This document shows, piece after piece, positions 1-64,000 of a DNA stretch of 64,000 nucleotides; within the stretch, counting starts at the first letter, position 1, and every line of letters begins with the position of its first letter. Source of the DNA: Acidobacteriota bacterium (lineage in GTDB: Bacteria > Acidobacteriota > UBA4820 > DSQY01); assembly GCA_049967655.1 (NCBI GenBank), contig JBMFSH010000009.1, positions 1-64,000 on the forward strand, given 5' to 3'. The position numbers and the translations under genes are program-made. Under the pieces are notes generated by a model that did not search any database, was not told the DNA's origin, and saw nothing but the letters and a program-made list of their open reading frames with translations.

Positions 1-1
1 C

Positions 2-1147
2 TTTAACAACATAGTCGTCAACAATCCCCACTACACCGATCTCTTCAAGGCGGCTGAGGCGAGCCACGACCAGATCCTGCAGGAGACGAGCGCCGGGTAC
101 CGTTACCTCGTCCGCCATTCGGACGGCAGCCGCAGCCTTCGCATGAATCCGAAGCACAGTTGGTTTCTTGGCGTGGCCGGCCTCTACCACGACCCAGGCT
201 TCTCCAGCACCCTCCCCCTGGCTGGGGTTGAATACTTCAACGCGAACTGGATGCACACCAACGCCCAAATGCAGATTTTCGCCTCTGGCGCGCTGAACAC
301 GCTCATCCTCTCGAAGGTTCGGCTCTGGCCTTCGGTGGACGGCGAAGTCCATGGGACCTTCTTCCTGGTACCCATGCGGGACATGGTCTACCGAAATGGC
401 CAAGAGGACAAACTGGAGCGGATCAAAAACCTCAACGAGAGTCTCGCCGGCAGCCTCGGCTGGCGGATGACACCGGCCACCAAGCTCGCCTTCACGCTGA
501 GCGTCAGCTATCGAGGCTTCCGCCGCAGTTCCTTCACCTCGCCCCTCTTCAAGATGCCCTCGGACCATTTCAACTTCGGGGGAGGGCTCGACTTCACGGG
601 GGCCTGGGGCGGGTTTTCCATGGAGGCCACATGGGAGGTCCACCACCGAACCCAATGGCAGAGGTGGGGGCTTCCTGGTTTGGAAGACGAGGACTCTCTA
701 GCCCGCGACTACCGGCTGTGGAGCCTCGCCATGAGCCAGAACTTCTCCCTCACCGGTACCCAGAAACTGGCCATTGGACTGACCTGGCTCGACGGGCAGC
801 GCCTGGACCGGTTCAGCCGCTACCAGTTCACCTGGATGGGGCCGCAATCGCTCGCCGGCTTCAGCGGGAGCGGCGTGCGCTTCGAGCGGGGGTCCATCGG
901 CACCTTCGCCTACACCTTCAACCTCGCCGACGTGGTTCACCTCGGTCTCTCGGTACAGCGTGCCCGCGTGCAGGTGGACCGCTTGCAAGGGCCGTGGGAG
1001 GACCATACCGGCGTCGGCCTCCTGGCGGCCGTGGGCGGCCCCGCCCACACCTACATCACCGCGAGCATCGGGTACGCCCTACACAGCGACATCCCAGCGG
1101 TCAAAGGCCAGCGCGTCGTCTTCCTTCGAATCTGGAAGCTCTTCTGA
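2..1147 (+). CDS. Outer-membrane beta-barrel-like protein, 5'-truncated by the window edge
   Basis: The frame is open from base 2 (FNNIVVNNPHY...) into the listed 143..1147 ORF. It has alternating hydrophobic/polar beta-strand-like segments rich in aromatics and Gly, and a C-terminal Phe (…FLRIWKLF) typical of BAM substrates. Confidence 0.6.
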   Translation, partial: FNNIVVNNPHYTDLFKAAEASHDQILQETSAGYRYLVRHSDGSRSLRMNPKHSWFLGVAGLYHDPGFSSTLPLAGVEYFNANWMHTNAQMQIFASGALNTLILSKVRLWPSVDGEVHGTFFLVPMRDMVYRNGQEDKLERIKNLNESLAGSLGWRMTPATKLAFTLSVSYRGFRRSSFTSPLFKMPSDHFNFGGGLDFTGAWGGFSMEATWEVHHRTQWQRWGLPGLEDEDSLARDYRLWSLAMSQNFSLTGTQKLAIGLTWLDGQRLDRFSRYQFTWMGPQSLAGFSGSGVRFERGSIGTFAYTFNLADVVHLGLSVQRARVQVDRLQGPWEDHTGVGLLAAVGGPAHTYITASIGYALHSDIPAVKGQRVVFLRIWKLF

Positions 1148-1317
1148 TTCCAAGTCTCCAATGAAGCCTAACCACAGAGGCGGGAGGCACAGAGACCCCA
1201 ATCCCGCGATGGAGGAGGGGGATAGCCGTGGAAAGCGCGACAGGACACGCCCAGTGGGAAAGGGTGTCACACCCATGAGGGATTGGGGACCATCGAGCCG
1301 AAGGTGAAAACGAATGA

Positions 1318-1851
1318 CTACCGTGGATCCCGCAACGGCACGACGCGGCCTGAATCACGGCACGCCGAGAGGAGTTCGGCGGGGGTGAGGCGAAGCAGGG
1401 GGTGGCGCCAGGTGGCGCCCAGCTCCGAAAACGGAACGAGAAGGCAGCGCCTTCGCACCATGGCCGGATGGGGCAGACGAAGCCGGGGCGTCCAGCGGAC
1501 GCAGCTTCCGTAGCAGAGGAGATCCACGTCGAGGGTACGGGGGCTGTGGCGGCCGTTCCTCCGGCGGCCGAGGCGCTCTTCGGCGCCCTGGGCCAACGCG
1601 AGAAGCGCGTCGGGCGAGAGGCGGGTTCTGAGGGAGAGAACCTGATTGAGATACCAGGGCTGAGGCGCCGCCTCCACGGGCTCGGTCTCGTAGACAATCG
1701 ATCGGCCGACGATTTCCACCGCCCCGGTCGCCTCCAGCCAAGCGGCCGCGCTCTCCAGCCAGCGCCTCCGGTCCCCCACGTTGCTGCCCAGGCCCAGCGC
1801 CACGAAGGGCTCCTCCAGCGGCGCCCGACGGGTTCCCGAGTGGAGTTCCAT
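1318..1851 (-). CDS. folK: 2-amino-4-hydroxy-6-hydroxymethyldihydropteridine diphosphokinase (HPPK)
   Basis: Motifs ALGLGSNVGD, SIVYETEP, YLNQV, PRTLDVDLL and LPHP. Confidence 0.95.
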   Translation of the reverse strand: MELHSGTRRAPLEEPFVALGLGSNVGDRRRWLESAAAWLEATGAVEIVGRSIVYETEPVEAAPQPWYLNQVLSLRTRLSPDALLALAQGAEERLGRRRNGRHSPRTLDVDLLCYGSCVRWTPRLRLPHPAMVRRRCLLVPFSELGATWRHPLLRLTPAELLSACRDSGRVVPLRDPR

Positions 1852-1854
1852 GGG

Positions 1855-2658
1855 TTACAGACCGACGGTGAGGCCGTCGTAGGCGCAGAAGGCCGCGGGG
1901 AACTCCTTTTGCGCCATCCGCTCCTTGCGCCGGATCTCGCGGTCGGAGTGGAAGGTGTCGTGGTGGGTCAGGGCCAGTCGCCGGACGCCGGCCTCCCGGG
2001 CGGTCCGCACGCAGTCGAGCCAGGTGGAGTGGCCCCAGCCCTTGCGATGGGGCGCCTCCTCCACCGTGTTGTTGGAGTCCTGGATGAGCAGGTCCGCCCC
2101 GCGGGCGTGCTCCACGAGGAGACGGTCCATATCGCCTCCGTCCGGCTCGGAATCGGTGGCGTAGGTGAGGCGCACCCCGCCGGCCTCGATCACGTATCCC
2201 AGGCAGCTCTGGGGATGATTCACGGGAAAGGGCGTTATCTTGGCGTGGCCCACCTGCAACGGACCTTCCACGGTCACGAACTCGATCCTGGCGGCCAGAG
2301 CCTCGAGGGGGATCGGCGAGTAAGGGCCCAGGAGCTGGCTGGAAAAGACCGATTCCACGCCGGGTCGCCCGTAGATGACGATGCGAGCGTCGGGGTGGTA
2401 CACCATCTTGAAGAAGGGCAGCCCCTGGATGTGGTCCCAGTGAAAGTGGGAGAAGAAAAGGTGCAGGGTCTCCTCTTCAATGAGACCGCCGTTGTGCAGC
2501 CGGTCCCCCAGGGAGACAATGCCCGTCCCCGCGTCGAAGAGGAGCCGCTCGGTGCCTCCCAGCTTCACCTCCAGGCAGGAGGTGTTGGTGCCGAAGTGGA
2601 TCTTCTGTTTGGAAAAGCACGGGACGCTCCCGCGGGTCCCCCAGAAGGTGACTTCCAT
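1855..2658 (-). CDS. MBL-fold metallo-hydrolase (RNase Z / phosphodiesterase-like)
   Basis: FWGTRGS N-terminus, GTNTSC, DAGTG, metal motif SHFHWDHIQG, TD, GWGHS and LTHHD. Start placed at MEVTFWG after an AAGGAAGG RBS. Confidence 0.85.
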   Translation of the reverse strand: MEVTFWGTRGSVPCFSKQKIHFGTNTSCLEVKLGGTERLLFDAGTGIVSLGDRLHNGGLIEEETLHLFFSHFHWDHIQGLPFFKMVYHPDARIVIYGRPGVESVFSSQLLGPYSPIPLEALAARIEFVTVEGPLQVGHAKITPFPVNHPQSCLGYVIEAGGVRLTYATDSEPDGGDMDRLLVEHARGADLLIQDSNNTVEEAPHRKGWGHSTWLDCVRTAREAGVRRLALTHHDTFHSDREIRRKERMAQKEFPAAFCAYDGLTVGL

Positions 2659-2683
2659 GAACCCTTCCTTGCGTGCCGAGCGT

Positions 2684-2731
2684 AGCATAGCCCCCTGGGG
2701 GGATCAATCCAAGGCCGTGATACAGCTCACA
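2684..2731 (-). promoter_or_regulatory. Putative sigma70 promoter with an upstream CRP/FNR-family operator
   Basis: Minus strand reads TGTGA-GCTGTA-TCACG (2731-2716), then TTGGAT (2712-2707), a 17-nt spacer and TATGCT (2689-2684). Confidence 0.45.
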
Positions 2732-2787
2732 TTCGCCGCGTCACGCGCCCCTCCACTCTACACCCTCAACCCTACACCCTCCACCCC

Positions 2788-4152
2788 TCAGAAGGGGTAC
2801 CCCTTGAAGGCGAGCTTCTTGAGGGCGCGCTGGAGGGAGGAGTCGAAGATATCGAGGAAGGCGGCGGCCTGCTCTCGGTCGATGATCAGCGGAGGGCAGA
2901 TCCGGATGGCGTTGGGCCCGCATCCCAGGATGAGCAGGCCCTGCTCGAAGGCCTGGACCTCCACCTCGTCCCGAAGTTCGGGAAAGCGCTCCTTGGTTTC
3001 GCGGCTCTTGACGAGCTCCACGCCGATCATGAGCCCCTTGCCGCGCACGTCTCCGATGACCGGGTATTTGGCCATCATCTCCTTGAGGCCCGCCATGAGG
3101 AAGGCGCCCATCTCGGCGGCGTTCGCCATGAGCCCTTCGTCCAAGAGCTCCAGGGTCTCGACCGCGGCCCGGCAGGCCAGCGGGTTTCCGCCGAAGGTGG
3201 AGGCGTGGCTGCCCGGTGGCCACTTCATGATGTTGCCCGAGGCCACGCACGCTGAGAGGGGCAGCCCCGAGGCGATGCCCTTGGCCAGGCACGTGATGTC
3301 CCCCTTCACCCCGAAATGCTCGATGGCCAGGAACTTGCCCGTCCGGCCCACGCCGGCCTGGACCTCGTCGTCCACAAGGAGCACGTCGTATTTGTCGCAC
3401 ATGGCCCTCAGGCCCTGGATGAACTCCGGCGGGGGAACCACGTACCCGCCCTCTCCCTGAATGGATTCCACGAAGATGGCGGCGATCTCGTTGGGGGGGG
3501 CGACGCTCTTGAAGGCCGTCTCCTCGATGAAGGAAAGGCACTGGAACTTGCACTTGCCGTAGGTCTGGCCGTAGACGCACCGGTAGCAGTCGGCGTAGGG
3601 CACGTGGGTCACGCCGTCCATGAGCGGGAAGAACTGCTCCTTCTGGATGGCCTTGCTCGCGGTCAGGGAGAGGGCGCCGGTCGTGCGGCCGTGGAAGGCC
3701 CCGTAGAAGGCGATGAACCGCTTCCGCTTCGTGTAATACTTGGCGAGCTTGATGGCCCCCTCGATGGCCTCCGCGCCGGAGTTCCCGAAGTGGACGCGCA
3801 TCTTCCCGTCGCCCGGCATGTGCTTCACCACCGCCTCGGCGGCCTCCACCTGGGGCGGATAGTAGAAGTCGGTGCCGCTGATGTGCAGCAGCTTGCCCGC
3901 CTGGTCCCGGATGGCCTCGACCACGCGCGGATGGCAGTGGCCCGTAGAGACTACGGCGATTCCGGCGGCGAAGTCCAGGAAGCAGTTCCCGTCTGGGTCC
4001 TTCACCACGGCTCCCTTGGCCTCCTCGGCCACCAGGGGATAGCCGCGGGTGTAGGAGGTGGAAACAAACCGGTTGTCCTTTTGGATGATCGCCTTGGCCT
4101 TCGGACCGGGCAGCTCCGTGTGGATCTGCGGAAGTCGCGGGAATTCGCTCAT
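2788..4152 (-). CDS. Class III PLP aminotransferase (acetylornithine / 4-aminobutyrate aminotransferase family)
   Basis: Motifs LDFAAGIAV, NSGAEAIEGA, FHGRT, ESIQGEGGY, DDEVQAGVGRTG, LAKG (PLP lysine) and STFGGNP. Confidence 0.9.
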   Translation of the reverse strand: MSEFPRLPQIHTELPGPKAKAIIQKDNRFVSTSYTRGYPLVAEEAKGAVVKDPDGNCFLDFAAGIAVVSTGHCHPRVVEAIRDQAGKLLHISGTDFYYPPQVEAAEAVVKHMPGDGKMRVHFGNSGAEAIEGAIKLAKYYTKRKRFIAFYGAFHGRTTGALSLTASKAIQKEQFFPLMDGVTHVPYADCYRCVYGQTYGKCKFQCLSFIEETAFKSVAPPNEIAAIFVESIQGEGGYVVPPPEFIQGLRAMCDKYDVLLVDDEVQAGVGRTGKFLAIEHFGVKGDITCLAKGIASGLPLSACVASGNIMKWPPGSHASTFGGNPLACRAAVETLELLDEGLMANAAEMGAFLMAGLKEMMAKYPVIGDVRGKGLMIGVELVKSRETKERFPELRDEVEVQAFEQGLLILGCGPNAIRICPPLIIDREQAAAFLDIFDSSLQRALKKLAFKGYPF

Positions 4153-4219
4153 GTTCGCCTCGCTTGTCTGGGGTGACCCGGTGAGGGTTCGTCCGCTCCG
4201 AACGAAGACGGTTACCTGG

Positions 4220-5512
4220 TCACTGGATTACGGGTTCCTCGGAGGGCGCGCCCGCCGCGATGTCCCTGCGGTAGTGCATCCCCTCGAAATGGATGTGGCC
4301 GATGGCCGCGTAGGCTCTCTCCCTGGCCTGGGCCAGGCTCTCTCCCACGGCGGTCACGTCGAGGACTCTTCCGCCGGCCGTCCGCAAGAGACCCTCCTCC
4401 CGGCGCGTCCCCGCATGAAAGACGATGACCCCCTCCCGCGCGGCGGCCTCCTCGACGCCCCTGATGGGCACGCCCGTTGGGTAGGGACCGGGATAGCCGC
4501 CCGAAGCCAGGACCACGGTCACGACCGCGCCGGACTTCCATCGCACGGTGGAGGGATCGAAGCTCCCACGGGCACAAGCCAGGCAGATCTCGGCGAGGTC
4601 GCCCTGAAGGAGCGGCACAACGACCTGCGTCTCGGGGTCCCCGAACCGGCAGTTGAACTCCAGGAGGCTGGGTCCGTCGGAGGTGAGCATCAGGCCGGCG
4701 TACAGCACGCCTCGGTAGGGATGCCCCTCCTCGGCCATGCCCTTGAGGGACGGCCGAACGATCGTCTCGATGGCCTCCTCGATCTGGAGGGCCGACATGT
4801 TTCCGGCCGGACAGTAGGCGCCCATTCCTCCTGTGTTGGCGCCGCGGTCGCCATCGAAGATTCGCTTGTGGTCCCGCGCCGGCGGCATGGGCGCCACCCT
4901 CTCCCCGTCGGTGAAGACCATGAGGGAGGCCTCCTCGCCGGTCACGAACCGCTCCACGATCATCCGGCCCCCAGCGCCTCCGAATTCCCGGCGGCGAAGG
5001 ATGCGCGTCGTTCCCTCCAGGGCCTCGCCCAGATCCTGGCAGATCAGGACGCCCTTTCCCGCCGCCAAGCCGTCCGCCTTGAGGACCGTGGGGAATCCCT
5101 CTCCCCCGCGCCTCAGGTACTGCTCCGCCTCGCCGGGGTCGGAGAAGACCTGGTAAGGGGCCGTGGGGATGGCGTGGCGGACGCAGAACTCCTTCGTGAA
5201 GACCTTCGACCACTCGAGCCGGGCCGCCTCCCGGGAGGGGCCAAAACAGGGGATGCCCACCTCCTCAAGGGCCTGGGCGATGCCATCGGCCAGAGGGGCC
5301 TCGGGACCCACCACCACCAGATCGGCCCTCATGCCCTTGGCCGCCTTCACCAGCCCGGCAAGGTCATCGGCCTTCACGCCGGCCGTTTCACAGAGGCCCT
5401 CGGCTCCGGCGTTTCCAGGCGCCCAGACCAGCCCACTCACGGCCGGGGAGCGCCTCAGCGCCCACGCCAGGGCGTGTTCCCGTCCTCCGCTTCCCACGAG
5501 CATCACGCGCAC
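4220..5512 (-). CDS. purD: Phosphoribosylamine--glycine ligase
   Basis: VGSGGREHAL, APGNAG, VVGPEAPL, KADGLAAGKGV, NTGGMGAY and EFNCRFGDPE. GTG start assumed at VRVMLVG. Confidence 0.95.
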   Translation of the reverse strand: MRVMLVGSGGREHALAWALRRSPAVSGLVWAPGNAGAEGLCETAGVKADDLAGLVKAAKGMRADLVVVGPEAPLADGIAQALEEVGIPCFGPSREAARLEWSKVFTKEFCVRHAIPTAPYQVFSDPGEAEQYLRRGGEGFPTVLKADGLAAGKGVLICQDLGEALEGTTRILRRREFGGAGGRMIVERFVTGEEASLMVFTDGERVAPMPPARDHKRIFDGDRGANTGGMGAYCPAGNMSALQIEEAIETIVRPSLKGMAEEGHPYRGVLYAGLMLTSDGPSLLEFNCRFGDPETQVVVPLLQGDLAEICLACARGSFDPSTVRWKSGAVVTVVLASGGYPGPYPTGVPIRGVEEAAAREGVIVFHAGTRREEGLLRTAGGRVLDVTAVGESLAQARERAYAAIGHIHFEGMHYRRDIAAGAPSEEPVIQ

Positions 5513-5537
5513 CGCACAGCCCCTTCGCAAAGCTTGT

Positions 5538-5567
5538 ATTTTAGGCTCATGCAGGCCAATGGGTCAA
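5538..5567 (-). promoter_or_regulatory. Putative sigma70 promoter of purD
   Basis: Minus strand TTGACC-N18-TAAAAT just upstream of the purD start. Confidence 0.55.
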
Positions 5568-5846
5568 CTCTTGCGGAGATTCTTGCGAGGATTCCTTGCG
5601 GGGATTCCTATAGCGGCTTCCCCGGTCCAGCGGAGTGTGACGCCCACGCCATTTGCATGAGGGCTTGCACCGCTTCGGGTCGCGCGAAAGCGCACTCCCC
5701 AAGGAGGGCCTCCGCCGGCCCTCCTCGGCGCACCCCCCGCTTCGCGGCGGGCGCTGCTCCTCCCTGCCCTCACGCCGGATGCCCTCCGCAGCGGGGGAAC
5801 CTCCCCGTTCCCCCGCACCCCCTCGACCGCCGACTTCGCTGGTTCG

Positions 5847-7454
5847 CTACCGCCGAGCGGCTTCCACCCGGTTCCGGCCCCGCCGCTTGGCCTCGTAGAG
5901 GGCTTCGTCGGCGGCGCGTTGGATTCCGGTGGGCGTAGTGCAGGGGTGGGGAAAGGAGGCGACCCCGATGCTGATGGTCACCGGGCAGGGCAGCACGCCC
6001 TCGCCTCCGGAAGGGAGGCCTTCGATGACCGAGCGGGCCCTTTCGGCAACGGCGACGGCCTCCTCCTGAGGGCAGAGGGGCAGGATGGCGGCGAATTCTT
6101 CCCCCCCGTAGCGGCAGAGCACGTCGATCTCGCGGAAGCACATCTGGAGGCGCTGGGCCACCTCCCGTAGCGTCGCGTCCCCGGCGGGGTGCCCGTAGGT
6201 ATCGTTGACGGCTTTGAAGTGGTCGATATCCAGGATCAGGAGCGAGACGGGCGAACCCTGGCGCTGACCGCGCTTGAGCTCCTCCAGAAGGCGCTCCTCG
6301 AAGTGCCGGCGATTGTACAGGCCGGTAAGGGAGTCCTTCATGGAGTTCTCCTCGTTCATGAGGTTGAGGAGGGCCAAGTTCATGAGGGCCGACACCTGTT
6401 TCAGAAAACGGCTGGCGGCCAGCCGATTTTCCTCGGAGAAATCCTCCTCGGGCTTGCCCACGATGCCCACCACCCCGAAGACCTCGCCGGTCATTTCCAG
6501 GGGCTGGAGGTAGGCCACCGCTCCCACCGGAAAGGGCTCGCCCTTGTACAGAATCGGCATGGCCGTTTCGCGGCTGGTGGCCCCCTCAACGTAGAGCGGT
6601 TCTCGCCCGCGGGTCTGGACCCAGTGGGCCCAGGTGTTCCTGTCCAGGTACTGGAGGTGATCGGGAGCCCGGAACCGCTTGGTGAGCAGCCTGGAAAACC
6701 TGGCCATGGGACTTTGGACCACAACGAACCCGTAGATCGCGGGAAGCAGGTCGAACAGCGCATCCAGGGAAAGCCCGGCGATCTCCTCGGGATCCCGCTC
6801 GTTGAGCATGCGCTCCAGTCCCCGCGCCAGCCTCTCCTCCTGGTCCCTGGAGGCGGAGAGCGCCGCGTGAAAGGCCGCAAAGGTCTCCCATCCGTCCAAG
6901 ACCCTGGCACAGCGGCGGAGGATGGCCATTTCCCGCTCCTCGAAGGGCACCCCGGCCGCTCTGTGGCAGCACAGCACGCCGCGGACCTTGCCCCGGTGGG
7001 TCAGAGGCAAGAGAGCCAGGCTCACCGGGCCCTCCCGCTCGGGCAGGTAGCCGAGGCTCTGGGCGTGGACCGTCTCTGCCGCGAGCTCCCGCTCCCCGTC
7101 CAGAGCGAGGGCCGGGAGCCCATCCCTGCGGGGGACGGAGGGCGCGGCTTTCAGGCCCGGGTTGCAGAGGGCCACCTTCCAGCCCGCGCCGGACGGGAGG
7201 AGGATCACGATTCCCTCGGCGTCGGAGGCCTGCCGGGCGAGCGCGAGAAACTGGCTAGCCAGCGCCGCCGGATCGGGCGGCCTGTGGCCATCCACCAGCG
7301 CCTCGTCGGGTGACCAATCGGGCACCGCCGCCTTGGATGGGGCCCTGCGGCGCTTGCGCCAGAAGAGCCCTCCAAAGGTCAGCAGCGCCAGGGCCAGCGC
7401 GCCCAGACCGGCGAGAACCGCCGGATTCAGGAGCGCTTCCATCTCCACCCCCAC
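5847..7454 (-). CDS. Membrane-anchored GAF-GAF-GGDEF diguanylate cyclase
   Basis: N-terminal TM helix and two GAF-like regions, followed by DSLTGLYNRR, DIDHFKAVNDTYGH, I-site REID and active site RYGGEEF. Confidence 0.9.
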   Translation of the reverse strand: MGVEMEALLNPAVLAGLGALALALLTFGGLFWRKRRRAPSKAAVPDWSPDEALVDGHRPPDPAALASQFLALARQASDAEGIVILLPSGAGWKVALCNPGLKAAPSVPRRDGLPALALDGERELAAETVHAQSLGYLPEREGPVSLALLPLTHRGKVRGVLCCHRAAGVPFEEREMAILRRCARVLDGWETFAAFHAALSASRDQEERLARGLERMLNERDPEEIAGLSLDALFDLLPAIYGFVVVQSPMARFSRLLTKRFRAPDHLQYLDRNTWAHWVQTRGREPLYVEGATSRETAMPILYKGEPFPVGAVAYLQPLEMTGEVFGVVGIVGKPEEDFSEENRLAASRFLKQVSALMNLALLNLMNEENSMKDSLTGLYNRRHFEERLLEELKRGQRQGSPVSLLILDIDHFKAVNDTYGHPAGDATLREVAQRLQMCFREIDVLCRYGGEEFAAILPLCPQEEAVAVAERARSVIEGLPSGGEGVLPCPVTISIGVASFPHPCTTPTGIQRAADEALYEAKRRGRNRVEAARR

Positions 7455-7795
7455 CAGAGGAGAACCCCTGCCATGCCCCCGATCACGTCGCGCCCTAAGT
7501 CGGCCAGATCGGGCAGGCGGTTCGGGACGAAGGCCTGGTGAAGCTCATCCGTCACCCCGAAAAAGGCCGTCAGCAGCAGGGCCAAGGCCATCAGAGGCAG
7601 GATGGGGCGGCGGTCCCAGCTCCCGTGCAGCGCCCTGGCGAGGAGGAGGCTGAGCAACGCGTACTCGGGGTAGTGAAGCAGGTCCTGAGAGATGAATCTC
7701 GGCACGGGCGGATGAGACATGCTCGACAGGGCGAAGATCACGGCGAGGTAGGCGGCGGGCGGCAACCAGAGGGCGAGCGCGCGCCGTCCCGTCAC
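7427..7795 (-). CDS. VanZ family membrane protein
   Basis: LWLPPAAYLAVIFALSS, HYPEYALL and DELHQAFVPNR...DL..D. The GTG start overlaps the upstream stop (GTGA). Confidence 0.85.
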   Translation of the reverse strand: MTGRRALALWLPPAAYLAVIFALSSMSHPPVPRFISQDLLHYPEYALLSLLLARALHGSWDRRPILPLMALALLLTAFFGVTDELHQAFVPNRLPDLADLGRDVIGGMAGVLLWWGWRWKRS

Positions 7796-7968
7796 CGGGC
7801 CGTCCAGAGCATGAAGTAGGCGAAGAGGAGGGAGCCGACCACCATCCACGCCATCGTCTTGCCCACGGACTTCCAGAACCCTCTGCGGTCACGCTGGTTC
7901 AAGGTGGCAAAGAAAAGGGCCACCAGGAGCGAGAAAACGACGAGAGAGAGGAAGTGGTCGTTCAGCAT
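7792..7968 (-). CDS. Small (58 aa) two-TM membrane protein, absent from the ORF track
   Basis: Manual translation gives MLNDHFLSLVVFSLLVALFFATLNQRDRRGFWKSVGKTMAWMVVGSLLFAYFMLWTAR*. The start overlaps the upstream stop (TGATG), the stop overlaps the VanZ start (GTGA), and there is an AAGGAG RBS. Confidence 0.75.
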   Translation of the reverse strand: MLNDHFLSLVVFSLLVALFFATLNQRDRRGFWKSVGKTMAWMVVGSLLFAYFMLWTAR

Positions 7969-8360
7969 CACTCCTTCCTCCCAACGGCGATGTCAAAGGC
8001 GTCCATCATCAGGAGCATGTTCATGAGGCCGGCGCTGACGAGAAAGGTGTTGCCGTAGCCGAACATGAGGTCAGCCGCATCGCGCATGTCCAGCCTTCCC
8101 AGTCCGATGATCCGCCCGAGAGCGTACGGCGCGCCCAGCCCGACCTCCGCCACCGCCCCCAGCCGGTACAGCCAGTTCGGCGCGTGAAACGGGAACAGGG
8201 CGCCGTGCAGCAACAGCCCCACCCAGAAGGTCGCTCCCACGATGCAGAAAAAGGCCACCGCCCTCCGCCTCCTCCCCAGGAGCCAGTGCGACAAACCGGG
8301 GAGGAGGAGGGTGGGTAGCGAGTAGGCGTAAGCCTTCCAGCGGGGCGGGGTGGAAGGCAT
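7968..8360 (-). CDS. Membrane protein, DUF6677-like
   Basis: LLPGLSHWLLGRRRRA N-terminal motif, three hydrophobic segments and C-terminal GLMNMLLMMDAFDIAVGRKE. Starts 1 nt after the rplI stop. Confidence 0.65.
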   Translation of the reverse strand: MPSTPPRWKAYAYSLPTLLLPGLSHWLLGRRRRAVAFFCIVGATFWVGLLLHGALFPFHAPNWLYRLGAVAEVGLGAPYALGRIIGLGRLDMRDAADLMFGYGNTFLVSAGLMNMLLMMDAFDIAVGRKE

Positions 8361-8361
8361 G

Positions 8362-8808
8362 CTACTCCTCTTTGATCACGTGGAGCCTGACCTTCGGGAT
8401 CACGTCGGGATGAAGCCTGATGGGGATCTCGAAGTCGCCAAGCTTCTTGATGGGCTCGTGAAGGACCAGTCTGCGCTTGTCCACGACGAAGCCGGCTCCC
8501 TTGATGAGATCCGCCACGTCGGTGGGGGTGACGGAGCCGTAGAGGACCTCCTGGTCGCCGGCCCGCTTGGCCACCGTGAACTCCAGGGCGGAGATCTTGT
8601 CCGCCAGCGCCTGCGCCTCTTCCTTGGCCTTGAGCTGCCGCAGCTCGTACATGCGGCGCTCCTGCTCCAGAACTTTCATGGCGCCGGGGGTGTGGCGCAT
8701 GGCCATCCCCTTGGGGAGGAGGAAGTTCCGGGCGTAGCCGTCCTTGACGGTGACCACCGCGCCCCGGGTGCCGAGGCTCTCTACGTCCTCTTTGAGAATG
8801 ACTTTCAT
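8362..8808 (-). CDS. rplI: 50S ribosomal protein L9
   Basis: MKVILKEDVESLG, VKDGYARNFLLPKG, LYGSVT and PIKKLG. Confidence 0.98.
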   Translation of the reverse strand: MKVILKEDVESLGTRGAVVTVKDGYARNFLLPKGMAMRHTPGAMKVLEQERRMYELRQLKAKEEAQALADKISALEFTVAKRAGDQEVLYGSVTPTDVADLIKGAGFVVDKRRLVLHEPIKKLGDFEIPIRLHPDVIPKVRLHVIKEE

Positions 8809-8820
8809 GGGGCTCCTCCC

Positions 8821-9108
8821 CTAATCCTGCGTGAAGGGCAGCAGCGCCAAGTGGCGGGCCCGCTTGATCGCGGCGGTCAGCTGCCGTTGGTGGATGGCGC
8901 AGGTCCCCGAGATGCGCCGCGGAACGATCTTGGCGCGTTCCCGCAGGTAACCCGCGAGCAGCTTGGTGTCCTTGTAGTCGATGAAGGGTACCCCCGAGTC
9001 GCAGAATTTGCAGTACTTCTTGCGCTTGAAGAGATAGTCCTTCTTGTAGAAGCTCTTTTTCTTGTTGGCGCCCTTGGCGCCCCTGCCACCGGCTCTACCG
9101 TTAGCCAT
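8821..9108 (-). CDS. rpsR: 30S ribosomal protein S18 (zinc-binding form)
   Basis: [25 protein letters not shown] and [12 protein letters not shown]. Confidence 0.97.
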
Positions 9109-9120
9109 GAGAAACCCTCG

Positions 9121-9525
9121 CTACTCTATGTCCTCGTCATCGCCGAAGGTCTCCGCAGTGTCCGGCTCCTCGGCTTCCTGGTGCTTGCGCCGCTTGGCGC
9201 TCCGCTCCCGCATCTTCTCTTCCGCCTTGCGCTCCTCGTCCCTGCGGACCGTCAGAAAACGCATGACGTTCTCGTTCAGCCGGAGGCGGGCCTCCAGGCC
9301 CGAGACGCAATTCTCGGAGTCGGACTCGTACTCGTAGAGGACGTAGTACCCTTCGGTGAACTTGCGGATGGGATAGGCGAGGGTCTTCTTGCCCCACCGG
9401 TTCACGACCACCTTTTGGCCGCCGAACCGTTCGCCCAACTCCCTCTCGACGCCCGTCACGAGGGCTTCGAGCTCACTCTCCGCCAGGTTCGGCGGCGTGA
9501 GTACGGTGGTTTCATACTGTTTCAT
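9121..9525 (-). CDS. rpsF: 30S ribosomal protein S6
   Basis: MKQYETTVL, WGKKTLAYPIRK, GYYVL and VMRFL. Confidence 0.96.
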   Translation of the reverse strand: MKQYETTVLTPPNLAESELEALVTGVERELGERFGGQKVVVNRWGKKTLAYPIRKFTEGYYVLYEYESDSENCVSGLEARLRLNENVMRFLTVRRDEERKAEEKMRERSAKRRKHQEAEEPDTAETFGDDEDIE

Positions 9526-9533
9526 TCTTCAGA

Positions 9534-9580
9534 CCTCCTTATGGCCTAAGCCCCCGCCCACCTGGGTGGAGGAAGAAGGC
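9534..9580 (-). promoter_or_regulatory. Probable rpsF (S6:S18) autoregulatory leader hairpin
   Basis: Minus strand reads CCTTCTT-CCTCC-ACCCAGGTGGG-CGGGGG-CTTAGGCCAT-AAGGAGG. CCTTCTT can pair with the Shine-Dalgarno, and a CCA sits in the 3' internal loop. An extended -10 (TGCTATCAT) lies at 9587-9595. Confidence 0.55.
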
Positions 9581-9664
9581 GCGGGGATGATAGCACATGA
9601 GTTGCGGGCTGTCCAGGTTGCGGCTCGGCCCAAGGGCACGAAGGCCTCAGGCGGCGTCTTCGCC

Positions 9665-9720
9665 TCGCCTTTCTCCTTTCTCGTCTCGCCTTTCGCGTGT
9701 CTCGCGCCTCGTGTCTCGCG
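9665..9720. repeat. Degenerate heptamer array (tctcgcg / tttctcg family)
   Basis: Units tttctcc tttctcg tctcgcc tttcgcg..tctcgcg cctcgtg tctcgcg. Related arrays occur at about 31130-31185, 36508-36545 and 61577-61605. Confidence 0.6.
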
Positions 9721-9777
9721 CAAGAGATTTGGAGTGCCCCGGCAATCCCGCCGTCCACCTCCGGCCACCCAGGCTCC

Positions 9778-10380
9778 TCACTCCTCGCTGACCACTTCCG
9801 CCGAACGGCGGCGATTGAAGCGGTTCATGGCCGTGACGAATCCCACGTGCACCGCCTCCAGGACGGCCTCGGCTGCTCTGCCGGCGGCCTCCTCCAGGAC
9901 GGACCACCGCTCCCCGTCGAGGGGGGTCAGCAGGTAGTCCACGTGGGCCGCACGCTCCACCTCGGGCTTCCGGATGCCGAGGCGCACCCGCGGAAAGTCG
10001 CCGCTTCCCAGCTCCTCCAGGATGGATTCCATGCCGTGGTGGCCCCCCGCGCCGCCCCTCAGCCTGAGGCGCACGTGGCCAAGGGGAAGATCCAGATCGT
10101 CGTAGCAGACGATCAGCCGGTCCAGGGGAAGCGCCTCGCGGCGCATCCAGCGGGCCACCTCGATCCCGCTCCGGTTCATGAAGGTGAGAGGCTTGAGGAG
10201 GAGAAGCGACTGGCCCCGCCAGCGGCACTGCGACACGGCCGCCTCCCCTCGGACGGAAAAGCGCGGGCCTCTGCACAGCGCCCGCGCCTGCTCCGCCACT
10301 TCAAACCCCGCGTTGTGGGGGCTGTGGTGATATTCCGTCCCCGGATTGCCCAGCCCCACGACGAGGTAGTCGGCGTCCAT
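9778..10380 (-). CDS. pth: Peptidyl-tRNA hydrolase
   Basis: LVVGLGNPG, HNAGF, KPLTFMNRSG, YDDLDLP and GGAGGHHG. Confidence 0.96.
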   Translation of the reverse strand: MDADYLVVGLGNPGTEYHHSPHNAGFEVAEQARALCRGPRFSVRGEAAVSQCRWRGQSLLLLKPLTFMNRSGIEVARWMRREALPLDRLIVCYDDLDLPLGHVRLRLRGGAGGHHGMESILEELGSGDFPRVRLGIRKPEVERAAHVDYLLTPLDGERWSVLEEAAGRAAEAVLEAVHVGFVTAMNRFNRRRSAEVVSEE

Positions 10381-10398
10381 CGGAAAGGAAGAGCGGGA

Positions 10399-11082
10399 TC
10401 AGTCCTTCCCGCCTTCGCCCTCCTCCTCGGTGGCCTTCTTGCCCTTGCCGATCACCTCGGGCTCCTGGGCGCCCTCCCCGGGCACCTGCTCCTCGGCCTT
10501 CTCGACCTCGACCCTGGGCGCCTCGACCTGCACCACCGGGAGGTGGGGGTCTTCGGCGAGGATCTGGACGTTCTTGCCCGCCGTCAGGTCCTGGATCTTG
10601 ACGCTGTCCCCGACCTTCAGAGGGGTCAGATCCACGTGGATGCGGTCGGGGATGTCGGTGGGGAGGCACTCCACCTCCACCTCGCGCATGATCACGTCCA
10701 CCAGCCCGCTCTCGTTCTTCACGCCGAAGGCCACGCCGTCGTAAACGATGGGCACCTTCACTCGCACCTTTTTGTCCATGAGGATCCGGGTGAAGTCGGC
10801 GTGGACGAGGTCGTTGGAGACCGGGTCGATCTGGAAGTCCTTGATCATGACGTGGCGCTGGGAGCCCGTCCCCTTGAGGGAGAACAGGAGGATCGAGTTG
10901 GCGCCCTTCTCCGATCGCAGGATCTGGATGATCTTCTTCGGGTCCACGGAGATGGGCACGGGCTCCCGCTCCCCGCCGTAAACAATGCCCGGGATCATAC
11001 CGATCTCGGCCGTGGCGCGGCGCGCCTTCTTGCCGATCACCTCGCGGCGTTCCACTTCAATCTCGATAAACTGCTGAGCCAT
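10399..11082 (-). CDS. rplY: 50S ribosomal protein L25 / general stress protein Ctc
   Basis: IPGIVYG, HADF, GVKNESG, CLPTDIP and acidic tail EPEVIGKGKK. Confidence 0.95.
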   Translation of the reverse strand: MAQQFIEIEVERREVIGKKARRATAEIGMIPGIVYGGEREPVPISVDPKKIIQILRSEKGANSILLFSLKGTGSQRHVMIKDFQIDPVSNDLVHADFTRILMDKKVRVKVPIVYDGVAFGVKNESGLVDVIMREVEVECLPTDIPDRIHVDLTPLKVGDSVKIQDLTAGKNVQILAEDPHLPVVQVEAPRVEVEKAEEQVPGEGAQEPEVIGKGKKATEEEGEGGKD

Positions 11083-11129
11083 GTGAACTCCTCACGTGCG
11101 GCGGGGGCTAACCCCTTTACGAACGCGTA

Positions 11130-11158
11130 ATTGTACCAAACTCCCCTTTTCTTGACAA
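11130..11158 (-). promoter_or_regulatory. Strong sigma70-type promoter for rplY-pth
   Basis: Minus strand TTGTCA-N17-TACAAT, about 48 nt upstream of the rplY start. Confidence 0.7.
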
Positions 11159-11216
11159 GCTTGCCGCGGCCGGACCTCTCCGCCCCTTTACCACGCGGCG
11201 CAGGATGACCGATCCG

Positions 11217-11289
11217 CGGTCCGAAGTCCAGGCCAAGAAGGGCGCGATCCGGTCCGGAGTCCAGGCCAAGAAGGGCGCGATCCGGTCCG
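11217..11289. repeat. 33-bp tandem direct repeat, about 2.2 copies
   Basis: cggtccgRagtccaggccaagaagggcgcgatc occurs twice (one mismatch), followed by a partial cggtccg. Confidence 0.85.
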
Positions 11290-11491
11290 TGGGCCCATTA
11301 GTACCGGCGCCATCAGCACCGACGATGGCCGAGTAACCTAGGAGGCCGAGCGGGGACGGCGCTCGGTGGAGGGGAGGGGCCCCAATCCCGCGATGGAGCG
11401 GGGAGAAGGCGGGGCAAGGCTTATCCATCCATGGATCGCGAGCTACGACAGCTCACCTGAAAGGGGCGAGCCTCTCATCCCGTCCCGCTTC

Positions 11492-11520
11492 ATCGCTTAA
11501 TCGCTTAATCGCTTAATCGC
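11492..11520. repeat. Octamer tandem array (atcgctta)x3.6
   Basis: atcgctta atcgctta atcgctta atcgc. A related aatagctt array lies at 24989-25046. Confidence 0.85.
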
Positions 11521-11676
11521 GATCGGAAAGCCGCCGTCAGGCGACGGCTCCCACACCGTGGGAGGGGCGAATCTCTTGCCATCGCGCGAGAAAGCCGCTA
11601 GCCTGAAAAACCGTAGCCCTGGCTTAGAGCTCCCCCGCGGCGGGAGTCGGCTGCGGACCTTGTGTGAGGAGGCCCC

Positions 11677-13461
11677 ATGGCCCGACTGGATCCCCATTCC
11701 TACGCCGACTCGGATCAGCCCCAGACCAAGAGCCTCCGGCTCAAACTCGACGTGGATTTCGATTCTCGCCGGCTCTCCGGCGAGTGCACGCTCCTGTTCG
11801 GCTCGGAGGTCTCGGGCCCGCTCGACCTGGACACGCGGGCGCTCACGCTCCACGGCGTTCGGAATCAGGCGGGGGCCGAGGTGCTTTACGAATGGGCCGA
11901 TCCTGATCCCATCCTCGGGCAGCGGTTGCGCCTCTCCCTGCCGCCGGGCACCCAGGCTGTGACCCTCGCCTACGAGACCTCGCCCGAGGCTTCGGCCCTC
12001 CAGTGGCTGACGCCCGCGCAGACGGCCGGAAGGGCCAAGCCCTTTCTCTTCAGCCAGTGCCAGGCCATCCACGCCCGCTCCCTGGCTCCGTTACAGGACT
12101 CGCCGAGGGTCCGCGTCCCCTACGAGGCCGAGCTGACGGTGCCGGAAGGTCTCGCGGCCGTCATGTCGGCCGGCCTCCAGGGCCAGCATCCGGGAACCGC
12201 CAAGGGCAAGCGCACCTTCGTCTTCCGCATGCCCCAGGCCATCCCGCCTTACCTGCTGGCCCTCGCGGTGGGCAACATCGACAGCCGCGACCTGAGCCCG
12301 CGGTCCCGGGTCTACGCCGAGCCCGAGACGGTGGAGGCGGCGGCGTGGGAGTTCGCCGAATTGGAGAAGATGATCACCACGGCCGAGGGCCTCTTCGGCC
12401 CCTACGAGTGGGAGCGCTACGATCTGCTGACGCTTCCGCCCTCTTTCCCCTACGGCGGGATGGAGAATCCGCGGCTGACCTTCCTGACCCCCACGCTCCT
12501 GGCGGGGGACCGGTCCCTGGTGGCCGTGGTGGCCCACGAGCTGGCCCACTCCTGGACGGGCAACCTCGTGACCAACGCCTCCGCTGACCACTTCTGGCTC
12601 AACGAGGGCTTCACCGTCTGGGCCGAGCGCCGCATCCTGGAGGCGGTCTACGGCCAGGACTACGCCGCCATGGGCTGGGCCCTCGGCCTCAAGGACCTGA
12701 ACGACGCCTTCGAACGGTTCGGCAAGGACTCCCCCCTCACGCGCCTGCGCACGGACCTCGGGGGAGTGGACCCCGACGAGGTCTATTCGGAGGTACCCTA
12801 CGAGAAGGGCGCCCGTTTCGTGGCCCTGCTCGAGCGCACCGTGGGGCGCCAGCGCTTCGACCGGTTCATCCGGGACTACATCGGCGCCTTCCGCTTTACC
12901 TCCATCACCACCGAGGAGTTTCTGGCCTTCCTGGAGGAGAAACTACCGGGGGTGGCCGCGCAAATCGACGCCCAGGCCTGGATCTACGGCCCCGGCCTGC
13001 CCGCCAACACGCCGACCTTTCCGTGCCCGGCCCTGGAGCGAATCCAGGCGCTGGCCGGAGGCTGGGACCGGGGCGTGCGTCCCGACGCGGCCACCATCGC
13101 CCGGTGGAACGCCACCGAGAAGCTCCTCTACCTCCAGAACCTCGCCCGCCCCAGGACGACCGAGGAGTGCCTCTGGCTCGATACGGCCATGGGGCTCACG
13201 GGCCAGGGCAACTACGAGATTCTGGTGGAGTGGCTCTGCATCGCCGCCGCGTCCGATTACGAACCCGCCTTCGAGAGCATCCGGCAGGTGCTCACGCGCG
13301 TCGGCCGCATGAAGTACCTTCGCCCCCTCTACGCCGCCCTGGGAGGGCACGTCCGCACGCGGGCCCTGGCTCGGGAGATCTTCGACTCGGCCAAGGACCA
13401 GTACCATCCGCTCTCCCGTCGCGTGATCGAGTCGGTGATGGAGAGCTACCCCAAGGGCTGA
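11677..13461 (+). CDS. M1 family zinc aminopeptidase (leukotriene A4 hydrolase-like)
   Basis: DPHSY, FSQCQAIHARS, GGMENP, HELAHSW-x-NEG (HEXXH...E), PYEKG and VGRMKYLRPLY. Confidence 0.93.
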   Translation: MARLDPHSYADSDQPQTKSLRLKLDVDFDSRRLSGECTLLFGSEVSGPLDLDTRALTLHGVRNQAGAEVLYEWADPDPILGQRLRLSLPPGTQAVTLAYETSPEASALQWLTPAQTAGRAKPFLFSQCQAIHARSLAPLQDSPRVRVPYEAELTVPEGLAAVMSAGLQGQHPGTAKGKRTFVFRMPQAIPPYLLALAVGNIDSRDLSPRSRVYAEPETVEAAAWEFAELEKMITTAEGLFGPYEWERYDLLTLPPSFPYGGMENPRLTFLTPTLLAGDRSLVAVVAHELAHSWTGNLVTNASADHFWLNEGFTVWAERRILEAVYGQDYAAMGWALGLKDLNDAFERFGKDSPLTRLRTDLGGVDPDEVYSEVPYEKGARFVALLERTVGRQRFDRFIRDYIGAFRFTSITTEEFLAFLEEKLPGVAAQIDAQAWIYGPGLPANTPTFPCPALERIQALAGGWDRGVRPDAATIARWNATEKLLYLQNLARPRTTEECLWLDTAMGLTGQGNYEILVEWLCIAAASDYEPAFESIRQVLTRVGRMKYLRPLYAALGGHVRTRALAREIFDSAKDQYHPLSRRVIESVMESYPKG

Positions 13462-13491
13462 GGGCCGACGCGGTACCGAAACCCGCCCGGC

Positions 13492-14442
13492 TCAGGCCTT
13501 AGCCGCCGCTCTCTTTCGCCTTTTCTCGTGGAGCTCGTGCAGACCGAGCACGGTGAGGGCCACCAGGAGCGGGATCACGTAGTAGATCGCTCTGTAAGCG
13601 AGCAGGGCGCCCAGCACGTGCGGGGCGGGCACGGCCTCATCCAGAAAGAGCACGACCACCGTCTCGAAGACGCCGAGCCCCCCCGGGACCTGGCTAATGA
13701 GGCCGGCGATCTGCGCCAGCATGAAGATCCCCAGGAAGGGCACGTAGGGCACGCGGGTTCCCGGCGGCAGGAGCACATACAGCACCGCGGAGGCGAGCAT
13801 CCAGTCCAGGCCCGAGACCACCACCTGCAAGAGGGCGATCCTCAGGGAGGGGACGGCGAACTGGTAGCCCTTCAGGCGGAACGGGTGGTGGAGGAAGGCG
13901 CTGACGAGCAGGTAGGCCACCCCCGCGGCCAGGAAGAGGAACCCCAGGGGCCGCAGGGTCAGGAAGGGCATCTTGATCCCCCCCGGCACGTCCAGGGGCT
14001 CTAGCACGAAGACGAGCCCCCCCAGGGTGAACAGCCCCACGTAGAAGGTGAGGCTGTAGAAGATCACGATCTTCAGGATCTGCTGGGAGGGGACGCCCCA
14101 GGCGGAGTAGAAGCGGTAGCGCACGGAGCTGCCGGAGACGGTGTTGAAGCCGGCGTTGTTGCTGAAGGCGTATCCGATGAAGGAGCAGAGGGCGATCTTC
14201 CGGTAGGGCAGGTGCTGCCGGATGTAGAGAAAGGCCAGCGCGTCGTACTGGGTAAGGATGGTGTAGTTGGCCGCCGTGAAGAGGAGCGCCAGCCCCAGCA
14301 CCCTCGGTGGAAGGGCCTTCAGGCTGTCCGCCATGGCCTCGAGGCCGTATTTGTGCAGCTCGTGATGGAGCACCCAGACCGCCGCGCCAAACAGCAGCGC
14401 CCCGATGAGCGCGTGCAAGATCCGCTTCGTCCGGTGCTCCAA
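13492..14442 (-). CDS. Lysylphosphatidylglycerol synthase TM-domain (MprF N-terminal / UPF0104) membrane protein, with no synthase domain
   Basis: Polytopic protein with YDALAF, GYAFSNNAG, SVRYRFYSAWG, VPGGLGVFE and LLAYRAIYYVIPL. TTG start after an AGGAGG RBS. Confidence 0.8.
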   Translation of the reverse strand: MEHRTKRILHALIGALLFGAAVWVLHHELHKYGLEAMADSLKALPPRVLGLALLFTAANYTILTQYDALAFLYIRQHLPYRKIALCSFIGYAFSNNAGFNTVSGSSVRYRFYSAWGVPSQQILKIVIFYSLTFYVGLFTLGGLVFVLEPLDVPGGIKMPFLTLRPLGFLFLAAGVAYLLVSAFLHHPFRLKGYQFAVPSLRIALLQVVVSGLDWMLASAVLYVLLPPGTRVPYVPFLGIFMLAQIAGLISQVPGGLGVFETVVVLFLDEAVPAPHVLGALLAYRAIYYVIPLLVALTVLGLHELHEKRRKRAAAKA

Positions 14443-14640
14443 TGATCCCCTCCTGCATGCGGCGGGAGGCCGCTTCACGGCACCGCGCCGTCCTAAGGTC
14501 CGGCACACGTGACGCGGCCCAGGGACCCCTCTCGGAGTCGTCCATTATGCCAACTGATCCTTCCTTTGGACAACCTCTGCCGCCGAACCACTCCTGCAAA
14601 GGGTCAAGCTGGGGGAAAAGGGATTTTGCTGGATAGCCGG

Positions 14641-15240
14641 TCAGCGGCCCGCTGGGTGCTGGAGGAGGTTGTTCTCCTCCTCGCGGCGGTCTTCGAGGTG
14701 GTAGGCGGAGACGGGAAGGGGGAGGTGGACGGACTTGCCTTCCTTCTTGACGATGACGGCGGGGGCGCCCACTACCGTGCAGTGGGCCGGCACGTCTCGG
14801 TTGATGATGACCGACTCGGCCCCCACCTTGGCGCCATCGCCGATGGTGACTGGGCCCAGAATCGTGGCGTGAGTGCCGATGAAGACGTCGTTTCCCAGGG
14901 TGGGATGGCGCTTGCCCGTGTGCTTGCCCGTGCCTCCGAGCGTGACGCCGTGGAAGAGCACGCAATTCTCACCGATCTCGGAGGTCTCGCCGATGACGAC
15001 CCCCATGCCGTGGTCGCAGAAGAAACCCTTGCCGATCTTGGCGCCGGGGTGGATCTCCATGCCGGTCAGAATGCGCATCACCTGGGAGATGAGGCGCGGA
15101 AGAAAGGGGACACCCAGCCGGTAGAGGGGATGGGCCAGGTACCGGTGGACCACGATGGCGTGCAGGCAGGGGTAGAGTAGAAACTCCACGTTCTTGCACG
15201 CGGGATCGTTCCTCTTGATCGCCTTGATGTCCTCGAACAT
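14641..15240 (-). CDS. cysE: Serine O-acetyltransferase
   Basis: DPAC, TGMEIHPGAKIG, DHGMGVVIGET, GVTLGGTGK, RHPTLG and hexapeptide repeats. Confidence 0.92.
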   Translation of the reverse strand: MFEDIKAIKRNDPACKNVEFLLYPCLHAIVVHRYLAHPLYRLGVPFLPRLISQVMRILTGMEIHPGAKIGKGFFCDHGMGVVIGETSEIGENCVLFHGVTLGGTGKHTGKRHPTLGNDVFIGTHATILGPVTIGDGAKVGAESVIINRDVPAHCTVVGAPAVIVKKEGKSVHLPLPVSAYHLEDRREEENNLLQHPAGR

Positions 15241-15594
15241 GACCGGCCTTCCTAGGGGGGTGGAGAAGCCCCCTGCATCGCAACCGTATACCGAAACGGA
15301 GCGGGGGTGCAAATATTTCGCAAGACGGGATGCAAGATTCGAGGCAGTCGTGCCAAGGGCGGAGGAGCAAGTATTGAGTGGGACGCAGGACTAGGGGCAG
15401 GGGAAGTCAGGTGCCGGCTGGCAACCCCTTCCGGCATTCTTATATCTTTTCATCACCTCATCTCGGAATCTCACAAGACTGGAAACGGAGCACGCGTAGG
15501 GCCGCCGGCCGCTTGCGGGTGGAGGGTGGAGAGGCAGAGGAGGGGGCCCTTCCCAAATCCCGAATCCCTTGGTCCATTTGTGCCTTCGTGGTGA

Positions 15595-17289
<1,695 letters not shown>

Positions 17290-17562
17290 GGGAGATGGAA
17301 ACAGGGAAACGGAGAACCAGAGAGACAGGGAGAGAGGCTGACTTCCGCTTGCCGTCTCGTCTCCCCCGGGATGCCGGGATGCCGAGATGCCGAGATGAGG
17401 TGATGAGGTGATGAGGGGAAAAAGGCAAGAAGCCACGGCCTGGGTGTTTTTTGCGCCCTCCGCCTTTCACTCACTTCTTCCTGTTCACCTTTCACTTTCT
17501 ACTTCTATTTTTTTATTCCCCCCGTCCCCTGTCCCCTGCTGTCCCTTGTCCCCTGTCCCTCT
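17290..17562. repeat. Intergenic mosaic of short tandem repeats
   Basis: Purine octamers (aaacaggg/agacaggg), then (gRgatgcc)x3, then (gtgatgag)n, then pyrimidine heptamers tttcact and tgtcccc. Confidence 0.75.
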
Positions 17563-17582
17563 CCTCAGGTAGCCGCCAAACC

Positions 17583-18404
17583 ATGCGCGAAGTGACCATT
17601 CGGAAGGGCATCACGGCAGGCGGGACCAATCCCCTCTTTATCGCCGGTCCCTGCGTCATCGAATCCGAGGCGCACGTTCGGGCCCTCGCGCTCCAGCTCG
17701 CCTCGTGGGCTCGGTCGGAGGCGCTGCTTCTGGTCTTCAAGGCCTCCTTCGACAAGGCGAACCGCACGAGCCTCGACTCCTACCGGGGGCCCGGCCTGCA
17801 CGAGGGGCTCCGCATCCTCGCCGAGGTCAAGCGCGAATCGGGCCTGCCCATTCTCACGGACATCCACGAGCCAGGCCAGGCCGAGGCCACGGCCGAAGTG
17901 GCCGACGTGCTCCAGATCCCGGCCTTCCTCTGCCGCCAGACCGACCTCCTCGTGGCCGCGGCCCGCACGGGCCGCGTCGTGAACGTCAAGAAGGGGCAAT
18001 TCCTCGCCCCCCGCGACATGGCCCACGCCGTGGAGAAGCTCACCGCCAGCGGCTGCGAGCGCATCCTGCTCACGGAGAGGGGCGCGAGTTTCGGCTACCA
18101 CAACCTCGTCGTGGACATGCGCTCCATCGCCATCATGCGCTCGCTGGGTTTCCCCGTGATCTTCGACGCCACCCATTCGGTCCAGCTGCCGGGGGCGGGC
18201 GAGGGCCGCTCGGGCGGACAGCGCGAGTTCATCCCGACCCTGGCCCAGGCAGCCGCAGCGGCGGGAGCGGACGGCTTTTTCTTCGAGGTCCACGACGCCC
18301 CCGAGAGCGCCCTCTCCGACGGCCCCAACGCCCTTCCCCTGCACCAGTTTCCGGCGCTGGCACAGAAGCTGACTCGCTTCCACGCCCTGGCCCACGAGAC
18401 CTGA
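17583..18404 (+). CDS. kdsA: 3-deoxy-8-phosphooctulonate (KDO8P) synthase
   Basis: IAGPCVIES, FKASFDKANRTS, QIPAFLCRQTDL, NVKKGQF, FDATHSVQ and SDGPN. Confidence 0.97.
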   Translation: MREVTIRKGITAGGTNPLFIAGPCVIESEAHVRALALQLASWARSEALLLVFKASFDKANRTSLDSYRGPGLHEGLRILAEVKRESGLPILTDIHEPGQAEATAEVADVLQIPAFLCRQTDLLVAAARTGRVVNVKKGQFLAPRDMAHAVEKLTASGCERILLTERGASFGYHNLVVDMRSIAIMRSLGFPVIFDATHSVQLPGAGEGRSGGQREFIPTLAQAAAAAGADGFFFEVHDAPESALSDGPNALPLHQFPALAQKLTRFHALAHET

Positions 18405-18502
18405 GGGTTGCGATTTCAAGCACGGCAATGGCGACAGTGCGCGTCTTGCCCGTTCACCGCCCTGTCCCTTCGTGGTAGGGTGATGGGGAGCGAGGAGAGG
18501 CC

Positions 18503-19462
18503 ATGACCCTGGACAGCGCGAAGAAGGTGCTCACCATTGAGGCCGAGGCGCTCCTGCGCCTCAGGGACGGCCTGGATGAGAACTTTCCCAAGCTGGTGGA
18601 GACGATTCTCGCCGCCCCGGGGCGGGTGGTTCTGACGGGCATGGGCAAGAGCGGCCTGGTCTGCGCCAAGATCGCGGCGACCCTATCCAGCACCGGCACT
18701 CCCGCCCTTTCGCTCCATCCGGCCGACGCCTTCCACGGGGATCTCGGGATGGTGACGGCCGGCGACGTGGTCCTGGCCCTCTCCAACAGCGGTGAGACGG
18801 AGGAGCTGATCCGGCTGGCCCCCTTCATCAAGCGGCTCGGGGCCTTCCTGGCCTCCGCCACGGGCAGCGCCGCATCCACGCTCGGCCGCGCCTCCGACCT
18901 GCACATCACGGTGGCCGTGGACCACGAGGCCTGCCCGCTGGGCCTGGCGCCCATGGCCTCCACCACGGCCCAGATGGCGCTGGGCGACGCGCTCGCCGCG
19001 GCCCTCATCGAGCGACGCGGGTTCAAGGCGGAGGACTTCGCCCGGCTCCACCCCGGCGGCAAGCTGGGCAAGCGCCTCATGCACGTCTCCGAGCTGATGC
19101 ACTCCGGCGCCGAGATTCCCCGCGTTCTCCCCACCGCCTCCATGCAGGAGACCATCTACGAGATCTCCTCCAAGAAGCTCGGCATGACGGTGGTGGCGGA
19201 CGACGACGGCCGCCTCCACGGGATCATCACGGACGGCGACATGCGCCGCCTCATCGAGCGCCACGGCGCCGCCTTCCTTCAAATGACGGCCGCCGACTGC
19301 GCCCACCGGACACCCTTGACCATCAGCCCCGACGCCATGGCCGTCGAAGCCTTGGGGCTCCTCGAAAGCCGCAAGATCACCTCCCTCGTCGTCGCCGACC
19401 CCCAGGGGCGCCTCCTGGGCGTCCTCCACCTGCACGATCTCTGGGGACTCCAGATGATCTGA
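18503..19462 (+). CDS. kdsD: Arabinose-5-phosphate isomerase (KpsF/GutQ, SIS + 2 CBS)
   Basis: TGMGKSG, STGTP, HGDLG, SNSGET, EACPLGLAP, HPGGKLG and CBS motif GIITDGDMRR. Confidence 0.95.
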   Translation: MTLDSAKKVLTIEAEALLRLRDGLDENFPKLVETILAAPGRVVLTGMGKSGLVCAKIAATLSSTGTPALSLHPADAFHGDLGMVTAGDVVLALSNSGETEELIRLAPFIKRLGAFLASATGSAASTLGRASDLHITVAVDHEACPLGLAPMASTTAQMALGDALAAALIERRGFKAEDFARLHPGGKLGKRLMHVSELMHSGAEIPRVLPTASMQETIYEISSKKLGMTVVADDDGRLHGIITDGDMRRLIERHGAAFLQMTAADCAHRTPLTISPDAMAVEALGLLESRKITSLVVADPQGRLLGVLHLHDLWGLQMI

Positions 19463-19674
19463 GCGGGCGGGCGCGCCGGGGGCGGTGTTCCTAGGCACGA
19501 AATTCGATTGCGGAATTTGGGGCGACAGGCGGCTCTTGCAAAGGGGCCGACGGTTGCCCTATCTTGTCACCAGAACATCCTGAATCCTCAGCGTGAGAAG
19601 TTATCGGGGCCTCCTCCAGGCGGGGACGATCGTTCGGGAGCCGTCGAGTCTAGGGCGAAAGGAGGGTGCTTTCC

Positions 19675-20724
19675 ATGGAATGCACGGAGTGCGTCCGGAT
19701 CTTCGAGGACATCGGGGCGGCGCTGAACGCACCGGTGGACACGGAGGAGCTGCTCGGGAATATCGCCCGAAGGCTGGTGGAGCGCTTTCACGTGGCCGGC
19801 TGCCTCATCCGACTGCTCAGTCGGGACCGACGGACCCTTGAAGAGCTGGCATCCTACGGGCTGAGCGAGCGGTTCCTGAGCAAGGGGCCAGTGGACCCAG
19901 AGCGGAGTGTCCATGAGGCGCTAGAGGGCAAGCTGGTGGTCATCCCCGACTGCCGCACCGATCCCAGGATTCAGTACCCTGCCGCACACATCGAGGAGGG
20001 GTTCGTTACGGTCATCAACGTGCCGCTGGCCACCCGGGGCCAGGTGGTGGGGGTGATGCGGCTCTACGCCAAGGAGGCCCGATCCTTCTCCGATCAGGAT
20101 CTGGAGGTCCTCCAGGTGGTGGCCTCGTTCTGCGCCAGCGCCGTCGTGCACGCCATGTTCCACAAGGTGCTGCGCCACATCAACAGGACGGTCCGCTCCT
20201 CGCTGGATCTCAGCGAACGCCTTCGCGCCATGGTCCAGCTCATAGCCGAGGACCTACGCATCAAGGGCTGCTTCATCCAGCTCATGGAACCCTCGGGGGT
20301 CTTTTCGCGACGCAGTTTTTCCACGGGATTGAGCCAGGAGTTCCTGGACAGGGCCACGTCGCATTCACAGGCCATCCTGGTCGACGTGCTGGCGGGATCC
20401 GTGAGCGCCGTTCTCGACGCCTCCACCGACCCGAGGATCGCCTTCGGGCAGGAGGCCGCGCGGGAGGGGGTCGCCTCCATGCTCTTCCTGCCGCTGCTCC
20501 TGGGCCAGAAGACCATGGGCCTCCTGGTTCTCTGCACCCACCGACCGTACGAACTGTCCAAGGACGAGCTTTCCCTTCTCAAGAGCATCGCAGACGAGGG
20601 CGCCCTGGCCATCCAGAACGCCCTCACCTACGCCGCCATGAAGCGGCAGTACGACACGCTCGTGGATGACTTCCGGCACTGGGTCGACCAGAGCGGGGGC
20701 ATCTTCCCGCTGACGTCCTCCTGA
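19675..20724 (+). CDS. Tandem GAF-domain protein without an output domain
   Basis: Two similar repeats (…SYGLSERFL…DPRIQY…VPL…GVMRLY and …STGLSQEFL…DPRIAF…LPL…GLLVL). GGAGG RBS. Confidence 0.8.
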   Translation: MECTECVRIFEDIGAALNAPVDTEELLGNIARRLVERFHVAGCLIRLLSRDRRTLEELASYGLSERFLSKGPVDPERSVHEALEGKLVVIPDCRTDPRIQYPAAHIEEGFVTVINVPLATRGQVVGVMRLYAKEARSFSDQDLEVLQVVASFCASAVVHAMFHKVLRHINRTVRSSLDLSERLRAMVQLIAEDLRIKGCFIQLMEPSGVFSRRSFSTGLSQEFLDRATSHSQAILVDVLAGSVSAVLDASTDPRIAFGQEAAREGVASMLFLPLLLGQKTMGLLVLCTHRPYELSKDELSLLKSIADEGALAIQNALTYAAMKRQYDTLVDDFRHWVDQSGGIFPLTSS

Positions 20725-20760
20725 GCCGCTGCGCGAGCGCGAACCCCGGCCACGGCAGAG

Positions 20761-20795
20761 GCCGCCTCCCCCGAAAGGAGGGGAGGCGGCTTTTT
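20761..20795 (+). terminator. Rho-independent terminator
   Basis: Stem gccgcctcccc / ggggaggcggc followed by ttttt, downstream of the GAF gene. Confidence 0.8.
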
Positions 20796-20932
20796 GCGCT
20801 CCGGCTTGCGGCCGGCGAAGTGCCGTGCCGGAGTGGCCGCGCGTGAGGGCCTCCCGGGCCGGCCCGGCCGGCGGCAGTCCCGATGCCCTCCGATGCCTCA
20901 GATTTCGGGGGCGGGTGTCCCGAGCGCTCTGG

Positions 20933-21319
20933 CTATCGGCAGCCGTTCCGGACGCGGCCTGACCGGCCGGTCAGGTCGGCGAGGAGCGGGCTCTGCCTTC
21001 CGACTTCGTCGAGGAGCTCGCCGACCCGGATCGAGGGAATGAGGGCGAGCTCCTCCGGCCGGCACTGGGAGGGCAGGTCGAAGTCGATCCAGTGACGGTA
21101 GCATTTGGGCTTCCACTCGAAATCCCGGGGGCCGCCCTCCCGCTGGAAGAGGGTCCACACGAAGGCGCGCGCAACCTCGCGGCCCCAGCGCAGAGCCTCC
21201 TCCTCGTCGCTCGCCTCGATGAAGAGGGCCTTCGATTCCTCCTCCTCCCATCCGTACATGGGATTGGTGGCGAGCTCGTCCGGCGTCTCGTAGCAGAAGA
21301 CAAACAGGAATCTCGGCAT
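20933..21319 (-). CDS. Hypothetical protein (128 aa, acidic)
   Basis: GGAGG RBS before MPRFLFVFCYE and a globular, non-shadow amino-acid composition. Confidence 0.6.
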   Translation of the reverse strand: MPRFLFVFCYETPDELATNPMYGWEEEESKALFIEASDEEEALRWGREVARAFVWTLFQREGGPRDFEWKPKCYRHWIDFDLPSQCRPEELALIPSIRVGELLDEVGRQSPLLADLTGRSGRVRNGCR

Positions 21320-21524
21320 GGCTTCCTCCCGATCAGCTGGGGACCCGGCTCCTCGACGCGGGGAAGCATCCATAAAGGGATCGGGACTCCGATTGGATCA
21401 TGCTTGCCTCATCTTTCGTCCGCGCGTCGCACCCGTGACGGTTTGGCAACACGGCTCCTCCCCGCGCGGCCGCCTTACGCGAGGGCACCGTTCGTCGTAG
21501 AATGGGCGAGGAGGACACGGCCCC

Positions 21525-22607
21525 GTGCGAAAGAGAGGAACCTTCGGGCCCACGCTCGCGGCGGCGTTGCTCGCCTCGCTGCTGCTTCTTCCCACCCGGG
21601 GGCAGCCGGCTCCTGGCGGCACGCCGGCCGATGGGAAGATCTTCCGGATCCTGGACCTCATCAGCAAGAAGATCGACGCCTCAGTGGTTTTCAGCGGGAT
21701 CATCCCCCGCTCGGTGGCCGTCACGCGGAATCAGGAAGGGGCGTGCGCCATCTGCATCAACTGCCCGCGGGAGGCGGACGCCCGCGGAACCGATGCGCCC
21801 AAAACCGGGACTCCCGGCCCCGGCGCCCCGGCTGCGCCCGCCGGGAGCGGCGCGGAGGCTCCGTCGGGTCAGCTCCTCGTGTGCGACCTCTCCTCTCTCT
21901 GGAACCCGCGCTTCATGGACGGAAGCTTCACGTACGCCAACGACGCCGGATACGACGAGGACGGAGGGCGTTACGAGGTCTTTCCCGCGGCGGGGTCCGA
22001 CACCACCACCTGCCTCCTGGGCAAGCTCCTCTTTCTCGCCGGTCGCGGGCCGGCAGGGAGCGCCCTCCGCTCACCCCAGGATCTCTCCTTCCAGATCGCC
22101 TTCCGGCGCTGGGGAGCCACCTACCTGGCGCCCATCGGGGGCAGCCAGCAGGCCCCCCGGAAATTCAGGGAGGGCGATCCCGGGGCGCGGGAGGCCAAAG
22201 AGCAGGCCGAGCGGCACTTTGACGAGTCCCCCCGCTGGGAGGAGCGCTACCGCACCGCCTGGGCGTTCCGAAACGGCGCGACGGACAACGCCCTGTTGGA
22301 CGCCGTGGCCCTGTTTGCCTCGGACGGGAACGAATTCCTGATGGCCATCGACCTGCGCAAGCTGGAGTCGCCGCAGGCCACCTACTTCTGGGCCCCCTAC
22401 CACTACTACCAGAGCATCCACCTCGACCGCCACACCCTCGCCGTCGAGGGGGACACCGAGGCGGGGGCGGGCGGCTATCAGCCCGCCACCACCATCGAAT
22501 ACCCTTACGCCGTGGTGATTGGGCAGTACGCCAGGCTCCGGCTCACCAGCCCCACGGGAGCGCCGGAGGTGCTCCTGGTGGTGGGGCCCTGCCAGGAGTG
22601 CCCTTAG
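21525..22607 (+). CDS. Hypothetical exported protein
   Basis: GAGGAGG RBS, signal-peptide-like N-terminus, strong GC3 bias, and Cys motifs CAICINC and C-terminal CQEC. Confidence 0.65.
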   Translation: MRKRGTFGPTLAAALLASLLLLPTRGQPAPGGTPADGKIFRILDLISKKIDASVVFSGIIPRSVAVTRNQEGACAICINCPREADARGTDAPKTGTPGPGAPAAPAGSGAEAPSGQLLVCDLSSLWNPRFMDGSFTYANDAGYDEDGGRYEVFPAAGSDTTTCLLGKLLFLAGRGPAGSALRSPQDLSFQIAFRRWGATYLAPIGGSQQAPRKFREGDPGAREAKEQAERHFDESPRWEERYRTAWAFRNGATDNALLDAVALFASDGNEFLMAIDLRKLESPQATYFWAPYHYYQSIHLDRHTLAVEGDTEAGAGGYQPATTIEYPYAVVIGQYARLRLTSPTGAPEVLLVVGPCQECP

Positions 22608-22848
22608 CCCGCCGGGCCGGACGGACGGCCACCACCGCCTGTGACCGGCGTCACACTGCACGGTCTCATGGGCGCAGCCGATCGCCGACTTTTCGGGGCG
22701 GCGCCTTGAAACGTAAGCCGAGGGGGTATTTACCCTCTCTCTCCGTGGGCACTCTCCGCTTCGGCGCAGCCCCCGCACTCGCCCTGAAACCTTTATTTCG
22801 CGGCTTTTTCGTGCTAGGATGACGCTTAGCTTCGGAGATTGCGGTCTC

Positions 22849-23412
22849 ATGGATGACGGGTTGGGCGGACGGCTGGATGCGGGGCTTCGAGAGCGCCTCC
22901 GGAGAGTGCGGCTGCTCCTGCTGGACGTGGATGGCGTGCTCACCGACGGCGGCCTATTCTACGGATCCGACGATGCCGAGATGAAGCGATTTGACGTGAA
23001 GGACGGGGCCGGCATGTTTTTGGCCGGGAAGTTCGGGCTCGAGGTGGGTATTCTCACCGGCAAGAGCTCCCCCATGGTGGCCAAGAGGGCCCAGGAACTG
23101 GGCATCACCCGCGTGGTACAGGGAGCCCTGGACAAGGTGCCCGCCCTCGAGGCGATCCTGGGCGATGGGCGTTACTCTCTCGGCGAGATGGCTTATGTTG
23201 GGGACGACGTGCTGGACCTGCCGGTCATCCGGAGGGCGGGCTTCTCGGCCTGCCCCGCCGATGCACATCCCCTGGTGCGGGAGCGGGTGGACTACGTCTG
23301 CGAGCACCGGGGAGGTTCGGGCGCCGTTCGGGAAGTGATCGATCTGATCCTAGCCGCCCAGGGCAAGTGGCGCCTCGTCCTGGAACAGTACTGGGAGGAC
23401 GCGCATGCATAA
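22849..23412 (+). CDS. kdsC: KDO 8-phosphate phosphatase (HAD)
   Basis: LLDVDGVLTDG, FDVKDG, YVGDDVLD, PADA and GGSGAVREVID. Confidence 0.93.
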   Translation: MDDGLGGRLDAGLRERLRRVRLLLLDVDGVLTDGGLFYGSDDAEMKRFDVKDGAGMFLAGKFGLEVGILTGKSSPMVAKRAQELGITRVVQGALDKVPALEAILGDGRYSLGEMAYVGDDVLDLPVIRRAGFSACPADAHPLVRERVDYVCEHRGGSGAVREVIDLILAAQGKWRLVLEQYWEDAHA

Positions 23413-23755
23413 TCTCTTGAGCACCCTGAAGTGGACCCTGATCACCGCCATGATCCTCCTCTGGCTCGGCCTCTGCCTCATGAACCGGGAGGAGGTCTGT
23501 TCGCTGGTGATCATCCCCGGCTACCTCGCCTTCCAGCGGGTTCCCCTCTCCGTGACGCTCATTTTCCCCCTGCTGGTGGCCTTCGTGGTCTTCACGGTGG
23601 TGGGCATGCTGGATCAGGTGGACCACTTCCTGCAGGCCCGTGAGCTCAAGAAGCGCATCCGGGACCTTGAGCAGGAGGTGACCCAGCTCCGCAACCTGCC
23701 CATCCGCGAGAGCCTCCTCAGCCAGCGCACCCTGCAGGAGGAGAACAGGACGTGA
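23405..23755 (+). CDS. lapA: LapA family lipopolysaccharide assembly protein
   Basis: Two TM helices with the conserved N, then a coiled coil (ELKKRIRDLEQEVTQLRNLP). Lies directly upstream of the lapB-like gene. Confidence 0.7.
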   Translation: MHNLLSTLKWTLITAMILLWLGLCLMNREEVCSLVIIPGYLAFQRVPLSVTLIFPLLVAFVVFTVVGMLDQVDHFLQARELKKRIRDLEQEVTQLRNLPIRESLLSQRTLQEENRT

Positions 23756-24924
23756 TAGCAACGGCCGGAGAGCAGTGGGTCGTCGTCCTCATCATCCTGG
23801 TCTTTCTCTTCGGGCTGTTTTTGGGCGCGCGCCTTCCCATGCCCCGCAGGAAAGGGCGCGGCGACCGTGATGCCCGGCAATCCCCCGGCTACATCCGCGG
23901 CATGTACGCCATGCTCACGGGAGACGTGGAGACCGCCATCGAAAACCTCTCGAAGGTGGTGGAACTCTCCTCCGATCCCATCGAGGTCTACCTGGTCCTG
24001 GGCAACCTCTACCGCCAACGCGGCCAGATCGACAGGGCCATTCGCGTGCACCAGTCCCTGCTGACGCGCGCCGGCCTCTCCGAGGAGGATCGGGTCCTGG
24101 CTCTCAACGCCCTCGGCATGGACTTCCGCACGGGCGGCCTCATGGACCGCTCCATGAAGACCTTCCGGGAGTCGCTGGCGCTCAGTCCCAAGGACCCCGA
24201 CGCCCTGGCCCATTTGGTCAAGCTCTCCGAGGACCTGGGTGAATGGGGCGATGCCTACGATTACGCGGTCCGACTGCACAAGGTGCGCCGCCACCGCGAT
24301 CCCAGCACCCAGTCCTACCTCCTGGCCCAAAAAGCCCAGCGTTTGGCCGAGGGCGGGATGCACCTGCGGGCCGCCTGGGACCTGCACCGCGCCATCCGCC
24401 TCTACCCCGAGAACATGATGGCCTACATCTTCCTGGCACGCCTGCGGCTCAAGGTGGGCAAGCCGGAGAAGGCCAGGCGGGTCCTCCAGAAGGCCCTCAG
24501 GGCCATTCCCCACAAATCCTTCATGGTGCTCGGCCTTCTCAAGGAGGTCTCCCTCCAGACCCAGGATGCGGCGGGGTACATGCAGACCCTCCATTCCCTC
24601 GCCGAGGAGCACCACCAGAAGCGCGCCATGCTCCAGCTCCTGCAGGAGTATCTGGACCTCAAGCGGAGGGACCAGGTCATGCCCCTCGTGCGAGAGCTGG
24701 TGAAGCACTTCGGGCGGTCCCGCCTGGTGCAGAGAACCCTGTGGGACCTCGTTCGCAGGGGCCTGCTCACCCAGGAGGAGCAGGATGAGCTCACGGCCAC
24801 GCTGGCCGCCAGCGACCAGATGATGGACCACTTCAACTGCATCTACTGCGGCTACAAGACACTCGAAATCCTCCACCGCTGCCCCAACTGCAAGGAGTGG
24901 CACTCCTTCGCCGATGCGGAGTGA
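23752..24924 (+). CDS. lapB: LPS assembly protein B (TM + TPR + rubredoxin)
   Basis: LGNLYRQRGQIDRAIRVHQSL, LGMDF..GGLMDR, TPRs, and C-terminal CIYCG...CPNCKEW. Confidence 0.85.
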   Translation: MIATAGEQWVVVLIILVFLFGLFLGARLPMPRRKGRGDRDARQSPGYIRGMYAMLTGDVETAIENLSKVVELSSDPIEVYLVLGNLYRQRGQIDRAIRVHQSLLTRAGLSEEDRVLALNALGMDFRTGGLMDRSMKTFRESLALSPKDPDALAHLVKLSEDLGEWGDAYDYAVRLHKVRRHRDPSTQSYLLAQKAQRLAEGGMHLRAAWDLHRAIRLYPENMMAYIFLARLRLKVGKPEKARRVLQKALRAIPHKSFMVLGLLKEVSLQTQDAAGYMQTLHSLAEEHHQKRAMLQLLQEYLDLKRRDQVMPLVRELVKHFGRSRLVQRTLWDLVRRGLLTQEEQDELTATLAASDQMMDHFNCIYCGYKTLEILHRCPNCKEWHSFADAE

Positions 24925-24988
24925 GGAGATGGGAGCAAAGTACCGGGGAGACGGGGAGCAGGGGCTTCGCCACACGCCCCCAATGCTC

Positions 24989-25046
24989 AATAGCTTATGA
25001 TAGCTTAATAGCTTAATTGCCTACTAACCTACTAGCTTCATCGCCT
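24989..25046. repeat. Octamer array (aatagctt family)
   Basis: aatagctt atgatagctt aatagctt aattgcct actaacct actagctt catcgcct. Confidence 0.7.
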
Positions 25047-25084
25047 GGTCTTTTCATCGCTCCAGGTCAGAGGGAACGGGAACC

Positions 25085-25357
25085 ATGAGAGGAAGTGGTT
25101 TTCATTCGATGGCCGAGTTGGCCAGGGGTCTCAGGGAGGACAAGAGGCTGCCCGGCGACGTGGCCCAGCGCCTCGCCAGCGCCTTCAGCCTGCCCGCGGT
25201 CGCGCTCAAGGTGCGCCAAGACGGCGGCACTCTGGTGCTCTCCACCGCCGACAAGACCGTCCGCTTCGCCCTCGCGGGCATGGAGGGGAGCCTCCTGAGG
25301 TGGCTGTCGGAAGAGGGTTACTCGGAAATCAGGAGCGTGCGATGGTCTGCGGGATGA
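25085..25357 (+). CDS. Small hypothetical protein, possibly DciA/DUF721-like
   Basis: 90 aa. The stop overlaps the nadC start (ATGA). The pattern GTLVL...L...LL..L...IRSVRW loosely resembles DUF721. Confidence 0.5.
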   Translation: MRGSGFHSMAELARGLREDKRLPGDVAQRLASAFSLPAVALKVRQDGGTLVLSTADKTVRFALAGMEGSLLRWLSEEGYSEIRSVRWSAG

Positions 25358-26181
25358 GAGCGGAGGAGCTGGACCGGTTGCTCCTCGCGGCGCTTCGCGA
25401 AGACGCTCCCTTCGGCGACAAGACGACCGAGGCGCTCGGCATCGAGAAGGAGGCCTCGGCCGTCCTTCTGGCCAAACAGCAGCTCGTCCTGGCCGGCCTT
25501 CCGGCGGCCCTGCGCACCTTCACCCTGGCCGATTCCGCCTGCCGCACCCACGTCGCGTGCGATGAGGGGGCCGCGGTGGCGCCACGGACCACGATCGCCG
25601 CGGTGCGCGGCCCGCTGGCCGCCATCCTGCTGGCCGAGCGCACGGCCCTGAATCTTCTCCAGCGGCTCTCGGGCGTGGCCACGCAGACCCGCCTCGCCGT
25701 GGAGGCCGTGGCGGGCACAGGCGCGCGCATCCTGGACACGAGGAAGACGACCCCCGGCCTGCGCGCCCTCGAGAAGTACGCCGTCCGGATCGGCGGCGGG
25801 GTGAACCACCGCATGGGCCTTTCCGACGGGATCCTGCTCAAGGACAACCACATCGCGGCCGCCGGCTCGGTCTCCGGGGCGGTGGCGCTGGCACTATCCC
25901 ATGCGGGGCCTCTGTGGAAAGTCGAGGTGGAGGTCCAGACGCTGGAGCAGTTCCGCGAGGCCGTGTCCGCCGGGGCCCAGGTGATCCTCCTGGACAACAT
26001 GAGCATCGAGGCGATGGCGGCGGTGGTGTCGGAGCGCCCTCCCGGCCTCCTGCTGGAAGCCTCGGGGGGGATGACGCTGGACCGCCTGCCCGCCGTGGCC
26101 GCCACTGGCGTAGACTACATCTCCATGGGGGCCCTCACCCATTCGGCGCCCGCCGTGGACATCTCCCTCGAACTGGACTAA
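25354..26181 (+). CDS. nadC: Nicotinate-nucleotide pyrophosphorylase (carboxylating)
   Basis: ALREDAPFGDKT, ERTALNLLQRLSGVAT, DTRKTTPGLR, HRMGLSDGILLKDNH, LLDNM and EASGG. Confidence 0.97.
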   Translation: MRAEELDRLLLAALREDAPFGDKTTEALGIEKEASAVLLAKQQLVLAGLPAALRTFTLADSACRTHVACDEGAAVAPRTTIAAVRGPLAAILLAERTALNLLQRLSGVATQTRLAVEAVAGTGARILDTRKTTPGLRALEKYAVRIGGGVNHRMGLSDGILLKDNHIAAAGSVSGAVALALSHAGPLWKVEVEVQTLEQFREAVSAGAQVILLDNMSIEAMAAVVSERPPGLLLEASGGMTLDRLPAVAATGVDYISMGALTHSAPAVDISLELD

Positions 26182-26184
26182 GCC

Positions 26185-26979
26185 ATGGACCGCGAACGGC
26201 TCCTACAGGGCTTCATCCCGACCTGGTTGGGAGGGACCCTGGAGTTGCACGGGATCCTCTCTTCGACCAACGACCGGGCCAGAGAACTCTTGGATCAGCT
26301 CGGTCCGGCGGCCCATGGGGCGGTGGTTCTGGCCGAGGGGCAGCGGTCCGGGCGGGGCCGGTTCGGCCGCCGCTGGCACTCGCCGCCCGGTCTGGGTCTT
26401 GCGCTCAGCGTCGCGCTCTGGCCGTCCACGGCGGCGGACGATTTGGCCTGCCTGCCCGTGGCGGGCTCCCTCGCGGTGCTCCGGGCGCTCCAGCGCACCG
26501 CGGAGGCCTCGCCTTCGCTCAAGTGGCCCAACGACGTTCAACTAGACGGGCGCAAGGTGGCCGGCGTCCTTCTGGAGGGCCGGTGGAACGGGGAGGCATC
26601 GGCCGGATTCGTGCTGGGCATCGGAGTGAACCTCGCCCACCGGCCCGAGGATTTTCCGCCCGAGCTTCGGGAGTCTTCCACCTCGCTCCTCGCCAGCACG
26701 GGGCGACGAATCGCCGCGGAGGAGGCCGCCGCCGCCCTGCTCACCGAACTGGGTCCTCTTCTGGAGCTCGGGCTCAACCGCCCCCCGGCGCTCCTGGAAG
26801 CCGCCTCGCCCCATTGGGGCCACCGGCCAGGAGAGTGGCTCGAGGTGAGCGCCGGCGACGACCGTTTTCGAGGGCGCTTCGTTCGGGTGGCACAGGGCGG
26901 CGCCCTGGTCGTGAGAACCGGTGACGAGGAGAGAAACGTGCGCTTCGGCGATGTCACGCGCCTGAGGAGGGCCCCATGA
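26185..26979 (+). CDS. birA: Biotin--[acetyl-CoA-carboxylase] ligase (no HTH)
   Basis: SSTND, QRSGRGRFGRRW, LKWPND, RKVAGVL and GIGVN. Confidence 0.92.
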   Translation: MDRERLLQGFIPTWLGGTLELHGILSSTNDRARELLDQLGPAAHGAVVLAEGQRSGRGRFGRRWHSPPGLGLALSVALWPSTAADDLACLPVAGSLAVLRALQRTAEASPSLKWPNDVQLDGRKVAGVLLEGRWNGEASAGFVLGIGVNLAHRPEDFPPELRESSTSLLASTGRRIAAEEAAAALLTELGPLLELGLNRPPALLEAASPHWGHRPGEWLEVSAGDDRFRGRFVRVAQGGALVVRTGDEERNVRFGDVTRLRRAP

Positions 26980-27764
26980 CGCTGGTGCTCGACGTGGGCA
27001 ACACCCATACGACGGTAGCCTTGTTCGACGGACCGGTCCTGCTGCGTTCGTGGCGCCTCTCGACGGCGCGCCACCGCACGTCGGACGAGTGGGGCGCCCT
27101 GATGAAAAACCTCTTCCACATCCACGATTTGGATATGGGCTCGGTGACCGGCATCGCCATCTCCTCCGTGGTCCCGCCGGCCGACGCTCCGCTTCGTGAG
27201 ATGTGCAGACAATACCTGGGCAAGGAGCCTCTCTTCGTGGTTCCGGGCGTCAAGACCGGCTTGCAGATCCACTATGACAACCCGACGGAAGTGGGCGCGG
27301 ACAGGGTGGTCAACGCCGTGGCCGTGCTGGCCAAGTACGCCGTTCCCGCCATCGTGGTGGATTTCGGCACGGCCACCACCTTCGACATGCTGGACGGAGA
27401 GGGTGCCTACCTCGGCGGCGTCATCGCGCCGGGGCTCGGCATCTCCTCCGAGGCGCTCTTCGAAAAGGCCGCCAAGCTTCCCAAGGTGGAGGTCGTGAAG
27501 CCCCCTCGGGTCATCGGGAAGAGCACCGTGGTGGCCATGCAGTCCGGGCTCTACTGGGGCTATATCGGCCTGGTGGAGGGTATTCTCAAGCGTATGAAGC
27601 GGGAGTTCGGTCCGGTCAAGACGGTGATCGCCACGGGGGGACTCGCCCCCGTGCTGGCCAAGGATTGCCCCTCGGTGGACCTGACCGACGAGAACCTGAC
27701 GCTGGAGGGGCTGCGCCTCCTCTACGAGAGGAACAAGGGGTGTGAGGAAATTCGCAAAGCGTGA
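26976..27764 (+). CDS. coaX: Type III pantothenate kinase
   Basis: DVGNT, SSVVP, VGADR, VDFGTATTFD, GGVIAPG and ATGG. Confidence 0.95.
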   Translation: MTLVLDVGNTHTTVALFDGPVLLRSWRLSTARHRTSDEWGALMKNLFHIHDLDMGSVTGIAISSVVPPADAPLREMCRQYLGKEPLFVVPGVKTGLQIHYDNPTEVGADRVVNAVAVLAKYAVPAIVVDFGTATTFDMLDGEGAYLGGVIAPGLGISSEALFEKAAKLPKVEVVKPPRVIGKSTVVAMQSGLYWGYIGLVEGILKRMKREFGPVKTVIATGGLAPVLAKDCPSVDLTDENLTLEGLRLLYERNKGCEEIRKA

Positions 27765-27770
27765 AGAAGG

Positions 27771-28030
27771 GATTCACCACCAAGACACCAAGGCACCAGG
27801 AAATGCGAAGGGCGAATGGCGATTTGAAAGAGACCGCCGGGCTTCCCTTCTCGGCCCGCGCTTCTGCTCTGTCTCCTGTCGCCATAAGGGCCCTAGGAGC
27901 GCTTTCCAGAGCGAGATGCCCGGTTCGCGCTCGGCGCATGGGCCTCTGGAGAGGCCTCCTACAGATATTCCGCGTCCCATGTCGTGGCCTTCTCGCCTCA
28001 CCTCACCCCTTATTTTCCACTCTCATTCCC
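27771..28030 (+). repeat. Composite intergenic repeat, copy 1: caccaag array + REP doublet + heptamer array
   Basis: gattcaccaccaagacaccaaggcaccagg, then (c)taggagcgctttccagagcg...ggcctctggagaggcctcctac (27893-27964), then cctcacc-like heptamers. An inverted homologue lies at 43392-43620. Confidence 0.7.
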
Positions 28031-28036
28031 TAAACC

Positions 28037-28741
28037 ATGGCTAACGACCTGAGAAGCTACTTCGAACGGATCGAGGAGAGCTTCTGCACCCGGCGCGGCG
28101 CCCCGCTGCTCCTCTCGCCCTTGGACTTCGAGAAGGCCGTGGAGTGGTTCGCCGCGGGCATTCCTCCGGAGGTTGTTGAGGAGGGCATCTCGGAGTACTT
28201 CTCACGCCTGGAGGCCCGGAAGGTGCCGCTCCGGCGGGCCATCTGCCTCGCCTTCGCCGAGGAGTGCGTCCTCAGGGCGAGGGAGGCTCACCGAAGGGCG
28301 GCCGTGGGCCGCAGCGCGGGCATCGAGGCCGGGGCGCCCCCGGGAGAGCGGGTAAAGGCGTTTCTGTCGGACCGCGTGGCGCGGCTGAAAGCCTTCTCGG
28401 ACGGTCCGTTCGCGGCTCGCCTGCCGGTCCTCGCCCGCCTTTGCGCCTCGGCCGCGGTGGAGCTCGAAGGCCTGCTGCCCCGCTGCGAGGAGCCCATGTC
28501 GCGATTGGAGGGCCGGCTGGCCCCGCTGGATCGTGAACTCTGCCGGCTCGTTCTCCTGGAGGCTCCCGCGGAAACGGCCGCCGCCTGGCGCCGCGAGGCG
28601 GTGCAGCGCCTCGGCTCGCTGGCTCAATCCATGGACGAGGAGGCGCGGCGGCAGACCGTGGAGAAGCTCGCCTGCCAGGCGGCGCTCCGCGAGCTGGGGT
28701 TGCCCCGCCTCTCCCTCCTCTTCATGGAGGGCGAGGGATGA
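28037..28741 (+). CDS. Conserved hypothetical protein
   Basis: N-terminal YFERIEESF..RRGAPLLLSPLD..W..AGIP motif, C-terminal LPRLSL, and ATGA coupling to prmA. Confidence 0.7.
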   Translation: MANDLRSYFERIEESFCTRRGAPLLLSPLDFEKAVEWFAAGIPPEVVEEGISEYFSRLEARKVPLRRAICLAFAEECVLRAREAHRRAAVGRSAGIEAGAPPGERVKAFLSDRVARLKAFSDGPFAARLPVLARLCASAAVELEGLLPRCEEPMSRLEGRLAPLDRELCRLVLLEAPAETAAAWRREAVQRLGSLAQSMDEEARRQTVEKLACQAALRELGLPRLSLLFMEGEG

Positions 28742-29565
28742 CCGGTCGAGCCCTCGTACTGCGCAGCCACGACCCCATTCCCGACGCCGTCGGCGACTCG
28801 CTGCGGGCGTTGGGCATGACGGCCCTATGGGAGGTCTGCCCCACCCAATGGAGAGCCTATTTCCCCGACGCGGCGCCGGACCCCGTGAAGGCGCTCCGCG
28901 AACACCACCCTGACATCGAATGCGGATGGGAGGAGGAGCCCGCGGTGGATTGGGCCGGGCGCTACCAGTCCTCCCTGCGGCCGCTGGCCATCGGGCGCCG
29001 ATTCGCCGTCCTCCCCTCCCCAGCCCTGGCCAATCCGTGGCCCCAGCGGATACCCCTGCGCCTGGTTCCGGGAATGGCTTTCGGGACCGGCGAACACTAC
29101 ACGACCGCCTCCTGCCTTCGCCTCCTCGAGGAGATGCTCTCGCTTCCCGCCTCGGTCCTGGACGTGGGGTGTGGAAGCGGCATCCTGGCGGCCGCATCCT
29201 GCAAGCTCGGATGTCCGCGCGTGACCGCCTGCGACGTGGATGCGGACGCCCTCCTCGTGGCAGGGGAGACGGCGGCGGCCAACGGCGTCTCGTACCGCCT
29301 GGTTGAAGGAAGCGCCGATCAGGTTGAGGGGGAGTTTGACCTCGTCTTCGCCAATATCCTGGCCGAGACCCTCGCGGCCATCCTGCCGCACCTCGTTGCC
29401 CGGCTCGCACCCGGAGGCCTGCTGGCTGGAAGCGGGATCGCTTCCGGGAGGCAGCGGCAGGTCCTGGACTCTGCCTCTTCCCTGGGCCTCGCGCTGATCG
29501 AGAGCCGGACCGACGGCGAATGGTGGACGCTCCTTTGGAGAGCCCCCCTCTCCCGCAGGGGCTGA
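28738..29565 (+). CDS. prmA: Ribosomal protein L11 methyltransferase
   Basis: DW...Y, PGMAFGTGEHYTT, VLDVGCGSGILA, FANILA and SGI. Confidence 0.9.
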   Translation: MTGRALVLRSHDPIPDAVGDSLRALGMTALWEVCPTQWRAYFPDAAPDPVKALREHHPDIECGWEEEPAVDWAGRYQSSLRPLAIGRRFAVLPSPALANPWPQRIPLRLVPGMAFGTGEHYTTASCLRLLEEMLSLPASVLDVGCGSGILAAASCKLGCPRVTACDVDADALLVAGETAAANGVSYRLVEGSADQVEGEFDLVFANILAETLAAILPHLVARLAPGGLLAGSGIASGRQRQVLDSASSLGLALIESRTDGEWWTLLWRAPLSRRG

Positions 29566-29669
29566 GGGCGCCGCTCGCTTTGGCATGCGGGGCTGGAGAC
29601 GGCCTCGGCCCGAGGGCCGGAGGGGCCTCCCGAAGGGCACACCCCGATTGGCCTTCGGGATCCAGTCAG

Positions 29670-29811
29670 TATTCATTTCTGCATTATAAATGAATGCTAA
29701 TAATAGCCATGCTTAACCGCTGTGCAGCCTCCGCGATCCTCCTTCTTTTCCAAGGGTTCATGAAAAATCCACAGCGTTACCCACAGTTTTATCCACAGGT
29801 TCGGTGGAAAA
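29670..29811. other. DnaA-box cluster with adjacent AT-rich tract; candidate replication origin
   Basis: Boxes aaatccaca (29765), ttacccaca (29777) and ttatccaca (29789, perfect) sit at 12-bp spacing, with an inverted ggtggaaaa at 29803. AT-rich tract at 29670-29716. Located between convergent prmA and queG. Confidence 0.55.
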
Positions 29812-30090
29812 GCCGGGGGCCATCAAACCTTCTGTAGCACGCCCTTTCAGGCGATGCGGATTGCAGAAACAGAGACGCCCTATCTCCCGCGTTTCATTCG
29901 TTTTTGTAAGGGCCGCGCAGCCAGGATGGCGCGCCAGGCAGGCGCATAAGGACAGAATAAAGTCGGAAGCGGAAACCTGGAGGGTGGAGGGTGCGGGACG
30001 CCCCCTCCACCAAGGGTAAGCCGGGGCGTCTCCCCACTTCCCGTGGAGCCGCCGCCGCGTTCTCATACGTCTCGCTTCCCACTCCGCCTC

Positions 30091-31038
30091 TTACTGCCCG
30101 CCCCCGGCCCACTCCTCCAGAATTCGCCGGGCGTTGCGGACCAGTCCGTCGTACCCGGCCCGCCTCAGCGCCGAGCCCCGCGTCGCAGTGTCCCACTCCG
30201 CCTCGGTCATCGCTGCGATCCGGCCTGGGGCGGGCGCGAAACAGCCCTCTCTGGGCCGGAAGGCCTCCTCCCCGGCGAGGGGGGCCCGCCGGTTGTAGGG
30301 GCAGACCTCCTGGCACCGGTCGCACCCGAAGAGGTGGCCGGACAAGGGCGGCGCCTCCGGCGGAAAAGCTCCCCGGTACTCGATGGTCCAGGTGGAGAGG
30401 CAGCGGGAGGCATCCAGCACGCGCGGTCTGGGGAAGGCCCGCGTGGGGCAGCCCCTCATGCAGAGGGCGCACCCGCCGCAGCCATCGGCCACCCGATCAG
30501 GCGAGTCCTCCAGGGGCAGGTCCGTCAGGATCTCCCCCAAAAAAAGGTAGGAGCCGTAGCGGGGGTGAATCAACAGGCCGTTCTTCCCGATGAAACCCAG
30601 GCCGGCCCTGGCCGCCAGCGCCCGCTCCATGACGGGCATGGCATCCACGCCCGCGTGGGCGAGGCATCCGAGACGTTGCAGCAGCCGGACCGCCGGTCGA
30701 AGCCTCGCCATCACCTCCCGGTGATAATCCCTCCCCCAGGCGTAGCACGAGACCCAGGACCTCCCCCGCCCGGTCCAGGCCGCCGAGAACTCTCGCCGCG
30801 TGTTGTAGGGCAGAGCCGCGCAGAAGACGCCCCGCACCCACGGCAGGAAGGCCTCCGGCGCCCGTCGGAGGTGCGCCGTGGAAGCCATGTAGCCCAGAGG
30901 ACCGTGCAGGCCCGCCGCGACCCAGGCATCGTAGGCGAAGGGCTCCTCCTCCAGCCGGCCCGAGCAGGTTCCCACCAGGGGAAATCCCGCCCGCCTCAGC
31001 GCCCCCACCACCTCCTGAATGATTTCGGCCTTCCTCAT
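30091..31038 (-). CDS. queG: tRNA epoxyqueuosine reductase
   Basis: YAWGRDYH, ERALAARAGLGFIGKN, GSYLFLGE, CGGCALCMRGCPT and FGCDRCQEVCPYN. Confidence 0.93.
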   Translation of the reverse strand: MRKAEIIQEVVGALRRAGFPLVGTCSGRLEEEPFAYDAWVAAGLHGPLGYMASTAHLRRAPEAFLPWVRGVFCAALPYNTRREFSAAWTGRGRSWVSCYAWGRDYHREVMARLRPAVRLLQRLGCLAHAGVDAMPVMERALAARAGLGFIGKNGLLIHPRYGSYLFLGEILTDLPLEDSPDRVADGCGGCALCMRGCPTRAFPRPRVLDASRCLSTWTIEYRGAFPPEAPPLSGHLFGCDRCQEVCPYNRRAPLAGEEAFRPREGCFAPAPGRIAAMTEAEWDTATRGSALRRAGYDGLVRNARRILEEWAGGGQ

Positions 31039-31195
31039 GACCCAATGATACCCCCGCCCCTTCTCCAGGGGCACGTGCGCGGAACGAACCGCGCCCCAGC
31101 GATTCGGCCGCCCCTCTGGCAACCGCCGCTTCTCACGCTTCGCTTCCCGCGCCGCGTCTCACGTCTCGCGTCTAGCGTCTCGCTCCGTTGGCACC

Positions 31196-31224
31196 TTGAC
31201 TTGCGGAGGCCTCCGCTCTATCGT
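31196..31224 (+). promoter_or_regulatory. Sigma70 promoter for the TPP riboswitch-thiC transcript
   Basis: TTGACT-N17-TATCGT. The predicted start site (~31231) coincides with the riboswitch 5' end. Confidence 0.65.
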
Positions 31225-31231
31225 GCAGACT

Positions 31232-33180
<1,949 letters not shown>

Positions 33181-33439
33181 CGGGGCCGCTGGTTTAGAAC
33201 CCCGGCGGGCCTCGGCCGCGCGATTAGCGCGGGGCTTGAGTTCCGGTGCGGGCGCCCCCGAAGCGTGGCCTCCACCCGGTCTATCCTTCCTTTTCGTTGA
33301 ACGGAGAGGGTCCAAGCGCACCGCGGTCCCGCATTGATGGTCAACGGCAGGGATGGTATTCTGATGCGCGGGGACGAGGCATCTGGTGTTCCCGGACTTG
33401 GCGATGGTCACCCCGTACCCCGTCAAGGGAGGTGATCCC

Positions 33440-34273
33440 ATGACCGCCGGATCCACGCCCATCCGGGTCCCGACCGTGGCCGGAGCCTTCTACCCCGCCC
33501 ACCCCCTTCAACTCAAGACCACCGTGGAGCGCTTCCTCGTGAGGACGACCGATCCCGTAGCGGCCACGGCCCTCATCGTGCCCCACGCCGGCTACATCTA
33601 CAGCGGCGCGACGGCGGGCAAGACTTACGCCGCCGTGGACCTGCCCCGGCGCCTCTTCGTGCTGTGCCCGAACCATACGGGGATGGGCAGTCCCCTCTCC
33701 TGCTGGTCCCGGGGCGCCTGGGCGACGCCCCTCGGCGAGGCCCCCGTGGACGAGGAGCTGGCGGCGCTCCTGATGGCCTCCGACCCCCTCGTCCAGCACG
33801 ACGAACTGGCGCACCGCCGCGAGCACGCCGTCGAGGTCCAACTCCCCTTCCTCCAGGTCTACCTGGGAAGCTTTTCCTTTGTGCCCGTCGTGGTGGGCAC
33901 CCAGGACTTCGAGCAGCTCGAGGCGCTCGGCCGCGCCCTGGCCAAGGCCGCCGAGGCCGTGAACCCCACCGCCGCCATCGTCGTCTCCAGTGACATGAAC
34001 CACTACGAAAGCGCCTCGGTCAACAGGCGGAAGGACCAGCAGGCCCTGGATGCCATACTTAGCCTGGATCCGGTCGCGCTGTATCGGGTTGTGCACCAGC
34101 ACCACATCACCATGTGCGGCTATGCCCCGGCGGTCAGCGCCCTGGTGGCGGTCCACCTACTCGGAGCGGACCGCGCCGAAGTCGTGGAGTACACCCACTC
34201 GGGCCAGATCACGGGCGACGACGCCGAGGTGGTCTCCTACGCGGGAGTCCGAATGTATAAGGAGCCGGCGTGA
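33440..34273 (+). CDS. amrB: AmmeMemoRadiSam system protein B (MEMO1 family)
   Basis: VAGAFYP, VPHAGYIYSG, PNHTG, WATPLG, EHAVEVQLPFLQ, SSDMNHY, MCG and VVSYA. Confidence 0.9.
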   Translation: MTAGSTPIRVPTVAGAFYPAHPLQLKTTVERFLVRTTDPVAATALIVPHAGYIYSGATAGKTYAAVDLPRRLFVLCPNHTGMGSPLSCWSRGAWATPLGEAPVDEELAALLMASDPLVQHDELAHRREHAVEVQLPFLQVYLGSFSFVPVVVGTQDFEQLEALGRALAKAAEAVNPTAAIVVSSDMNHYESASVNRRKDQQALDAILSLDPVALYRVVHQHHITMCGYAPAVSALVAVHLLGADRAEVVEYTHSGQITGDDAEVVSYAGVRMYKEPA

Positions 34274-36462
34274 GGGGTCGGCTTTGGCTCTGCCTCCTGG
34301 CCATGGCCGCCCTGCCGGCGGCGGCCCAGATCAACCCGATTCCTTGGCACCCCAAGCCGGTTCCCCCTCCGGCTTCTGCCAAGGCCAAATCGGGCCATCC
34401 CGCCACTCCGGCCGCGCCGCCCAAGTTTCACATGACTTTTGACAAAATCACGACGGTGGCACCAGGCGTTTACCTCGCCGAAGGGAATGTCAAATTCACC
34501 TACCAGGACATGCTGCTCACGGCCGATTCGGTCACGTACGATACGAACAAGGGGACGCTATGGGCCACCGGCAAGGTGGCCGTGGACTTCCAGGACTTCA
34601 CCGTCTCGGGAAGCGAGCTGACCTACGACCTGAACACGGGCAAGGGCTCCCTGATGGACGCCTACGGGGTCCAGAAGGATGGAGAATTCACGGTATACGG
34701 GAAGGAGATCCGCAAGATCGGCGAGGGCTGGTTCGAGGTCATTCACGGAACCTTCACCTCTTGTGCGGCGGCCGTCCCTCCCTGGAGCATCAAGGTCAGC
34801 CACGCCAAGTTCCACGTGGACCACTACGCCTTCCTGACCAACCCCCGTTTCCACGTGCGCCAGGCGCCCACCCTCTATCTTCCCTATCTCGTCTGGCCCA
34901 CCAAACCCGCGCGATCCACGGGCCTTCTGATCCCCGAGGTCGGAAACTCCAGCAACCAGGGGTTCACGGTGAACAACGCCTTCTTCATCGCCCCCGCGGA
35001 CTGGTGGGACGACACGGTGTACGTGGATCACTACAGCAGGGAGGGCTGGGGGCTTGGTGAGGAGTTCCGGTACGTGCCCTCCACCGACACCTACGGCTGG
35101 TTCCACGGCTATTACATCCGGCAGAACAGCGACGGCCAAAAGCGGTGGGACTTCTCCTGGGCCCACATGCAGAACTTTCGGCACGGCTGGTATTTCATGG
35201 CGAACATCAACCTCCTCTCGGACATCAACTTCTTCCGGGACTACCAGCGGGACTACACGCTGAGCACCCTCTCGGGCCTCGATTCCAGCCTCTACCTGGT
35301 TCGCAACTGGGGCCCCTACTCCCTGACCTTCAAGGCCGAGCGCCAGAATCAGTATTTCACCGAGGGGCAGGACCTCGTTCAACGGACCCAGCCTGGGGTG
35401 GAGTGGCGATCCAGCCTCCATCCCCTGGTGGGCGACCTGTACTGGGGGTTCGAGACCTCCGCGGACCTGTTCCACAAGGAGTGGGCCCAGTACACTCCCA
35501 CCACCCAGAAATTCTCCGTGGGCTACAACCGCCTGGACGTGCACCCCTATTTCGAACTTCCGCTCCACCCGACCCTCTGGCTGGACATCACCCCCCGGTT
35601 GGAGCTGAGGGTCACCCATTACTCCGAGAGCCAGGATCCCTCCACGCAGCAGTACGACGCCGGCCAGCTCTGGCGGAGCTACGCCCGGTTCTCGGTCGAC
35701 GTGGTGGGTCCCCGCTTCTACCGCCGGTATAAGAACTCCATGAAGCACGTCATCGAGCCCTACGTGACCTATAGCTACGTCTCCCCCGACGCCCACGCGC
35801 TGAGGGCCCCCATCTTCGACGAGGTGGACCAAGTGGGGCTCAACGTCAGCCAGGTGGAGTACGGCGTGCGGAACCGGGTCTACGGGCCCAAGGGTGACCT
35901 GCGCCTGGACAGCTCGCTCTACCAGGACTACAGCTTCAAGAGCGACCTGCTGACTGCGGGGCCCCGGCACAGCCGCCAGGGCCCGGTGACACTCCTCGTG
36001 CGCCTGTGGCCAACGGCCTCCTGGAGCTACGACCTCAGGCTGCGCTACAACAGCCTCACGCGGGCCCTGGACGGCCAATCGCTCTCCGTCACCTACCGTC
36101 CCAGAAAGAAGGAGAGCGACGACTTCATCCGCCTGACCTACCTGAAGTCCGGCACCCTCGGCGTCAGTCAGATCACCGATCTCACTCAGAACCCCCTCTC
36201 GAAGGAAATCCGGCTGGCCTCCGCCACGACCCTCGCGGACGGGAAAGTAAGCCTCAATCCCTCCCTGGAACGGGACCTCAAAAAGAAGGTCTGGCGCGAT
36301 AGGAGCCTCACCTTCTGGTACCACGGGAGCTGCTTCTCCCTGGGCTTCGAGGCGGGCAAGCGGACCATCGGGACCTTCACCGATTCCGAATACCGCTTCC
36401 TGGTGAGCCTCAAGGGGGTGGGCACCGTGGTGGACCTCTGGGGAGGAACGGGGACGTATTGA
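34270..36462 (+). CDS. lptD: LPS-assembly protein LptD
   Basis: Signal peptide, OstA-like N-domain, FTSC...PPW, RSTGLLIP, HVIEPYVTY and an aromatic-rich beta-barrel with a late Cys (SCFSL). Confidence 0.85.
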   Translation: MRGRLWLCLLAMAALPAAAQINPIPWHPKPVPPPASAKAKSGHPATPAAPPKFHMTFDKITTVAPGVYLAEGNVKFTYQDMLLTADSVTYDTNKGTLWATGKVAVDFQDFTVSGSELTYDLNTGKGSLMDAYGVQKDGEFTVYGKEIRKIGEGWFEVIHGTFTSCAAAVPPWSIKVSHAKFHVDHYAFLTNPRFHVRQAPTLYLPYLVWPTKPARSTGLLIPEVGNSSNQGFTVNNAFFIAPADWWDDTVYVDHYSREGWGLGEEFRYVPSTDTYGWFHGYYIRQNSDGQKRWDFSWAHMQNFRHGWYFMANINLLSDINFFRDYQRDYTLSTLSGLDSSLYLVRNWGPYSLTFKAERQNQYFTEGQDLVQRTQPGVEWRSSLHPLVGDLYWGFETSADLFHKEWAQYTPTTQKFSVGYNRLDVHPYFELPLHPTLWLDITPRLELRVTHYSESQDPSTQQYDAGQLWRSYARFSVDVVGPRFYRRYKNSMKHVIEPYVTYSYVSPDAHALRAPIFDEVDQVGLNVSQVEYGVRNRVYGPKGDLRLDSSLYQDYSFKSDLLTAGPRHSRQGPVTLLVRLWPTASWSYDLRLRYNSLTRALDGQSLSVTYRPRKKESDDFIRLTYLKSGTLGVSQITDLTQNPLSKEIRLASATTLADGKVSLNPSLERDLKKKVWRDRSLTFWYHGSCFSLGFEAGKRTIGTFTDSEYRFLVSLKGVGTVVDLWGGTGTY

Positions 36463-36562
36463 AAAGAGGGAAGGCGAAGCTGGGATCGGGGAAGGGGGAC
36501 TCTTGCGTTTCACCTCCCGCGTTTCACGTCTCACGTCTCGCTTTCCCCTCCAGGCGACTGAC

Positions 36563-38113
36563 ATGAACGCGGACACCTCCCGGGAAATCATCCGCAAGTT
36601 TCTGCACATGGCCATGGGCCTTTTCGCCTTCGCCCTGCACTGGCTCTCTCCCTGGCAGGCGGCGCTCTGCGCCCTGGCAGCCCTGGGCCACAACCTCTGG
36701 CTTTTCCCCCACTACGGAGGAAGGAGTCTGGAGCGTCCGCAGGAGAAAGCCCGCGGCTACTCGGGCATGATCGGATACCCGGCCATCGTCCTCGCGCTCT
36801 GCCTTCTCCTCCCCGCCTCAGCCGCGGGCCTGGATCCGGTGCGCCAGGCCTCCGGCGCGGAACCCGCTAACGTGCTCTGGGCCGCCGCCGGGGCGTGGGG
36901 CCTACTGGCCTTCGGAGACGCCTTCGCCGCGCTTTTCGGCCTCGGCCTGAGGGGCCCCGCGCTCCCTTGGAACCCGCGAAAACGGTGGACGGGGTTGCTC
37001 GGGTTCATCCTCGTCGGAGCGCCCGCAGCCTTCGCCCTGGCCTACTTCAGCGCTTACGGCGATCTCAGGGTCTCGGGACCGGCCCTGGTCGGGCTGGGCG
37101 GCGCATGCCTTTTGGCCGCGCTGGTGGGCGGCCTGGTGGAGTCTCTCCCAGACCAGATCGACGATAACCTCACGGTCCCCCTGGCGGCGGGCCTTGTCCT
37201 CCTCCTGTTCGCGCGTTTTCCGTGGGGAGAGCTGCTTCACGGACGGACCGTGCCCGGCGCGGTCGGCGCGCCGTCGGTCTGGGGGCCGCCCCTCCTGCTG
37301 CTCCTGCTCGTGAACGCGGCGCTGGCCACCGTGGCCTGGTACCGCCGATGGGTAACGGCCGCGTCCGCCTGGATGGGCGCTTTCTGGGGCGCCCTCGTGG
37401 CCGTGGGGCTGGGCTGGGAGGGCTACGGATTCCTCCTCCTCTTTTATCTCCTGGCTAACGGCAGCACCTACGTGGGTCTCGGCCGCAAGCGGGCTCTGGG
37501 CATCGCCGAGAGCGACGGCGGCCGCAGAGGTGTGCCGTCGGTCTTTTCCAAGGGGCTCTTTCCGGCCCTGTTCGCGCTGGTGTCCCCCGCGGCTTTCGTG
37601 GCCAGCCTGGCTGCCTATGCCGCCGACACGGTGGCCTCGGAGGTCGGGAAGCTGAGCCGGGGCAGGACCCTTCTTCTCTGGTCCCGCCGTAGCTCCAAGG
37701 CCGGAGAACCGGGCGGTGTGAGCCTGGCCGGCACCGCCTCCGGCCTCGCCGCCGCGGGCCTCTTCTGCGGCGCCTTTCTGGCGGTGCTGATGCTGCAGCA
37801 CCGGCTCTACGGGACGGCCCTCCCCCGATTTCAGACCGCCTTTCTGAGGGCCGACCTGATCCGCTTCGGCTTTCCCACGGGATGGGCGCAGTTCACCCGC
37901 TGGATGCCCCTCGCCGCCCTCCTGCTCTTCGTTTCGGTGGCCATCGTCTTCTTCCTCGAATCGGTGCTGAACGAGACCGTCGCAGCCCGCGGCTGGTTTC
38001 CCAAGCCCATCATCCATCTGCTCACGGGCGCGCTGGCCGGCCTCCTGCCCTTTCTACTCGCCACCGTCCTGAGCCGTCCTTCAGACATCCTGGCGCTATG
38101 GGCGGCCCGATGA
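36563..38113 (+). CDS. Phytol/dolichol-kinase-like + DUF92 (TMEM19/VTE6-like) fusion membrane protein
   Basis: N-half has RKFLH, FGDAFAALFG, KRWTG and ESLPDQIDDNLTVP. C-half has RRGVPSVFSKG, ADTVASEVG and PGGVSLAGT. Confidence 0.8.
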   Translation: MNADTSREIIRKFLHMAMGLFAFALHWLSPWQAALCALAALGHNLWLFPHYGGRSLERPQEKARGYSGMIGYPAIVLALCLLLPASAAGLDPVRQASGAEPANVLWAAAGAWGLLAFGDAFAALFGLGLRGPALPWNPRKRWTGLLGFILVGAPAAFALAYFSAYGDLRVSGPALVGLGGACLLAALVGGLVESLPDQIDDNLTVPLAAGLVLLLFARFPWGELLHGRTVPGAVGAPSVWGPPLLLLLLVNAALATVAWYRRWVTAASAWMGAFWGALVAVGLGWEGYGFLLLFYLLANGSTYVGLGRKRALGIAESDGGRRGVPSVFSKGLFPALFALVSPAAFVASLAAYAADTVASEVGKLSRGRTLLLWSRRSSKAGEPGGVSLAGTASGLAAAGLFCGAFLAVLMLQHRLYGTALPRFQTAFLRADLIRFGFPTGWAQFTRWMPLAALLLFVSVAIVFFLESVLNETVAARGWFPKPIIHLLTGALAGLLPFLLATVLSRPSDILALWAAR

Positions 38114-39084
38114 GGTGGAAGCCCTGGATCGCCCTGATCCGGCCCTTCACCCTCGTGCCGCCGCTGCTCGGCATCCTGTCCGGCTCGGCCTGCGCCTACG
38201 GCTCGGCCCACAATCCGTACGCGTCGTTCACGTGGGAGCTTTTCGCGACCCTGCTCCTGGGCTCCTTCTGCGCCTCCCTCATGAACGCGGCCTCCAACAT
38301 CATCAACCAGGTCTACGACCTCGACATCGATAGGATCAACAAGCCCTCGCGGCCCCTCTGCACCGGCGAGGTAACGCCGAGGAGCGCGCTGGTCGCGTCG
38401 TGGTGCATGTACGTGCTCTCGCTCGCGCCCATCTGGTGGGTCGTGCCCCCTCCCTACGACCAGGGGCTGCTGGCCAGGATGCGGGCACCGTGGCAGGCCC
38501 ACGCCTGCTTCTGGATCTACCTGGGGGGGCTTCTGTGCACCTTCATCTACTCCTCGCCGCGCCTGGGCCGCACCAAGCGGTTCGGCGTCTGGGCCAACGT
38601 CACCATCGCCGCGGCGCGCGGGGAGCTGCTCAAGGTCGCGGGGTGGGCCATGGTGGCCACCGTGAGCCTCTGGGAGCCGTGGTATCTCGGCCTAGTCTTC
38701 TTCCTGTTTCTTCTGGGAGCCACGTCCACGAAGGACTTCAGCGACATGGAGGGAGACCGCCTGGGCGGCTGCCGGACCCTGCCGATCACCTATGGGCCCC
38801 GCAAGGCCGCCTGGATGATCGCCCCGTCCTTCGTGCTGCCCTGGCTGCTATTTCCCCTGGGCCTCCTTCTGCCGGCCCCCTCGGGCGGGCGCCTCCTGAC
38901 CGGGAACCCCCTCCTGCTCACCCTTCTGGGTGCGGCGCTCGTGCTCTGGGGAAGCCGCACCGTTTGGCCTCTTCTGCGCAATCCCGAAGAGCTGGCCTAC
39001 ACCGAGAACCACCCCTCCTGGACGGAGATGTACGGCATGATGATGGCCGCGCAGGTGGGGCTCGCCGCGGCCTACCTCCTGTAA
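38110..39084 (+). CDS. UbiA-family prenyltransferase
   Basis: LIRPFT, NQVYDLDIDRINKPSRPL, YS.P..K and KDFSDMEGDRLGGCRTLP. ATGA overlap with the upstream gene. Confidence 0.9.
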   Translation: MRWKPWIALIRPFTLVPPLLGILSGSACAYGSAHNPYASFTWELFATLLLGSFCASLMNAASNIINQVYDLDIDRINKPSRPLCTGEVTPRSALVASWCMYVLSLAPIWWVVPPPYDQGLLARMRAPWQAHACFWIYLGGLLCTFIYSSPRLGRTKRFGVWANVTIAAARGELLKVAGWAMVATVSLWEPWYLGLVFFLFLLGATSTKDFSDMEGDRLGGCRTLPITYGPRKAAWMIAPSFVLPWLLFPLGLLLPAPSGGRLLTGNPLLLTLLGAALVLWGSRTVWPLLRNPEELAYTENHPSWTEMYGMMMAAQVGLAAAYLL

Positions 39085-39352
39085 CGACGATGGATGACCT
39101 TTGATAGATGATGGGTGGGGAACGACAGCGGAGAGCGCATTGGTCAGTGGAGGGTGGAGGGTGGAGGGGCGGGGAAGGACCGTTCCCAAATTTCCCCATC
39201 CCCGCTGTGCCTCGGTGCCCTGCTGGTCTTCTTCTCGATCTGCCATTCGCCATCCGGCATCAGCCTGGAAACGGCGCTCCCGTCGGCCCTCCGGCGGGCT
39301 GGCATAGTCCCGGCGGTTTCGGGTTATACTCTTTTGGCGAAGGAGAAACCGC

Positions 39353-39805
39353 ATGCCCGAATCGAACGGCAAACCATCGAGAGGCGGCCTCTTCTGGCTC
39401 GGAGTCGCGGCGGCCGTGGTGCTGCCCGCCGCCCTGAGCCTGATCTTCTGGGGCACCACGCCGGCGGTGGGAGGTTGGTCCCAGGTCGGGGTCTCCCCGT
39501 CCGAGTCATCCGCGGGACTGGACTATTCGCAGAACGGGCGCCTGCCCGTGGGCGCCGCCGCCACCAACGGCCGGTCCCTCTACCTCCAGAACTGCTCCTC
39601 GTGCCACGGGCCGACCCTCGCCGGCACCGGCACCATCCCCGCCCTGAAGCGGCCCAACTGGCCGTATTCCCAGGACCGCGATCTCCTGGTCAAGATCATC
39701 CACCAGGGGCGCGGCCTCACCATGCCCAGCTTCGACGGCAAGCTCTCCAACCAGCAGATCAGCGCCATCGCCGACTACATCCAGAGCGAAAACGGCGCCA
39801 AGTAG
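39353..39805 (+). CDS. Membrane-anchored mono-heme c-type cytochrome
   Basis: N-terminal TM helix, CSSCH heme motif and distal Met (TMPSF). AAGGAG RBS. Confidence 0.88.
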   Translation: MPESNGKPSRGGLFWLGVAAAVVLPAALSLIFWGTTPAVGGWSQVGVSPSESSAGLDYSQNGRLPVGAAATNGRSLYLQNCSSCHGPTLAGTGTIPALKRPNWPYSQDRDLLVKIIHQGRGLTMPSFDGKLSNQQISAIADYIQSENGAK

Positions 39806-39859
39806 CTCCCGCGTCGGGAGGCTAACCCCGGTGGGGTTCGCGACCCGCGCAGCGGGCCC

Positions 39860-41275
39860 CTAACCCTTTGCCGGCCTGAGTTTCCCGTTCAGCCCCGAGT
39901 GGCGAAAGCCATAGCCCCCGTAGATGGCCAGCCCGACCAGGAGCCAGACGAGGAAGCGAAGCCAGGTGATCAGCGGCAGGCTCAACATCAGGTACCCGCA
40001 GAGGAGGATTCCCAGGGCCGGGAGCACCGGGGTCAAGGGAGCCCTGAAGGGCCGGACCATGTCCGGCCTCGTGAAGCGGAGCACGATGACGCCGGCGCAG
40101 ACGATGATGAAGGCGAAGAGAGTCCCGATGGAGCAGAGCTCGGCCACCACGTTGATGGGGGTCAGCGCCGCGCTGACGGCCACGATGCATCCCGTGATCC
40201 AGGTGGTGACGTGGGGCGTCTGGAAGCGCGCGTGGACCTTGGAGAGGGCCTCGGGCAAGAGTCCGTCCCTCGACATGGCGAAGAGGATGCGGGGCTGCCC
40301 CATCAGGAGCACCAGAAGCACGCTGGTGATCCCGGCCAAGGCCCCCACGCTGATGAGCGCGCTGGCCCAGCGCATGTGCAGGACGTTCAGGACCAGGGCG
40401 ATGGGGTCGGCAACGCCCAGCTCCTTGTAGGGCACGATCCCCGTCATGATGGCCGCCACGGCCATGTAGAGGAGGGTGGCCACTACCAGAGAGGCGATGA
40501 TGCCGATGGGAAGGTCGCGCTGGGGGTTCCGAGCCTCTTCCGCTGTGGTGGAGACGGCGTCAAAGCCGATGTAGGCCAGAAACACGATGGCGGCCGCTGT
40601 CATGATGCCCTTCCAGCCGAAGGGGGCGAAGGGGATCCAGTTGGCCGGGTGGACGTACCACGCCGTCAGCGCGATGAAAACCAGGATCACGGAGACCTTG
40701 ATGACCACCACCGTGAGGTTCACGCGGCTGCTCTCCTTGATGCCTCGCACGAGGAGGTAGGAGATGGCGAGGACAATGAGGGCGGCGGGCAGGTCGAGCA
40801 GGCCGGGATGCTCGGCAAAGGGGGGCGCCGTGAGGGCGGCGGGGAGCTCCAGCCCCATGCCCTTGAGGAGGTTCACGAGGTAGGCCGACCACCCGATGGC
40901 CACCAGGCTCGCTCCCACCATGTACTCCAGAACGAGGTCCCAGCCGATGATCCAGGCGAAGATCTCGCCCAGGCAGGCGTATCCGTAGGTGTAGGCGCTT
41001 CCGGACACGGGGAGCATGGCGGCCAGCTCCGCGTAGCAGAGGGCGCTGCACGCGCAGGCCGCGGCGGCCACCGCGAAGGAGAGGATGATGCCGGGGCCCG
41101 CGTGCTTGGCAGCCTCCACGCCGGGCAGCACGAAGATGCCGACCCCGATGATGCAGCCGATGCCGATGGCGGTCAGGTCCCAGGCGGTGAGGACCTTTCG
41201 AAGGCGATGTCCCTCCCTCTCGGTCTCCGACACGAGCAGCGCCAGGGACTTGGTCCGGAAAAGCTTGTGAGCCAT
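39860..41275 (-). CDS. Amino acid permease (APC/CAT family)
   Basis: GIGCIIGVGIF, CYAELAAMLPVSGSAYTY, AYIGFDAVSTTAEE and RILFAMSRDGLLP. Confidence 0.93.
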   Translation of the reverse strand: MAHKLFRTKSLALLVSETEREGHRLRKVLTAWDLTAIGIGCIIGVGIFVLPGVEAAKHAGPGIILSFAVAAAACACSALCYAELAAMLPVSGSAYTYGYACLGEIFAWIIGWDLVLEYMVGASLVAIGWSAYLVNLLKGMGLELPAALTAPPFAEHPGLLDLPAALIVLAISYLLVRGIKESSRVNLTVVVIKVSVILVFIALTAWYVHPANWIPFAPFGWKGIMTAAAIVFLAYIGFDAVSTTAEEARNPQRDLPIGIIASLVVATLLYMAVAAIMTGIVPYKELGVADPIALVLNVLHMRWASALISVGALAGITSVLLVLLMGQPRILFAMSRDGLLPEALSKVHARFQTPHVTTWITGCIVAVSAALTPINVVAELCSIGTLFAFIIVCAGVIVLRFTRPDMVRPFRAPLTPVLPALGILLCGYLMLSLPLITWLRFLVWLLVGLAIYGGYGFRHSGLNGKLRPAKG

Positions 41276-41399
41276 GATCCTCCCCCTCACCTCATGAATG
41301 GACGGCCCTTATGCGGGGCCGAGTCCTGGCAGCATGGATCGAGACGGTGGAGGGTGGAGAAGGCCGCCGGCCGCGGCGCCGCGCCAGAGCTGCCCGGAG

Positions 41400-41858
41400 T
41401 CACTCCTTCTCCCCGTCGAAGTCCACGTCGTTCGGAATCTCGTTGGGATTCTTCTCCCCGGTGTAGGGGAAGTGGACCTTGAGGCGGCGGCCCACCTCCT
41501 CCACGGCCTCCACGAGCCCCTCGGTAAAATCTCCCTTTTTGAAGTTCTCCGAGAGCCTCGCCGCGACCGCCTCCCAGAACTCCTGCCCCACGTGCTGGTG
41601 GATGCCCTCATCGCCGATGATGCTGAAGCGTCGGCGGGACGGAACCACGAAGATCAGGACGCCGTTCCGGTGCTGAGTGCGATCCATGCCCATCCTGGTG
41701 AAGGCCTTCTGGGCGGTCCGGTGCACGCCGCCCCAGAAGAAATGGGCCACCGATACCCGGATCTCGCCCGAGGTCATGCGCTCGGCCTCCTCGATGGCGG
41801 CCTTCACCTTCTCCGCGTCCACGATGCGCCTCAGCCGGCGCCGGCTCATTCCGAACAT
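41400..41858 (-). CDS. TPM domain protein
   Basis: AERMTSGEIRV, RNGVLIFV, IIGDEGI and NPNEIPND. Third gene of the lemA-TPM-TPM operon. Confidence 0.85.
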   Translation of the reverse strand: MFGMSRRRLRRIVDAEKVKAAIEEAERMTSGEIRVSVAHFFWGGVHRTAQKAFTRMGMDRTQHRNGVLIFVVPSRRRFSIIGDEGIHQHVGQEFWEAVAARLSENFKKGDFTEGLVEAVEEVGRRLKVHFPYTGEKNPNEIPNDVDFDGEKE

Positions 41859-41871
41859 GAAGCGCCTCCCG

Positions 41872-42639
41872 TCACCACGAGCCCGAGGCCCCGCCGCCTC
41901 CCGAGCGCCCGCCGCCGCCGGAGAATCCTCCGCCGCCGCCCCCGAATCCACCTCCGCCGGCTCCCGAGAGGATCTGGAAGAGGAGGAAGATGGCCAGGGT
42001 GGGATGCGTGACAAGCAGGAAAAGGAACCCGATGAGAAGGAGCCCGCCCAGGATCATCTGCCAGATGGTCAGGCCGGCGGGCTGCCCGCTCCCACGGACC
42101 GCCCTGGCCGGTTGCGAAACCGTGGCCGCCTGGATGGGCTCCTTCCACTGGGCGCCGCCCAGGGTTCCCAGGATGCCCTCCACGCCCGCCGACACCGCGC
42201 CGTCGTAATCGTCGGCCTTGAGCTTGGGCAGCATGGCATCGTGGATGATGAGCCAGGCCGTGGCGTCGGGAAGCCGGCCCTCAAGGCCGTAGCCCACCTC
42301 GATGTGGAGCGATTTGTCCTGGGGGAAGACGAAGAGGGCGACGCCGTTGTCCTTGCCCTTCTGGCCGATGCGCCACGCGGCGAAGGCCTTGACGGCCCAG
42401 TCGTCGATGGGCACGCCGCCCGTGGTGGTCCCGATGTAGACGATGACCTGGTCGCCGGTCGCCTGCTGGAAGGCCTTGAGCCTTGCATTCAGCGCGTCGA
42501 GCGTGCCCGGGCTGAGCACTCCGGCCGCATCCGTAACCCACTGCGTGGGGGACGGCGGGATGGGAGTGCCCACGGCGCCTGTCCAGACCGTGCAGGCCAG
42601 CAAGGCCGGCAACAGGAAGAAGAGTCGCTTCAATCGCAT
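41872..42639 (-). CDS. TPM domain protein (YgcG-like)
   Basis: VTDAAGVL, WRIGQKGKDNGV, IEVGYGLEG.LPD and Gly-rich tail GGGGFSGGGGRSGGGGASGSW. Confidence 0.9.
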   Translation of the reverse strand: MRLKRLFFLLPALLACTVWTGAVGTPIPPSPTQWVTDAAGVLSPGTLDALNARLKAFQQATGDQVIVYIGTTTGGVPIDDWAVKAFAAWRIGQKGKDNGVALFVFPQDKSLHIEVGYGLEGRLPDATAWLIIHDAMLPKLKADDYDGAVSAGVEGILGTLGGAQWKEPIQAATVSQPARAVRGSGQPAGLTIWQMILGGLLLIGFLFLLVTHPTLAIFLLFQILSGAGGGGFGGGGGGFSGGGGRSGGGGASGSW

Positions 42640-42710
42640 GATGAAAGCCCCACTCGAAGGGGAGAGTTCAGGTCGCTTCCGATGCCACCTTCATCCGCCG
42701 CGGTCCTCGT

Positions 42711-43322
42711 TCAGAACTGGACCTTCGGAGCCGTCTCGGCACCGGCCTGGGCCTTGAAGTAGGGCTTGGGGTTGAACCGGCTCCCGAAGAAGCCGGCGAT
42801 GATGTTGGTGGGGAAGCTCTGGCGCCTGGTGTTGAAGGCCTGGGCCGCCTCGTTGAAGCGCATGCGCTCCACGGCGATGCGGTTCTCGGTCCCCTCCAGC
42901 TGGGCCTGGAGCTCCTGGAAGTTTTGCGTCGCCTTCAGGTCGGGGTAGCGCTCCACCACGGCCATGAGGTGGGAAAGCGCGGAGGATAGGCCATCCTGGG
43001 CCTGCTGGAAGCGGGCGAAGGCCTGCGGATTGTTGGCTATGCCCTGCAGACCCTGCGCCGAGATCTGGCCCACCTTGGAGCGGGCCTCGGCGACCTCGGT
43101 GAAGGTGCTCTTCTCAAAGGCCGCGGCGCCCTTGACCGTGGCCACCAGGTTGGGGATGAGGTCGGCCCTCCGCTGGTAGACGTTTTCCACCTGGGCCCAC
43201 TGGGACTGGACCGCCTGGTCCAGGCTGACGAGCGAGTTGTAGGTGATGATGGCGTAAAGACCGACCGCGAGGCCGAACAGGATCAGAATGCCGATGAGTC
43301 CTAGGGCCACCCATTTGAACAT
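42711..43322 (-). CDS. lemA: LemA family protein
   Basis: YNSLV, WAQVENVYQRRADLIPNLV, ERYPDLKA and LEGTENRIAVER. Confidence 0.93.
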   Translation of the reverse strand: MFKWVALGLIGILILFGLAVGLYAIITYNSLVSLDQAVQSQWAQVENVYQRRADLIPNLVATVKGAAAFEKSTFTEVAEARSKVGQISAQGLQGIANNPQAFARFQQAQDGLSSALSHLMAVVERYPDLKATQNFQELQAQLEGTENRIAVERMRFNEAAQAFNTRRQSFPTNIIAGFFGSRFNPKPYFKAQAGAETAPKVQF

Positions 43323-43391
43323 GCGCGCATCTCCTTTGTATGCCCCGTGGCGGGGGCGCTCTTCTTGAAAGCATAGCACAGAGGGGGGAGA

Positions 43392-43620
43392 GCGGAGTGG
43401 GAAGTGAGGCGTGAGGAGTAAGGAGTAAGGAGTAAAGAGTGAGGAGTAAGGTGTGAGAGGCGGAGAGGGCTGTAGGAAACCTCTCCAGAGGCCGATGCGC
43501 CGTGCCGCCTCCCCGCTCGCGCTCTGGAGGGCGCTCCCCCATCGGAGGAAATTCCATCGCGCAATTTGGGCCTTTCGCTTCCCTTGCTTTCTTGGTGTCC
43601 TGGTGTCTAGGTGGTGAATC
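43392..43620 (-). repeat. Composite intergenic repeat, copy 2 (inverted relative to 27771-28030)
   Basis: On the minus strand: gattcaccacctagacaccaggacaccaag, then a REP doublet (43470-43540), then a heptamer array that reads gtgagga/gtaagga x8 on the plus strand. Confidence 0.7.
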
Positions 43621-43709
43621 TGTTCTCTCCCTTTTCCGCCCTTCCCCCCGGATTTTGGTTATACTCTCCCTGCCGCCGTGGATTTGGCGTGCGGTTCGGG
43701 GGCAAAACC

Positions 43710-45347
43710 ATGGGCAGGCGTTTCACCGTCCTCTTCGCGGATGACGACCTCGGGGCCTACCGGCGCGAGCTGGAGCTGTATTTCGCCGTGGCCGAGCCCC
43801 AATGGGACCTCCGCTTCGCGACCAGCCTGAAGGAGGCCCTGGCCTACCTCTCCGCCGAGCGCGTGGACGCGGTGGTGCTGGACGTGGAGCTGACGCCGGG
43901 CGGCAAGGAGGGCATCCAGCTCCTGGTCCACCTGCGGCGCTACCAGGCCAATACCCCCATCATCGTGCTCACGGATGTCTCCGACGCCCGCGTGGTCCGG
44001 GATGCCTTCCTCTCCGAAACGCTGACGGAGGACTTCCGGCGCCAGGAGGTGGACCCCGACGGGTTCCTCTTCAAGGAGGAGATCCTCGCCAACCGGCGCT
44101 ACGACATCCTTCACTGGGAGCTATCCAGGGGCCTCCACCATTACGGACGGGTGGCCAACCCAAGGGGTATCCTCGTGACGCACGGCACGGACACCATGGC
44201 CTGGGGGCTCTGCTACCTGCGGTACGCGCTGAAAAACCTCACGGCCAACGTGGCGGTGACGGGCTCCCAGGTCCCGCTGGAGGGCTACTACTCCATCTCC
44301 GACGCGCTCGGCAACCTCAAGACATCCATCTACCTTCTGACCCGCCTGCGCCCCGCACACCTCTTCGCGGTCTTCAACAACGGGCAGAGCATCTTCTCGG
44401 GGAGGCTCACCAAGTACCGGAAGTGGCACACCGACGCCTTCGACGGCCGGGTGGCCGCCAGCGCCGGCCCCGAGGGCGTCCACACGCTCCGCAAGGACTG
44501 GGTGATCATCCCCTACGAAGACCAGCGGCTGGAGGAGCTCCACCTGGTACGCACGGGCGGCACCATCGAATCCCAGCGGGACTCCCAGGCCGAGGGGGCC
44601 CTCAAGCCCACCGGCGACTTTGTCTGGAAGTACCTGAACGACGCCCTCTCCGAGTTTTTCGCCACGGCGGTGCGTCACGATCTGTTCGCGCTCGACTCCT
44701 CCAACATGTCTTTCGAGGAGTGGGCCGGCGTGGCCGGGGAGATCGAGCGGATCGGCGTGGCCACCGCCGACACGCGATTCGACCTTTCGGTCAAGCCGGT
44801 CTACGCCAACCCCCTCTTCACCACCGAGGACTACCGCCGCCAGTTCTCGGCCTGCGGGCGCGGCGCCATCTTCGCGGGCTACGGGGGAGGCAACGCCAAC
44901 ACCTTTGAGCAGAGCTTCCGCTCCGTCCTTCCGGCCCTTCGGGAAGCCGTTAAGGCAGGCACCTTGGTGGGGATCACCTCCCAGGTGCCCCTGGAACCCT
45001 ACGACGCCGACTACGACGCCGGCCTGAACCTGCTGGAGGCGGGGGGGGTTCCGTGCGGCGACCTTCCCATGGCAGACGCTCAGGTCAAACTGAGCTACAT
45101 CCTGGGCCATCCCGAGGAGCTTCGGACTGCGGCTGCGGAGTCGGGGCTGCCGGAGGCTCTTCTCGTGACCGCCGGGTTCCTCTCCGGCGTGAGCATGCGA
45201 CGCGCCCTGGGCATGCAGACCTTCATCAAGCTCAAGGAGAGCCAGGGCATGCCGCTGCGCCTTCTTCCCGACGACCCCTTCGTCTCCAAGCCCTTCGATG
45301 TGGGATTGCGGGCCGTGGTGGAGGCCTGCGCCACCTGCCCGCGCTGA
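43710..45347 (+). CDS. Response-regulator receiver domain fused to a rearranged (permuted) type I asparaginase/glutaminase
   Basis: REC motifs: FADDD, VVLD, VLT and FLFK. Asparaginase motifs occur in the order HGTDT, TGSQ, SDA..NL, TK...DAF, then TGGTI, DSSNM, then the C-domain GYGGGN, TSQ and DL..ADA.VKLSYILG. Confidence 0.85.
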   Translation: MGRRFTVLFADDDLGAYRRELELYFAVAEPQWDLRFATSLKEALAYLSAERVDAVVLDVELTPGGKEGIQLLVHLRRYQANTPIIVLTDVSDARVVRDAFLSETLTEDFRRQEVDPDGFLFKEEILANRRYDILHWELSRGLHHYGRVANPRGILVTHGTDTMAWGLCYLRYALKNLTANVAVTGSQVPLEGYYSISDALGNLKTSIYLLTRLRPAHLFAVFNNGQSIFSGRLTKYRKWHTDAFDGRVAASAGPEGVHTLRKDWVIIPYEDQRLEELHLVRTGGTIESQRDSQAEGALKPTGDFVWKYLNDALSEFFATAVRHDLFALDSSNMSFEEWAGVAGEIERIGVATADTRFDLSVKPVYANPLFTTEDYRRQFSACGRGAIFAGYGGGNANTFEQSFRSVLPALREAVKAGTLVGITSQVPLEPYDADYDAGLNLLEAGGVPCGDLPMADAQVKLSYILGHPEELRTAAAESGLPEALLVTAGFLSGVSMRRALGMQTFIKLKESQGMPLRLLPDDPFVSKPFDVGLRAVVEACATCPR

Positions 45348-45369
45348 ACACTGGCCCCGCGGGGCTCTT

Positions 45370-46386
45370 CTATTCCCCCAGCTCTTCGCGCTCCTGGCTA
45401 TTGAGCCGGGCGAGGGCGGAGCGGTAGGGCCAGTCCTCCAGGAATCCCTCCTCCTTCAGGATGCCGAGCTTCGAGCGGTGAAACTCCCAGTAGTCCTCCG
45501 TGCTCAGCGCTTCAAGGCGGTCCGCCAGGTGCACCAGGCGGGCGAACCACTGGAGGATGGCCTGGAGCTGCGCCCTCTGCCACCAGGGCATGAAGGGGGT
45601 GCGGATGGGGGTGCCCTGCACGGGCAGCTGGACGGCAATGGCCAGTCTGGCCGCGGCGAAGAGGATGAAGGCGAGGTTGGCTCCGGCCAGGGCCAGAAGC
45701 GCGTGCCAAAGGGTCGGGTCGCGCCAGGCCACCCCCTCGACCAGCAGGCCGAGAAGCAGGAGTCCCGAGGCGGCCGCTCCGCCGAGGCTCACCCACGGCA
45801 CCCGCCACACGAGCCGTATGGGTGACTCCAGGGCCATGAGGGAGTAATACTCCCGGCGCACCTGTCCCGCGATCCCCTTCCACTCCAGGACCAGCCGGTC
45901 GTAGACGAAGGAGCAGCGCCACCTCCTGGCCCGCCCGGTCCACTCGCAATGGCCTAGGTCGAGGGCTTCGAAGACGCTCTGCAGCGGATAGCGCTTCTGC
46001 TCGACGCGCCGCTGCAGCTCGGCGATGAAGGCGCTGAAATCTCTCCCGGGCAGGCCGTGGAGCGAAAACAGCTCCTCTCCTTCGTATCCGTAGGCCCAGA
46101 CCGAGAGGAGTGACGCGCGCCAGAGCAGGAGGAGCCAGGCGGCCGTTATGGCCCCTCCGGCGACCGCCATGGTGGCGTAGTCCACGGCTATCAGGAGGGC
46201 CGCCGCGGCGAACCCGGCGCTTACGGCCGACAGGATCAGGAAGGTCCGCAGCGGGAAGGTCTGGCGGTGGTAGGTATCCCAGATCTCGTCGTAGTACACC
46301 ATATCGCTGCGGGTTTGCACACCGGAGGTGTACTCCTCCTCCACCACGCCCTCGGGCATGAGGGTGAAGCAGACGCGCGTCCCCAT
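45370..46386 (-). CDS. Hypothetical membrane protein with two TM hairpins and a SHOCT-like tail (start uncertain, may extend toward ~46430)
   Basis: Two hydrophobic hairpins, each preceded by a beta-rich segment, and C-terminal KLGILKEEGFLEDWPYRSALARL. Directly downstream of lptE. Confidence 0.6.
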   Translation of the reverse strand: MGTRVCFTLMPEGVVEEEYTSGVQTRSDMVYYDEIWDTYHRQTFPLRTFLILSAVSAGFAAAALLIAVDYATMAVAGGAITAAWLLLLWRASLLSVWAYGYEGEELFSLHGLPGRDFSAFIAELQRRVEQKRYPLQSVFEALDLGHCEWTGRARRWRCSFVYDRLVLEWKGIAGQVRREYYSLMALESPIRLVWRVPWVSLGGAAASGLLLLGLLVEGVAWRDPTLWHALLALAGANLAFILFAAARLAIAVQLPVQGTPIRTPFMPWWQRAQLQAILQWFARLVHLADRLEALSTEDYWEFHRSKLGILKEEGFLEDWPYRSALARLNSQEREELGE

Positions 46387-46417
46387 GTGGGGGCGCTCCT
46401 CGTGTCGGAACAACGGC

Positions 46418-46933
46418 TCAGGGGCCAGGGGTTCCCTCCAGAATGGAGGCCACGAGGGAGCGCGCGAAGTCCCTGGCCACCACGTCGTAGGCAACCACCT
46501 CCTGGTTGTAGTAGGAGGCTGGATTGGGAGAGGTCTCGTAGATCTCGCTAAAACGGTAACCCGAGGACTCGAAGAGGATTTTGCCCTCGGCGGTGACCAG
46601 GCGGACCCGGGCCGTCATGGTCACCTGGTAGCGGTTCGCCCGCCCGGCGGCGTCGTAAGAAAGTGGCGTCACGCCGTAACCGGTGATGGCGCCGGTCAGG
46701 ATGGCGTCGGCACCGGTTTTGGTGGACTGGACACGGACCCTGGCGCGCTGGACCAGCTCCCGGGTGACGGCCTCGGTGACCCGTTGCTCCAACTGGACCA
46801 CGGGCACCTGCCGCTCAAAGGGGAGCACCGCCACCGTCTTCACCGTGGGCGGGAGGGCTCCCGAGGCCCCCAGAAGTTGATAGCCGCAGCCGCCGAGCAG
46901 TCCCAGGAAGACGAGACCGAGTGTGAACCTCAT
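46418..46933 (-). CDS. lptE: LPS assembly lipoprotein LptE-like
   Basis: Lipobox LLGG-C followed by GYQL, then ADAILTGAI. Canonical position after leuS. Confidence 0.8.
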   Translation of the reverse strand: MRFTLGLVFLGLLGGCGYQLLGASGALPPTVKTVAVLPFERQVPVVQLEQRVTEAVTRELVQRARVRVQSTKTGADAILTGAITGYGVTPLSYDAAGRANRYQVTMTARVRLVTAEGKILFESSGYRFSEIYETSPNPASYYNQEVVAYDVVARDFARSLVASILEGTPGP

Positions 46934-46967
46934 CGGACGCCACACCACAACATTCGGTAGAGCCATC

Positions 46968-49424
46968 TCATTTCACCACAAAATTCACGATCCGCTTGGG
47001 CACCACCAGCTCCTTGATCACCCTCTTTCCTTCCAGCTGAGCACAGACTTTGTCGAGGGCCCTTGCCACCCGGAGGACCTCTTCGTCCGACGCCTCCGCG
47101 GGCACCGTGACCTGACCCCGCACCTTGCCGTTGACCTGGACGGCCATGGTCACCTCCTCCTCGCGGGCGATGACCGGATCGAAGCAGGGCCAGCCCCTGT
47201 CCACCAGAAACTCGCGGTGACCGAGGAGCTCCCACAGGGCGTCGGCGGCGTGCGGGCAGAAGGGCGAGAGCATGCGGACCAGGCTCTCCACCGCCTCCTT
47301 CACGACGAACCTCTCGGCCGGGGTCCCCCGGTAGGCGGGTAGATAGCCCTGCAGGGCGTTGGTCAGCTCCATGAGGCTGGCGATGGCGGTGTTGATTTTC
47401 AACCGGTCCGAGAGCTCCGCCGTGACCTTCGCGATGGTCCGGTGGGTCTTCCGGCGCAGCGCATCCACCTCGGGGCCGGCGGGCTCCTCCACGGGACCGG
47501 AGAGATCGCCGGCGAGCTCCTCCACGGTGGCGTAGATTCGGTTCAGGAAGCGGTAGGCGCCCTCGGCGCCGGCCTCCTTCCAGTCCAGCCGGTCCCATGG
47601 CGGCGAGAGGAAGAGGATGTTGAGGCGCACCGAGTCGGCGCCGTACTTTTCGATCATCTCGTCCGGCTCCACCAGGTTCCCCAGGCTCTTGCTCATCTTG
47701 GCGCCGTCCTTGATGACCATGCCCTGGCACATGAGGCGCTTCACGGGTTCGCCATAATTCAGCAGGCCAAGATCCCTCAGCACCATGGTAAAAAAACGGC
47801 AGTAGATGAGGTGCATGGTGGCGTGCTCGATGCCCCCGATGTAGAAGTCGATGGGGTTCCAGTATCGGACGGCGGAGCCGTCGAAGGGCGCCTCCGCCTC
47901 TTTCGGGCTGCAATAGCGCAGGAAGTACCAGGAGGAGTCCACGAAGGTGTCCATCGTGTCCGTCTCCCGCCGCGCTCTCCCCCCGCACTTCGGGCACGCG
48001 GCGCCCAGGAAACCCTCGTGCCCCGCCAGGGGGCTCTCGCCCTTGCCCGTGAAGGTGACGTCCATGGGCAGGAGGACGGGCAGTTCGGACTCGGGCACCG
48101 GCACCGTGCCGCACGTCTCGCAGTGGATCATGGGGATAGGCGTCCCCCAATACCGCTGGCGGGAGATGCCCCAGTCCTTGAGCCGGTAGGTCACCGTCAG
48201 TTCGCCAAACCCTTCCCTCCGGGCCCGTTCGGCCATGGCCTTGAGGGCTTCTCGATTGGGCATACCGTCGTAGGGGCCACTGTTCTCCATGACGCCGTCC
48301 GAGGCCACAGCCTCGGTCAGCTCCTCGCTCTTCAGGGATCCGCTCTGCACCACGACGCGGATCGGCAGCCCGTACGCCTTCGCGAATTCGAAGTCCCGCT
48401 GGTCGTGCGCCGGTACGCTCATGATGGCTCCCGTGCCGTACTCCATGAGGACGAAATTGGCCAGGTAGATGGGAATGGCCTCACCGGAGAAGGGATTCAG
48501 CGCGTAGGAGCCCGTGAAGACGCCCACCTTGTCCCGGGAGGTCGTTCGGTCGTGGGTGCTCTGGGAGCGGACCCGCGCTCGGAAAGACGCCACCTCCTGT
48601 CGACGCTCGGCGGTGGTCAACGCCTCCACCTCCGGATGTTCGGGGGCAAGAACCAGGTAGGTGGCGCCGTAGATGGTGTCCAGGCGCGTGGTGAAAATCC
48701 GGATCTTGCGCTCCTGGCCGGCCACGGGGAAATCCACGAGGGCCCCCTCCGACCGGCCGATCCAATTGCGCTGCATGGTCACCACTTCGGGAGGCCAGTC
48801 GGTGAGCTGGTCCAGGCCGTCGAGCAGCTCCTGGGCGTAGTCCGTGATGCGCAGGAACCACTGGTCCATCTCCCTCATGACCACGGGGTTGTGGCAGCGC
48901 CAGCAGGTGCCGCCTTCTACCTGTTCGTTGGCTAGAACGGTGGCGCAGTCGGGGCACCAGTTCACGGCTCGCTTCGCCTTGTAACAGAGGCCCCTTTCGA
49001 ACATCTTGAGGAAGAACCACTGGTTCCACCGGTAGTACTCGGGCTCGCAGGTCCGGACCTCCCGCTCCCAGTCGTAGAGGAACCCCAACCGCTGGAGCTG
49101 CCCCTTCATGGTCGCGATGTTGGCGTCGGTCCAGGCCTTCGGGTGCGTCTGGCCCTTGATGGCGGCGTTCTCCGCCGGCATGCCGAAGGCATCGAACCCC
49201 ATGGGATGCAGGACGTTCTCGCCCCTCATCCTCCGAAACCGCGCCACCACGTCGCCGATGGTGTAGTTCCGGACGTGGCCCATGTGGATCTTGCCGGAGG
49301 GATACATGAACATCTCCAGGCAGTAGAACTTGGCGCCTCCCTCCCTCTCCTCCATTCGGGCCACGCCCGCCTCCTGCCAGAGCTTTTGAAAGCGGGTCTC
49401 GATGGCGTGCGGATCGTAGGCCAT
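46968..49424 (-). CDS. leuS: Leucine--tRNA ligase
   Basis: YPSGKIHMGH (HIGH-like), GTGAIMSVPAHDQRD, DWGISRQRYWG, GGIEHA and KMSKS. Confidence 0.99.
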   Translation of the reverse strand: MAYDPHAIETRFQKLWQEAGVARMEEREGGAKFYCLEMFMYPSGKIHMGHVRNYTIGDVVARFRRMRGENVLHPMGFDAFGMPAENAAIKGQTHPKAWTDANIATMKGQLQRLGFLYDWEREVRTCEPEYYRWNQWFFLKMFERGLCYKAKRAVNWCPDCATVLANEQVEGGTCWRCHNPVVMREMDQWFLRITDYAQELLDGLDQLTDWPPEVVTMQRNWIGRSEGALVDFPVAGQERKIRIFTTRLDTIYGATYLVLAPEHPEVEALTTAERRQEVASFRARVRSQSTHDRTTSRDKVGVFTGSYALNPFSGEAIPIYLANFVLMEYGTGAIMSVPAHDQRDFEFAKAYGLPIRVVVQSGSLKSEELTEAVASDGVMENSGPYDGMPNREALKAMAERARREGFGELTVTYRLKDWGISRQRYWGTPIPMIHCETCGTVPVPESELPVLLPMDVTFTGKGESPLAGHEGFLGAACPKCGGRARRETDTMDTFVDSSWYFLRYCSPKEAEAPFDGSAVRYWNPIDFYIGGIEHATMHLIYCRFFTMVLRDLGLLNYGEPVKRLMCQGMVIKDGAKMSKSLGNLVEPDEMIEKYGADSVRLNILFLSPPWDRLDWKEAGAEGAYRFLNRIYATVEELAGDLSGPVEEPAGPEVDALRRKTHRTIAKVTAELSDRLKINTAIASLMELTNALQGYLPAYRGTPAERFVVKEAVESLVRMLSPFCPHAADALWELLGHREFLVDRGWPCFDPVIAREEEVTMAVQVNGKVRGQVTVPAEASDEEVLRVARALDKVCAQLEGKRVIKELVVPKRIVNFVVK

Positions 49425-49777
49425 GATGAAAGCCTCCTAAAGCCTTCTATGATAGGCCTTTTCCGCGCTTGGTCGCAAGGGGAGGATCGCGGAGCTAACA
49501 AAAGGGCGAATGAGGATTGGGGATTTGAAAAAGGCAAACCACAGAGGCGCGGAGACAGAGAGGAAGCGACGAATCGGAAAGAGCAACAAAGGGGGGGGCG
49601 GCCGACAGAAATCGGCCTCTACCGCCTTCCCTCGCCCCCTGGATTTCGAGACGAGGAGAAGTCCAAAGAACCTCTCACCCCGTGCGCTTGCTTCCTCCTG
49701 TCCCCTGTCCCCCGATCGTAGGGCGAGAAGGGCACCGCACACGGGGCGGTTATCACCTCTCACTCCGCCGCAGGCGG

Positions 49778-51748
49778 CTATCGGGTGTAGCTGAAGCAGG
49801 CCGACTGGAGACCGCCCGGGTTGGTGACCGTCACGCAGACCGCCACTCCCTTCGGCACCATGGCCTTCAAGGCCGCTCCCTTTTTCGCAATCAGAACGGT
49901 GCCCGACTTGTAGGTCGCCGGCACTGCGACACCATCGATGAGCACCTGGCAACCCGTGATGAAGCCCTGGCCGACGATTTTGAGCCGGAACGGGTTGAGC
50001 ATTTTCTGGACATTGGTCACGATCGGGGCTCCCGGTGCCAGGCCCACGTGGATGATCAGGTGAGAATCGGTGGCCGTGTGGCCGGCCGAGTCCGAGGCGC
50101 TCAGGGACACCCCGTAGTCACCGTCCGAAGTGTAGGTGTGGCTCGGATTCTGGACCGCCGAGGTGGTCCCGTCGCCAAAACTCCAGGCGTACTGGTAGGG
50201 GGCGGAGCCGCCCGTGGCTGTCCCCGTAAAAGCCACTGTCAGAGGAGAGGCGCCTACCGTGGGAACGGCCGAGGCCACCACCGTGAAGTTGGAGTTGGCG
50301 GTGATCTGCAGATGGCCGTCCGTGGCCGTGGCCCCGGCCGAGTCCTGCACCGTCAGAGTCACCGTGTAGGTTCCCTCCGCCGAGTAGGTGTGCTGAGCGT
50401 TCTGCGTCGTCGCGGGGGCGGAACCGTCTCCGAAGTCCCACGACCAGGTGTAGGGCGCCGTACCCCCCGAGGCCGCGCCAGTGAAGTTAACCGTCAGGGG
50501 GATGGGCCCCGAGCTCTTGTCCGCCTGGGCAAAGGCGGCCAGCGCCCCGGGGGCGCTCACCTGTACCACCAGATGGGAATCCGTGGCGGTGGCCGAGGCC
50601 GAATCGGTGAGCGTCAGGCTCACGTGGAAGGTGCCGGCTTGGGTGTAGGTGTGGCTCACCGTTTGGCCCGATCCGGTGGCTTGGTCTCCGAAATTCCAGG
50701 CGTAGGTATAGGGCGGAGTTCCTCCCGAGCCGGTGGCGGTGAAAGAGACCGCCAGCGGGGCGTCGCCCGTCAAAGGGGCGCCGGCCGCGGCAACCGACAG
50801 CGCGGACGAAACCGTGATGGTCAGACTCTTGTCCTGGCTCTGCGCGCCGGCCGAGTCGGTGACCGTCAGCACTGGCTGGAAGGTGCCCGCGCTCTGGTAG
50901 GTGTGGCTGGGGTTCTGGACCGTCTTGTGGGCCGTCCCGTCACCGAACTTCCAGTCCCAGGTGTAGGGCGGACTTCCGCCCGAAGCCTTGCCGGTGAAGG
51001 CCACGGCTAAGGGCGCGACCCCGCTGGTGGGATCGGCCTGGGCCGAGGCCGCCAAGGGCACGGGGGGGGTCACCTCGTAGTCGAAATCGATCCCCCCCGT
51101 GAAGAGGGTGTACACGCCCAGGAGGTTGCTTCCGGGGCCGTTCAGCCCGAACACCGTCTTGGTGGGACTGCAACAGGTCGTTCCCGAGCAGGCCGGGACC
51201 GACGGCGCGGCAACGGTGCTGCTGCCCGTGGCCAGGTCATAGGGCAGGCTGCCGCTGGCGGTGGCCACCACCGACGCAAAGGAGCCGATCTGAACCGAGG
51301 TGGCCGAGGCCGACTCCATCTGCAGGCTGTACTTCTGGTCCGTCAGGACGACCACCGGTCCGAACTGGCCGGTGCCACAGATGGGGCCGCCGGTGGTTCC
51401 CACGATGGCGCCACCGTAATAGATCTGAATCCCAGTGGCCTGCGAGTAGAGGTCGAAGGGGCTCCGGGCGGCCGGCAGGAGGAGCAGGTCGCCCGCGCTG
51501 AAGTAGAGCCCCACGCTCGTGTCTCCGTACCCGTCGTGCAGGATGACATTGCCCTGCCCGGAATTGACGAGCAGGAACAGATACTGCGGGGTCGGGCTGG
51601 TGGTGCCCGTCGTGAAGCGGACGTGGTCCCCGCTCACGAGTGTGTAGCTCCCGTCACACCGGCCACCGTTGAAGACCGCCTGCCCGAAAGCGGCAAGCGA
51701 CAAGGCGGTCAGGAGGAGGGCGGCCGCAACCATCAGCCAGCGCTTCAT
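49778..51748 (-). CDS. Secreted protein with four PKD domains and a C-terminal Ig/IPT-like domain
   Basis: Signal peptide, four repeats of G..PL.V.FT..SGG.PY.W.FGD...QN..HTY, and a basic C-terminal beta domain. Confidence 0.88.
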   Translation of the reverse strand: MKRWLMVAAALLLTALSLAAFGQAVFNGGRCDGSYTLVSGDHVRFTTGTTSPTPQYLFLLVNSGQGNVILHDGYGDTSVGLYFSAGDLLLLPAARSPFDLYSQATGIQIYYGGAIVGTTGGPICGTGQFGPVVVLTDQKYSLQMESASATSVQIGSFASVVATASGSLPYDLATGSSTVAAPSVPACSGTTCCSPTKTVFGLNGPGSNLLGVYTLFTGGIDFDYEVTPPVPLAASAQADPTSGVAPLAVAFTGKASGGSPPYTWDWKFGDGTAHKTVQNPSHTYQSAGTFQPVLTVTDSAGAQSQDKSLTITVSSALSVAAAGAPLTGDAPLAVSFTATGSGGTPPYTYAWNFGDQATGSGQTVSHTYTQAGTFHVSLTLTDSASATATDSHLVVQVSAPGALAAFAQADKSSGPIPLTVNFTGAASGGTAPYTWSWDFGDGSAPATTQNAQHTYSAEGTYTVTLTVQDSAGATATDGHLQITANSNFTVVASAVPTVGASPLTVAFTGTATGGSAPYQYAWSFGDGTTSAVQNPSHTYTSDGDYGVSLSASDSAGHTATDSHLIIHVGLAPGAPIVTNVQKMLNPFRLKIVGQGFITGCQVLIDGVAVPATYKSGTVLIAKKGAALKAMVPKGVAVCVTVTNPGGLQSACFSYTR

Positions 51749-51853
51749 CGGATCACCTCCATGCTCCCCACAGTATAGGCCAATTCCCGGCGATGGTGGA
51801 GCGGTCTTGCGACCGCGGTTCCGGAACGCTACACTTCACGCACGGAGGAAGTC

Positions 51854-52456
51854 ATGTCCAAGGCCAGGCTCGGTGATCTTCTGCTGGAGGCCAATCTCAT
51901 CGACGAGGTGCAGCTCCGCATCGCCCTGGAGGAACAGAAGCGGAGGGGAACGAAGTTCGGCTCCACCCTCATCGCCCTCAATTTCATCGACGAAACGGTG
52001 CTCAGCGCCTTTCTCTCCAGGCAGCTCGACATGCCGTGCGTATCGCTGAGCAACATGGAGATCTCCCCCAGGGTTCTCTCCAAGGTCGGGCGGGATCTGG
52101 CGTGGGAGCAACAGGCCGTCCCCATCCGGCTGGAGCGGGAGAAACTCTACGTGGCCATGGCGGACCCGCTGGACGTGGAGGCCATCGAAGCCATCGAGCG
52201 TGCCTCGGGCTTCAGCGTGGTGCCGATGATCGCCCCCCAGTCCAGCATCCGAAGCTGCCTGGCGCGGCACTACCCCGACCCCGAGCAGACCCTTTCCGAG
52301 GTCCAGAGCGCGGTGGTGGGGGTCTTTCCCGAGCTGGTGCGCGAACTCAACGAGATGGACGTGTTCGAACCCCACTTCCAGAAGATCCTCGAACGCCTCG
52401 ACCATCTGGAGGAGCGCCTCGACCGGATCGAGGCCCTCCTGCTGAAGGGCCGCTGA
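51854..52456 (+). CDS. Stand-alone MshEN / GspE N-terminal domain protein (no ATPase)
   Basis: RLGDLLLEANLIDEVQLRIALEEQ and KFGSTLIALNFIDETVLSAFLSRQ, then VAMADPLD and a C-terminal coiled coil. No Walker motifs. Confidence 0.85.
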   Translation: MSKARLGDLLLEANLIDEVQLRIALEEQKRRGTKFGSTLIALNFIDETVLSAFLSRQLDMPCVSLSNMEISPRVLSKVGRDLAWEQQAVPIRLEREKLYVAMADPLDVEAIEAIERASGFSVVPMIAPQSSIRSCLARHYPDPEQTLSEVQSAVVGVFPELVRELNEMDVFEPHFQKILERLDHLEERLDRIEALLLKGR

Positions 52457-52492
52457 AAACAAACGCCGTAGGTGTTCCTCTCCGCTACCATC

Positions 52493-53251
52493 CTATTTCT
52501 TGCAGTGCTTTTGCTCTCCCGCGGGCTTCTGCATGAACTGCCCGTTTTCCAGCACGATGTCATCCTCGTAGCAGTGGGTGAGCACCGGCACATCGGGGAC
52601 TCGCGTCAGCGAATCGATCCCGTCGGAGCCCGTGCAGATGAGCACGAAGGACTGGTTGTCCTGGCTCACGCCGTACTGGTACTGGTGTCCCCACGGATCC
52701 TTGGGCAAAGCCTTGATGTACTGCGGGACCAGGTCTTTTTCCAGGCTCGAAAGGTCCACGATGCTGTAGTAGCTGTCGGCGTTGTGGCCCGGAGCCGGGT
52801 AGCCACCGCTGGCGTTCTTGTAGCTCTCCAGGGCGCCCGCCACCGCCTGCATGGTCGCCATGGCCTGGGCCTGGCGCGCCCGATCAGCCGCCTGGCCGAG
52901 CTTCGGCTTGAGGTAGAGGTAGCCCGCCACGGCCGCCAGGATGCAGAAGAACAGCAGCGCCACGAGGCCGACGAGAGATCCGATCAGGCATCCCCGCTTC
53001 TTGCCGGCCTTAGCCGCCGGCTCCGGCGGGCCAGCGGCCGCGGGTGCACCGGGCGGCTCCGCCGCGGCGGGCGGTACGGGGAGCCAGGGCGTTTGAGGCT
53101 CGGGAGGCGGAGCCTGGACGGGCGGCGCTACCGTCTCCACTTCGCCGAGCGGCGTCTGTCCGCCCGCAGCCGAGGGCCTTGGCGCACCACACTGGTTGCA
53201 GAATCGGCTCGCCTCCTGGTTCTCGGCGCCGCACTCGCAGGTCCATTCCAT
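52493..53251 (-). CDS. Zinc-ribbon + Pro-rich linker + TM + GspG (pseudopilin)-like domain protein
   Basis: WTCECGAEN..SRFCNQCG, a Pro/Ala linker, a TM helix, then ALESYKNASGGYP and YIKALPKDPWGHQYQY...GSDG. Confidence 0.75.
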   Translation of the reverse strand: MEWTCECGAENQEASRFCNQCGAPRPSAAGGQTPLGEVETVAPPVQAPPPEPQTPWLPVPPAAAEPPGAPAAAGPPEPAAKAGKKRGCLIGSLVGLVALLFFCILAAVAGYLYLKPKLGQAADRARQAQAMATMQAVAGALESYKNASGGYPAPGHNADSYYSIVDLSSLEKDLVPQYIKALPKDPWGHQYQYGVSQDNQSFVLICTGSDGIDSLTRVPDVPVLTHCYEDDIVLENGQFMQKPAGEQKHCKK

Positions 53252-53334
53252 GCCAACCTCCCGCAAGGTCCTTGCCCTTGGTTCATGGTCCAACCTTCAT
53301 GCTCGGCCAGTCTAACCCCCGTCCACGCAAAAGG

Positions 53335-53368
53335 AAAGGCCGCGGGGGCTCGGGCTCCCGCGGCCTTT
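53335..53368 (-). terminator. Rho-independent terminator after the TPR gene
   Basis: Stem aaaggccgcggg / cccgcggccttt, with a T-rich run following on the minus strand. Confidence 0.75.
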
Positions 53369-53390
53369 GGATCTGATTCGGAGGGGCGTG

Positions 53391-54368
53391 CTACTTCTTG
53401 CCCTTGATCTCTTTCAAGATCTTTGCCACTTCTTTTTTCTTGGCGTCGTCTTGCGAGACCTTCATGTAGGTTTCAAGGATCGGCACGGCCTTCGCGTAGT
53501 CCTTGAGATCCATGTAGCACTGGGCCTTTCCGAGAAGAGCGCGCTCTTCGTTGGGCCGCAGGGCAAGGATCTGGTCGTAGGTAGCCACGGCCTCGTCGTA
53601 TTTCTTCAGCTTCATCTGGCTGACGGCGATGTTGTGCAGGACCGCCGGCTTGTAGAGATCGCTCTTGGTCACCTTCACGTAATCCTGCAGCATGGGGATC
53701 GCCTTGTCGTACTTCTCCTGCTTCAGATACAACTGGGCCAGGGCGAGCTTGGGGGTGTCCTCGTCCGGCTTGGCGGCCACGGCCTTGAGGAGATAGGGCT
53801 CGGCCTTGTCGAGCTCGCCCTTCTGCATGAGCATGACGCCCACGTCGTAGGCCACGTCCTTGAAGCCGGGGTTGGTGGCCACGAGCTGGTCATACTGCTG
53901 CATGGCCTCCGGCATCTTGCCCATCTTCTCGTACAGGTGGCCCAGATTATAGCGGACCTCGTCCTGAGTGGGATCGATGGTCAGAATCTTCTGGTAGGTT
54001 TCGGCCACCTTGTCCTCCTGGTTCATCTCGTGGTAGCAGGTGGCCTCATACTCGAGGGCCTTGATGCCGAAAGGATTCAGCTCGGCCGCCTTCTCGAACG
54101 CGGCGAGGGCGTCCGGGTAGTGCTTGAGGTCGAAGTGCGCCACACCCAGATCGATGTAGAGCCCCTCGGTGACCTGCTTGGCCGCGATGAACTTATTGGC
54201 CATATCGATGGCCTTCTGGTATTCGCCCTTCGCGATCAGGTCCTCGATCTTCACGCTCTCCTTGCTCTGCTTCTCTTTCTCTTTGCCGCCTTTGCCCGTC
54301 TGGGCCCAACAGAGTGACGCGGAGAGGGCGAGAGCAACCACCAGAAACACCGAAAGAAAACGACGCAT
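53391..54368 (-). CDS. Exported tetratricopeptide repeat protein
   Basis: Signal peptide (MRRFLSVFLVVALALSASLCWA) and multiple TPR motifs. AGGAGG RBS. Confidence 0.85.
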   Translation of the reverse strand: MRRFLSVFLVVALALSASLCWAQTGKGGKEKEKQSKESVKIEDLIAKGEYQKAIDMANKFIAAKQVTEGLYIDLGVAHFDLKHYPDALAAFEKAAELNPFGIKALEYEATCYHEMNQEDKVAETYQKILTIDPTQDEVRYNLGHLYEKMGKMPEAMQQYDQLVATNPGFKDVAYDVGVMLMQKGELDKAEPYLLKAVAAKPDEDTPKLALAQLYLKQEKYDKAIPMLQDYVKVTKSDLYKPAVLHNIAVSQMKLKKYDEAVATYDQILALRPNEERALLGKAQCYMDLKDYAKAVPILETYMKVSQDDAKKKEVAKILKEIKGKK

Positions 54369-54407
54369 ACAGATTCCTCCTCTTTGCCCCCCTGGGCACA
54401 AGGGTCT

Positions 54408-54437
54408 AAGGTACACCCCCTTGCGACACGCTGTCAA
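54408..54437 (-). promoter_or_regulatory. Putative sigma70 promoter of the TPR gene
   Basis: Minus strand TTGACA-N18-TACCTT. Confidence 0.55.
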
Positions 54438-54688
54438 ATATAGGCCCAGTGGACCTTAGCCGCCGCCACGCACGTCCCTGGCGAGGCCGCGGCCCGCCCG
54501 CGGCCCCGAAAGCAGGCCGATCAAGAGAGGGCCGGAATTCATGGCCGTCCAAAACCCATTCGACTCGCACTTGAGGGCTCTCCCTTCCGAAACGAAACGG
54601 AGGAAGGCGCGTCCCCTAGCCGGCACGGTGGCCTGTTTGGGACGGGCATGTGTTGCGATATACTGATCGCGTTTTGAAGGGGAAGACC

Positions 54689-56332
54689 ATGGCGACGGAG
54701 ACTACCCGCAGAGAGGAACTCTGGCGCCGCTATATCGAGGAGAGCCGCGCCAGGCTCGACGACGCCGAGAACTGGATCGCGGAGCTGCGGACCCGGCACG
54801 AGGACCCGGCCCCGCTGGAGAAGCTCCACGTGGTCTTTCACGATTTTGCGGGATCGGGAGCCCTCTACGCCGCCCCTCGCGTCAGCTCCCTCGGGGGCGA
54901 CGGCGAGTACATGTGCTACAGCATCTCCATGGCAGGACGATCCCCTTCCGAGGATGAGCTCGAGGAGCTTTCCGGCTTGGTGCGGCGGCTCCGTGTCGAG
55001 TTTCAGGACCTAGTCGCGCGGACCGCTGGGTTGTCCTCCCATGTGCCTCACAGCCGCGTAACCCCGCTGATGCTCGCGGTGGCTCCGCCCTTCGAAGGCG
55101 AGGAACCCTTCCAGGCCTACTTCGCCAAGAGGGGCGTGAAGCTGGAGCTCACCCACTCCCTGGAGGAGGCCAGGCAGAAACTGCGGACCGAGCTCCCCGA
55201 CATGGCCCTCGTGGCGGGACGCCTCCCCGATGGCAGCGGTTACGAGTTCGTGGGCCACCTGCGCGTGGCGGAGGGAGGTCGGACCATACCGGTCCTTCTG
55301 CTGGGCGACCAGGCGGGATTCACGGACAAACTGGAGGCCATCCGCTCCGGCGTGGACGCCTTCGTTCCCAGCCCTCCCGAGGCTCCCGAGGTTTACCGGA
55401 AGGTCAAGAGCCTGCTCGGGCGCAGGCGAGTGGCCCAGTCTCGAGTCCTCGTGGTGGAGGACGACCCAGCCCAGGCGCGGCTTATCGAGCAGTGCCTGCA
55501 CAGCGCCGGCTATTCGGTCCACGTCCTGGCGGATCCCAAACAGTTCGACCGGGTGCTGCGCACCGCGCACCCCCACCTGATCCTCATGGACGTGCTGCTC
55601 CCCGGCGTCAGCGGCTACGACCTGGTGCGGTACCTCCGGCAGGAGGAGGGCTTCACGCTCGTGCCCGTAATCTTCCTAACCACGGAGGGCCAACGAAAGG
55701 CGCAGATCCTCGGCTCCGAGGCGGGCGGCGACGACTACCTGGTGAAACCCGTCTCCCCGGAGGATCTCCTGGTCGCCATCCGCTCGCGGCTGATCCGCTA
55801 TCGGAGCCTGCAGGAGATAATGGAGCGGGACGAGCTCACCGCGCTCCTCGCGCCAGGGCCGTTCCTCCAGCAGGCGAGGCTCTGCCTCAACCGGTACGCG
55901 AGGCGACAGGTACCCTACGCCTTGGTGCTGATGCAGGTGGACGGCATGGTCGGGCACGTGACGAACTTCGGCCCCTCGGCGCGGGACCACCTGCTGCAAA
56001 CCCTCTCCCGCTTCCTCCAGCAAAGACTGAGGCAGACCGACATTCTGGGGCGCCATGGCGCCGACGTGGTGGGTGCCGTGCTCGAACACCTCTCGGACGA
56101 TGACGCCGTGCGGCTCATGCGACGAATCCAGAAGGAGTTCGAGGCCAGGGAGACGCCGGTTGGCCTGGGGCACACGGTGCGGACCTCTTTCTGCGCGGGC
56201 ATCGCCATGGTGGCCCCCAGCTACAAGACCCTGAAGGAGTGGCTGGGCGCGGCCACGGACGCCCTCACCCAGGCCAGGAGCTACGGCCCCGGCCGCACCT
56301 TCGTGGCTGGCCGCTCCATCCCCGAGGAGTAG
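54689..56332 (+). CDS. Hpt-REC-REC-GGDEF(degenerate) signalling protein
   Basis: Hpt motif FHDFAGSG. REC1 lacks the phospho-Asp (ALVAG), while REC2 is intact (VEDD, ILMD, FLT, KP). The GGDEF fold (DELTAL) has RQTD and GRHGADVV. Confidence 0.85.
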   Translation: MATETTRREELWRRYIEESRARLDDAENWIAELRTRHEDPAPLEKLHVVFHDFAGSGALYAAPRVSSLGGDGEYMCYSISMAGRSPSEDELEELSGLVRRLRVEFQDLVARTAGLSSHVPHSRVTPLMLAVAPPFEGEEPFQAYFAKRGVKLELTHSLEEARQKLRTELPDMALVAGRLPDGSGYEFVGHLRVAEGGRTIPVLLLGDQAGFTDKLEAIRSGVDAFVPSPPEAPEVYRKVKSLLGRRRVAQSRVLVVEDDPAQARLIEQCLHSAGYSVHVLADPKQFDRVLRTAHPHLILMDVLLPGVSGYDLVRYLRQEEGFTLVPVIFLTTEGQRKAQILGSEAGGDDYLVKPVSPEDLLVAIRSRLIRYRSLQEIMERDELTALLAPGPFLQQARLCLNRYARRQVPYALVLMQVDGMVGHVTNFGPSARDHLLQTLSRFLQQRLRQTDILGRHGADVVGAVLEHLSDDDAVRLMRRIQKEFEARETPVGLGHTVRTSFCAGIAMVAPSYKTLKEWLGAATDALTQARSYGPGRTFVAGRSIPEE

Positions 56333-56504
56333 ATTCGGAGATCGGGAGCGGAGGGCGGACGGGCCGTCGGTCGGCGGTATTCCCGCCAGGACCTTGCGCG
56401 CTTCCGTCGCGGTTCCCAGCTTCTGACCCACGGCTACAAACTGATCGGCTTCCCCCGCGCACTCCCCTCTCGGCGCTGATTTTCCTTGCGGCCGCAGCGG
56501 CGTC

Positions 56505-57497
56505 TCAGATCAGGTGGAGCAGGTGGCGCTCCAGGATGGACCAGGGCTCTCCCGGCTCCCCCTTGAGGGCCAGGTCCAGCTCGTAGAGGGCCCCGAGGGT
56601 CGAGCGGACCCGGGCTTCGGGCCAACGAGGGGCGACCTTCAGGAGCTTCTGCAGGGGCAGCGGGTGCCCCTGGCCCACCTCCCTGGGCGACAGGTCCGAG
56701 GCGCGCCTGCCGCGGGCGAGTTGGCCGTGGAGCAGGAGAAGGCTCCGCATCTGCTTGCCGAGCATACCGGCAAAGGCGAGCGGTGCCGCGGCGGAATCGC
56801 GGCGGATGCCCTCCAGCAGGGCCACGAAGCGGTCCCGCCGTCCCTCCAGAAAGGCGTCCTGCAGGTCCCACTGGCGGGGCGTGCCCCCCGCGCCCAGGAG
56901 GCGGTCCAGATCCTCCGCCTCCACGGTCCGCTCGTCGATCCGGTAGAGGAAGAGCAGATCGAGGGCCGAGGCCAGGAGGCCGAGATCGCCGCAGGCCCAC
57001 TCCTCCAGGGCCCTCGCCGCATCCGGAGCCACTCGGTAGCCCTCGGCCCTGGCCCGGTCCTGGATGAAGGCTCGGGCCCCCTTCGGGTTCAGGTCCCTCC
57101 ACTCCACGGAGGAGAGCAGGGCCGCCCAGGCCGCCGGCGGACTCTTGAAATCCATCTCCCCCTCGTACTCTACGAGCAGGGCGGTGGTGGCCACGGGATG
57201 CTCCAGGTAGCCGGCGAGGTCCGCGAGCAGTTCGGGGGCGGCCGCTTCGGCGTGGCGGAGACGCACCACCTGGCGCTCCTGCCACATGGGCACGGAACGG
57301 AGTTCCGCCATGAGCGCCGACGGGGCGAGCCCGGCGGCGTCCAGCGGCGCGGCGCCCTCCGCCCCGCCCCACTGGGCGCACCACGCCGCGGAGGCGGCCC
57401 CGATGAACCGCCCGTCGCGGGCCACCAGCAACAGGTTCTGCGGCCAGGTTCGCGCCGGCCCTCCCGTGCCCCTCTGAGACGTACTCCGGTCCATCAT
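56505..57497 (-). CDS. holA: DNA polymerase III subunit delta
   Basis: ELRSVPMW..RQVVRL, LAGYLEHP..T.LL, GDLGLL, WDLQDA and LYELDLALKG. Confidence 0.75.
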   Translation of the reverse strand: MMDRSTSQRGTGGPARTWPQNLLLVARDGRFIGAASAAWCAQWGGAEGAAPLDAAGLAPSALMAELRSVPMWQERQVVRLRHAEAAAPELLADLAGYLEHPVATTALLVEYEGEMDFKSPPAAWAALLSSVEWRDLNPKGARAFIQDRARAEGYRVAPDAARALEEWACGDLGLLASALDLLFLYRIDERTVEAEDLDRLLGAGGTPRQWDLQDAFLEGRRDRFVALLEGIRRDSAAAPLAFAGMLGKQMRSLLLLHGQLARGRRASDLSPREVGQGHPLPLQKLLKVAPRWPEARVRSTLGALYELDLALKGEPGEPWSILERHLLHLI

Positions 57498-57498
57498 G

Positions 57499-58614
57499 TC
57501 AGCCTGCCGAGTGGGGGTCCAGGGCCTCCCGCAGGCCCTCGCCCACCAGATTGTACGACAGCACCGAGAGGAAAATGGCAGCCCCCGGGAAGAGGCCGAG
57601 CCACCAGGCGGACCAGTAGCGCGTCACGAGGCTGAGGATGTTGCCCCACGAGGGCTCCGGGGGCTGGACCCCCACGCCCAGGAAGGAAACCGCCGACTCC
57701 AGGAGGATGCTCCCCGCTACGGCGAAGGTGGCGTTCACCAGCAGCGGGGTGAGGGCATTGGGCAGGAGGTGGCGGAAGGCCACGCGCACCGGGCCGGCAC
57801 CCGCCGCCAGCGCCGATGCGGCCATGTCCGAATCCTTCAGCCTCATGAATTCCGCCCTGGTATAACGAGCCAGGCCCGGCCAACTCGTGAGGCCGATCAC
57901 CAGCATCACGGTCCAGGCGTTGAGGTAGCGGGGGTCCATCACCGCCACCACGGCCAGAAGGAGGAAGAAGGTCGGGAAGCACATCATCACCTCGATGAGG
58001 CGCGAGACCACCACCATGTCCACCCAGCCTCCGGCGTAGCCGCCCAACGCCCCGACGGCCACCCCGATGATAAGGGCCACCCCCACGGCGAGAAAGCCCA
58101 CGAGGAGGGAGACCCGCGCGCCGTAGAGCATCCGGGCGCAGACGTCCCGTCCGCTGTCGTCGCACCCGAAGGGATGCCGCCGGCTCAGGGAGGGCCCCAG
58201 GTTGACGTCCCTCAGGCGCGTCTCGTAGGGCGAATAGGGCACGGGGGGAAGGAGGAAGAACCCCACCCGCGGATCCGGCTTCACCGGGAGGTCCAGGAGC
58301 CAGTCGGGGTCCGCCGCCAGCCTCAGTTCCACCGCATCCTTCGGGAGCAGGTGGTTGAGCGGCGGAAGCTCTCGAAAGGCGGGAAAGCTCCAGCGGCCTT
58401 CGTACCGGATAAGGAGCGGCTCGTTGTTGGCGATGAGCGGGGCGAAGTAGGCGGCAGCGAGAAGGAATCCCACGAAACAGAGACCGGCCATCGCCCCCTT
58501 GGAGCGCCGGAACCGCGTCCACAGGGTACCGGCGGAATCTCCGCAAGAGCTGGGAGGCGCGGCGGCCCCTGCCTCCGCCCTGGGCTTCACCGCGCCCTCC
58601 TCGCGCCCGCTCAC
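57499..58614 (-). CDS. Peptide ABC transporter permease (OppC/DppC-like)
   Basis: HPFGCDDSGRDV, YGARVSLLVG, FRHLLPNA, ESAVSFLGVG and PSWG. The GTG start overlaps the upstream stop. Confidence 0.9.
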   Translation of the reverse strand: MSGREEGAVKPRAEAGAAAPPSSCGDSAGTLWTRFRRSKGAMAGLCFVGFLLAAAYFAPLIANNEPLLIRYEGRWSFPAFRELPPLNHLLPKDAVELRLAADPDWLLDLPVKPDPRVGFFLLPPVPYSPYETRLRDVNLGPSLSRRHPFGCDDSGRDVCARMLYGARVSLLVGFLAVGVALIIGVAVGALGGYAGGWVDMVVVSRLIEVMMCFPTFFLLLAVVAVMDPRYLNAWTVMLVIGLTSWPGLARYTRAEFMRLKDSDMAASALAAGAGPVRVAFRHLLPNALTPLLVNATFAVAGSILLESAVSFLGVGVQPPEPSWGNILSLVTRYWSAWWLGLFPGAAIFLSVLSYNLVGEGLREALDPHSAG

Positions 58615-59672
58615 GTCAGCCTCACCCGCGGATCGGCCGCCGCGCAGGCCAGGTCCGCGGCCAGCGTGCTCAGCAGGACGGCCACGGCGCCCAGCACCGA
58701 CTCCGCCAGGATCACGGGATAGTCCCGGGCGTAAATAGCCTGCACGAAAAGCCGCCCCAGCCCCGGCCACGCGAAGATCTCTTCGATGATCACGCTGCCC
58801 GAGACCAGGGAGGGCAGCAGGAGCCCAGCCAGCGTCAGCAGAGGAATGAGGGCGTTCCGGACGGCGTGGCGCCCAAGCACAGCCCGTTCTGTGAGGCCCT
58901 TGGCCCTGGCCGTCCGCACGTAGTCCTGGCTCAGGGCCTCCAGGACGGTGCCCCGTGTGAACCGGGCCACAAAGGCGAGCCCGCCGTAGGCCAGGCAGAA
59001 CGCCGGCAGCGCGGCGTGCTTGAGAAAATCCCAGGCTTGGGCCAGCGGCCCCATGGCTCCGGAACCGTCCGAGTGCATACCGATGAAGGGCAGAAGGCGC
59101 CAGCGGACTCCCACGAGGACGATCAGCAGCACCGCCACCCAGAAGTTGGGCAGGGAGTAGAGGCCGTAGAGGAGGACCGAACTGATGCGGTCAAAGGCGC
59201 TTCCGCGGCGGGCGGCCGCCCACAGACCGACGGGGAACGCCACCGCCACCATCAGGACGAGGGCCAGGAGGTTGAGCTGGACGGTGGCCCCGAAGGGGCT
59301 CTCCTCGAGCCCCCGGAGAAAGGTCGAGGCCGCCTCGGAGGGCGGCAGCCCCGCGGAGAGGGCCCGCCCCGCCCCTCCGAACAGCACGTCAGAAACGGGC
59401 CGCCTCTGCGAGAAGGACTCGCCGAGCGAACCCGACGCGAGGGTCCGCAGCCACCGCCAGTACTGAACCGGCCAGGGCCTGTCCAGGCCGTATCGGTGGA
59501 GCATGGCCTGGTAGTCCTCGGGGTTCATCTGGCGGCTGGGGCCTTCGCCGGGGACCTGAAGGACGGAGAAGGGGTTCCCGGGGGCGAGCTTGACCACGGC
59601 AAAGACCACCACCGTGATGAGCAAGAGCGTGGGGACCATCAGCAACACGCGCCGGACGGTGTAGGCCAGCAT
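58611..59672 (-). CDS. Peptide ABC transporter permease (OppB/DppB-like)
   Basis: YGLDRP..VQY, DYVRTARAKGL, HAVRNAL, IEEIFAWPGLG and RDYPV. Confidence 0.92.
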   Translation of the reverse strand: MLAYTVRRVLLMVPTLLLITVVVFAVVKLAPGNPFSVLQVPGEGPSRQMNPEDYQAMLHRYGLDRPWPVQYWRWLRTLASGSLGESFSQRRPVSDVLFGGAGRALSAGLPPSEAASTFLRGLEESPFGATVQLNLLALVLMVAVAFPVGLWAAARRGSAFDRISSVLLYGLYSLPNFWVAVLLIVLVGVRWRLLPFIGMHSDGSGAMGPLAQAWDFLKHAALPAFCLAYGGLAFVARFTRGTVLEALSQDYVRTARAKGLTERAVLGRHAVRNALIPLLTLAGLLLPSLVSGSVIIEEIFAWPGLGRLFVQAIYARDYPVILAESVLGAVAVLLSTLAADLACAAADPRVRLT

Positions 59673-59746
59673 GCCTCAGCCCGCCTGGCTTTGCCCGCGA
59701 CGATGCGGCCCCAGGGCGGGCCGGCGCCGAGGCCGCGCCCTCCCGG

Positions 59747-61486
59747 TCATGGCTTCTGGAGCTCCTTCGGCACCCACCAGTCGAGAAGCGAGGGGTACCA
59801 GGTGAACATGCCGTATCCCGCCCGGCTCACCCGCACATCCTGAAAGCGGTTCTTCACGGCCACCATCTGGGTCGGCCAGAAGAGGAAGGTCATGGGCTGA
59901 TCCTCGGCCACCAGCCTCTGGATCTGCCAGAAGAGGGCCTGGCGCGCCTTGAGGTCGAAGGTTCTCTCCTCCTCACCGATGAGGCGGTCCACTTCGGGAT
60001 TGGCGTAGGAACAGTCGTTCTGGCCGACGGCCATGCCCGAGGGCAGGAGCCTGGCCTGGGCGGAATCCAGCAGCGGGTAAGGGTCCGGGTCATCGCCCAG
60101 GCCCCAGCCCGAGAGGTAGGCCTGGAACTGGTGCCGGTGGGTGCGGTCCAGAAACACGCTCCACTCGACCTTCCGGATCCGCATGTCCACCCCGACACGC
60201 TTCAGCTCCTGCTGAAAGACCTCCACCCACCGAGAGAACATGTCCACCTCGGCGGGTACCAGGCATTCGAAGGAGAGGGGCTTGCCCTCCTTCTCTCGGA
60301 TGGTCTTGCCGGGCGGCAGCTTCCAACCGGCCTCGTCGAGCAGCGCCGCGGCTTTGGCGGGGTCGTACGGATAGGGCTTCACCCGCGGATCGCTCGACCA
60401 GCTCATGGGGTAGAAGGGCCCCGAGGCCACGGCGCCATGGCCCCCCAAGATGCCGTCCACGACGCCCTGGCGGTCGAGCGCATAGGTCATGGCCTGCCGG
60501 ACACGCCGGTCGGCGAAGAAGGGGTTGGAGCCGTCCATGTTCCACCCCAGGTAGAAGAACTGCCGGGCGTAGTACTCGAAGATGGAGGCCCCCGCGGCGA
60601 AGGCAGGATCGGTGCGGAGCTGGTCCCACTGCTCCGAGGAGAGGGCCGCCATGTCCAGCTGGCCCGTCTCGTAGGCCGCGAGCTGCGTCTGCCCCTTGGG
60701 GATCACCTTGAGGATCAGGCGGTCCAGGTGCGGCCGTCCGCGCCAGTAGTGGTCGTTGGCCGTGAGGACGAGCCGGTCCCCGCGCTTCCACTCCTCGAGC
60801 CGGAACGGCCCCGTGCCCACGGGGGCCTGGTTCGCCGGGCTCTGGTTGAAGGAGGCCCCCTTCCCCTTGGCGTAACCGTAGACGTGCTCGGGGATGATGT
60901 AGAAGACCCAGGCCGCCAGCCCCGGCGCGTAGGGCTCCTTCCAGGTGACGCGCACGGTGTAGTCGTCCACCTTCTCCACCCTGGCCACCTGGTCGAAGGC
61001 GGGCCGAAGCTGGACGGCGTCCACGGCGGGGTCCATGGCGGCGTGGTAGGAAAAGAGTACGTCGTCGGCGGTGAAGGGTTTCCCGTCCTGCCACAGCACG
61101 CCCTTGCGAAGATGGAAGGTGGTGGTCCGGTTGTCCGGGCTGTTCTCCCAGGACTGGGCCAGGACGCCGACGGGCTTCATGTCGGCATCCATGTCGATGA
61201 GCGGGTCGAAGATCCACTTGTAGGCCATGTAGGAGACGCGGTCGCTGGCCAGGATCGGGTTGAGCGTCACGGGGTCTACGGGTAGCGCCATGGTGAAGGT
61301 GCCGCCGTTCTCGGGGGGCGCGTGCTCGTACCGGGGCAGGAAGGCCACCGTTCGGTCCAGAGGAGAGACGGAGAGGGGGGCGGCCGGCGCGGCCGGCTTC
61401 GGCTGGCCGCCGGAGCACCCGCACAAGCCTCCGGCCAGCAGCAGGACCGTCCCCAACGCCAGACCACGCCACCACCGTGCGCCCAT
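59747..61486 (-). CDS. Peptide ABC transporter substrate-binding lipoprotein (family 5)
   Basis: Lipobox GLCG-C, TLNP, FHLRKGV.WQDGKPFTADDV, GTGPF and VRQAMTYALDR. Confidence 0.92.
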   Translation of the reverse strand: MGARWWRGLALGTVLLLAGGLCGCSGGQPKPAAPAAPLSVSPLDRTVAFLPRYEHAPPENGGTFTMALPVDPVTLNPILASDRVSYMAYKWIFDPLIDMDADMKPVGVLAQSWENSPDNRTTTFHLRKGVLWQDGKPFTADDVLFSYHAAMDPAVDAVQLRPAFDQVARVEKVDDYTVRVTWKEPYAPGLAAWVFYIIPEHVYGYAKGKGASFNQSPANQAPVGTGPFRLEEWKRGDRLVLTANDHYWRGRPHLDRLILKVIPKGQTQLAAYETGQLDMAALSSEQWDQLRTDPAFAAGASIFEYYARQFFYLGWNMDGSNPFFADRRVRQAMTYALDRQGVVDGILGGHGAVASGPFYPMSWSSDPRVKPYPYDPAKAAALLDEAGWKLPPGKTIREKEGKPLSFECLVPAEVDMFSRWVEVFQQELKRVGVDMRIRKVEWSVFLDRTHRHQFQAYLSGWGLGDDPDPYPLLDSAQARLLPSGMAVGQNDCSYANPEVDRLIGEEERTFDLKARQALFWQIQRLVAEDQPMTFLFWPTQMVAVKNRFQDVRVSRAGYGMFTWYPSLLDWWVPKELQKP

Positions 61487-61722
61487 GGCCACCTCCCTGT
61501 GTGGGGCCAGTGTACGCGATGGGAGCGGAAATGGCGAGCAGATTTCCCTCAACGGGAACGAGCGTCCGGCGCCTCATGTCTCGCGCCTTGTCCCTCGCCT
61601 CGCCTCTGGAGGGATCCGCTGGCTGGCATTCCGGGTGCGGAGATCTTACAATCTCCAGAGTGCAAACTCTAAGGAGTCGGGCGCTGGCGGCGTGATGAAC
61701 CAAGGCGGACGAGGAGGGGCCC

Positions 61723-62319
61723 ATGAAGCTGGAGAATGTCTCGGAAGCGGTGACCCTGAAAAACGGATCCCATATCCTGATCCGCTCCCTCAAACAGACC
61801 GACGGCCCCGCTCTGCAGGTTTTCTTCAAGAGCCTGCCCGAGGAGGACAGGCTGTTCCTCGACGACGACGTCACGGCCCCCAGCTTCATCGACCGCTACC
61901 TCGCCTCGGCCGACTTCGAGACCACCATTCCCCTGGTGGCCGAGCACGAGGGCAAGATCGTGGGAGTGGGCACCCTGAGGCGCCCGAGATACGGCTGGAT
62001 GTCCCACGTCGGGACCATTCGCGTGGTAGTGGCCAGGGCCATGCAGCACCGGGGCCTCGCACAGCGGCTGGTCAAGGTCCTCTCCGGGATCGCCGTGAAC
62101 CTCGGCCTCGACAAGATGGTGGCCGAGGTGGCCGAGAACCAGGCCGGCGCCCGCCGCGCCTTCGAGCGCCTCGGCTTCAAGGCCGAAGCCACCCTCAAGG
62201 GGCACATCCGCGACCTGTACGGGCGTCCCAGGGACATGGTCATCATGGCCAACGACGTCACCCACCTCTGGGAGAGCTACCGCGACCTGGCGGAGGAGTT
62301 CCTCCCCCCCGTGGAGTGA
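61723..62319 (+). CDS. GNAT family N-acetyltransferase
   Basis: LKNG..ILIR, LVAEHEGKIVG, acetyl-CoA motif QHRGLA and FERLGF. Confidence 0.85.
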   Translation: MKLENVSEAVTLKNGSHILIRSLKQTDGPALQVFFKSLPEEDRLFLDDDVTAPSFIDRYLASADFETTIPLVAEHEGKIVGVGTLRRPRYGWMSHVGTIRVVVARAMQHRGLAQRLVKVLSGIAVNLGLDKMVAEVAENQAGARRAFERLGFKAEATLKGHIRDLYGRPRDMVIMANDVTHLWESYRDLAEEFLPPVE

Positions 62320-62360
62320 GCGGGGATCGGGGATTGACGCGACAAGCGGACCCCGCCTCA

Positions 62361-62470
62361 CGTCTCCCGAGATTCCGAGATGAGGTGATAAGGAGATGCC
62401 ACAAGGAGCCGGCAGGCGGTGCGGCGTGTCTTTCCTGTCTCCTGTCCCTTGTCCCCTGTCCCCTGTCCCC
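62361..62470. repeat. Intergenic mosaic (gagatgag/gtgat octamers + tgtcccc heptamers)
   Basis: Same module order as 17359-17562. The 21-mer gagattccgagatgaggtgat (62369-62389) recurs inverted at 15452-15472. Confidence 0.7.
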
Positions 62471-62570
62471 CCGCCGCATTGACACAACCCCGTGACTGTG
62501 AAATACTTTTTCGCCTTGATGATGATCCCTGCGACCGCGTCCTACACAAGCTTTTCTCAGGAGAATTGAA

Positions 62571-63749
<1,179 letters not shown>

Positions 63750-63766
63750 AAGGAAGAAGATGATTT

Positions 63767-63846
63767 ACCACAGAGACACAGAGACAGAGAGAAAACCATC
63801 TTGGTCAAGGGGTGATATCTCCTCCGTGTCTCGGTGCCTCTGTGGT
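63767..63846. repeat. Imperfect inverted repeat (accacagag-type element) between sucC and sucD
   Basis: accacagagacacagagacagagag ... ctccgtgtctcggtgcctctgtggt. Confidence 0.75.
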
Positions 63847-63870
63847 TAGTCCTAATGTGATGAGGGTAAG

Positions 63871-64000
63871 ATGAGCATTCTGGTGAACAAAAATACGCGC
63901 GTTGTGGTTCAGGGCATCACGGGCAAGGAGGGCTCTTTCCACGCCAAGCAGTGCCTGGAGTACGGCACGCAGATCGTGGCGGGCGTCACCCCCGGCAAGG
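63871..64000 (+). CDS. sucD: Succinate--CoA ligase alpha subunit (3'-truncated)
   Basis: Manual translation gives [43 protein letters not shown]. Confidence 0.95.

Follow-up and report, generated by a model that had tools for sequence, protein, structure and literature searches.

Within the window analysed here, i.e. a stretch of 64,000 nucleotides from an Acidobacteriota genome that is 99.3% complete, two intact ORFs encode a fusion of a kinase-like half with a DUF92 domain and an orphan prenyltransferase of the UbiA superfamily (Table 1). The start codon of the UbiA gene overlaps the stop codon of the fusion gene (ATGA at 38110-38113). The gene pair described in the original prediction is real, and lptD lies upstream of it as had been claimed. 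In many but not all relatives lptD is likewise found near the module, which does not imply a part in the pathway. An lptD-rmlA-rmlB-rmlD context was also frequent near the module, though many loci lack this rml/lptD context. Scanning the locus for promoters and terminators gave results at chance level.

Table 1. Features of the fusion-UbiA locus and its surroundings (positions in the window)
Feature	Position	Strand	Remarks
MEMO1/AmmeMemoRadiSam protein B	33386-34273	+	overlaps the start of lptD; neighbour in close relatives only
lptD	34270-36462	+	upstream context
Kinase-like/DUF92 fusion P0001	36563-38113	+	516 aa, membrane protein, intact ORF
Fusion N-half, predicted CTP-dependent alcohol kinase	36563-37237	+	about aa 1-225
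N-half motif RKFLH	36593-36607	+	aa 11-15
N-half motif GD	36914-36919	+	aa 118-119
N-half motif DDNLTVP	37160-37180	+	aa 200-206
DUF92 domain, predicted second kinase	37310-37798	+	aa 250-412, Pfam PF01940
DUF92 motif DTxxSE	37625-37642	+	
UbiA-superfamily prenyltransferase P0002	38110-39084	+	324 aa, orphan, intact ORF
UbiA motif NQxxDxxxD	38305-38331	+	NQVYDLDID, aa 66-74
UbiA motif RG	38617-38622	+	
UbiA motif KDxxDxEGD	38731-38757	+	KDFSDMEGD, aa 208-216
Mono-haem cytochrome c	39353-39805	+	downstream; context limited to close relatives

The two halves of the fusion protein

The RKxxH, GD and DN motifs of the N-terminal half, which we take to be those of VTE5/Sec59 alcohol kinases, are conserved across the orthologous fusions, and D119, E193 and D201 are invariant in the alignment of all 66. 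The kinase identity proposed for this half is less secure than had been claimed: a Pfam search of P0001 left the N-half without a match, CTP_transf_1 was matched in 8 of the 66 orthologous fusions (best E 9e-7), and comparison with the host's own CdsA-family protein gave a weak hit (hhalign, 45% probability, E 2e-4) over 43 columns in the region of GD...PWNPRK.

The DUF92 domain matched PF01940 with an E value of 2e-28 and 99.7 bits against a cut-off of 27.5, which places it in the DUF92/COG1836 (VTE6-like) family, while TIGR00297 reached 86 bits, i.e. below its cut-off of 206. R322, D355, T356 and E360 are invariant in all 66 fusions, and from its sequence this half is predicted to be a second kinase. 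When a structural model of the whole fusion (AlphaFold, mean pLDDT 88) was used in a fold search, no match reached E 0.001 or a Z score of 8, and a search of PDB sequences gave no match; this is not evidence for a new fold.

That kinase-DUF92 fusions are already known in prokaryotes, as the original prediction stated, is documented for archaea. COG0170 (Sec59-like)-COG1836 fusions such as Mbar_A3310 (PMC5898192) share this arrangement of two domains, each with conserved aspartates, and are likewise predicted to be kinases, but are linked to uppS, whereas the host fusion adjoins an orphan UbiA gene. The motif reading and this precedent together underlie our labelling of the N-half as a predicted CTP-dependent alcohol kinase.

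A separate clade of prenyltransferases

P0002 belongs to the UbiA superfamily, given its match to PF01040 (E 3.5e-38), two Asp-rich motifs and the UbiA fold of its model (pLDDT 93.7); the catalytic motifs are invariant in 38/38 orthologues. Archaeal DGGGP synthase (DGGGPS) was both the best fold match (Z 26.0, rmsd 3.9, 275 residues aligned; other UbiA proteins Z 24) and the best PDB profile match, while the best single-sequence PDB match was of the chlorophyll-synthase type (ChlG/BchG/BchK, E 6e-16). The family models remained far below their cut-offs, i.e. 60 bits versus 226 for homogentisate phytyltransferase (HPT, NF009525), 75 versus 296 and 65 versus 353 for DGGGPS (NF009521 and NF009522), and 98 versus 313 and 83 versus 212 for ChlG/BchG/BchK, with the ChlG and DGGGPS-type models outscoring that of HPT. 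Scores of the MenA, UbiA, MqnP and CtaB models were low as well.

Phylogenetic analysis placed P0002 in a clade of its own (SH-aLRT 99), outside HPT, ChlG/BchK, MenA, MqnP and DGGGPS, the last represented by three haloarchaeal references only. Tree and scores support the view that P0002 differs from the usual quinone enzymes (MenA, UbiA, MqnP); a position within HPT is not supported, HPT forming a closed clade (support 100) with P0002 outside. These supports are SH-aLRT values from quick trees, as is that of a loose grouping with ChlG plus MenA (90), and AU tests did not fix the position of the clade, rejecting neither a sister relationship to HPT (p 0.48) nor nesting within it (p 0.14).

With 10 HPT sequences, all cyanobacterial, as references, Q67 and R170-G171 were common to P0002 and HPT and to no other reference group; K78, KDxxD and W304 are also shared. 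The two differ at N63, R81, N163, G178-W179, T207, N300-H301 and Y308. All five ChlG/BchG/BchK and all three DGGGPS references begin motif 1 with ND, as had been predicted. The description 'VTE2-like' is apt for site residues, but not for family or pathway.

The clade was present in 96 of the 301 Acidobacteriota genomes sampled, and members also occur in Deltaproteobacteria, Planctomycetota and archaea (Thermoplasmata and one Promethearchaeota protein); databases name some of them DGGGP synthase. A search of viral sequences gave one distant match only, the ESM Atlas returned family names only, and a literature search, with subscription papers outside its reach, surfaced no characterisation of the clade.

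Genomic linkage and accessory genes

The module's parts are of known types, and their pairing is conserved, as had been claimed. DUF92 was found in 95 of the 96 genomes with this UbiA versus 36 of the 205 without it, counts that overstate the association since related genomes are not independent. In 63 of the 96 the DUF92 gene lies directly upstream on the same strand and in 69 within 3 kb, while roughly one genome in four has the two genes at separate places; clustering of gene neighbourhoods was based on a codon model. The pairing is far from chance. DUF92 and UbiA are even joined in a single chain in P0174 and P0255, and in L235 and L237, both loci of Thermoplasmata type, the clade's UbiA gene has DUF92 directly downstream.

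The host has three UbiA-family genes above the Pfam cut-off, none of them a chlorophyll synthase; an MqnP-like protein and CtaB are separate genes without a kinase link. It also possesses a separate CdsA-family gene and two polyprenyl synthases, i.e. it makes prenyl diphosphates de novo. The genome searches proposed with the original prediction were all negative: the sole, weak HppD match in the host was a methylmalonyl-CoA epimerase, no tocopherol cyclase was found there (the control search being weakly positive in 1 of 14 genomes only), and GGGP synthase (PcrB) was found neither in the host nor in any of the 301 genomes, with the control positive in 5 of 14. Tocopherol and archaeol, products suggested at the outset, are therefore unlikely.

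Three database proteins (P0125, P0238 and P0415) fuse the UbiA domain to a clade of the fatty acid desaturase family. P0125 and P0238 group together in the tree, and the three fusions may represent one event. Of the 301 genomes, 49 had this desaturase clade; each of these also had the UbiA gene, as against 0 of the 205 genomes that lack UbiA, and the association had the same direction in the six families that include both kinds of genome (f1, f22, f40, f43, f51 and f73). A desaturase-type enzyme seems, therefore, to be part of the same pathway in relatives, although 47 of the 96 UbiA genomes, the host included, lack it. Among the named NCBIfam models it matched an arginine hydroxylase best (50 bits), and 20 desaturase neighbourhoods had no partner genes in common.

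Two further candidates were rejected as required or core parts. An HpnA-like SDR, of which a clade of 21 lies directly upstream of the fusion, is not a required part, having not been found in the host and being represented in its family by one weak match (1/19). The gene pair is accompanied by both desaturase and SDR in G038, G085 and G118. An AlkP phosphodiesterase is fused to UbiA in P0134, P0218 and P0252 and adjoins the module in three loci (L118, L119 and L151); the family occurs in 125 of the 301 genomes regardless of the module and is thus lineage-specific rather than core, its close subclade comprising 10 genomes, 8 of them with UbiA.

A candidate route from free alcohols to membrane lipids

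Supported by the linkage and the invariant catalytic motifs, alcohol activation followed by transfer, as originally proposed, is the best reading of the sequences, and we consider it marginally probable that the gene pair activates a free alcohol by two phosphates and then transfers the chain to an acceptor, giving a membrane or envelope lipid. The N-half would phosphorylate a free long-chain alcohol using CTP, the DUF92 half would add a second phosphate to the alcohol phosphate, and the UbiA enzyme would use the diphosphate with Mg2+ and its two Asp-rich motifs, passing the chain to an acceptor whose anionic group may be held by the invariant Arg170. An HpnA/FLDH-like reductase could optionally yield the alcohol from an aldehyde, and in roughly one host in two an O2-dependent desaturase or hydroxylase may tailor the product. 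Both kinase activities, the donor, the acceptor and the product are what we infer. The 36 genomes with DUF92 in the absence of UbiA, one genome (G072) with UbiA in which no DUF92 was found, and the lack of SDR and desaturase in the host count against this reading.

The alcohol would most likely be an isoprenoid of the farnesol or geranylgeraniol type, released by turnover or regained from an aldehyde, considering that characterised VTE5, FOLK and VTE6 act on prenols (PMC9782597), that archaeal DUF92 genes adjoin uppS (PMC5898192) and that in L243 a polyprenyl synthase is directly upstream of a clade member. ChlG takes diphosphorylated donors only, free alcohols needing a kinase (PMC9066304). 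G171, a phototrophic genome from within the phylum, harbours the same kinase fusion and three (bacterio)chlorophyll synthases but not this UbiA, which matches the known use of alcohol activation. Given that prenyl diphosphates are made de novo and that MqnP and CtaB manage without kinases, however, prenol salvage alone fails to explain the link to DUF92.

For fatty alcohols, in contrast, no diphosphate is made de novo, and this would account for the almost obligatory presence of the kinase. A reductase would then provide the alcohol, the fusion its alkyl diphosphate, the desaturase a modified, possibly allylic, chain, and UbiA an ether, ester or C-alkyl bond. The desaturase fusions and the restriction of that clade to UbiA genomes favour this donor, as do the lack of a detectable Ger/PlsA domain in the host genome and the lack of Ger in most ether-making Acidobacteria (PMC13159169). 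Against it stand the missing desaturase in nearly half of the UbiA genomes, the possible single origin of the fusions, the polyprenyl synthase of L243 and the lack of a GGGPS-like enzyme for the first ether bond. Furthermore, the desaturase family also includes hydroxylases and carotenoid enzymes, so that a fatty substrate is not proven. Thermoanaerobaculum aquaticum and Luteitalea pratensis scored 0 for ether in Table S21 of PMC13159169, which would count against this donor if they carry the module. On balance we regard a fatty-alcohol donor as unlikely, and its extension to a cross-domain route, in which the desaturase-tailored chain would be transferred to a glycerol-phosphate-type or phenolic acceptor, as distinctly doubtful. 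Slightly more doubtful still is that the DUF92 half acts as a cytidylyltransferase, or that the fusion serves the neighbouring LPS/rhamnose genes by recycling a polyprenol sugar carrier, UbiA acting on a polyprenyl phosphate and not on a diphosphate donor. DUF92 is related to CdsA/CarS (PMC5898192), and the C-half showed weak fold similarity to CarS (Z 5.0) and CdsA (Z 4.7); the frequent lptD-rml context and the UbiA-AlkP fusions point the same way. However, the host has its own CdsA-family gene, the UbiA is distant, by tree and by fold, from decaprenyl-phosphate phosphoribosyltransferases, the rml/lptD context is missing in many loci and the gene pair separated in about a quarter of the genomes, and AlkP proteins occur widely whether or not the module is present.

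Readings that assign P0002 to a known family fare worse. Prenylation of homogentisate to a tocopherol- or plastoquinone-like antioxidant would be in line with the HPT-type residues, with the AU tests and with the NQxxDxxxD motif of plant aromatic prenyltransferases (PMC7197402), but the lack of an HppD and, with a weak control, of a cyclase match in the host, the low HPT score and the residue differences make it very improbable; a phenolic acceptor other than homogentisate would fall under the preferred reading. The same low probability applies to a bacterial DGGGPS making archaeal-type diethers, despite the structural matches, the database names and the archaeal clade members, since GGGP synthase was found in none of the 301 genomes, the enzyme has NQ where DGGGPS has ND, and RG for GG, and both model scores and the tree, with its three haloarchaeal references, set it apart. 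Least probable of all is a conventional prenyltransferase of respiratory quinones or haem whose pairing is incidental: the downstream cytochrome c gene of close relatives and the loose ChlG-MenA grouping speak for it, the separate MqnP-like and CtaB genes, the low model scores and the strong conserved pairing against it.

The activation-and-transfer reading resembles phytol salvage of plants and cyanobacteria, where VTE5/FOLK and VTE6 feed HPT/VTE2, ChlG and phylloquinone synthesis, i.e. the same three enzyme types in the same order, with likeness in the DUF92 domain and the HPT-type NQ, RG and KDxxD of the transferase. In contrast, the present host is a non-phototroph in which no HppD, cyclase or chlorophyll synthase was found, its kinases are fused and in an operon with the transferase, and the latter forms a separate clade below the HPT cut-off. 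With ChlG/BchG/BchK the enzyme shares, besides the PDB match and the fusion in a phototrophic acidobacterium, a YSxPxxRxK loop, and the example of BchK shows transfer of fatty alcohols to be possible; these synthases have ND and NDFK where P0002 has NQ and KDFSD, and the host lacks the chlorophyllide pathway. Likeness to DGGGPS extends to the KDxxDxxGD motif and an NKPxRPL loop. EboC of the thallusin pathway is another orphan bacterial UbiA, prenylating an unusual hydroxylated aromatic acid (bioRxiv 10.64898/2026.05.21.724671), but lies on a different branch, and no ebo genes were seen in the module loci.

Second-kinase genes of prenol salvage are known only from plants and cyanobacteria, according to PMC9782597, and the fusion would offer a single-gene, non-photosynthetic model for this step. 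As the clade occurs in nearly a third of the sampled Acidobacteriota genomes and also in archaea and other bacterial phyla, its lipid product is presumably a common one in membranes, and the desaturase link narrows the search for the product. A fatty-alcohol donor would make the module a new source of alkyl lipids of non-isoprenoid type and would bear on the formation of ether lipids in Acidobacteria; should the cross-domain route be true, roughly one in three lineages of the phylum would gain an ether/alkyl route independent of Ger, Elb and AGPS.

Conservation of the fusion-UbiA gene pair

As originally predicted, the window carries a gene for a fusion of a phytol/dolichol-kinase-like N-terminal half with a DUF92 half (P0001), whose end is joined by an ATGA overlap to the start of a gene for an orphan UbiA-superfamily prenyltransferase (P0002), and all motifs named in that prediction were found in the two proteins. 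A MEMO1-family gene and lptD lie upstream of the pair, followed downstream by a small cytochrome c gene. The nearest relatives carry Acidobacteriota titles, and genome completeness is 99.3 %.

Features of the window and of related loci
Feature	Location	Strand	Content
P0001, membrane protein, 516 aa	window 36563-38113	+	DUF92 at aa 250-412 (Pfam)
P0002, UbiA-family protein, 324 aa	window 38110-39084	+	UbiA (Pfam)
lptD-fusion spacer	window 36503-36545		Short TCACG(T/C)C-type units in tandem; further short interspersed repeats throughout the genome
ORF	window 43611-45347		Apparently a response-regulator receiver domain and two asparaginase-like domains (read from translation)
Desaturase gene of sister genome G001	L205:7830-8977		Immediately follows an oxidative-stress cluster (Fur-rubrerythrin-FeS oxidoreductase-DUF3501)
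Matching position in the window's genome	contig C2, near 34087		Desaturase cleanly missing
YhhN-family, lysoplasmalogenase-like gene	L205:9695-10333		Two genes past the desaturase, in 1 of 20 desaturase loci; also on C2 of the window's genome
UbiA-family gene	L234:5851-6789		On a 215-kb giant-virus-like contig; loose branch near DGGGPS-like sequences
Radical-SAM/carbamoyltransferase cluster	L243:680-11159		Also holds B12/radical-SAM-type genes and a polysaccharide deacetylase
Gene for a 181-aa protein (example)	L079:7007-7549		No Pfam match

The pairing is conserved. Among 301 genomes spread over the phylum, an orthologue from the clade of P0002 and its relatives occurs in 96 and DUF92 in 131, the latter in 95 of the 96 UbiA genomes vs 36 of the 205 others, with the caveat that kin are not independent (all counts include the unpublished genome G052, without which each shifts by one). 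In 63 of the UbiA genomes DUF92 is the gene immediately upstream, on the same strand; it lies within 3 kb in 69, and is on another contig or far from the UbiA gene in 26. The link spans domains of life: DUF92 is located downstream of a clade UbiA gene in two archaeal-type metagenome loci (L235 and L237; 13 fetched), and P0174 and P0255 are DUF92-UbiA single chains. A useful control is the phototrophic genome G171, which harbours three (bacterio)chlorophyll synthases alongside the kinase-DUF92 fusion and lacks the clade UbiA.

G072 is the one sampled genome that has the UbiA gene (L133) and in which no DUF92 was found at all; this UbiA gene adjoins an AraC regulator, resembles the window's family unusually closely (63 %) and was perhaps transferred. 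Several genomes (loci L139, L140, L142, L146, L147, L156 and L157) hold a kinase-DUF92 gene in an SDR/lptD-type context and have no clade UbiA orthologue, and two unassigned UbiA-family genes in G039 (L176, L184) could substitute for it.

Kinase-DUF92 fusions have reportedly been described in green bacteria, by vom Dorp in 2015 and Seaver in 2014. Across 66 orthologous fusions, D119, E193 and D201 of the N-half and R322, D355, T356 and E360 of the DUF92 half are invariant. The N-half of P0001 had no Pfam match, CTP_transf_1 matched 8 of the 66 fusions, and the GD...PWNPRK stretch aligned weakly (probability 45 %) with the genome's own CdsA-family protein. AlphaFold modelled the protein with confidence (pLDDT 88); fold comparison gave no clear structural match, with the C-half values (CarS, Z 5.0; CdsA, Z 4.7) within noise. 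We infer kinase activity of the fusion. Archaeal proteins of the same two-domain architecture have been described and predicted to act as kinases (PMC5898192), and two further papers tie COG1836 to phytol-phosphate metabolism (PMC3223725; PMC9782597).

Family and site of the prenyltransferase

Every NCBIfam model scored below cut-off for P0002, i.e. PRK12884 (106/269 bits), ChlG (98/313), DGGGPS (75/296) and homogentisate phytyltransferase, HPT (60/226), and 38 of 38 aligned orthologues matched the same four groups. The top PDB sequence matches were chlorophyll synthase and DGGGPS, and the model (pLDDT 93.7) is nearest in fold to DGGGPS (Z 26.0; other UbiA enzymes, Z 24). In quick trees with HPT (10 or 5 cyanobacterial), ChlG/BchG/BchK (5), DGGGPS (3 haloarchaeal), MenA, MqnP, CtaB, EboC and DPPR-synthase references, P0002 groups with its relatives in a clade of its own (SH-aLRT 94 with 86 rows, 99 with 18). 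Neither HPT as the clade's sister (p 0.48) nor nesting within HPT (p 0.14) was rejected; therefore, the trees have little power at depth. Among the reference groups, Q67 and R170-G171 are common to HPT alone, and K78, KDxxD and W304 to HPT plus one other group, while N63, R81, N163, G178-W179, T207, N300-H301 and Y308 differ from HPT. Therefore, the predicted label 'HPT-like' is fair for the site but not for family membership.

A profile search yielded 302 representatives with E-values no worse than 1e-30. Most of the 30 that were looked up had no taxon; those with a name belonged to Deltaproteobacteria, Planctomycetota, Terriglobia, Thermoplasmata and Promethearchaeota. The literature that surfaced, with closed-access papers and bioRxiv supplements outside reach, gave no characterisation of the clade; one paper reports that other functions are assumed for bacterial DGGGPS homologues without GGGPS (PMC7852524). 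One 43-kb contig in a viral collection (L225), probably host DNA, carries a homogentisate phytyltransferase gene of cyanobacterial type.

Desaturase and other partners in relatives

P0125, P0415 and P0238 each join the clade UbiA to an enzyme of the fatty-acid-desaturase family, three fusions that may reflect one event. Desaturase orthologues (E 6e-82 or better, the gap down to 1e-20 being empty) occur in 49 of the 301 genomes, all 49 among the 96 with UbiA, and the co-occurrence has the same direction in six families holding both kinds of genome. The gene is unlinked to the fusion-UbiA module, has no conserved neighbours across 20 loci, and is absent at the matching position in the window's genome, where the sequences flanking the copy of the sister genome are directly contiguous; therefore, the desaturase is optional. 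The oxidative-stress cluster also flanks it in L217 and L223. P0238 (715 aa), a database protein, is a divergent, long-branch fusion nested among acidobacterial members, with a single further full-length fusion relative found; its sequence style gives an impression of eukaryotic origin.

Among the fetched loci, 21 HpnA/FLDH-like extended SDRs encoded immediately upstream of the fusion make up one clade, and no protein of the window's genome falls inside it. AlkP phosphodiesterase-UbiA fusions occur, the AlkP family being unspecific to the module, and lptD and rhamnose genes are frequent neighbours. In L243, a possible meroterpenoid-like biosynthetic cluster, the clade UbiA directly follows a polyprenyl synthase. 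The 181-aa protein directly follows the UbiA gene in 26 of 85 loci, mostly in Thermoanaerobaculia.

Probable function of the module

We consider it most likely, at slightly better than an even chance, that the fusion would phosphorylate a free isoprenoid alcohol with CTP, that its DUF92 half would add a second phosphate, and that the UbiA enzyme would transfer the chain, Mg2+-dependently, to an anionic acceptor held by Arg170, yielding a membrane lipid. The window's genome holds two polyprenyl synthases and one geranylgeranyl-reductase-like gene, just below cut-off (157.4 vs 158.8); neither the Ger/PlsA domain nor chlorophyll synthase was found in it. The weak point is that this genome makes prenyl diphosphates, yet the clade UbiA almost never occurs without DUF92. 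A donor existing solely as free alcohol would explain such company, as would be the case for a fatty alcohol used in the same chemistry, a rather unlikely alternative that is also favoured by the desaturase partner and by the stearol that mainly esterifies Chloroflexus BChl c (PMC9066304). The ether form of this alternative would be weakened by the zeros that Table S21 of PMC13159169 gives T. aquaticum and L. pratensis for ethers, provided that these two carry the module.

Cytidylyltransferase activity or carrier recycling is less probable again. True HPT chemistry, despite the shared site residues, and DGGGPS activity, despite the nearest fold, both appear very improbable. The quinone/tocopherol-like or ether-lipid product of the original prediction does not hold in its tocopherol and archaeol forms, which are unlikely because HppD and tocopherol cyclase were not found in the window's genome, and GGGP synthase neither there nor in any of the 301 genomes (0/301). 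An ordinary quinone enzyme is the least probable reading, and P0002 was rejected as a quinone-pathway gene, since MqnP-like and CtaB are encoded separately and P0002 falls in its own clade.

The module is real, strongly conserved and assembled from known enzyme types; what is new here are the phylum-wide counts, the comparison with the HPT site, the connection to DUF92 in archaea and the desaturase as a partner.
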